A DNA stretch of 22,787 nucleotides from a virus: positions 1 through 22,787 of IMG/VR virus record IMGVR_UViG_3300045988_020612; one strand, given 5' to 3'. This document shows positions 1 through 22,787 of this stretch, piece after piece; positions within the stretch are counted from its first letter, which is position 1; each line of letters opens with the position of its first letter. Below the pieces are notes generated by a model that had not been told where the DNA came from, searched no databases, and saw only the letters and a list, made by a program, of their open reading frames with translations. A program made the translations under genes and the position numbers.

Positions 1-354
1 TGAAAAATCCAGCACAATGTGGATCAATGGCTGGACGTCTGTATTATCCGGTAAGGCTTGCTTGTCTGTACCAGTTTTTAATAAGTTGTATTCAAACCCT
101 TTAATTCGTTCGCTAGCTTGTTCCAACGCTTGGCAGTGGGCGTCTAGCTCTGCACGCTGCACTCTAGTCCCGTAGATATGGACGGTTTGTCTTATCGTTC
201 CAAAATTGTCGTTATTGAGTGTAGGTGCTGAGCTATTCTCACCAATGAAAGCGAAAGGATAGCTAGCGGATGAATTGGGTAAGTAGTCGTAAGTTGCTAG
301 CGTCTCACTAGCAATAACAAATAGATTTCTGAATAAGTCGTGGTTAGGTGTCAT
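1..354 (-). CDS. Head-tail joining / tail-completion-like protein. The N-terminal 118 aa are present and the C-terminus lies beyond the window edge.
   Basis: ATG at 354-352 overlaps the TGA of the upstream gene (ATGA). The frame stays open to position 1. My own translation is MTPNHDLFRNLFVIASETLATYDYLPNSSASYPFAFIGENSS...TVHIYG... It is absent from the ORF track, presumably because no stop falls inside the window. It follows the gp10-like gene. Confidence 0.5.
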   Translation of the reverse strand, partial: MTPNHDLFRNLFVIASETLATYDYLPNSSASYPFAFIGENSSAPTLNNDNFGTIRQTVHIYGTRVQRAELDAHCQALEQASERIKGFEYNLLKTGTDKQALPDNTDVQPLIHIVLDFS

Positions 355-704
355 TTAAAGGCTCCTTCCATTACTTTTCGGATTTGTTCCGTGAAATAAG
401 GCTCGATTTGTTGCATCATTGGACGCATAAACGGCTTACCGGGCTGATAGCGTGTTCCAAACTCTTGAAATCCGCTATAAGAGGCGGCTGAATGGATGTG
501 CGATTCTTCGCCCATGTGCCTAGTGGTGATATTGGCTCTCAAGAAACCAGTATCGACTGGCGCAAGCCCTTTTGAAATGCTCTTGCCTTTCTCAGCTGAG
601 TTTTTAAGAGCTGTTTGAGCTTGTGTCCTAACCCCTTGACTTGCCTTATTCAAAGCAGCAGCGAGGACTGTGTCCCCTCTCCACTCGATTGTGAAATTAG
701 CCAT
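351..704 (-). CDS. HK97 gp10-family head-tail joining protein
   Basis: 117 aa. Contains VDTGFLRANI ... YSGFQEFGTRYQPGKPFMRP, typical of the HK97 gp10 family (recollection). Its start overlaps the end of the upstream gene. Confidence 0.75.
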   Translation of the reverse strand: MANFTIEWRGDTVLAAALNKASQGVRTQAQTALKNSAEKGKSISKGLAPVDTGFLRANITTRHMGEESHIHSAASYSGFQEFGTRYQPGKPFMRPMMQQIEPYFTEQIRKVMEGAFK

Positions 705-1005
705 TTAGCTCACCTCTTTTCAACCTGATTGCGCCCTTAATCGGTGCGTCAATCTGTTCGATAGGGTAATACTTCTTACCCCCATAAAGAGCGTAGTCAA
801 ACGGCTTCTGCTCTTTACTGAATCGGCATATCATGACCACGTCGGACCTACTCCCATAGGCTTCAAATGCACGCTGTTGGTCAATGAAGTTAACCAAACA
901 AGGCACAATCTTGCTAGACTGTGCCTTTTCTTCGTGTTTATCAGTGATTGGGTTGTAAGTCGAAACACCTTGCTTCACTAGCTTAATGCGGTGCGGTGTT
1001 TTCAT
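697..1005 (-). CDS. Head closure / head-tail adaptor protein (SPP1 gp16-like)
   Basis: 102 aa. Lies between the connector-like and gp10-like genes and overlaps both neighbours. The call is by position and size. Confidence 0.55.
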   Translation of the reverse strand: MKTPHRIKLVKQGVSTYNPITDKHEEKAQSSKIVPCLVNFIDQQRAFEAYGSRSDVVMICRFSKEQKPFDYALYGGKKYYPIEQIDAPIKGAIRLKRGELNG

Positions 1006-1349
1006 AGGAATTTCACCTTACCTTTTCGAGCTAACGAGCCATCTAGGCCGAAATCTTTATCCAAAATCTTTCTGTAAGGTTTGAACATGTCGTCCCAATC
1101 TTCGTAGGTGACTGAATAGCCGTCTACGTTTTCGGTTTTGACACCTTCTGAACCCTTACGACCATAGAGCTTGTAAACAACATTTTCGATGATGAAATGA
1201 TATTTCTTGTCAATCTCGGTTGTTCCGACTAGTGCTTTGAAATAGCTCTCAGCGTCGTTGACTAAGTCTTCGATCAATTCATCCTCAAGATCGTCTTCAA
1301 CGTCGATACCCAACCGACGCTTAATCTTCTCAAGTTGGATATCGTTCAT
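1002..1349 (-). CDS. Head-tail connector protein (gp6/gp15-like)
   Basis: 115 aa. The acidic N-terminus LGIDVEDDLEDELIEDLVNDAESYF is typical of phage gp6-like connector proteins. It sits in the head module. Confidence 0.65.
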   Translation of the reverse strand: MNDIQLEKIKRRLGIDVEDDLEDELIEDLVNDAESYFKALVGTTEIDKKYHFIIENVVYKLYGRKGSEGVKTENVDGYSVTYEDWDDMFKPYRKILDKDFGLDGSLARKGKVKFL

Positions 1350-1350
1350 T

Positions 1351-1623
1351 TTAGACCTCCTCCGCAGCCTTTAGAAGTTCTTCTAAATCTGCTTTTTTTG
1401 CTTTGGCGTCATACTCGACACCAGCTTCATCAAGTTTTGCTTTGAGCTCCTTGACTGTAAGCTCTTTTGGTGGCTCGACTTGTTCGATACCGCCTTTTTC
1501 AAGAACTTCTGCCACACGCTCTTTAGATGGCTCATAGCCATCTCGTGGGTAAACTTCCCCGACTTGATAGATATACTCGTTATCTTGCAAGTCACGGAAT
1601 GTAATCTTAGCTTTATAGGTCAT
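1351..1623 (-). CDS. Small head-module protein with a C-terminal HeH/SAP (Rho-N-like) motif
   Basis: 90 aa with a strong RBS (CAGGAGG, then 5 nt, then ATG). The C-terminus LTVKELKAKLDEAGVEYDAKAKKADLEELL matches the helix-extension-helix pattern. Confidence 0.7.
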   Translation of the reverse strand: MTYKAKITFRDLQDNEYIYQVGEVYPRDGYEPSKERVAEVLEKGGIEQVEPPKELTVKELKAKLDEAGVEYDAKAKKADLEELLKAAEEV

Positions 1624-1636
1624 TTAAACCTCCTGA

Positions 1637-2569
1637 CTAGACCCCTACTGGTTGGATCGCTGCAAATGCTTCGTCGTTTGGAATCGCTACGGCAATTTCA
1701 AAGATTGCACGAAGTGCTTGCATGTCTTGTTCAAACAAATGGACGTCACCAGAATCAAGAGTGCCATCGTTTTGAACTTTAGACAAAGTGGCCTGGTCTG
1801 CGATTTTAAGACGCAAGTTAGTACCGTTTGGAATACCGTAAACCAAACCATTGAAGTTACCAGTGATCAATGTACCTGCTGGGTAAGTTTGCCCATCTTG
1901 CAATTGAAGTTGAGAATATGGGAGACCATCAAGCTCACCGATTGCGTTAGGGTTAGCTGGTTTAGTGAAGATGTGTTGACCGCCGTTCACATTGTCGACG
2001 ATTCCACGAAGTGTGCGGTTGATAGTGCGGTGACCTACGAATGCGTTAGGTTCTTTTTCTGACTTATCTTCCACATCGTAAATGTTATTGAGGTTGATGT
2101 CCCCAGATACGATGTTTTGAGCACGTTTAGCAGACGCCAAGACGTTGGCACCGAATGGGTTGTTGTACAAACCAAGGAATGCTGCCCCGTCGATTTTTTT
2201 GTTAAACAAGTCAACAATCTTATCCTTGATTGATTCGAAGAAATCAGTCCAAGTGTAGTTAAGGACTTCTTCCGTTACCGGCAAGATAACCGCCAATTTG
2301 CGAGATTCAAGAACGTAAGATTTCGTTTGTACTTTTGCAGTGCCGATTTTTTGACCTTCACCCACAAAGTAAGCGTCTGTCAATTGACCAACTTCAACTC
2401 CTTTGCGGACCATTTTGCCGTCCATTTCAACTTTTTGGCCAAGCTGAATAACTTTTGAAGTTTTAACGAGTTCGTCAGTGAATAGATCAGTGATTTGTTC
2501 TGATGTGACCTCTTTCCCAAGAGAATCAGACAATAGGACTGTGTCTGGATTAAATTTCTGTTGAGCCAT
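1637..2569 (-). CDS. Major capsid protein
   Basis: 310 aa with RBS GAAAGGAG. It lies immediately downstream of the scaffold gene, and its size and position fit a siphovirus major capsid protein. Confidence 0.8.
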   Translation of the reverse strand: MAQQKFNPDTVLLSDSLGKEVTSEQITDLFTDELVKTSKVIQLGQKVEMDGKMVRKGVEVGQLTDAYFVGEGQKIGTAKVQTKSYVLESRKLAVILPVTEEVLNYTWTDFFESIKDKIVDLFNKKIDGAAFLGLYNNPFGANVLASAKRAQNIVSGDINLNNIYDVEDKSEKEPNAFVGHRTINRTLRGIVDNVNGGQHIFTKPANPNAIGELDGLPYSQLQLQDGQTYPAGTLITGNFNGLVYGIPNGTNLRLKIADQATLSKVQNDGTLDSGDVHLFEQDMQALRAIFEIAVAIPNDEAFAAIQPVGV

Positions 2570-2587
2570 GCGCTCTCCTTTCTTAAA

Positions 2588-3139
2588 TTAGAAATTAGTG
2601 ATTTTGGCTTTATCAAACTTGTCTTTTCCACGATGTGAACGCCCTTCCTCTCCGCCACTAGTGCGAGGTGGTAGAGCTTTTGCTTCTTCTCGTTTCTGCA
2701 AGTTTAGGATGTTAGCCATGTTTGAAACAGCTAACTTGGTAGCTTCTTCGTCGCCTTTTACAACGAAAGCAAGCGTCGACTCATTGACAGGAACACCTTG
2801 AGCTTCGAGCTCTTTAATAGCGATATCCTGCATTTGACGTTGAGCGATTTGAGCTTGAAGTGCTGCGATTGTGCTCTGGGCTTCTTCGAATTCTTTATCC
2901 CGCTGTTTCTGTTGCAGCTCTTGAAGTTCTTCTTCGCTCATTTTAGCTTTAGCAACGGCTTCCTCGATTTGAGATTGAATACCGGTTTGCATATCAGCAA
3001 TTTCAAGAGTATGTTTTTCTTCCATCTGCTTGAGTCTACGCTGCATTTCAGCGACTGACACCATCTTCTCCTCTTTTCCTGGTTGGCTAGCTTCAACCTC
3101 TTGAGGATTCTCAACTGTTTCAAGTTCTTTTTCTGCCAT
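2588..3139 (-). CDS. Capsid scaffolding protein
   Basis: 183 aa, acidic and rich in E/Q/K with coiled-coil character (MQRRLKQMEEKH, EELQELQQKQRDKEFEEAQ). It lies directly upstream of the capsid gene. RBS GAAAGGAG. Confidence 0.7.
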   Translation of the reverse strand: MAEKELETVENPQEVEASQPGKEEKMVSVAEMQRRLKQMEEKHTLEIADMQTGIQSQIEEAVAKAKMSEEELQELQQKQRDKEFEEAQSTIAALQAQIAQRQMQDIAIKELEAQGVPVNESTLAFVVKGDEEATKLAVSNMANILNLQKREEAKALPPRTSGGEEGRSHRGKDKFDKAKITNF

Positions 3140-3225
3140 GATAGGCTCCTTTCTTTACGCTTTAACGTCCAACCTCGACGAACTCATGCAGCTTTTAATG
3201 TCCTCAGCACGGTCTGGACAAGGGG

Positions 3226-4182
3226 TTATTCACCCCAAACGCCGTTAACAGCTTCTTCATCAAGAGTGCTGCCGCCAGCTTTATATTCCATTTTGATATG
3301 TCCATACGCTGAACAGCGACAGTTAGGGTGCATTGGGTACATGTTGACCCCCTTTTCTGCCTTGTTGATCGGTATAGCTTTTTTATCTAAGGGCTTACAA
3401 ATATCGCAAGCCCCACTTTCTGCGACATAGATTAGATGTGTGAAGTTGTTTTCTTTCAACATCATCAACTCTGTATCAGCGTTAATGCGAGCTATTTCGG
3501 TCTTGAGTAGCCGTTGGGCATTGGACTGGCTTGTGTTATATTTCTTAGCTAATCGTTGCCGCTCCTGCTTAAAACCGTCCATGTCGGTGAAGATGCGTGC
3601 TAACGAGCTAAACACATCCTTCTGCATACTTGCATGAAGGCCATTTCTGCCCCAAACTCTGCGACTAAAATTCTGCCCGTAAAAATCAGCGTCTAAAATT
3701 GCTCTCATGCGACTTACTGCATTGACCGCAGAATTACCCAAGATACCCGCTTGACGCTTAAACTCAGCTAAGTATTCATTCTCACGAGCTTCATCAAAGA
3801 CTTCGTTAACGTCTGATATAAGACTAGCTATCTCAAGTCTTAATTCTGCTTTGAGTAGTTCCAAACGACTGACTTTCATTTTCAAGTTAAACAGTCTTAG
3901 CCATTGATTTGTGCCGTGTGAAAAATCTTTCTCGACTACTGCTTTTCTAGCTCGGTCCTTATACTCAGTGACATCGAACTCACTAGCTCGCTTCATAGCT
4001 TCGGCACGACTCAGCCCTTCCTTGTCGGCATAGCGCATGTAAAACCCGTTTATTTGGCTCTGCATGCGGTTATAAGACGTTTGATAGAGCTCTTTCAAGA
4101 CTTTGTCACGCTCTATGTCACGCTTGATTAGGTCTGATTGTGCTTTTCGCTCAGCATTGTAGCGCTCATTATTCGTCATCAT
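3226..4182 (-). CDS. Head morphogenesis protein, SPP1 gp7 / Mu F family
   Basis: 318 aa. The C-terminal ACDICKPL...MYPMHPNCRCS motif is characteristic of this family. The start overlaps the end of the portal gene. Confidence 0.8.
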   Translation of the reverse strand: MMTNNERYNAERKAQSDLIKRDIERDKVLKELYQTSYNRMQSQINGFYMRYADKEGLSRAEAMKRASEFDVTEYKDRARKAVVEKDFSHGTNQWLRLFNLKMKVSRLELLKAELRLEIASLISDVNEVFDEARENEYLAEFKRQAGILGNSAVNAVSRMRAILDADFYGQNFSRRVWGRNGLHASMQKDVFSSLARIFTDMDGFKQERQRLAKKYNTSQSNAQRLLKTEIARINADTELMMLKENNFTHLIYVAESGACDICKPLDKKAIPINKAEKGVNMYPMHPNCRCSAYGHIKMEYKAGGSTLDEEAVNGVWGE

Positions 4183-5668
4183 CCTCAGTACCTACAATCT
4201 GACTAACTTCTAAATCAGTAGCGCCGCCCTCTTTGAGCAAACGGCTCTTTTCTTTTCGAGCATCAGTGAAGCTAGCTGATTCCATAAGTGTTTCTTGTGA
4301 GATTTCCATGCCAGAATTGATAGCTGATTGAATCTCAGCCCATACGTCCGTTGGCAAATTCTCATGAAACGTAAACGTCAGCATGTCAGCGTCCACTGGT
4401 TCGATACCTTTGAGATTGTTAGACAGTAACTCAAGTAGCTTATAGCGGCGTCTAAGCGCCTTGACAAAGAACCCGCGCTTTACGGCTGTAACCTGTTGCA
4501 AGTCAACGAGCTTATAGCGGATAGCAATCCCAGACGTAGCTGAGAATGTCGAGTCGTCCTGCAAGTTAGGCAATCCAACGATTCGGAAAAAGTCTTTAAT
4601 CAAACGTGACTTGTACGCTTCAACACCGCTGACATCGTATTGCTTATAGATATAGCCAGCGTCTAGTGACGTTTGTTGTCCATTGTGCCCAACACCACTC
4701 TCAAGCACCAGCATGTTAGCGTGTTTCATTTTCATGATGTCAGACGCATTCATACCCGTACTTTCGACATCCCCTTTGATAACTAGCATTGCGTCATTAA
4801 GGTCCGACATATAGTTAGCCGTGTCAGATTCCGCTGCGTCGTAAGCGTCAATGATTGGAATACCTTTCTCCCAATCTCCAGAACGCTCACGGTTATTCTG
4901 CCACTCCACCACTGGCACCATCCCGAACGGGTTCTCTTTGCGTTCGATTTCCTGCCAGTTTGGATCATAACCAACAATCTTGTTGTCAGTGTAGACTGTG
5001 ACAAACATCTCGCCGTCATACACTGGACAATGGACAGCCGCAATGATATCCTTTCGAACGTCTGCGCTACGAATAGTGAACATTTCCCTTGCATCAATCA
5101 AGACCACTGCGGGATTGCCAAACTCATCATAATAGTGTAGTTCAAACGCTCGTCCGAAGCGTGAGGCGTCATAGACTAACTCACGATTAAGGGCTTCAAC
5201 GTCGTTATAGGCGTTGAAATCGTCAATAGCCGTTAAATCGCTGTTAGTGTCAGTGGCACCGATTGAAATAGGTTGACCTACTGTGTATCCAGTAAAGAAA
5301 CGACTAGCCTGTCCACCCAGGTCATGCCTAATGCGGTAGTCAGCCTTCTCTGGTTCTAGTCGCTTACGACCATTTAGAATCGTGTAGTTGTTCCCGTTTG
5401 AATAGCTCTCTAGGATATTCAAGCGCTCAATCTGTTCGTCTTGGAACTGAGCTACCATCTTCTCTAACTTCTCACGTCCTTGGAACGTGTCCACTAGGTC
5501 GTCTGCTGACTGAGCCATGAAGTGCGTGTTAGCTTCTTTTGCGAAACGAAGAAAATCTTCCCGTTTCTGTAAGCTAGTCGGCTCCATATCTCGCTCGAAT
5601 TGATACGATCTAGGAATATACTGCCCTTCATGCAGAATATCGTCAGCACTATGTGTTGTGTTCGTCAT
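4169..5668 (-). CDS. Portal protein (SPP1 gp6-like)
   Basis: 499 aa. It follows TerL with only one intervening base (TerL ends at 5670). Size and position are typical, and the C-terminal tail is acidic. Confidence 0.8.
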   Translation of the reverse strand: MTNTTHSADDILHEGQYIPRSYQFERDMEPTSLQKREDFLRFAKEANTHFMAQSADDLVDTFQGREKLEKMVAQFQDEQIERLNILESYSNGNNYTILNGRKRLEPEKADYRIRHDLGGQASRFFTGYTVGQPISIGATDTNSDLTAIDDFNAYNDVEALNRELVYDASRFGRAFELHYYDEFGNPAVVLIDAREMFTIRSADVRKDIIAAVHCPVYDGEMFVTVYTDNKIVGYDPNWQEIERKENPFGMVPVVEWQNNRERSGDWEKGIPIIDAYDAAESDTANYMSDLNDAMLVIKGDVESTGMNASDIMKMKHANMLVLESGVGHNGQQTSLDAGYIYKQYDVSGVEAYKSRLIKDFFRIVGLPNLQDDSTFSATSGIAIRYKLVDLQQVTAVKRGFFVKALRRRYKLLELLSNNLKGIEPVDADMLTFTFHENLPTDVWAEIQSAINSGMEISQETLMESASFTDARKEKSRLLKEGGATDLEVSQIVGTEDDDE

Positions 5669-5669
5669 T

Positions 5670-6950
5670 CTATCTCCTTAACAATTTGTTAACCCGTCTA
5701 ATCTTAGCATCTACGTCCTGTCTATCTTTGACAAAGATAAGGTTTTGAAGTGCGTATCTAATAGCGTCGATACAGTGGTTATAGCTATCACACGGCTTGT
5801 TGATGTACTCGTTTGTGTGCTTATCTTTCTGCCATGTATAGTTCTCAAGTTCCTCAATCGTCTTAACACATCTCTCATCAACGATGATGTCGAATTGCTG
5901 CAAGAACTGAATCCCTTGAAGGACTGAACCTTTACCCTTATCTACTGGAACAGCTCTACGCAAGCCCAGCGTTTGCAATTCAGCAATAGATTTCTGCTCT
6001 GCCGAGTCGGCCATAATCACCTCTTTTGAATAGCCAAGGCTAGTGATAGCTTCTGCTATTTGGTTGTTAAGCAACCCCTTCTTGACGTATTCCTCCAAGA
6101 TATATAGCCGCTTGTTCTCTCGGTCTATTTTGACATGCATAAACGCCGTGGGGTCGTTAGTAAACCCAAAGTCCAGACCAAAAAAGGACGGCAACTGTTT
6201 AAGCTCGTCCTTGTTAAGTAATCTCTTTTCGTATTTCGGAAAAACTAGTTTGTCGAGTGTCGCGAACTCACCCAAAGCATAGATTTTGTAATAGGCTTCA
6301 TTTCGATTTGCTAACTCCTCGATATTCTCCTTGGTCAAGTCGTCCAGGAACCGATTATCCTTATACGTTGTTTGGTAAACCACTGTATTCTTAGGATCCT
6401 TCACAAAGAACGCATTATATACCCAGTTAGCTTTAGACACGGGGTTAAACATCAAATAGATTTGCTTCTGTTTGTGAGCTTTATCCCTCAAGCGAAGCGT
6501 CAGCTGCGTGTAATCATCGAGCGTAAATTCTGACGCTTCTTCCATAACCACGTCCGAAATGCCTTTGATTGACTTGATTTTCTCTGGGTTATCCATCCCT
6601 TTGAAAATCAACTCAGCGCCGTTTGGTAACTCAATGCGGAATGCGCTCATGTTAACCTTGCATAGATTAAGCACACCAAAGTAAGACAAGGCTGCTTGCA
6701 CGTCCGCAAACACCGAGTCACGAACCGTAGAGCCTACCTTACGCAATATCAATATCTTACGGGGTTTATCCCACTTTTTAAGAGCTTTGAGAACAATCTT
6801 CTGGAAGACCCCGTGACTCTTACCGCTAGACGCTCCGCCGTAATGTACCTCAGTAAACGTGTCATAATCAAACAAATGTTCATAGATGTGTCGATTAAAC
6901 ACCCTGCTTGGATTGATTTCAAGATTAATCGTCATTCCATTCACCAACAT
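5670..6950 (-). CDS. terL: Terminase large subunit (PBSX/Terminase_3-like)
   Basis: 426 aa. Has an N-terminal Walker A-like GGASSGKS. It lies between TerS and portal, and its start overlaps the end of TerS. Confidence 0.9.
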   Translation of the reverse strand: MLVNGMTINLEINPSRVFNRHIYEHLFDYDTFTEVHYGGASSGKSHGVFQKIVLKALKKWDKPRKILILRKVGSTVRDSVFADVQAALSYFGVLNLCKVNMSAFRIELPNGAELIFKGMDNPEKIKSIKGISDVVMEEASEFTLDDYTQLTLRLRDKAHKQKQIYLMFNPVSKANWVYNAFFVKDPKNTVVYQTTYKDNRFLDDLTKENIEELANRNEAYYKIYALGEFATLDKLVFPKYEKRLLNKDELKQLPSFFGLDFGFTNDPTAFMHVKIDRENKRLYILEEYVKKGLLNNQIAEAITSLGYSKEVIMADSAEQKSIAELQTLGLRRAVPVDKGKGSVLQGIQFLQQFDIIVDERCVKTIEELENYTWQKDKHTNEYINKPCDSYNHCIDAIRYALQNLIFVKDRQDVDAKIRRVNKLLRR

Positions 6951-7368
6951 TAATATTGATATCTTGCGTTACATCGGCTTCGACCTTATCTGTCCACATT
7001 CTGTAACGTTTACCGATATCAACTGCCGCAGCTCGACGGGTGGCAACATTCGGCTTAGCTTGAGCAATGCGCTGCATACCCTCACCATCCAGGACAAGTA
7101 AGGGTTCTTCAATCTCACCACGCATTACGGCAGTGAGAAATTCCATGACTTCCTGCTGATCGGCAACACGTTCCGACTTTAACTGTTCCAGTCGTTCGTC
7201 TATATAAGCCTTGACCTCAGTATTTCTTAGTAGCTTACTACCATTGACTTCTGCCGTCCTTATCTTCTTAATACTAGGATAAGCCTTCTTGTACGCTTGT
7301 GTAGCGTTTAGGCTGATGATGTACTCATCGGCAAACTTAATTTGTTTCTCGGTCATCCCATTTTCCAT
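6925..7368 (-). CDS. terS: Terminase small subunit
   Basis: MTEKQIKFADEYIISLNATQAYKKAYPS...GSKLLRNTEVKAYIDERL matches the small-terminase HTH pattern. The track ORF runs to 7404, but I trimmed the start to the ATG at 7368 (or 7356), which lies next to AAAGGAG. Confidence 0.8.
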   Translation of the reverse strand: MENGMTEKQIKFADEYIISLNATQAYKKAYPSIKKIRTAEVNGSKLLRNTEVKAYIDERLEQLKSERVADQQEVMEFLTAVMRGEIEEPLLVLDGEGMQRIAQAKPNVATRRAAAVDIGKRYRMWTDKVEADVTQDININVGEWNDD

Positions 7369-7387
7369 CAACTCCTTTCTGGCACTG

Positions 7388-7418
7388 AAAAAAAGACAAC
7401 CCACAAAGTGAGCTGTCT
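7388..7418 (-). terminator. Imperfect hairpin plus U7 between arpU-like gene and terS; a possible attenuator or terminator in the late leader
   Basis: The minus strand reads AGACAGCTCACTTTGTGGGTTGTCT followed by TTTTTTT. The stem has mismatches. Only about 20 nt remain before the terS start. Confidence 0.3.
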
Positions 7419-7495
7419 AGCTATAATTATCAATACTAATATTATATCGCTAATAAACGTTCAAATTCTAACATTTATCAAGTGTTTTCTGCGGC

Positions 7496-7933
7496 TTAAT
7501 CTCCCAGAAATACAAGGCATTCGCCATTGCGGTAATTCTCCGCAAACTCCAAAATTGCCTGCTCTCTCATTCGGTAGTATTCACTTTCAGAATATCCAAG
7601 GTCCATATAGACTTCAATGTTGTACTGTTTTCTACTCCTGCAATAACACTCTATCAATATCTGACTGTAACGCCTATCTGATAATGCGTTGATAGCTCTA
7701 ACAATAGCTTGTAAGTCTTGTTCAGCGGCTACCTTGCGTGTTACCATGCTTTCGGTCTGGCTGTGAACCATTCCATCGAATGACTTGGGTTCTAACGAGA
7801 ATGAAGCTGTCACTTTAGGGGCGTATTCCAAGCCCGCTATCCGTGTTAGCATGCGATACCTTCTTAGTACCTTTATAGCTTTCTTTTTAGTTGCGGTTTT
7901 ATCTACTTCCGCAAATAGATTGATACTTGCCAT
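7496..7933 (-). CDS. arpU: ArpU-family phage late transcriptional regulator
   Basis: 145 aa. The N-terminus LFAEVDKTATKKKAIKVLRRYRMLTRIAG and the position immediately upstream of terS are typical of ArpU/RinA-type regulators (recollection). Confidence 0.7.
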   Translation of the reverse strand: MASINLFAEVDKTATKKKAIKVLRRYRMLTRIAGLEYAPKVTASFSLEPKSFDGMVHSQTESMVTRKVAAEQDLQAIVRAINALSDRRYSQILIECYCRSRKQYNIEVYMDLGYSESEYYRMREQAILEFAENYRNGECLVFLGD

Positions 7934-7957
7934 GACACCCCTCTTGTGTGATATAAT
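7927..7957 (+). promoter_or_regulatory. Candidate + strand promoter antisense to the arpU leader
   Basis: TTGCCA (7927-7932), 19-nt spacer, TGa TATAAT (TG at 7949-7950, hexamer at 7952-7957). The -35 overlaps the arpU start codon. Confidence 0.35.
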
Positions 7958-7979
7958 AGTTGTATCGTGTTCAAAGAGT

Positions 7980-8006
7980 GCCGGCCATCGTGTCGGTCTT
8001 TTTTTT
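7980..8006 (+). terminator. Intrinsic terminator oriented on the + strand
   Basis: Stem CCGGC/GTCGG (7981-7985 pairs with 7992-7996), 6-nt loop, then TC plus a T8 run ending at 8006. Confidence 0.5.
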
Positions 8007-8304
8007 GTTTATAGCTCAAGAAACGTTAAGAGATTATATTGAAAAGATTGAGTGTTTATTCTTGGGGTGTTTCTCAAGCCTTTTATCACCTCCTTTCTAG
8101 CCAAGACACCAGCAAGGTCTTTGGCTTTTGATTTGTAATGCGATATCAATAAGAAAGAGGCTTTTTCACATCCTTTTTTCTTAAATTTGCTGGGTTTGTT
8201 TTGAGCAAGGTCTGTCAGCTTGCTCGTGTCGAAAAAGTGTTAAAAAAGTGTCCAAGCCACTAAAAACCTATATCCATTTTATTTTTAGTGTTTTGACAGA
8301 CAAT

Positions 8305-8347
8305 GACTGGCAAGAGGAATCGAACCCCTTGAGTAACCATTCCAGCC
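8305..8347 (-). ncRNA. tRNA-like minihelix A (acceptor-like stem plus canonical T-arm, no D or anticodon arm)
   Basis: The minus strand reads GGCTGG-AATGGTTACTC-AAGGGG-TTCGATT-CCTCTT-G-CCAGTC. It contains GGTTCGATTCC, the tRNA T-arm consensus. Confidence 0.35.
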
Positions 8348-8369
8348 TAGATATAGAGAAATCATTATC

Positions 8370-8392
8370 GGGGATATTCCCCTTTCGTTTTT
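8370..8392 (+). terminator. Hairpin plus T-rich tail, + oriented (or a structural hairpin of a minus-strand RNA)
   Basis: GGGGA-TAT-TCCCC followed by TTTCGTTTTT. Confidence 0.3.
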
Positions 8393-8552
8393 GAAATAAT
8401 ACAAGAATTAAGTTGGATGAATTATGGAGATTTCTGACCTATATCTGCTTGCAGGCATAAGCCTTGAATAATCACGCCACCAGTAAGACGCTTTAGATTT
8501 GTGAATGAAATAAAAAAGGATTCCTCGATTCTAATTTCTTATTTACTGGTAA

Positions 8553-8594
8553 TAGCTAGCAAGGGAGTCGAACCCTCGTAAACCGTTCTAGCTA
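8553..8594 (-). ncRNA. tRNA-like minihelix B, a paralogue of element A
   Basis: The minus strand reads TAGCTAG-AACGGTTTA-CGAGGG-TTCGACT-CCCTTG-CTAGCTA. It contains GGTTCGACTCC. The 5' arm of the outer stem includes the TAG stop of the upstream CDS. Confidence 0.35.
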
Positions 8595-9299
8595 CACGCC
8601 TAATGCGTAGGCTGTATAAAGAGCTTTCCTGACCGTTGCTTTATTACGACCTACCTTGCCCTTAGTTCTATATTTAAGAATGATGCGATCAACTTCATTG
8701 TCCAATCTCTCGCTCCACTCATAGTTATTGAAGACAAAATCAATAATTTCACTGAATAATTCTCTTGAAAGTAACCCTTCCATTTGGATTGCCTTTAACG
8801 GCGTTAGTGTAGCTTTTTCCGCATAGCACAGATTGAGGGCGTTTTGGGTTCTGTTAGCATCTTTCTGGTCGCAGTCCTTAACGTCTCTAATATAGTTGTT
8901 TAAGTTATTAGGGTGTTTCTTGCGTAGTTCTTCCACTTCTTCCTGGAACCGTTTAAACAGCCCCTCTGGCAGTCCTGCGTTGGCTTTATCTAACACTGTG
9001 CGCGTGGTTTTGCCCCTTGTGTAGTGTTGTGACAGATATGCTTGTAGGTCGTTATAAAGCTCATCAGAAATGATACCTTCTAACCTCTCGACAGTTTGAG
9101 GTGAGATTCTCTGGCGTTCAACGACTGCGCTATTAAACGCCTGATATATAATGCGTGCTTGCAGTTCGTCACATTGTCTTACTTTTTGAAAGAATTGCTT
9201 ATAATCTCTCAGATGTGCCTCTTTAAGTGCTGCATGCTCACTGGCTAACCTTGAATGCAACTCTTTTGTCAGTCCGGAATATTTGTAGGTTTTGCTCAT
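8592..9299 (-). CDS. Hypothetical early protein with an internal tandem duplication
   Basis: The start was moved to the ATG at 9299 (MSKTYKYSGL...), which forms an ATGA overlap with the YopX stop. Two ~85-aa repeats are present: GLTKELHSRL...LEGIISDELYNDL and GLPEGLFKRF...MEGLLSRELFSEI. Confidence 0.65.
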   Translation of the reverse strand: MSKTYKYSGLTKELHSRLASEHAALKEAHLRDYKQFFQKVRQCDELQARIIYQAFNSAVVERQRISPQTVERLEGIISDELYNDLQAYLSQHYTRGKTTRTVLDKANAGLPEGLFKRFQEEVEELRKKHPNNLNNYIRDVKDCDQKDANRTQNALNLCYAEKATLTPLKAIQMEGLLSRELFSEIIDFVFNNYEWSERLDNEVDRIILKYRTKGKVGRNKATVRKALYTAYALGV

Positions 9300-9685
9300 G
9301 AGCTCACCTCTAATAGTTCCGGATTCTTGTATATATTTCCTGCAATTTCGCAGTCGGTATGTCGTAGCCACAATTCACATCCGTATTGCTTAGAATCAAG
9401 GCGATATGCTCCGCCTCGATGTCTTACAACTTCGTAATAAGTTGGCTCAGAATAGACATTCTTAGCCATTTTGACTACATCCCCCTCGAAGATTTCTTTG
9501 CCATTCTTGTCGGTCAGTCCAGTTGATTGCATTAAAACGATATCATCGAATTTGTAGTAATTTGTCCGTTCGAAAAAGAGTGTCTTTACAGAAATTTCGC
9601 TTTTTCCGAAATCGATAGACATAATATCATCAACTTCGTACATTGTTTTATGGATTTTATCCCACGCTCTATATCTTGGAATCAT
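9296..9685 (-). CDS. YopX-family protein
   Basis: Contains MIPRYRAWDK...LMQSTGLTDKNGKEIFEGDVV...GNIYKNPELL, the classic YopX signature. Confidence 0.85.
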   Translation of the reverse strand: MIPRYRAWDKIHKTMYEVDDIMSIDFGKSEISVKTLFFERTNYYKFDDIVLMQSTGLTDKNGKEIFEGDVVKMAKNVYSEPTYYEVVRHRGGAYRLDSKQYGCELWLRHTDCEIAGNIYKNPELLEVSS

Positions 9686-9990
9686 TGGCCTCGCCCCCTC
9701 AAATAGCTCGGGATGTCGTCCCCGACCTGCACGCTATCGTACTGCTCTTTGCTCACTAGGAACTTACCATACGCCCCACAATCAAGCGTATAGAGTTTCC
9801 CTACCATTTCCTTGCCGGTAATCTTTCCGTGCAGTACAGTGGCGTTATCGGCCTTGTGCACCACGATAGCTTCTACTGGTCTGTTAACTACTCGTAGAAC
9901 AGTGGTCACGTTAATGGCTAGGGAAACCACTAGCAGAATTGTAGCCACGCTTAGGTCTCTATAAGTCGTCTTCTTTGACAAACGTTCCAT
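9682..9990 (-). CDS. Hypothetical protein with an N-terminal membrane anchor
   Basis: 102 aa. One hydrophobic helix (VATILLVVSLAINVTTVL). RBS AAAGGAAAG. It overlaps the upstream gene by 32 nt. Confidence 0.6.
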   Translation of the reverse strand: MERLSKKTTYRDLSVATILLVVSLAINVTTVLRVVNRPVEAIVVHKADNATVLHGKITGKEMVGKLYTLDCGAYGKFLVSKEQYDSVQVGDDIPSYLRGRGQ

Positions 9991-10285
9991 TTATCATCTT
10001 TCCTTTCCGATTTTTAATTTCTTCGTATGCAATACCAAGGCATTCAGTCACATCAAGGTCTAGTTGGTGCGCCAGTACGATAATCGTCACCAGTGTGTCA
10101 CCGATAGCGTCCTTAAGTGCTGCTTGCGGCTCGGTGAATTTGGTCGGTTTCAAGAGTACATCTCGAATTTCTCCGGCTTCCTCTGTGATACGCATCCACT
10201 GAATCTTTGGGTCTGCTTGCTTAAGATTGCGATCATCAGCCCATTTGTTGATTTTAGTAATTAATTCTGCGATAGATTTTGCCAT
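9959..10285 (-). CDS. MazG-like nucleotide pyrophosphohydrolase
   Basis: 108 aa. The EEAGEIRD and DAIGDTLVTIIVLA motifs are spaced as in the small all-alpha MazG family. Confidence 0.7.
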   Translation of the reverse strand: MAKSIAELITKINKWADDRNLKQADPKIQWMRITEEAGEIRDVLLKPTKFTEPQAALKDAIGDTLVTIIVLAHQLDLDVTECLGIAYEEIKNRKGKMINGTFVKEDDL

Positions 10286-10362
10286 TAATCATCCCCTCCA
10301 AACAGCGTGCGCCAAGCATAGACTACAGCTACGACCATCAAAATAAATTTAATCGTTTTCAT
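10285..10362 (-). CDS. Possible 25-aa hydrophobic peptide
   Basis: My own translation is MKTIKFILMVVAVVYAWRTLFGGDD. Its TAA overlaps the next ATG (TAATG). It is below the track threshold. Confidence 0.3.
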   Translation of the reverse strand: MKTIKFILMVVAVVYAWRTLFGGDD

Positions 10363-10567
10363 CGTCCACCTCTACCACTTCTAAAAGTTTTTCTAATTTC
10401 TCAATGGTTTCAGACGATACTCTTGTCATGTTTGAGCCGTCTGCGTATGGAGTTTTCAAAAAGACAAGGTTTGGCCCGACACTTATATGCCCGATGTCGT
10501 CTATATTCAAAATTTCAATATGGGAATGTCCTTGATACCACGTTTCAACTTCGACAAATTTAGCCAT
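10349..10567 (-). CDS. Hypothetical protein
   Basis: 72 aa. RBS AAGAGGTGG, and the ATG directly abuts the upstream stop. Confidence 0.6.
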   Translation of the reverse strand: MAKFVEVETWYQGHSHIEILNIDDIGHISVGPNLVFLKTPYADGSNMTRVSSETIEKLEKLLEVVEVDDEND

Positions 10568-11026
10568 CTATTCCACCTCTTTCACTTCCACGCCTGGGCA
10601 GTCGAATACCCAGCCTAACCCAAATGATTCGATTCCTGACTTCGTGAAGTCGGTTCTAAAACCCGGACTGAAATGAAGGTGGCCTTCATCGTTGCATAAA
10701 TACTGATTTGTGACTTTAATCCTAACCGTATACCTAGCTTCTTTTTCTACCTCGTAGCCAAACTGGTGCATGTTGACGAGGGTTTGGAATGTGTTATTGT
10801 TGTTAATCCATTCCTTAAAGTCGTCACCTTTTTGCTGTTCCCAACTTGTGAGGTAATCCCAAAGATTGTAATCAAAATCATCCTTATTCTCTTCATACCA
10901 ATCCGACACATACTGCGGCACTACTGGTTTTTCAAAGAAAGAATCATATAAGTCCTCGGCATAAGCTACCGAAATGCGCGCTACTTTTGATAGCTTCTGT
11001 ACTGCTTCATTTCTAGTCATCATCAT
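10568..11026 (-). CDS. Hypothetical early protein (possibly DUF1642-like)
   Basis: The start was trimmed to MMMTRNEAV at 11026, preceded by GGAGGAAATTG. The family guess is from recollection only. Confidence 0.55.
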   Translation of the reverse strand: MMMTRNEAVQKLSKVARISVAYAEDLYDSFFEKPVVPQYVSDWYEENKDDFDYNLWDYLTSWEQQKGDDFKEWINNNNTFQTLVNMHQFGYEVEKEARYTVRIKVTNQYLCNDEGHLHFSPGFRTDFTKSGIESFGLGWVFDCPGVEVKEVE

Positions 11027-11174
11027 CAATTTCCTCCATCCAAACAGTGGCATCATCCACTGCCAAACTTAAACGCTTCAATATTTCCATGCGTTCCAGT
11101 GCTTTTTCTTTGTCAGTGAAATAGCACTCTTTCACATCATCCATGTTGCGTGCCGCTCTCACTACCCACTGCAT
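11013..11174 (-). CDS. Small hypothetical protein (53 aa), paralogue of the next ORF
   Basis: My own translation is MQWVVRAARNMDDVKECYFTDKEKALERMEILKRLSLAVDDATVWMEEIDDDD. It overlaps both neighbours. Confidence 0.4.
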   Translation of the reverse strand: MQWVVRAARNMDDVKECYFTDKEKALERMEILKRLSLAVDDATVWMEEIDDDD

Positions 11175-11320
11175 TCTTCCATCTCCACTGTGTACATCCT
11201 AGAATTGCGATATTTGACACCTCTTAGACGGTGTAGCTCGTTGATAGCTTCGTTCTTATCGTTAAAAACGTGAACGCTGTCTTCCATGTTGTCGTAGTAC
11301 ACGACTACTTTATATTTCAT
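11162..11320 (-). CDS. Small hypothetical protein (52 aa)
   Basis: My own translation is MKYKVVVYYDNMEDSVHVFNDKNEAINELHRLRGVKYRNSRMYTVEMEECSG. It has an ATGA overlap with the upstream ORF. Confidence 0.4.
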   Translation of the reverse strand: MKYKVVVYYDNMEDSVHVFNDKNEAINELHRLRGVKYRNSRMYTVEMEECSG

Positions 11321-11490
11321 AACTCAACCAATCTCCTTCCCTTGCTGTCACTGGTACGTCTAGCGTAAACTGGCGTACCGTAGTAACCAATAGTGCTAGC
11401 TGACACACCTAATTGTTCTGCTATTTCACGCTTGGTTCCCATAGCCAGTAATTCTTCGCCCTTATATAGCGCATATTCCTTTACTTGCAT
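11317..11490 (-). CDS. Small HTH-like protein (57 aa)
   Basis: My own translation is MQVKEYALYKGEELLAMGTKREIAEQLGVSASTIGYYGTPVYARRTSDSKGRRLVEL. The segment TKREIAEQLGVSASTIGYY looks like a helix-turn-helix. Confidence 0.45.
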   Translation of the reverse strand: MQVKEYALYKGEELLAMGTKREIAEQLGVSASTIGYYGTPVYARRTSDSKGRRLVEL

Positions 11491-11717
11491 AATTCCATCA
11501 TCCTCGTTAGTAATTCCTGATCCGGTAACTGCTCTAGTGTCAGTATACGATTTAGCTTTTTTACGTCGATACCTAACTTAACGCTGATATATTCCATGTC
11601 CTCGTGATTAGCCCAGAACCATCTCGAAAACTCTTGCGTCTGACCTAATACGCTTGTGTGGTCGTAATTCCCTGGAGCGTATACACCGACTAACTTGTCT
11701 TTGTATCTACTGTTCAT
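11481..11717 (-). CDS. Hypothetical protein
   Basis: 78 aa, with a start/stop overlap with RusA. Confidence 0.55.
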   Translation of the reverse strand: MNSRYKDKLVGVYAPGNYDHTSVLGQTQEFSRWFWANHEDMEYISVKLGIDVKKLNRILTLEQLPDQELLTRMMELCK

Positions 11718-12175
11718 CCAAGCTCCTTAATTTCTAATTCAATGCGTGGGTTTGGACTGTACTTCTTGCGAGCTCTCAACTCGCAAACGATACTGTCATC
11801 CGCCCAGACGATACCCTTCTTATCGACTTTGTTGTAACCAGCTTTTGAAATACTGTCAAAGAGCGATTTGACCAGATTATCAACGTCTGGAATTTTAGCA
11901 TGCCAAAGCATTTCGGACATGAATTTCTTGAATGTATCCCACGTTTTAGCTCTAGCTTTTGGCGTAGGCTTTTTTGATACGCTCAAAGGTGCTTTCATGT
12001 AGAAAGTGACATCAACCATAATCGGGCCGTCAAAAAATTGTCCATCATATTCTTGCTCGATAAGTTGAGAGCATTGACGTCTCCACGCTTTCATTTTAGG
12101 GTCTTCATAAGTTCCAAACTTGCTAAATCGTGGCCTTGTTTGAGGTTTAGGCTCGATGTTTAAAGTCATTTTCAT
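11714..12175 (-). CDS. rusA: RusA-family Holliday junction resolvase
   Basis: Contains PKPQTRPRF ... IPDVDNLVKSLFDSI ... VWADDSIV, the RusA motifs. RBS GAGGTG. Confidence 0.85.
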   Translation of the reverse strand: MKMTLNIEPKPQTRPRFSKFGTYEDPKMKAWRRQCSQLIEQEYDGQFFDGPIMVDVTFYMKAPLSVSKKPTPKARAKTWDTFKKFMSEMLWHAKIPDVDNLVKSLFDSISKAGYNKVDKKGIVWADDSIVCELRARKKYSPNPRIELEIKELG

Positions 12176-12183
12176 TCTGCACC

Positions 12184-12687
12184 TCAGAATGGCAAATCAT
12201 CATCGCTGATGTCCATAGGGTTTGAATTACCGTATGGGCTGCTCTCCCTTGCAAAGTTTGGCCCTTGCTGTTGCGGTGCTTGCTGACCATAGGGCCCTGC
12301 ATAGCCGTTGTCATCGCCAAATGCTCCCGATGTATTGCCTTGACTTGCGTTACTCCCTTCACGCGCTGCACGGCTTTCCAACATTTGGAAGTTTTCAGCG
12401 ACAACCTCAGTCACGTAAACACGTTGACCTTGCTGATTTTCGTAGCTACGAGTCTGAATGCGTCCAGTAATGCCAATCAACGCGCCTTTTTTAGCCCAGT
12501 TAGCCAAATTCTCAGCTTGCTGGCGCCAGATAACGCAATTGATAAAGTCTGTTTCACGTTCACCGTTAGCGTCCTTGAAGTTGCGGTTAACGGCTAGACT
12601 GAATGTAGCTACTGCGATGTTACTGGTCGTGTATTTTAGTTCTGGGTCACGGGTTAGGCGCCCAACTAGAACGGTCGAATTAATCAT
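12184..12687 (-). CDS. ssb: Single-stranded DNA-binding protein
   Basis: The OB-fold N-terminus is [20 protein letters not shown]. There is a Gly/Gln/Pro-rich linker and a C-terminal DISDDDLPF tail. Confidence 0.95.
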
Positions 12688-13655
12688 TGATTTTCTCCTA
12701 GAATTTCATAATTTACAAAGTTATCATCAAGCAACTTAGCGAATTGATGCCATTGATTCTCACCGCCGTGGAACGTAAGAGCGAGATTAACCTTGTACGG
12801 CTCGACGGGCTTGCTAGGCGCTTCTTCGACTGGTTTAGTGTCTTCGATAACTTCGCCAGTCTCAACGTTGACTGCTTTAATTTCCTCGTTAGCTGACTGC
12901 TGGGCCATTGCTTCAATTTCTGCTAGACGTGCCGCGTCTGCTTGTTTTTTAGCTTCCGCTTGTTGTTTGCGCTCAACGGCTGCATCACGGTCTTTTTTCA
13001 TTCGCTTCAAGATTTCAACTAGAGGTGTGCCGTTCTGCGATGCTCTAGTGTACGGATCTGATGGCAATTCATAATCAAGTGCTTGTTCCTCAATCATGGC
13101 AACGTTAGCCTTGTATTCCTCAAGCCGGTCATGCTCAGCCAAAACCAAAGCGTCAATCTTTTCCGTTGTCTCCTTCTTAAGCTCCATCTTCTTAGATTTG
13201 AAGCATCCCTTCAAAGAGAACTCAGCGTATTTGTCCTTGAATGTATCCTTATCAAGTCCAGCAAGTTCGCACTTTTCTTCAAAGACCGACCTAACGTGGT
13301 CAACTCGTAGCATTTCTTGATGTTCGTCAATTTCGTCACGTTTTGCTCGCAAGGTATCAAGAAGCCCTTTTAGCGGTTCGCATGACTTATTCAAATCCCC
13401 TTCAAACTCAGTCAAGGGGTTTTTGTAGACTTTAGCAATATCTTTGCGTTTCGTTTCCAACTTGTCGTAAAGCCCTTTATAGCGTGTGATTTCTTTCTTG
13501 ATTTCGTTATATTCCAAGCTGTCAAGTTGTTCATCTGACAACTCACTAACTGCCGCTTGGATAGCTGCATCGAACTTGTCAAAATCAAAATTAATTGTTC
13601 CCGGCGTATAGATCGGTTCTATTGTTTCAAGAAAATTGTTTGTTACGTCCTTCAT
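12684..13655 (-). CDS. DUF1351-like recombination-module protein
   Basis: 323 aa, coiled-coil rich. Lies between Erf and SSB, as in many lactic-acid-bacteria phages. The family call is from recollection. Confidence 0.6.
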
Positions 13656-13658
13656 GTC

Positions 13659-14354
13659 TTATCCTTTTCTGTTGTTGATTTGCGTCTGAATGTCGTGAGT
13701 TACCACGTCGAATCCTGGCACTAGCAATTCAGAGAATACGTTGAGTTTGTACTTTTTCAAATAGTAATTAGCTACTGTTTCGGTTGCTTGCCCGGTAATT
13801 AGAGCTAATTCGTTGATTAGCTGCATGATAATGTCATGTTGCTCGTTGCTAATGAAATTAGGTTGTGGGTTGTTTTGTTGCTGGGGTTGTGCTTGCGGTT
13901 GCTTATTTTGATGCGGTTGAGGGTTGTGAGGTTGGTTTGGTCTCAAACTCTCCTCTGCCACTTCGAAGTGGTCCACATCTTCCTCACCGATTGCAAATAG
14001 TGCTTGCAAGGCGTACTTCCCAGCGTATGATTGTACGGCTCCTACCCACTGCGGTTCATTCATTTGCTTTAAGTCTCCGTTACGAGTTTTCAAAATCGGT
14101 ACAGGAGATAATTCTGCGAACGCTACTGCTTGCTCTTTCTCCTCTCGGTTAGATGCCGTCGCAATAGCCTTGATAAAAGTCTTGCCAGAAAATTCGACTA
14201 GATCATAGTTGACTACAACGCTCCAATTTGATTTCAAACTTTTAAAGGCGTTGTAAATATCCTCGACGTGCCTTGAAGCGTACTTGGCTGTACCCTCTTT
14301 CTTTTTTTCAAGTTGCATTCTTTGCTGCAACTCTGTGAATGTCATTTCTTCCAT
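13659..14354 (-). CDS. erf: Erf-family single-strand annealing protein
   Basis: 231 aa. Has the core WVGAVQSYAGKYALQALFAIGEED, followed by a Q/P-rich low-complexity linker (PNQPHNPQPHQNKQPQAQPQQQNNPQPN). Confidence 0.7.
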   Translation of the reverse strand: MEEMTFTELQQRMQLEKKKEGTAKYASRHVEDIYNAFKSLKSNWSVVVNYDLVEFSGKTFIKAIATASNREEKEQAVAFAELSPVPILKTRNGDLKQMNEPQWVGAVQSYAGKYALQALFAIGEEDVDHFEVAEESLRPNQPHNPQPHQNKQPQAQPQQQNNPQPNFISNEQHDIIMQLINELALITGQATETVANYYLKKYKLNVFSELLVPGFDVVTHDIQTQINNRKG

Positions 14355-14556
14355 GTCATATCCTTTTATATGCCCCTAATTCTCAAATTTTGGGGGTTAT
14401 TTGCCGTTTTACCGTTTCTCTAGTGTAATTGTGCCACTAGATTATTTAGGACGGTTACAAGTGATTTTAGAGCCGTTTCCTGCCTTTCGACTTTTTTAGG
14501 TTCCAATTCTCCCTTTTGAGTTTGTTGTTTTCTTGAGACAATGACAAGATTCTGTC

Positions 14557-14649
14557 TTATTGACTGTTGATGATCTCGCCTAATTCTCGACCTAAATTCA
14601 TGTACTTGTTCCGCCAACGGTTCTCGACTTCATAAGTTTCTTGTTCCAT
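14557..14649 (-). CDS. Possible 30-aa ORF, or the 5' remnant of a frameshifted gene
   Basis: GGGAGGG RBS, 12 nt, then ATG. My own translation is MEQETYEVENRWRNKYMNLGRELGEIINSQ. It overlaps the TTG-start track ORF 14420..14617 in another frame. Confidence 0.3.
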   Translation of the reverse strand: MEQETYEVENRWRNKYMNLGRELGEIINSQ

Positions 14650-14685
14650 GTTTAATGCCTACCCTCCCACCACTGCTGCTATTAA

Positions 14686-15006
14686 TTAATCAAATAATCT
14701 TCTCAAAAGTTCATCGATGTCGTCTTTTGTACCTTCTTTACGTTCTGTACGTTCGAAGTCCGAACCGTCAAGTTTAGTTACGTTGTATTCAACTTCCACA
14801 TTAAGCACTTCGCAGCCAAATGCATCAGCAAGTTTGTCAAGACTGTTTTTTTGTTCTTCATACGACTCAATCGGTACAGATAGAGCACCGATTAAATCAG
14901 TGGTGAAACCAGCTTCGAAAGCCAGAGTGCCTCTGTCTTTGTAACTTCCAAGAAATTCATCTCTTTCAGCCTTGTAAAATACGACTTGTTTGTTATTTTC
15001 TTTCAT
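14686..15006 (-). CDS. Hypothetical protein, apparently co-transcribed with the adhesin
   Basis: 106 aa. Its start lies 2 nt after the adhesin stop. No motif recognised. Confidence 0.6.
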   Translation of the reverse strand: MKENNKQVVFYKAERDEFLGSYKDRGTLAFEAGFTTDLIGALSVPIESYEEQKNSLDKLADAFGCEVLNVEVEYNVTKLDGSDFERTERKEGTKDDIDELLRRLFD

Positions 15007-15008
15007 GA

Positions 15009-16919
15009 TTATTCTTCCTCACCTTCGTTATACTTCTTGAATCTAAGAGTTAGAGCAGTGATACCTGCTGCAATTACTACGAGCCCCAAAGTGCTAGCGA
15101 TGCCTTCTTTTTCACCAGTATGTGGAAGAGTGCCACTGTAAACGGGTGTATTTGCCACTTCTTTTAGCTCAGAATCGTTTTTATAAACAACCTCGGTAAT
15201 TTCTACCTCTTTTGTCTTTGGAGCGTCTGCGGGCTTGTTAGGCACCTTTTTAGGCTCCACCGGTTTTTCTGATGTTGGTTCCTCTGGAATGTGCAACTCT
15301 GGCAAATCGAGGATAGGTGCGTCATTCGGAATCACACCGCCTTCAAACGGTGGCAATTCTCGCACCTCTGGGATTCCAGGAATGCCACCTTGGAACTCAG
15401 GTTTGTAATGTACAGGCGCTTCATTTGGCACTGTGCCGCCGTTCCATTCTGGTTTATCCAAAACTGGAGCGTCGTTTGGCACGGTACCGATTGGCTCAGT
15501 ATACTCTGGCAATTCTCGTACCTCTGGAATACCAGGGATACCGCCCTCAAATTCTGGGATGTCCACTGTTGGTGGGTCAAGTGGAACGACACCACCGTTA
15601 AACTCTGGTGTTTCGTCTGTTGGTGTTTCAACTGGTGTAGCTGAAACATTTTCGTATTTGTCGACCTTAACAGTTGGCGCTGCTGGTTCTTTGATAGTTG
15701 GTGCTACTGGTTCAACTGGTTTGATTGGGAGTGTTGAAACCGGAATTGTTGAGTTGATAGCGAACCACTGCCAAACTCGGCCATCATTTCCGAAGTGGAA
15801 ACTCATTTTTCCATCTTTGGTAAGCCCAACGATGCCACCCTTGTAAAAGTTAGGGCTATCGAAGCTGTCCCACTCACCGATTACACTTTCATCGTTTGAG
15901 CTATCAGCGTAGGCTTTATTGCCGTCGTGGTTTACAATTGTTGAACCATTGATTGTGATGAATCCTGCTTCGTTTGAAACATACTCAATCTTGTCATCGT
16001 AAAGCTCACCTTTGCCACGGTTTAGGGAATTAAACCCAAACAGTGCGTCTTTGGTCAATGCAATAAGTTGTTTGTTAGCGTCGTAGAATCGAACATTAGT
16101 AGCTACATCAATAGCCTTGCTGAAATTCATGAGACCGATTGTGATTGTTGGATCATTGTATAGAATTGCGTAAGTGTCAACGTCTGGTGTGTAGTCGTAC
16201 TCTACGGCAGCAATTTTTTGACCATTGTAAGTGCTGTTTTCAAGCCCTTCATAGCGAACTGTTGTAGTTTCACCAGCTTTTAGGGCTACGTAAGTACCGC
16301 CGTTGATAAATTCGCTATCTGGATTGAGGACAGTGTTAACCAAATAATCTTTATCCCCTACTTCCGCAGTTTTGGCAGCATCTTGCACTTCCTTTTCATC
16401 AACCACGTTACCTTTTACGACTTTATGAGTGGCGTTTGGTTCACTGGCATTGTTGTACACCAAACCTTGCTCGGCCACTTCTGAAAGATTACCTTCTTTC
16501 TTGGTGTTCGCCTCTGCCTCTGCCATGTTCTTTTCATAAGCTGCCTTGTCTTCAACGTATTTAGCTTTGTCAGCGTCATATTTAGCTTGAGCGTCTGCGT
16601 AAGCTTGTTTTTCAGCGTTGTATTGGCTAACTACCGAATTAATTTCGCTAGCTTTTTCATTCATTGCGTTTGCTGCTTGATCTTGAGTAAGGTTGTTAAC
16701 TGTATTACCAGTTTCGACATTTACACCGGCAGCCTTGGCATTATCAACTGCTGCAGTGAGCTGTTCAGTTTGCTGAATTGGTGTCACTGTGATTTTTCCT
16801 GCAACCTCTGTATAGACATTGCTAGTTGGTTGTGTTTCACCAGCGTGAACTACTGCCCCTCCAAGGAACGCTGTGGCTAACGCAATTGCTGAAAGTGTTG
16901 TAATTTTAGATGTTTTCAT
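15009..16919 (-). CDS. LPxTG-anchored surface protein of the antigen I/II V-region / GbpC family
   Basis: Signal peptide MKTSKITTLSAIALATAFLGGAVVHA. Ala-rich heptad region YNAEKQAYADAQAKYDADKAKYVEDKAAYEKN. V-region-like blocks: GLVYNNASEPNA, VRYEGLENSTYNGQKIAAVEYDYT, DPTITIG, FYDANKQLIALTKDALFGFNSLNRG, WDSFDSPNFYKGG. I recall these resembling S. mutans SpaP/GbpC. There are Pro-rich PEFxGG repeats, then LPHTG, a hydrophobic segment and RFKK. Confidence 0.9.
   Translation of the reverse strand: MKTSKITTLSAIALATAFLGGAVVHAGETQPTSNVYTEVAGKITVTPIQQTEQLTAAVDNAKAAGVNVETGNTVNNLTQDQAANAMNEKASEINSVVSQYNAEKQAYADAQAKYDADKAKYVEDKAAYEKNMAEAEANTKKEGNLSEVAEQGLVYNNASEPNATHKVVKGNVVDEKEVQDAAKTAEVGDKDYLVNTVLNPDSEFINGGTYVALKAGETTTVRYEGLENSTYNGQKIAAVEYDYTPDVDTYAILYNDPTITIGLMNFSKAIDVATNVRFYDANKQLIALTKDALFGFNSLNRGKGELYDDKIEYVSNEAGFITINGSTIVNHDGNKAYADSSNDESVIGEWDSFDSPNFYKGGIVGLTKDGKMSFHFGNDGRVWQWFAINSTIPVSTLPIKPVEPVAPTIKEPAAPTVKVDKYENVSATPVETPTDETPEFNGGVVPLDPPTVDIPEFEGGIPGIPEVRELPEYTEPIGTVPNDAPVLDKPEWNGGTVPNEAPVHYKPEFQGGIPGIPEVRELPPFEGGVIPNDAPILDLPELHIPEEPTSEKPVEPKKVPNKPADAPKTKEVEITEVVYKNDSELKEVANTPVYSGTLPHTGEKEGIASTLGLVVIAAGITALTLRFKKYNEGEEE
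15297..15614 (-). repeat. In-frame Pro-rich repeats inside the adhesin gene
   Basis: PEFNGG, PEFEGGIPGIPEVRELPEY, VPNDAPVLDKPEWNGG, VPNEAPVHYKPEFQGGIPGIPEVRELPPFEGG, IPNDAPILDLPE. The segment GGIPGIPEVRELP occurs twice. Confidence 0.85.
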
Positions 16920-16927
16920 GGTATACT
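16898..16927 (+). promoter_or_regulatory. Candidate + strand promoter antisense to the adhesin leader
   Basis: TTGTAA (16898-16903), 18-nt spacer, TGg TATACT (16919-16927). The TG overlaps the adhesin ATG. Confidence 0.35.
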
Positions 16928-16951
16928 CCTTGTATAGATGTTTTTATTAAG

Positions 16952-16976
16952 CACGGGCCCTTACCCGTGTTTTTTT
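16952..16976 (+). terminator. Intrinsic terminator oriented on the + strand
   Basis: CACGGG-CCCTTA-CCCGTG followed by T7. Confidence 0.6.
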
Positions 16977-17144
16977 GTGCCTTCAACGTGCACCCATAGC
17001 CCCACCGCAGAATATTTATATGTTTTGTTAGACTTGTAAAATGGGAATATTAGGAAAAAAGTAATTTAGTATAGTTTTTTGGGGAATTATGGGTATAAGT
17101 TACACTCCACGGCAGGGCCATGGCTGCACGCTGAAAGATTGACT

Positions 17145-17264
17145 TTATTTTGTGTACTTGTTCTTGAGTCGTTCTTGCTTTTCCTCTGGGGTTTCAACCC
17201 ATTCAAAGAACGGCTCTTGCTGTTTGGGTTTCTTTCTGGTTAGCAATTTCTTTAGTAGCTTCAT
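17145..17264 (-). CDS. Possible 39-aa basic peptide
   Basis: My own translation is MKLLKKLLTRKKPKQQEPFFEWVETPEEKQERLKNKYTK. Its start lies 3 nt after the upstream stop. Confidence 0.3.
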   Translation of the reverse strand: MKLLKKLLTRKKPKQQEPFFEWVETPEEKQERLKNKYTK

Positions 17265-17267
17265 GAG

Positions 17268-17411
17268 TTACCCCACTAGCTGATCTAATGGCAAACCGTG
17301 GTCAGCGTTGAATCGCTCAGCTTTAGCTGTGTATGATTCCCATTGTGGAACTTCATAGACTTCTACTTCATTTTGTTTCTTTGACCAAATCCAGCTAAAT
17401 AGTTTTTTCAT
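17268..17411 (-). CDS. Small hypothetical protein (47 aa)
   Basis: The track ORF was trimmed to the ATG at 17411 (MKKLFSWIWSKK...), which is preceded by AAAGGAAA. Confidence 0.4.
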   Translation of the reverse strand: MKKLFSWIWSKKQNEVEVYEVPQWESYTAKAERFNADHGLPLDQLVG

Positions 17412-17430
17412 GATGTTATTTCCTTTCTTT

Positions 17431-17694
17431 TTAAAACACATGGACACCACGCTCAGCCCATTTGTCACGTAAGCGGTTTTGAGCGTCCCCGTTGTATCCA
17501 CAGATATGAAAAGCAAGACCAAGATTTTCTTCGCTGTGGCGTTTATCCACGATTTCTTCTTTGTAAGCCTCCGCAAACGCTTTGACTTCTTCTAGGTTTT
17601 TGCCGCATGGGTAGAACAACCAGTCGTTGTCTACCACAACATGCCAGTTATTTCCTAGCACTGTTTGGATTTTTTTATATTCAAATTTAGCCAT
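17431..17694 (-). CDS. Hypothetical protein
   Basis: 87 aa. RBS GAGAGGT. It is the first gene downstream of the putative ori. Confidence 0.6.
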   Translation of the reverse strand: MAKFEYKKIQTVLGNNWHVVVDNDWLFYPCGKNLEEVKAFAEAYKEEIVDKRHSEENLGLAFHICGYNGDAQNRLRDKWAERGVHVF

Positions 17695-17761
17695 TTTGTT
17701 TACCTCTCTTATTCTTCTAACTATGATTACTGTATTGTTATCAGTTAGTAGTTATTATCGC

Positions 17762-17821
17762 TTGGTGTGCGTAGCACCATATTGTTATTAGTTGGTGCGT
17801 GGCAACGCCATATTATTATTA
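17762..17821. repeat. Two tandem ~30-bp direct repeats in an AT-rich tract
   Basis: TTGGTGTGCGTAGCACCATATTGTTATTA (17762-17790) and TTGGTGCGTGGCAACGCCATATTATTATTA (17792-17821). Each contains a short GC-rich inverted repeat. They are flanked by GTTATTAT-type AT-rich motifs. Confidence 0.7.
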
Positions 17822-17863
17822 CTTAGTCTTTATTATTTATTAGTTATTATTAGTGTCGGATTC

Positions 17864-17940
17864 TTCAACTTTTGAACTTTTCAACTTTTGAATTTTTCAA
17901 CTTACGAAAAGTTCAACTTTTGAACTTTTCAACTTACGTA
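17864..17940. repeat. Five iterons with exact 16-bp periodicity (putative ori)
   Basis: CAACTT cores start at 17866, 17882, 17898, 17914 and 17930. The units are TTCAACTTTTGAA(C/T) and TTCAACTTACG(A/T)AAAG. The array lies 19 bp downstream of the wHTH gene stop. Confidence 0.75.
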
Positions 17941-17958
17941 AAGTCAGTAAGTTGTAAT

Positions 17959-18372
17959 TTAGTTATCCACAACTTCTGTTGATAACTCTTTTTCAATCCG
18001 ACTAACCCAATAATTCCAATAACTATCTGTAATCGGTATGTCTTGGACAAGTGGATAGGTCTGAACACCTTTCCCACGTCCCAAGCTCTTTCGATAGATG
18101 CGGATATAACCAGCATCTTTTAATTCTTCAAAGGCTGTCCGGTGTGCGTCCCTCCCGTTTTTCGAACGCTTGGAAAGCTCCTCAATGTAAGGCCTCCAAT
18201 CGTCTTTATTAGACATCAGCACCAACAACAAGCCTTTAGCTTGTAAGCTCAGTTCAGCATTTTGGGCTGAGTGGTTATTCATTTGAGTATAGTTGCTGTC
18301 TGTGTTTCGTTGGATATACTTCATATCCCATGACCTATGCTCCTTTCTGGTAGATGCTTGCCACGATATCAT
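17959..18372 (-). CDS. Winged-HTH (HTH_36/Rep-like) putative origin-binding protein
   Basis: LSLQAKGLLLVLMSNKDDWRPYIEELSKRSKNGRDAHRTAFEELKDAGYI resembles the wHTH of plasmid/phage replication initiators. An alternative start exists at 18324 (MKYIQ). It is adjacent to the iterons. Confidence 0.55.
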   Translation of the reverse strand: MISWQASTRKEHRSWDMKYIQRNTDSNYTQMNNHSAQNAELSLQAKGLLLVLMSNKDDWRPYIEELSKRSKNGRDAHRTAFEELKDAGYIRIYRKSLGRGKGVQTYPLVQDIPITDSYWNYWVSRIEKELSTEVVDN

Positions 18373-18475
18373 AGTAGCTATGCCCTGCTGGTATCGTGTG
18401 TTTAGTTAGATCATCAACTCTGGAACCGTCTGCCATAATGTTGATTATGGTGGGTTCCCATTTTTGTTTTTTCAT
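18335..18475 (-). CDS. Small hypothetical protein (46 aa)
   Basis: My own translation is MKKQKWEPTIINIMADGSRVDDLTKHTIPAGHSYYDIVASIYQKGA. The RBS is weak. Confidence 0.4.
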   Translation of the reverse strand: MKKQKWEPTIINIMADGSRVDDLTKHTIPAGHSYYDIVASIYQKGA

Positions 18476-18483
18476 GGTACAAT
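18455..18483 (+). promoter_or_regulatory. Candidate + strand promoter antisense to the leader of the Rep-like operon
   Basis: TTCCCA (18455-18460), 17-nt spacer, TGg TACAAT (18475-18483). The TG overlaps the ATG of the 46-aa ORF. Confidence 0.3.
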
Positions 18484-18506
18484 CTCTTTAGTTTAAATTT
18501 TCTATT

Positions 18507-18537
18507 GGTCTGACTCTGGCAGGGGTCAGCCTTTTTT
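18507..18537 (+). terminator. Intrinsic terminator oriented on the + strand
   Basis: GG(T)CTGACTCT-GGCA-GGGGTCAGCC stem of up to 10 bp, followed by T6. Confidence 0.6.
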
Positions 18538-18686
18538 GTTGCCTTAACGACACTGGAGAACTAGCGAGGTCTTTTGATTTTTTGTTTTTTAGGAGTCATT
18601 ATAAAATCAAATCATCTAATGGTATTGCTTACGTTTCAACTGAATCGCTGCCCCGCTAGCTCACTAGTGCCGCCAAGGTGACATCC

Positions 18687-19418
18687 TCAATCCTCTTGTT
18701 CGATGATTGGCAGGATGTCGATAGCTTTCAATTTGTCGTATATAAAACGTCTTCCAAGTTGTGTCCAGACCGTCGTCATGTTGCTGTGGGGTTTCCCGTC
18801 CTTACCAACGTAGTCGAATGTTCGGCTTGAGATGTAGCCTTTACCAATATATTTCGCATATAGTACCCACTGACCATTGACAATGCGTTGGATTCGCTCT
18901 TGCTTTAGTAGCTGGTTCATCTTGCGTGCTGACATCCCATAATCTTGAGCAATTTGGGTGATAGTCAAGCCGTCCTTGGTTTGTAAAATCAAGTCTAGGT
19001 AATCGGCGTTTTTAGTCGCTTCTTCCAACTCAATCAAGAGGTTTTCGTTTTCGTTTTCCAAGAGCTTGATTTTCTTATCAGCCATGAGCAATGCTCTTGC
19101 CATGATTTTTTCTGGACTATTGAAGTCCTTTTCTACTTGGATGAAGTAGGTTCGGACTTCCTTTCCTTTGTCTGTTCGCTGAATCATTGCGATTTCTTTC
19201 GCCATGTCTAGCTTAATGATGTGATCTTGACTTGGTCGCCCTCCGGTACTTTTGCTCAAAAATGAGCTAAAGTCTTCACCCTCTGTAAAACCATATTCAG
19301 TCATACGTGGGAACCAATCTTTGTAAGCTGTTTTAACGCCTAGAGCTTTATGTAACTGTCTGCCAGAAACAATCGGCTCATGATTTTCGTTTAATGATAC
19401 GTTAATCAGTTCGTTCAT
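18687..19418 (-). CDS. Phage antirepressor (AntA N-terminal plus KilAC C-terminal domains)
   Basis: N-terminus: VSGRQLHKALGVKTAYKDWFPRMTEYGFTEGEDF. C-terminus: LTITQIAQDYGMSARKMNQLLKQERIQRIVNGQWVLYAKYIGKGY. Confidence 0.85.
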   Translation of the reverse strand: MNELINVSLNENHEPIVSGRQLHKALGVKTAYKDWFPRMTEYGFTEGEDFSSFLSKSTGGRPSQDHIIKLDMAKEIAMIQRTDKGKEVRTYFIQVEKDFNSPEKIMARALLMADKKIKLLENENENLLIELEEATKNADYLDLILQTKDGLTITQIAQDYGMSARKMNQLLKQERIQRIVNGQWVLYAKYIGKGYISSRTFDYVGKDGKPHSNMTTVWTQLGRRFIYDKLKAIDILPIIEQED

Positions 19419-19441
19419 TGCTTGTTCCTTTCTTAATTCTT

Positions 19442-19462
19442 AACTTGAATTAAATTCAAGTT
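19442..19462. promoter_or_regulatory. Operator copy 1, a perfect 21-bp palindrome between cro and the antirepressor gene
   Basis: AACTTGAATT-A-AATTCAAGTT. Confidence 0.7.
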
Positions 19463-19478
19463 TTACTGTAAAAAAATA

Positions 19479-19682
19479 TCAAATACCGTACAAATCGGAT
19501 GCTCGAATGTGGTATTTATTACAGATAGTTACCATTTTCTTAGGAGAAATAGAGAGCGCATTTTTCTCCCAAGCGCTAACCGTTTGAGCTGTAGTACCAA
19601 TGCTTTCGGCGAATTGGGCTTGTGTCAGATTATGACGGGCTCGAAGTTCTTTGATTGTAATCTTTGGAGCTGTTTTTGTCAT
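19479..19682 (-). CDS. Cro-like XRE-family HTH regulator
   Basis: 67 aa. HTH segment LTQAQFAESIGTTAQTVSAWEKN. It is the first gene of the lytic arm and is divergent from the repressor. Confidence 0.8.
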   Translation of the reverse strand: MTKTAPKITIKELRARHNLTQAQFAESIGTTAQTVSAWEKNALSISPKKMVTICNKYHIRASDLYGI

Positions 19683-19715
19683 TTTGTTCCTCCTCTCTAA
19701 CTAACTTACAAACGT

Positions 19716-19744
19716 ATTATAACTTGAATTAAATTCAATGTCAA
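19716..19744 (-). promoter_or_regulatory. Early lytic promoter (P_cro analogue) with operator copy 2 in its spacer
   Basis: The minus strand reads TTGACA (19744-19739), 17 nt, TATAAT (19721-19716). The spacer is AACTTGAATTAAATTCAATGT (19721-19741), a 19/21 match to the palindrome. Confidence 0.75.
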
Positions 19745-19760
19745 CAGTTTTGTTGATTTT

Positions 19761-19801
19761 TTTTCAAGTTTTTTTAAGTTTTTTATAAATCAACTTGAAA
19801 A
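19761..19801. promoter_or_regulatory. Operator half-sites as a 10-bp inverted repeat split by 21 bp
   Basis: TTTTCAAGTT (19761-19770) and AACTTGAAAA (19792-19801). The right half overlaps the -35 of the repressor promoter. Confidence 0.5.
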
Positions 19802-19823
19802 TTAGGAAAGTCTACTATATAAT
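19795..19823 (+). promoter_or_regulatory. Repressor-operon promoter
   Basis: TTGAAA (19795-19800), 17 nt, TATAAT (19818-19823). An AAGGAGAAAG RBS precedes the ATG at 19851. Confidence 0.7.
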
Positions 19824-19850
19824 ATTAATATAAACAGCAAGGAGAAAGAT

Positions 19851-20216
19851 ATGGATTTGAATAAGCAAAGAGGAAGCAGAATTGAAAGTTTGAGAGCTAG
19901 CAAGGGTATTAGTCAGCTTGAATTAGCGAAAATGTTAGGTTATAAGTCTGATTCAACTATTTCAAAGTGGGAAAGCGGCGCTAGCATTCCAACGGGAACA
20001 AAGATTGTGAAATTAGCTCAAGTTTTGGGGACTTCGACAGATTACATTCTTTTTGGAGACGGTCCAGAAACCACCGAGGAACAACAACCAAACACCCACG
20101 ATATCGATGAAATCATCGACAATGCAATGATGTTCGACGGGAAACCGTTGAGCGAGGATGATAAGCGGGCTATCCGTGGCATCATTGCGGGATATATGAG
20201 CAGCAAGGAAAAGTGA
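19851..20216 (+). CDS. XRE/cI-like phage repressor (ImmR-like)
   Basis: 121 aa. HTH segment ISQLELAKMLGYKSDSTISKWESG. It is followed by an ImmA-like protease gene. Confidence 0.85.
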   Translation: MDLNKQRGSRIESLRASKGISQLELAKMLGYKSDSTISKWESGASIPTGTKIVKLAQVLGTSTDYILFGDGPETTEEQQPNTHDIDEIIDNAMMFDGKPLSEDDKRAIRGIIAGYMSSKEK

Positions 20217-20222
20217 GGGGAT

Positions 20223-20588
20223 ATGACTGAAAGTGAATTGCTTGAGCAGTTCAACGTGTCTCTTTGTGAGTTTAGCTCTAACGAGTGGTCACGAAACGGG
20301 TTTATCGACCCTATAAACAGGGTTGTTTATATCAATGGGGATTTAGACCAAGACACTCGTTTAAAGGTCATTCTGCACGAACTGGGCCACCTAGAGCACA
20401 ATTCCAAAGACTATGAGCGTCTACGGGAAAAGTATGAGGTTCAGGCAAATAGGAATATGATCCATGAATTGTTGAAAAATGAAAATCTTGATGATTTTAA
20501 TTACTTACACTTTATGGAAAAATATAATCTCACCACGATTTGTGATGAGACTTTTGTAAAAAACGAATTTCTAAAAATGATGAGGTAA
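20223..20588 (+). CDS. ImmA/IrrE-family metalloprotease (anti-repressor protease)
   Basis: 121 aa. HExxH motif at VILHELGHLEH. It starts 6 nt after the repressor stop. Confidence 0.75.
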   Translation: MTESELLEQFNVSLCEFSSNEWSRNGFIDPINRVVYINGDLDQDTRLKVILHELGHLEHNSKDYERLREKYEVQANRNMIHELLKNENLDDFNYLHFMEKYNLTTICDETFVKNEFLKMMR

Positions 20589-20592
20589 CATT

Positions 20593-21141
20593 ATGAATTT
20601 ATTAACAGTTCAAACTCAATTAATGCAGGCGGGCGTCCCTAAGATGTTTGGCACTCGAAAAGAGGTTAACTACCTACCGCAATTACTATCAGACGACGAG
20701 GTGATACAATATGCCGCATCTGGATTTTATGACGGCAACACTGTCTTAATCGTATTAACTCAAAAACGCATTATGTTTGTTGATAAAGGCATGATTTACG
20801 GTGTCCAAACTTCTGAAATTCCTCTCGATATGGTCAATGGCGTATCGTCTAAAAGCGGGGTTCTCTTAGGTGAAATCTCGGTGATGAACGGGGTATCTTG
20901 GGCGCATATCAAGAACATCCCTAAAATCGCCGTACCAGTTCTATCTGACAAGATTAAACGTGCATCCGAAGCATACAAACAAAGTCTGTATAGACCACAG
21001 ATAGAGGTTAGCCAGAGCAGTCAACCGCTATCGCAGAATTTAATTGCTGACGAATTGATTAAGCTGAAATCATTAGTTGATAACGGCGTGCTCACTGAGG
21101 AAGAATTCCAAGCACAGAAAGCTAAATTACTATCACAATAA
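20593..21141 (+). CDS. Bacterial PH-domain (YokE-like) protein with a C-terminal SHOCT domain
   Basis: The N-terminal half has the bPH pattern (LLSDDEVIQYAASGF...LIVLTQKRIMFVDKG...IPLDMVNGVS...GEISV). The C-terminus ADELIKLKSLVDNGVLTEEEFQAQKAKLL is a SHOCT motif. Confidence 0.7.
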   Translation: MNLLTVQTQLMQAGVPKMFGTRKEVNYLPQLLSDDEVIQYAASGFYDGNTVLIVLTQKRIMFVDKGMIYGVQTSEIPLDMVNGVSSKSGVLLGEISVMNGVSWAHIKNIPKIAVPVLSDKIKRASEAYKQSLYRPQIEVSQSSQPLSQNLIADELIKLKSLVDNGVLTEEEFQAQKAKLLSQ

Positions 21142-21181
21142 AAAAAGCCCTATAATCTCCCTCGCCAAAGTTAGATTATAG
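21141..21181 (-). terminator. 9-bp inverted repeat that reads as hairpin plus U-run only on the minus strand
   Basis: CTATAATCT (21150-21158) pairs with AGATTATAG (21173-21181), with a 14-nt loop. On the minus strand it is followed by GGC plus T6-7. No T-run follows it on the + strand. Confidence 0.35.
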
Positions 21182-21272
21182 AGCGGCATCACAGAAAAAA
21201 TCGTGTAAACTGAGAGCAGTCTTACAAGTCTTTTTTCTGTACCCATTTTAACAGAATTGAGGTACAAACACA

Positions 21273-22715
21273 ATGGCAACACATAAAGTCGCTATCTATG
21301 TCCGAGTATCAACCACATCGCAGGTTGACGAGGGCTATTCAATTGACGAGCAGAAAGCAAAGCTAACAAGCTACTGCGAGATAAAGGACTGGAATATATA
21401 TGACATATACACAGACGGTGGTTTCTCCGGTTCTAACACGGAACGCCCCGCACTAGAGCAACTAATAAGAGATGCAAAGAGAAAGCTGTTTGATACTGTA
21501 CTGGTGTATAAGCTAGACCGATTAAGTCGCAGTCAGAAAGATACACTCTATCTGATTGAAGATGTATTTCTGGAAAATGATATAGAATTTGTCAGCCTAC
21601 TCGAAAACTTCGACACCTCAACGCCATTCGGTAAGGCAATGATTGGATTATTGAGCGTGTTTGCTCAGCTCGAAAGGGAACAAATCAAGGAACGGATGCA
21701 GCTAGGCAAATTAGGGCGGGCAAAGTCTGGCAAATCTATGCAGTGGGCAAAGACATCTTATGGCTATGATTACATCAAAGAGACTGGCACGCTCTCAGTC
21801 AATCCATATCAAGCCTTAATCGTCCGAAAGATGTTCGAATGGTATTTATCGGGTATGTCGATAACCAAGCTCAGAGACACCCTAAATGAGCAATATGGGC
21901 AAGATAAAGAATGGAACTATAGAACAGTTAGGGTTATCCTGTCGAATCCGGTATATTGTGGATATAACCAATTCAAGGGTCAGATATTCCCCGGCACCCA
22001 TGAGCCTATCATATCCGAGGAAGATTTTAACAAGACACAAGAGGAAATCAAAACAAGGCAAAGGACAGCCGCCCAGCGATTCAATCCCAGACCATTTCAA
22101 GCTAAATACATGCTTTCCGGTATTGCTCAGTGCGGCTATTGTTCAGCCCCGCTTGCTATCAAGCTAGGCATGATCCGGAAAGATGGCACACGCTTAGTTA
22201 AATACGAGTGTAAGCAGCGACACCCTCGGAAGACCAAGGGCGTGACAGTATATAACAACAATGCAAAGTGTGATTCTGGGTTCTACTTCAAAGATGATAT
22301 CGAGCACTTTGTCTTGACCGAAATCAGCAAACTGCAAACTGATTCAGACTATATCGACAAGCTATTTTCAAACACCGGCAAAGAGACAATAGACCGGGAT
22401 AGCTACCAGAAACAGATTGACAATCTGACCGCTAAAATTAGCAGACTTAATGATCTATACATTGACGATAGGATTTCACTAGAAGAATTGCAAAAGAGGT
22501 CAAGCGACTTCATGGCAGAAAGAACAGCTCTTGAAAAAGAGCTAGACGCTGACAAATCTGCTAAAACCGTAGAGCGCAAGAAAGATATTAGACGGGTGCT
22601 TGACACCAAGGATATCTTCACGCTTGATTATGAGCAGCAGAAAGCCATAGCACGCGCCTTGATAAGCAAGGTTCGAGTGACTAGTGAAACTATCGTTATT
22701 TTATGGAAATTATAG
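21273..22715 (+). CDS. int: Large serine recombinase (prophage integrase)
   Basis: 480 aa. Resolvase catalytic N-terminus VAIYVRVSTTSQ ... YKLDRLSRS. Cys-rich zinc ribbon (CGYCSAPL...YECKQRH). C-terminal coiled coil. Confidence 0.95.
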   Translation: MATHKVAIYVRVSTTSQVDEGYSIDEQKAKLTSYCEIKDWNIYDIYTDGGFSGSNTERPALEQLIRDAKRKLFDTVLVYKLDRLSRSQKDTLYLIEDVFLENDIEFVSLLENFDTSTPFGKAMIGLLSVFAQLEREQIKERMQLGKLGRAKSGKSMQWAKTSYGYDYIKETGTLSVNPYQALIVRKMFEWYLSGMSITKLRDTLNEQYGQDKEWNYRTVRVILSNPVYCGYNQFKGQIFPGTHEPIISEEDFNKTQEEIKTRQRTAAQRFNPRPFQAKYMLSGIAQCGYCSAPLAIKLGMIRKDGTRLVKYECKQRHPRKTKGVTVYNNNAKCDSGFYFKDDIEHFVLTEISKLQTDSDYIDKLFSNTGKETIDRDSYQKQIDNLTAKISRLNDLYIDDRISLEELQKRSSDFMAERTALEKELDADKSAKTVERKKDIRRVLDTKDIFTLDYEQQKAIARALISKVRVTSETIVILWKL

Positions 22716-22787
22716 AGCGTTTTAGTTACATTCATTTCAATCAGTGTAAAAGCTCGTAATTTAACGGCATTCAATTTTTTCAACATC

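Follow-up and report, generated by a model that had tools for sequence, protein, structure and literature searches.

A conserved, heavily folded leader RNA before the late activator gene of streptococcal phages

The window, a 22,787-nt stretch of viral DNA, contains one long interval without a gene, situated at the junction of the early and late genes. What this interval encodes, and why it is located immediately before a transcriptional activator gene, is the question addressed here. A preliminary description made from the DNA letters had regarded it as a candidate large phage RNA of the GOLLD/ROOL class, containing tRNA-like material, and had kept a new RNA as its fallback. The interval and its neighbors are as follows.

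8592-9299, minus strand: early gene 5' of the gap, encoding a DUF1340 protein (Pfam, E=6e-75; phrog_1814)
7934-8591, 658 nt: non-coding gap between the DUF1340 stop and the ArpU-like activator start, both on the minus strand
7496-7933, minus strand: late transcriptional activator gene, ArpU/RinA-like (phrog_248, E=2e-43)

A gene-free interval and the known RNA families

The DUF1340 gene ends with a TAG at 8594-8592, and its true start is likely the ATG at 9299, which would give a protein of 235 aa (homologues have 235-236 aa). The activator gene has its own SD (AAGAGGGG, 7945-7938) and is followed by TerS and TerL. The longest minus-strand ORF inside the gap has 46 aa and a TTG start. Twelve small ORFs on the two strands were checked and none was kept in homologues, each being intact in at most 22% of them; hidden small genes were therefore rejected, and the gene-free character of the interval, as first described, is real. 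Annotations placed over this region in related phages, such as T12 gp33, are probably spurious.

Searches of positions 7700-8800 with cmscan and Rfam 15 returned no GOLLD or ROOL match at E<=10. At gathering score (150 bits for GOLLD, RF02032) no Rfam family of any kind matched the gap, and 13 related loci gave no GOLLD or ROOL match, although the same GOLLD model gave 267.6 bits in a related locus, L352, which served as positive control. L352 carries the leader and a bona fide GOLLD as separate elements, the latter downstream of the regulator gene with a tRNA beside it. Like GOLLD and ROOL, which are often found beside tRNAs, the element is a Lactobacillales phage RNA near the early/late junction; unlike them it is composed of minihelix and pseudoknot units upstream of the activator, and it shares neither sequence nor structure with them. 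Membership in the GOLLD/ROOL class is refuted at the sensitivity of Infernal and Rfam 15, and a divergent member, favored by size, host group and neighborhood only, has a negligible chance of being the right reading. The fallback, a new RNA, is the best one: the locus is structured, non-coding and supported by covariation.

The expected phage tRNA genes also did not materialize. ARAGORN found no tRNA in the window or in the related loci L001-L003, and Rfam gave no RF00005 match, only an acceptor stem and T arm being present. No tmRNA was found by ARAGORN, and the tmRNA matches from Rfam were T-arm fragments of 17-18 nt with E>1. Two tRNA-like modules do exist, on the minus strand, where the only two copies of GGTTCGAnTCC in the window are located (8574-8564 and 8326-8316). 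Because ARAGORN finds no tRNA, they are not tRNA genes.

Minihelices and pseudoknots in the sense RNA

Read on the minus strand, in the direction of the activator gene, the interval contains the following features; one is read on the plus strand.

8554-8593, minus strand: minihelix 1 (MH1), acceptor-like stem AGCTAG 8593-8588 / CTAGCT 8559-8554
8543-8549, minus strand: 5' strand of pseudoknot a, CCAGTAA, 4 nt past MH1, pairing with TTACTGG 8486-8480; this pairing class covaries
8474-8491, minus strand: hairpin H2' (GCGTC / GGCGT), whose loop TTACTGG pairs with 8549-8543; conserved AAATCTAAAGC precedes it
8452-8466, minus strand: conserved hairpin H3', CAAGGC-TTAT-GCCTG, with variants AGGTT/AACCT (Javan423) and AGGCG..CGCCT (T12)
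8370-8392, plus strand: hairpin GGGGA-TAT-TCCCC (GGGGATATTCCCC, 8370-8382) followed by TTTCGTTTTT, from a terminator scan
8305-8347, minus strand: minihelix 2 (MH2), stem GGCTGG 8347-8342 / CCAGTC 8310-8305
8294-8301, minus strand: 5' strand of pseudoknot 1, GTCTGTCA, 3 nt past MH2, complementary to TGACAGAC 8217-8210
8258-8290, minus strand: optional hairpin H0 (CACTAAAAA / TTTTTAGTG), 96.5% paired, missing in many relatives
8232-8251, minus strand: ACACTTTTT repeats, 1-3 copies in relatives
8203-8225, minus strand: hairpin H1, GAGCAAG / CTTGCTC, with an invariant 9-nt loop CTGACAGAC (8218-8210)
8187-8193, minus strand: 5' strand of pseudoknot 2, CCAGCAA, pairing with TTGCTGG 8115-8109
8101-8124, minus strand: hairpin H2 (GCCAA-a-GAC / GTC-TTGGC), with TTGCTGG 8115-8109 in its loop
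8085-8098, minus strand: AGAAAGGAGGTGAT, matching the complement of the 16S rRNA 3' end over 14 nt, without a conserved ORF behind it
8013-8080, minus strand: domain H4, a long-range stem GGCTTGAGAAAC 8080-8069 / GTTTCTTGAGCT 8024-8013 around conserved AATCTTTTCA..ATCTCTTAA

Each minihelix has the architecture of the top half of a tRNA, with helices of 6 bp and 5 bp joined over 1-2 nt and a TTCGAnT loop, matching the coaxial acceptor/T stack of about 12 bp with its T-loop cap. In MH1 the T stem is GAGGG 8577-8573 / CCCTT 8565-8561, the T loop is TTCGACT (8572-8566), and the linker AACGGTTTAC contains GG. MH1 begins within, and so overlaps, the DUF1340 stop codon, and is followed by A-TT (8553-8551); of 80 loci, almost all have it 17 nt past the stop codon of DUF1340, and its stems covary across relatives. 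MH2 has the T stem AGGGG/CCTCT and the T loop TTCGATT, with the motif at 8326-8316, and is likewise followed by A-TT (8304-8302). No CCA is encoded on the minihelices (in MH1 a CCA is displaced by 3 nt, ATTACCA), and in all lineages seen the stem is followed by A or G and then T, which corresponds to the U after the discriminator that is an RNase Z determinant. Pellegrini and colleagues reportedly described in 2012 that B. subtilis RNase Z favors this U. Judged by architecture (the stack, the T loop, the missing CCA and the U), the minihelices are putative substrates of RNase P and RNase Z. In some relatives the minihelix is a continuous hairpin, and since T12-type members have TGCRATG in place of TTCGAnT and some members lack the GG linker, tRNA mimicry is not universal.

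A T arm identical to the tRNA consensus, and the real tRNA genes near the early/late junction in the relatives L330 and L352, might point to decayed tRNA genes or attachment-site remnants in a functionless spacer. This reading is very improbable: in many lineages the 5' and 3' acceptor strands change together and stay paired, with no D or anticodon arm, the leader family is conserved over Streptococcus species, and the 3-4 nt spacing between minihelix and pseudoknot persists in every lineage. The repeating unit of the leader is a minihelix and, 3-4 nt on, an unpaired strand that forms a pseudoknot with the loop of a hairpin further downstream. The array is modular, with 1-4 units each carrying its own matched strand/loop "address", and GGA/GAGG motifs recur in it.

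The combination of tRNA-like structure and pseudoknots is known from tmRNA and from the TMV and TYMV 3' UTRs, where a tRNA-like structure adjoins an upstream pseudoknot domain. The leader resembles these in that a mimic of the acceptor and T arm, T loop included, is joined to several H-type pseudoknots in a row, but it lacks an anticodon or tag-reading-frame part and a CCA at a 3' terminus, and it is internal to an mRNA. The MALAT1/mascRNA and MHV68 tRNA-miRNA transcripts and tRNA-punctuated operons use tRNA-like structures as processing signals; there too a tRNA-shaped module lies in a longer transcript, at a gene boundary. In the leader, by contrast with MALAT1/mascRNA and MHV68, the module is the top half of a tRNA only and its cleavage is putative.

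Folding and covariation support the structure. The whole gap folds better than shuffled sequences (z of -3.4 on the sense and -2.2 on the antisense strand), and the helices covary over about 200 related loci, so that the structure supported by covariation which the preliminary description called for is present. In alignment A2, 92.1% of helix cells were paired compared to 86.9% after shuffling and 35-52% in slid controls, and 214 double-sided changes were counted versus 70±9 in shuffles (0/500); since the relatives are recombining phages, there are fewer independent events than the cell counts suggest. MAFFT placed H2 and pseudoknot 2 wrongly between subtypes, and between species it lost the register of the pseudoknots, so these pairs were counted with motif-anchored scripts. 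For pseudoknots a and 2, 97.5% of cells were paired and 76 were double-sided, versus 1.1±4.8 in 1000 shuffles, with changes at positions 3, 5 and 6. In both, a strand outside the hairpin pairs with the loop and does so with compensatory change, as in H-type pseudoknots. Seven matched strand/loop variants were seen (CCAGTAA/TTACTGG, CCAGCAA/TTGCTGG, CCAGTCA/TGACTGG, CCGGCAA/TTGCCGG, TAACCGA/TCGGTTA, GACCGA/TCGGTC and GGCCGA/TCGGTC), some of them in other species. The stems of H2 vary by lineage and its loop tracks the partner strand; the H2' module recurs in phages of S. pyogenes, S. porcinus and S. parauberis, where the stems have changed and the loops match. Six of the seven H1 stem pairs change on both sides in relatives (GGACAAG/CTTGTCC, GTCGAG/CTCGAC, GCATCG/CGATGC, GTCAAG/CTTGAC). 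H4, which RNAalifold gives a 6-bp base with three pairs changed on both sides, is also present in the MFE fold.

Pseudoknot 1 behaves differently from a and 2. All of its cells are paired (100%), but the sequence is nearly invariant, the only change being U-A to U·G, and because of this invariance it is a candidate pairing, in keeping with the data; a protein-binding site could be the alternative. An invariant inverted repeat of this kind, together with the varying copy number of the 9-nt repeat and the location at a mosaic junction, where three activator modules alternate, could also speak for an element acting as DNA, such as recombination linkers of mosaic modules, an origin or packaging signal, or protein sites (iteron-like ACACTTTTT, or GTCTGTCA/TGACAGAC). 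We consider this improbable, since compensatory changes and one-strand G·U pairs (32 G·U versus 9 A·C on the sense strand of pseudoknots a and 2) are not expected of duplex DNA sites, and the T-loop consensus is an RNA motif.

The three hairpins noticed at first, GAGCAAG/CTTGCTC (8203-8225), CCAAGAC/GTCTTTGG (8101-8124) and GGGGATATTCCCC, are all present. Several of the hairpins described for the plus strand had been read in isolation; they belong to the sense-strand fold or to a terminator of the antisense strand. The last-named region, 8370-8392, is a terminator-like site, judged from its plus-strand sequence, for antisense transcription; on the sense strand it reads as a hairpin with an A run before it, and the L006 variant, GGAGG-AAAA-CCTCC with an A run, retains it. 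Two repeats in the preliminary description were genuine with slightly different positions: the second copy of the 10-mer AGCAAGGTCT is at 8204-8213 rather than 8205-8214 (the first at 8111-8120), and the copies of the tandem AAAAAGTGT, the plus-strand form of ACACTTTTT, are at 8232-8240 and 8243-8251 rather than within 8232-8249. The 10-mer was rejected as a functional repeat, being a by-product of the H1 and H2 sequences that is not kept in relatives.

An orphan SD, AAAGGAGGTG (minus strand, 8087-8096), was likewise present as described, but it had been read in isolation and is part of a larger structure. The surrounding site is conserved in relatives as GG(A/G/T)GGTG, and the ORF behind it was intact in 1 of 49 homologues. 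The STAB-SD of Bacillus thuringiensis cry3A is an SD-like sequence that stands in a long 5' leader and is followed by no ORF. The site at 8098-8085 shares with it a perfect SD-like sequence, a long leader and the absence of an ORF; it may be STAB-SD-like, with putative ribosome binding and stabilization, or else may pair with the upstream CCTCTTTCT. Pairing of an anti-SD, ACACCCC (8066-8060), with the activator SD was rejected, as it is not conserved in other activator types.

A small RNA gene on the opposite strand

Just upstream of the activator RBS, a small gene is predicted on the other strand.

7947-8006, plus strand: small antisense RNA gene, with extended -10 TGTGATATAAT (7947-7957), hairpin 7980-7997 and T run 7999-8006

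The predicted RNA would start near 7964, have about 42 nt and be complementary to the activator 5' UTR. The segment combines a TRTGnTATAAT promoter and an intrinsic terminator on the strand opposite the late activator, just upstream of it. The module was found upstream of 110 of 115 regulator starts with a fixed spacing of 41-43 nt. Its hairpin is stable on the plus strand only, with -7.6 to -9.2 kcal/mol there and -1.3 to -5.3 (for the most part -2.4 to -2.8) when folded as sense RNA.

A 42-nt sRNA with promoter and terminator, encoded opposite phage genes, has been detected by Northern blot in an SF370 prophage (PMC4829319). This RNA, Spy_sRNA1212757 (Le Rhun et al. 2016, PMC4829319), resembles the module of the window in its length of about 42 nt, its own promoter and terminator, its unstructured 5' half, and its location on the strand opposite the phage genes immediately upstream of a late-activator gene. 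Architecture and position are shared with the window copy, whereas sequence is not. It was placed by its coordinates (1212757 + 9793 = 1222550, beside the int2-hlpA spacer), and the position fits the predicted Javan487 module within tens of nucleotides. Spy_sRNA1212757 thus fits as the S. pyogenes counterpart of the module by coordinate arithmetic, not by published sequence. An orphan 42-nt sRNA thereby receives a probable function and context. In function the antisense RNA may be likened to the lambda OOP and anti-Q and the P22 sar antisense RNAs.

Control of the late activator

The interval is an undescribed, conserved and heavily folded leader RNA before the late activator, with a tiny RNA gene adjacent on the opposite strand. 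A conserved, structured leader in this place, adjoined by an antisense gene, probably helps time the switch to virus assembly, and we infer that it acts in cis on activator expression. We give about an even chance to a two-part explanation, in which a processed, structured sense leader sets the amount and timing of the activator and the antisense RNA damps it. The sense RNA would extend the early operon transcript at its 3' end and at the same time lead the late-activator mRNA at its 5' end. It is composed of T-loop minihelices, pseudoknot units, and GA-rich and SD-like motifs. RNase P and RNase Z would cut at the minihelices, the conserved U after the discriminator being in keeping with RNase Z, and cleavage would uncouple the activator message from the early one. 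The 5' end so created would be locked at once into a pseudoknot, which together with the strong SD-like site would shield the leader from RNase J 5'-3' decay, and in this way the leader would set how much activator is made and when. The antisense RNA of about 42 nt, made opposite the region just upstream of the activator RBS, would damp the activator, in the lysogen for example, either through base pairing to the leader or through transcriptional interference.

In phage 2972, dRNA-seq found only early and middle primary promoters, and processing was invoked (PMC11551762); control of the activator by the leader, if true, might explain why only two are seen. That 2972 has no separate late promoter (PMC11551762) and that a structured nascent RNA is found at the early/late boundary would also suit RNA-based processive antitermination or attenuation (HK022 put, EAR-like), modifying RNA polymerase to read from the early genes through the activator and late genes. 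This is doubtful. No sense-strand terminator or attenuator is conserved, and none of the intrinsic terminators in or after the gap is. Rfam shows no similarity to put or EAR, and ArpU/RinA-type activators are known to drive the promoter upstream of terS (PMC3753634, PMC3152322). The G·U pairs and T runs of terminator-like hairpins are on the plus strand. The gap also showed no conserved sense promoter; one candidate at 8303-8276 (TTGTCT-16-TAAAAT) was rejected because it is not conserved in relatives without H0.

Alternatively, the leader may give rise to a stable RNA acting in trans, its released minihelix-flanked modules serving as a sponge for protein or ribosomes, as a decoy of the tRNA elbow, or as multimers like phi29 pRNA or the GOLLD/ROOL cages. 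The array of addressed units, the repeated GGA/GAGG motifs and a GOLLD in the same neighborhood of a related phage would accord with this, and covariation cannot separate intra- from intermolecular pairing; phi29 pRNA is likewise a phage RNA, and the covarying loop pairings of the leader could be intermolecular, although there is no similarity, and pRNA comes from a gene of its own and serves in packaging. However, the leader is always directly upstream of the activator gene, whatever gene precedes it, which is typical of cis elements, and the sense strand was found without a promoter or terminator of its own. We regard a trans-acting RNA as possible, if rather unlikely. The fuller version, a new modular class of phage RNA in which minihelices punctuate an expandable array of addressed pseudoknots and the units, once excised by the tRNA-processing enzymes, self-assemble by strand/loop codes (as in pRNA, ROOL and GOLLD) or mimic the tRNA elbow to decoy it or the ribosome, is unlikely. 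Either trans role would tie the late switch to the state of host translation or tRNA processing. Literature on AcrIIIA1 and tRNA fragments had no relation to the leader.

Should the leader control the activator, a covariation-supported RNA with tRNA mimicry and pseudoknots would add a new post-transcriptional layer to late-gene timing. The element occurs in some of the best-studied streptococcal phages, among them the S. thermophilus phages from dairies that served CRISPR research and the S. pyogenes prophages T12, 315.x and SF370 with their toxins, just where the decision to make virions falls, and is there unannotated or called small hypothetical proteins. Practical handles would be phage induction, the transfer of toxin phages and the design of phage-resistant starters.

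The leader family was found at this junction in about 200 loci, always upstream of a late activator, of which there are three unrelated-looking types, in phages of S. salivarius, S. thermophilus, S. pyogenes (T12, SF370) and others of the pyogenic group. The gene that precedes it is a different one in S. pyogenes T12 and SF370 and in phages of S. porcinus, S. parauberis, S. dysgalactiae, S. canis, S. urinalis and S. phocae. The idea of a special link between the leader and the DUF1340 protein was dropped, since in phages of S. pyogenes, S. porcinus and S. parauberis this leader comes after unrelated genes. Identity was 78% in the leader compared to 83% in the neighboring gene, so the leader is not the better conserved. 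Phages of S. anginosus and S. suis carry the same activator family without the leader, which therefore is an accessory layer; the antisense module is also found in these two species. In a genome-contig scan with a degenerate pattern, L324 was the only genuine match among the matches listed, the rest being due to chance.

A non-coding leader between early and late genes

The window is a Streptococcus (salivarius-group) prophage. Its integrase and CI-like repressor genes face a long minus-strand operon, which runs in the order antirepressor, ERF, DUF1351 ... YopX, DUF1372, DUF1340, gap, activator, TerS, TerL, portal and capsid. No other gap on the minus strand comes close in size to this one, at 8591-7934.

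21273-22715, plus strand: large serine-recombinase integrase with Resolvase and Recombinase domains
19851-20216, plus strand: CI-like repressor
7933-7496, minus strand: ArpU/RinA-like activator, first gene past the gap

Because the integrase is a serine and not a tyrosine recombinase, the tRNA-like modules of the gap are unlikely to be att-site remnants. The DUF1340 ORF was called mechanically from a GTG at 9371 (259 aa, minus strand), but since all database homologues are 235-236 aa, the true start is probably the ATG at 9299. The early region of the prophage also encodes, at 15009-16919 (minus strand), a 636-aa protein with glucan-binding protein C and adhesin P1 N-terminal domains, an unusual cargo for this region that may be a moron or a surface adhesin.

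The preliminary description had reported the gap to be free of ORFs of 60 aa or more on the coding strand, and this was borne out, the longest sense ORF being one of 46 aa with a TTG start; the hairpins, repeats and SD-like site it listed are likewise all present, with coordinate slips of 1-2 bases for two repeats. When 12 candidate ORFs on both strands were followed through 70 aligned homologous gaps, none was intact in more than 22% of the sequences, and the gap is therefore genuinely non-coding. 'Hypothetical proteins' are annotated across the leader or the antisense module in phage T12 (gp33; 1921-2127 of locus L381) and in locus L393 (Javan87_0032); these small annotations are probably spurious calls on non-coding RNA.

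Minihelices, pseudoknots and covariation

Matches to the gap were found by blastn in S. salivarius and S. thermophilus phages. In a sample of 80 IMG/VR loci with a close DUF1340 homologue, the T-loop motif GGTTCGAnTCC lies 17 nt past the DUF1340 stop codon in nearly all, and a second copy follows 230-380 nt further downstream in about half. Gap length is bimodal (~310-410 nt or ~560-775 nt), and the gene 3' of the gap is one of three distinct late-activator types. The motif caps a minihelix composed of a 6-bp acceptor-like stem and a 5-bp T stem, with neither a D arm nor an anticodon arm; the linker is 9-12 nt, mostly with GG, missing in some. Both stems vary:

Acceptor stem: AGCTAG/CTAGCT, AGCCAG/CTGGCT, GGCTGG/CCAGTC, GACGGG/CCCGTC, GGCGAG/CTCGTC, ACCAAC/GTTGGT, CCCCAC/GTGGGG
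T stem: GAGGG/CCCTY, GACGG/CCGTC, AGGGG/CCTCT, AAGGG/CCTTT, ATGGG/CCCGT, GAGCG/CGCTC, GCACG/CGTGC

The minihelix G·U pairs are on the gene-sense strand. A discriminator purine and then U follow the minihelix in every case, and no in-register CCA is encoded. Strict tRNA mimicry is not universal, since T12-type minihelices have TGCRATG in place of TTCGAnT.

Matched strand and loop pairs follow each minihelix, so that the window holds two tandem units, each a minihelix and then immediately the 5' strand of a pseudoknot:

8549-8543, minus strand: CCAGTAA, 4 nt past minihelix 1, pairing with TTACTGG in hairpin H2' at 8486-8480 (pseudoknot a)
8301-8294, minus strand: GTCTGTCA, 3 nt past minihelix 2, complementary to the loop CTGACAGAC of hairpin H1 (putative pseudoknot 1)
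8193-8187, minus strand: CCAGCAA, complementary to TTGCTGG in the loop of hairpin H2 at 8115-8109 (pseudoknot 2)

The element is kept in the S. thermophilus virulent phages 9874, Abc2, D1024 and CHPC572 despite a DUF1340 only 45-50% identical. Their H1 stem is fully changed (GCATCG/CGATGC vs GAGCAAG/CTTGCTC in the window), and the 9-nt loop CTGACAGAC is identical.

The minihelix, hairpin H0, pseudoknot 1 and H1 were tested in a MAFFT alignment of 111 sequences (A2). A pair was formed in 92.1% of cells, as against 86.9% after shuffling, and double-sided changes numbered 214 cells vs 69.8±9 (0/500 shuffles for each); pairing was 35-52% of cells when partners were slid by 1-3 columns. Double-sided change affected six of seven H1 pairs and four of six acceptor stem pairs. 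Pseudoknot 1 is 100% paired and invariant save for U-A to U·G, which is consistent with pairing and does not prove it. A ACACTTTTT unit (window 8232-8251; A2 columns ~165-200) is present in one, two or three copies in leaders that otherwise hardly differ, suggesting slippage or a repeated binding site.

As MAFFT misaligns H2 between subtypes, motif anchors were used to count the CCAG-type pseudoknots, over 165 unique instances. Cells were paired in 97.5% vs 93.8% of shuffled cases, and double-sided changes were 76 vs 1.1±4.8, a number reached by none of 1000 shuffles, although relatedness and recombination among the phages mean that the cells do not count as independent events. At least five distinct matched variants occur, wobble intermediates among them (position 3 A-U/G-C/G·U; position 5 C-G/U-A/U·G; position 6 A-U/C-G), and sense-strand G·U numbered 32 vs 9 A·C, which would be G·U only on the antisense strand. 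The base of the H4 domain (8080-8013) was recovered by RNAalifold, with double-sided change in 3/6 pairs. Folding of the entire gap is better than that of dinucleotide shuffles on the sense strand (z -3.4) and on the antisense strand (z -2.2). With double-sided changes far above shuffles in both data sets, the structured RNA that had been proposed has covariation support.

Known RNA classes and spread across streptococcal phages

The early/late junction had been described as the site of phage tRNA genes; ARAGORN gives no tRNA or tmRNA in the window. Genuine tRNAs do occur at the early/late junction in related phages: locus L330 has two (2084-2166 and 2328-2388; 66 and 33 bits) downstream of its late-activator gene.

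Membership of the GOLLD/ROOL class had also been raised. Rfam 15 gave zero matches to the window at gathering score and, at E<=10 over 7700-8800, only noise and two T-arm fragments of 17-18 nt; nine related loci gave no match either. As a positive control, the identical search found GOLLD RNA in the related streptococcal phage locus L352 (IMGVR_UViG_2767802297_000002) at 6037-6437 (267.6 bits, E 1.6e-75), directly followed by a tRNA at 6450-6539. In L352 the activator gene has the locus's own leader copy upstream and this GOLLD downstream; thus the placing of GOLLD in this neighbourhood was right, while the gap of the window is something other than GOLLD, and the sense leader is matched by no Rfam family.

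A wider search, using the unit-1 pattern (AAATCTAAAGC..GATTATYCAAGG) as well as blastn from the copy in phage T12, found the leader architecture in 103 phage records from other species: S. pyogenes (T12, 315.x, SF370, Manfredo, others), S. dysgalactiae, S. canis, S. urinalis, S. phocae, S. parauberis, S. porcinus and S. pseudoporcinus. In every one it follows the last early gene, which is of various unrelated kinds, and precedes a DUF1492/ArpU-type activator. Their pseudoknots (TAACCGA/TCGGTTA, GACCGA/TCGGTC, GGCCGA/TCGGTC) show a matched one-base deletion vs CCAGTAA/TTACTGG, and their hairpin stems differ once more. Leader identity among salivarius-group loci is 78%, close to the 83% of the adjacent coding gene. 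In S. anginosus and S. suis phages the activator occurs with no such leader.

The leader is expandable by added modules, extra covarying hairpins being inserted in Javan141, 87, 642 and 420. In S. dysgalactiae, S. urinalis, S. canis and S. phocae phages (L391, L392, L393, L397) they lie ~60-130 nt past the minihelix, between it and the pseudoknot strand, with a conserved CYGGAAT loop and covarying stems (GGAC/GTCC, ACGTG/CACGT, ACGAG/CTCGT).

Two further observations concern single groups. In S. pyogenes-type leaders (e.g., L390 1125-1140), the sequence ACCTCCTTAC is the same as the 3' end of 16S rRNA; this anti-SD mimic could base-pair to SD-like sites or to the ribosome-binding site of the activator itself. 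In the S. anginosus genome CP118053.1 (L384, 800-1100), a dense iteron array of GATCGGTAAC / GGTTACCGAT follows a VapE-like primase gene and precedes the genes for a DUF1492 activator, an HNH protein and a small-terminase-like protein; the array looks like an origin carried by a satellite or PICI-like element.

Possible role of the leader and the antisense module

A minihelix is the smallest shape that suffices for recognition by RNase P and RNase Z, and Pellegrini et al. are said to have found in 2012 that B. subtilis RNase Z favours U after the discriminator. Cleavage by these enzymes would split the early mRNA from the activator mRNA, and the new 5' end would be sequestered at once in the pseudoknot. 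The 14 nt at 8098-8085 are perfectly complementary to the 3' end of 16S rRNA and have no conserved ORF downstream; they resemble a STAB-SD stabiliser. Taken together, the minihelices, pseudoknots and STAB-SD-like site suggest, from sequence, that the leader may set activator dosage and timing by processing and stability. Rival readings are that it acts as a trans-acting RNA, through antitermination or at the DNA level.

No conserved sense promoter or sense terminator was found in the gap, so the simplest route to activator expression is read-through out of the early operon via the leader. In phage 2972, dRNA-seq gave one early and one middle promoter as the only primary promoters, and its authors invoke processing and stability for the distinct late pattern (PMC11551762). 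In the paper library searched, literature on DUF1340, S. thermophilus phage tRNA-like elements and late-transcription intergenic regions gave no account of the sense leader; tRNA-like structures with pseudoknots, structured phage leaders and cis-antisense RNAs are kinds already known.

The plus strand has three terminator-like hairpins vs 1.2 expected, and one of them belongs to the following module:

7947-7957, plus strand: perfect extended -10 box TGTGATATAAT
7980-7997, plus strand: hairpin with its G·U pairs on this strand; together with its T run it lies 41 nt downstream of the box
7999-8006, plus strand: T run

The same layout, with T[AG]TGnTATAAT followed by a T run after 41-43 nt, precedes 110 of 115 unique activator starts, covering all three activator types, and phages of S. 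pyogenes, S. porcinus, S. anginosus and S. suis have it as well. Three alternative hairpin sequences occupy the hairpin position, with -7.6 to -9.2 kcal/mol on the antisense strand vs -1.3 to -5.3 (mostly -2.4 to -2.8) on the sense strand. The predicted product is a ~42-nt RNA, its 5' half unstructured, complementary to activator-leader nucleotides about -31 to -73; such an antisense RNA would brake activator expression.

In S. pyogenes SF370, Spy_sRNA1212757 is a Northern-confirmed plus-strand RNA of 42 nt whose promoter and terminator are convincing and whose 5' end is unstructured; it is flanked by two hypothetical genes in the prophage with integrase SPy_1488, and Spy_sRNA1222613 is placed between int2 and hlpA (Le Rhun et al., PMC4829319). 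The predicted module lies at ~9751-9793 of Javan487, the SF370 prophage record, and if position 1 is the integrase end, as in the related Javan491, 1212757 + 9793 = 1222550, ~60 nt from Spy_sRNA1222613. Because coordinates and architecture fit, we infer that Spy_sRNA1212757 is the SF370 counterpart of the module, an identity by coordinates and not by sRNA sequence, and that the antisense RNA has already been seen experimentally; it is probably a member of an sRNA already seen and never characterised.

Follow-up and report, generated by a model that had tools for sequence, protein, structure and literature searches.

Why should a streptococcal prophage carry, in the long noncoding leader of its late-gene activator, two copies of a tRNA T arm that belong to no tRNA gene? 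The window (the whole stretch of 22,787 nucleotides analysed here) is a portion of a prophage from the S. salivarius/thermophilus phage group, with the S. salivarius phages SA-TP2, YMC-2011 and Javan536 as its closest cultured relatives, and most of its genes lie on the minus strand. On this strand a 259-residue open reading frame (ORF; 8592–9371), the last of the early/replication block, encodes a DUF1340 protein (Pfam DUF1340, E = 6e-75; PHROG family phrog_1814). It is followed by a noncoding spacer of 658 nt (7934–8591, as delimited by the list of ORFs), which forms the leader of the gene for an ArpU-type late transcription activator (7496–7933; phrog_248, ‘transcriptional activator’, E = 2e-43), and then by the genes for the small and large terminase subunits (Terminase_2 and Terminase_3). 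The two elements, B (8553–8594) and A (8305–8347), both lie in the spacer between the DUF1340 and arpU genes, together with modular structured segments. Scans of the spacer for promoters and terminators detected no sense-strand terminator and a single weak sense-strand promoter-like site just past A, which is of a frequency expected by chance; three terminator-like hairpins were found on the opposite strand.

Read on the minus strand, B opens with the 5′ arm UAGCUAG (8594–8588), which pairs with the 3′ arm CUAGCUA (8559–8553) in an acceptor-like stem of 7 bp. A D-loop-like linker, AACGGUUUA (8587–8579), leads to a T stem of 6 bp, in which CGAGGG (8578–8573) pairs with CCCUUG (8565–8560) and which is capped by the T loop UUCGACU (8572–8566). 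Element A is a second tRNA top-half mimic on the same strand, with no adjoining ORF. Its 5′ arm GGCUGG (8347–8342) forms an outer stem of 6 bp with CCAGUC (8310–8305), and its linker AAUGGUUACU (8341–8332) leads to a T stem of 7 bp (CAAGGGG, 8331–8325, with CCUCUUG, 8317–8311) and the T loop UUCGAUU (8324–8318). The acceptor/T stack amounts to 13 bp in both A and B. Both contain the T-arm motif GGUUCGAYUCC, and GGTTCGANTCC occurs twice in the window, compared with 0.02 occurrences expected. The minus-strand RNAs form this structure with minimum free energies of −16.4 and −15.7 kcal/mol and z-scores that are only modest (−1.97 and −1.85); a fold of this kind is not obtained with the plus strand of A.

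The coordinates and the architecture given in a preliminary description of this DNA agree exactly with the sequence. The stop codon of the upstream gene does lie in the 5′ arm of B, as it had stated: B begins with the TAG of the DUF1340 gene, as seen both in the sequence and in the list of ORFs. The absence of D and anticodon arms holds as well, since only a linker of 9–11 nt is available for them, and ARAGORN called no tRNA or tmRNA gene in the window, which was the expected outcome. The Rfam search that had been proposed as a further check returned no Rfam 15 family at gathering score in the window; the weak matches are only T-arm fragments of tmRNA models (E of about 1, 8–11 bits compared with gathering scores of 47–70). 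On the other hand, a covariance model (R1) derived from 29 viral members of equal geometry, all unrelated and none of them from the window, recognizes B with 41 bits (E = 2.6e-11) and A with 30.6 bits (E = 9.2e-8, match at 8304–8348). The next best match in the 22.8 kb window reaches 10 bits, leaving A and B as the sole real matches, and R1 barely scores real tRNAs. These results support the view that A and B are strand-specific mimics of a tRNA acceptor/T arm and not tRNA genes.

Are these structures maintained in related phages? SA-TP2 has both B and A, and in its A the 3′ arm reads CCGGUC, so that a U–A pair becomes U–G. The copy in YMC-2011 (UAGCCAG/CUGGCUA and GACGG/CCGUC) is altered in both helices with pairing kept, and the S. 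porcinus phage Javan423 carries a copy with ACCAAC/GUUGGU and CGAGCG/CGCUCG. We then gathered 80 IMG/VR loci through the DUF1340 protein alone, which avoids selection by the motif. The covariance model finds a B-type copy at the DUF1340 stop codon in 79 of the 80, and the remaining contig stops at the end of the DUF1340 gene; an A-type second copy is located 210–340 nt downstream of B in about half of the related loci. In the 58 distinct sequences of this protein-anchored set, 98.2% of the cells are paired, compared with 27–53% in slid controls, and ten of the 12 pairs covary, with changes on both sides. G–U intermediates are common among the relatives (for example UGAGGG/CCCUCG and CUAG/CUGG). 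Indeed, the earlier proposal that the differences between the two copies preserve pairing is borne out by the covariation of both helices. The S. thermophilus phages DT1, 5093, 9874 and P4761 have the same layout and share downstream modules with the window, with a more degenerate element at the same place: here the reading frame runs on through the 5′ arm and linker and reaches its stop codon inside the T stem. Copies without a linker, i.e. plain hairpins, occur in S. thermophilus phages and at loci L149 and L229.

B and A are also the 5′ neighbours of structured leader modules. Starting 2–3 nt past each copy is a sequence complementary to a segment 43–99 nt downstream. In the domain 3′ of B (8479–8550), the closing helix joins ACCAGUAA (8550–8543), which starts 2 nt past B, to UUACUGGU (8486–8479), and the interior contains the conserved stretches AGAAUCGAGGAAUCCUUUU and UUCAUUCACAAAUC. 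In the domain 3′ of A (8203–8301), GUCUGUCA (8301–8294) is complementary to UGACAGAC (8217–8210), which is itself the loop of a hairpin formed by GAGCAAG (8225–8219) and CUUGCUC (8209–8203). A perfect complement of at least 8 nt is present in 81 of 105 distinct related cases, compared with one of 105 after shuffling. The long-range helix exists in covarying variants, such as ACCAGUCA/UGACUGGU, UAACCGA/UCGGUUA and UAACCCGA/UCGGGUUA alongside the ACCAGUAA/UUACUGGU of the window, and RNAalifold independently gives the minihelix and the closing helix with compensatory changes. GTCTGTCA and TGACAGAC pair in 52 distinct related loci; in loci L021 and L216 another sequence, TGACTGGC, occupies the hairpin loop and matches the 3′ arm of A. 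The spacer as a whole is modular, with relatives containing one to three ‘CCAGU…ACUGG’ modules, A present or absent, and a varying order. The suggestion in the preliminary description that the elements might be modules of a larger RNA is therefore partly right: it holds in the window, where a covarying long-range helix begins 2–3 nt past each copy.

To see how far such elements extend, we scanned IMG/VR twice with the pattern AAYGGT-N7-12-GTTCGAYTC, retaining as family members the matches with 4 bp or more in the T stem, 5 bp or more in the outer stem and no overlap with an ARAGORN tRNA call. The scans, together with the window and three phage loci, yielded at least 265 pattern matches, and 131 of those listed form both stems. 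Free of overlap with ARAGORN tRNAs are at least 128 copies in at least 104 IMG/VR loci, representing at least 109 distinct sequences; only three of the 128 copies among the matches listed lie within 500 nt of a tRNA gene. Among the non-folding matches listed, 27 overlap ARAGORN tRNA calls, and those inspected by eye are mainly class II tRNAs (Ser, Leu and Tyr), whose long variable arm fits the pattern. Both stems are formed in 129 of the 260 viral matches listed (49.6%), compared with 0.5% with shuffled flanks. In a bacterial scan with one genome per species, only five of 120 matches fold (in Lactobacillus, Parablautia, Clostridium, Empedobacter and one further locus), and these five may be prophages. 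Since bacterial matches so rarely fold, the family is strongly enriched in viral contigs. Its cultured carriers, in which the copies are without annotation, are the Streptococcus phages Javan235, Javan263, Javan264, Javan221 and pSY22, the crAss-like phage cr53_1, in which the copy ends 15 nt upstream of the start of the DNA primase gene, and the Mycobacterium phage Indlulamithi. The family thus appears to occur in phages of Firmicutes, Actinobacteria and Bacteroidota, the last of these on the strength of the crAss-like phage and the Empedobacter locus. No Rfam match was obtained on minihelix copies in 12 further loci, which together contain more than 20 copies.

The geometry of the family is narrow. 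The outer stem has 5–8 bp and the T stem 5–7 bp, and 0 or 1 nt separates the T stem from the 3′ arm. The lengths of the two stems are anticorrelated (r = −0.35, permutation p = 1e-4) and their sum peaks at 11–12 bp, as in the acceptor/T stack of tRNA; a stack of about 12 bp is the established length that RNase P measures on tRNA (PMC4919913). In an anchored gapless alignment, 11 of the 12 pairs covary, in both stems. The linker of 9–11 nt starts with AAYGGUU, and its GG is invariant even in copies found without the pattern (AGUGG, GACGG and GAUGG). It is a conserved D-loop mimic, and by docking on the T loop its GG can form an elbow. This feature of the linker, and the existence of a large family spanning several host phyla, had both escaped the preliminary description. 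We take the likeness of the linker to the tails of streptococcal CRISPR repeats (GAATGGTT) to be coincidental, since the whole family shows the motif, in phages whose hosts are unrelated. Downstream, the base after the 3′ arm is an A in 49% of copies and the next base a C in 48%; of 108 copies, 32 have an AC[AGU]A trailer and just one has an encoded CCA, and in the streptococcal copies the trailer is an A followed by UU. The structure of A and B and their membership of this family are in our opinion near certain.

The position of the copies relative to genes is equally regular. Genes within 600 nt of a copy are on the same strand in 152 cases and on the opposite strand in 22, and in the model-aligned copies G–U pairs outnumber A–C mismatches by 21 to five; both counts agree with the minus-strand assignment, which had at first rested on the G–U pairs. 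A same-strand stop codon lies at most 30 nt upstream in 62 of 120 cases, in 35 of which it is at most 2 nt away or overlapping, and the next ORF often starts 15–60 nt downstream of the copy. Arrays occur at loci L092 (six copies), L114 (four), L130 (three) and L191. The clearest one is in Indlulamithi, in which 11 full copies on the coding strand occupy nearly every gap of a small-gene operon (gp40–gp57). Ten of them start 4–11 nt past a stop codon and end 34–45 nt before the next annotated start, and each copy is then followed by a short hairpin and a conserved Shine–Dalgarno stretch; the stems vary between copies and pairing is always kept. At L104, by comparison, at least six copies alternate with A/C-rich spacers in which no ORF reaches 45 residues. 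A 3′-adjacent protective hairpin recurs (L092, L114, L127, Indlulamithi and streptococcal phages). Its constant presence after the element was rejected as a general rule, the 45 nt downstream being no more structured than an upstream control. PHROG scans of 64 downstream and 70 upstream neighbours returned heterogeneous families, among them anti-restriction, ParB-like, primase, methyltransferase, scaffold and HNH proteins and many unknowns; the neighbours of the L104 and Indlulamithi copies are proteins without known function. No specific protein partner emerged from these scans, and the heterogeneity of the flanking proteins points to a host factor rather than to a dedicated phage partner.

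We lean towards the explanation that the elements are top-half mimics that are cut out of phage operon RNA by the tRNA-processing nucleases of the host. The nuclease mechanism as such, which we derive from the comparative analysis, could be right or wrong with about equal chance. Among the three roles put forward in the preliminary description (mRNA-processing punctuation, tRNA mimicry or decoys, and modules of a larger RNA), the first is the best supported, by position, through the spacing to stop and start codons and the example of Indlulamithi. The elements would be transcribed within the sense-strand polycistronic RNA. Host RNase P would then cut at the 5′ edge of the element, and RNase Z, or an equivalent enzyme of the tRNA 3′ end, would cut past the discriminator. 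The transcript would in this way be severed at fixed points (‘punctuation’), with the release of a minihelix of about 43 nt. In the window, the early-operon RNA would end at the DUF1340 stop codon through B, and B and A together would split the 658 nt arpU leader into its structured modules. The new 5′ ends of these modules would lie 2–3 nt before the closing helix, which would shield them; one may speculate that the helix protects them against 5′-end-dependent decay.

This scheme agrees with several properties of the family. The structure reproduces every feature of tRNA that is read by the enzymes of its top half, namely the stack of about 12 bp, the T loop, the GG and the discriminator, whereas the decoding half is omitted, and the copies are placed at cistron borders. 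RNase Z is inhibited by CCA, as established for B. subtilis; the near-absence of encoded CCA fits this enzyme, as does the A-UU trailer of the streptococcal copies. The lack of a phage partner likewise fits a universal host enzyme. On the other hand, some observations speak against punctuation. A cut by RNase P at B is predicted to strip the stop codon from the DUF1340 message and leave a non-stop mRNA, which calls for a regulatory rationale or for cutting that depends on translation. There is no ORF beside A, the protective hairpin recurs in several lineages without being a rule, and the L104 array looks like a device for producing the minihelix itself. Outer stems of 5–6 bp are also shorter than the 7 bp stem that favoured RNase P cutting of YrlA (PMC4201824).

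We may wonder at this stage whether the minihelix, and not the cut, is what is selected. The freed minihelix could be the product, a mimic of the tRNA acceptor and elbow that acts in trans as a decoy or sponge for a host or defence factor; acceptor-modifying toxins, RNase P/Z, the CCA-adding enzyme, EF-Tu and T-loop modifying enzymes could all be targets, and position in an operon would merely be a means of expression. We consider this a serious rival, though an unlikely one, and the two roles could coexist. It would account for the at least six L104 copies with no ORFs between them, for the high copy number that can be attained (11 in Indlulamithi) and for an elbow (GG and T loop) and discriminator kept beyond the possible needs of a cleavage mark; moreover, phage tRNAs are known to counter tRNA-targeting defences (PMC11555353). 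However, most known tRNA-directed defence nucleases target the anticodon loop, which is missing here, no consistent association with anti-defence genes is apparent among the neighbours, and the regular spacing from stop codon to element to start codon in Indlulamithi, L092, L114 and L130 fits a role in cis. Processing by RNase P and RNase Z would still be needed, so that this reading overlaps with punctuation. A stronger form of it, in which minihelices of about 43 nt are excised, tailed with CCA and build up as small phage RNAs of a new class that titrate or mislead a host factor, seems to us decidedly doubtful. The candidates for such a factor are a defence effector that senses or modifies the acceptor end, or the tRNA-processing and quality-control machinery. 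If true, it would be an RNA-based device for counter-defence or host take-over common to phages of Firmicutes, Actinobacteria and Bacteroidota.

Could the elements instead act in cis without being cut, as a block to 3′ exonucleases or as a site for ribosomes or translation factors that couples termination to re-initiation? The copies that start no more than about 10 nt past stop codons and end 15–60 nt before the next start are placed as this would require, and B overlaps a stop codon, so that terminating ribosomes must unfold it. Yet a plain GC hairpin would suffice as an exonuclease block, and such a role would not account for an invariant T loop, for the GG in the linker, for a length constrained to about 12 bp or for the scarcity of CCA; A and the L104 copies have, in addition, no neighbouring ORFs. 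An uncleaved structure is on balance improbable. We give very little credence to a signal at the level of DNA, such as an inverted repeat bound by a protein, a site for packaging or replication, or a hotspot of recombination where modules meet. The region does lie just upstream of the packaging genes, and the module content between B and A differs among relatives as if recombined at repeated elements, but the motif is tRNA-specific and asymmetric and the family occupies many unrelated genomic positions. These properties, the excess of G–U pairs over A–C mismatches and the strong strand bias relative to genes led us to reject a DNA palindrome. Finally, it is scarcely conceivable that the elements arose from tRNA genes by decay, or are 3′ pieces of tRNAs that site-specific integration left behind (att remnants), even though phages carry tRNA genes and integrate at tRNA 3′ ends and the T arm cannot be distinguished from that of a real tRNA. 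The same precise architecture recurs with compensatory changes in at least 109 distinct sequences, B is kept in all but one of the 80 orthologous loci, and proximity to tRNA genes is rare, as given above. An att remnant would lack the matching 5′ arm, which is present here and covaries, and the integrase of the window is a serine recombinase (21273–22715, plus strand) about 13 kb away from A and B. Decay from a single host tRNA gene had been named in the preliminary description as a possible origin; no sign of it was found, and the tRNA-remnant and att readings were rejected on the pairing of the 5′ arm that relatives conserve.

If punctuation by host nucleases is correct, phages of very different hosts share one device of about 42 nt that borrows the tRNA-maturation enzymes of the cell. 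‘tRNA punctuation’ is textbook knowledge for mitochondria; in the literature searched we found no description of it as a general bacteriophage strategy. It would explain a conserved and unannotated intergenic sequence in dairy and oral streptococcal phages, a crAss-like phage and a mycobacteriophage, and in the dairy streptococcal phages it would mark the control region of the late-gene activator. It would also provide annotators with a new feature to call and give a natural part for multiplexed RNA processing in bacteria, and it would raise the question of a second life of the excised mimics as decoys. The full-text literature searched yielded analogues only and no description of the phage family, which is possibly among the unnamed predictions of a large viral RNA survey with 10,006 csRNAs (PMC10690425).

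How do these elements compare with known systems? Canonical tRNAs share with them a T arm with G53–C61 and a UUCRANY loop, the stack of about 12 bp and a discriminator-like trailer, but here only 9–11 nt lie between the 5′ arm and the T stem, with no cloverleaf and no Rfam tRNA match. The acceptor–T-arm minihelix is the classical minimal substrate of RNase P, RNase Z, the CCA-adding enzyme and some aminoacyl-tRNA synthetases. In laboratory minihelices, too, a T loop closes a coaxial stack of about 12 bp; they are artificial and end in a 3′ RCCA, whereas the phage family adds a D-loop-like linker and avoids encoded CCA. The tRNA-like domain of tmRNA also combines an acceptor stem, a T arm and a stemless D-loop analogue containing GG, without an anticodon arm. 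In tmRNA, however, a long helix, pseudoknots and the tag ORF are inserted between the D analogue and the T arm, and a G3:U70 pair permits alanylation, whereas the phage elements have a linker of 9–11 nt, no tag ORF and no G:U at position 3.

Embedded tRNA-like elements that recruit RNase P or RNase Z and define the end of a neighbouring RNA are found in mascRNA/MALAT1 and in the tRNA-like–miRNA units of gammaherpesvirus 68 (MHV68). In MHV68 the tRNA-like unit is directly followed by stem-loops, as are B and A; mascRNA and the MHV68 units nevertheless belong to eukaryotic or viral nuclear systems and have full cloverleaf-like folds, and to our knowledge nothing of this form is on record from bacteria or phages. 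Maturation of phage transcripts by a host endonuclease that acts on structured sites between genes is itself familiar: C4 of P1/P7 and CI of P4 are RNase P substrates, and the T7 intergenic sites are cut by RNase III. C4 and CI regulate as antisense RNAs and have neither a T loop nor an elbow, T7 relies on another enzyme, and none has sequence or structural homology to the family described here. Among bacterial and phage noncoding RNAs, YrlA mimics the T arm, D arm and acceptor stem of tRNA, and in M. smegmatis RNase P cuts it and CCA is added (PMC4201824). A D stem and a Ro60-binding helix are part of YrlA, and its gene lies next to rsr, whereas A and B have DUF1340 and ArpU genes as neighbours, no D stem, no Ro-binding helix and no Rfam match. 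A likeness in motif and setting also exists to the t-elements of plant mitochondria, non-tRNA folds in which a T-arm motif (GGTTCRANYCC) is combined with an acceptor-like stem and which are cut by RNase P and RNase Z at mRNA borders, sometimes within reading frames (PMC1920247). These cuts within reading frames remove the stop codon of the mRNA, and the freed element can receive C/CA. The t-elements belong to organelles, occur in small numbers per genome and are for the most part degenerate cloverleaves of some 70 nt with an origin in tRNA genes. The phage elements resemble them in lying at gene borders; their cleavage is putative, and they are uniform at about 42 nt, lack a D stem and anticodon arm and occur in phages whose hosts represent at least three phyla. 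Elements of this kind are already known, namely tRNA-like structures that recruit tRNA-processing enzymes; what seems to be new is a uniform 42 nt top-half mimic found across phages of several phyla and used serially within operons.

In the window, the leader of arpU, a gene for an ArpU-type late transcription activator, consists on the minus strand between 8100 and 8552 of a series of repeated structured modules, for which no Rfam match was found. Each module is closed by the pair CCAGYMA...UKRCUGG, and conserved stretches, AGAAnnGAGGAAUCCUUUU and UUCAUUCAAAUC, lie in the interiors; one module spans 8550-8479 (minus strand), and in another the closing helix joins CCAGCAA (8193-8187) to UUGCUGG (8115-8109) on the same strand. 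Related phages differ in the number and order of these modules. The CCAGCAA/UUGCUGG helix is interleaved with a second pairing (minus strand, 8152-8160 and 8089-8098), in which CCUCUUUCU is complementary to AGAAAGGAGG, a strong Shine-Dalgarno-like stretch with no conserved open reading frame downstream. This interleaving implies either a pseudoknot topology or alternative folds, and the CCUCUUUCU/AGAAAGGAGG pairing may regulate arpU. On the plus strand, opposite to the genes, we observed three terminator-like hairpins with T tails (7980-7997, 8061-8078 and 8370-8382) against 0.6 expected, which might terminate antisense transcripts or act bidirectionally.

At the position of minihelix A (the downstream tRNA acceptor/T-arm mimic of the leader), two relatives (L149 and L229) have lost the D-loop-like linker, leaving a plain acceptor-T hairpin, GGCUG-UCAAGGG-UUCGACU-CCUUUG-CCAGUC. 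In two others (L021 and L216), the hairpin located 3' of A has the loop UGACUGGC in place of the usual loop that pairs with the trailer GUCUGUCA. The loop UGACUGGC complements A's own 3' arm, GCCAGUCA, a hint that the RNA may switch between two structures, the minihelix and the hairpin that follows it.

Minihelices also occur in other settings. At one retrieved locus (L104, 1085-1779, minus strand), six or more nearly identical copies form an array in which they are separated by G-poor, A/C-rich, low-complexity spacers of 100-160 nt that contain the repeats AACAUAAC and CUUAAC and no open reading frame of 45 aa or longer. A minihelix-bearing streptococcal phage contig (L132) encodes a skipping-rope RNA (RF02924, 49.8 bits; 821-907, minus strand) and two tRNA genes. 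In the Streptococcus thermophilus dairy phages DT1, 5093, 9874 and P4761 (L441-L444; site at about 1583-1660), the DUF1340 frame takes in the 5' arm as well as the linker, its stop codon falling inside the T stem, and the outer stem depends on G-U pairs; about 190 nt downstream, 5093, 9874 and P4761 have a second T-arm hairpin, without a linker. Finally, Mycobacterium phage Indlulamithi (NC_048824, 10034-17375) contains 11 unannotated copies in successive intergenic gaps, where every copy precedes a short hairpin and a conserved ribosome-binding stretch, GAGAGGAUGG. One of the copies is overlapped by the annotated start of gp53 (15981), which has probably been set too early.
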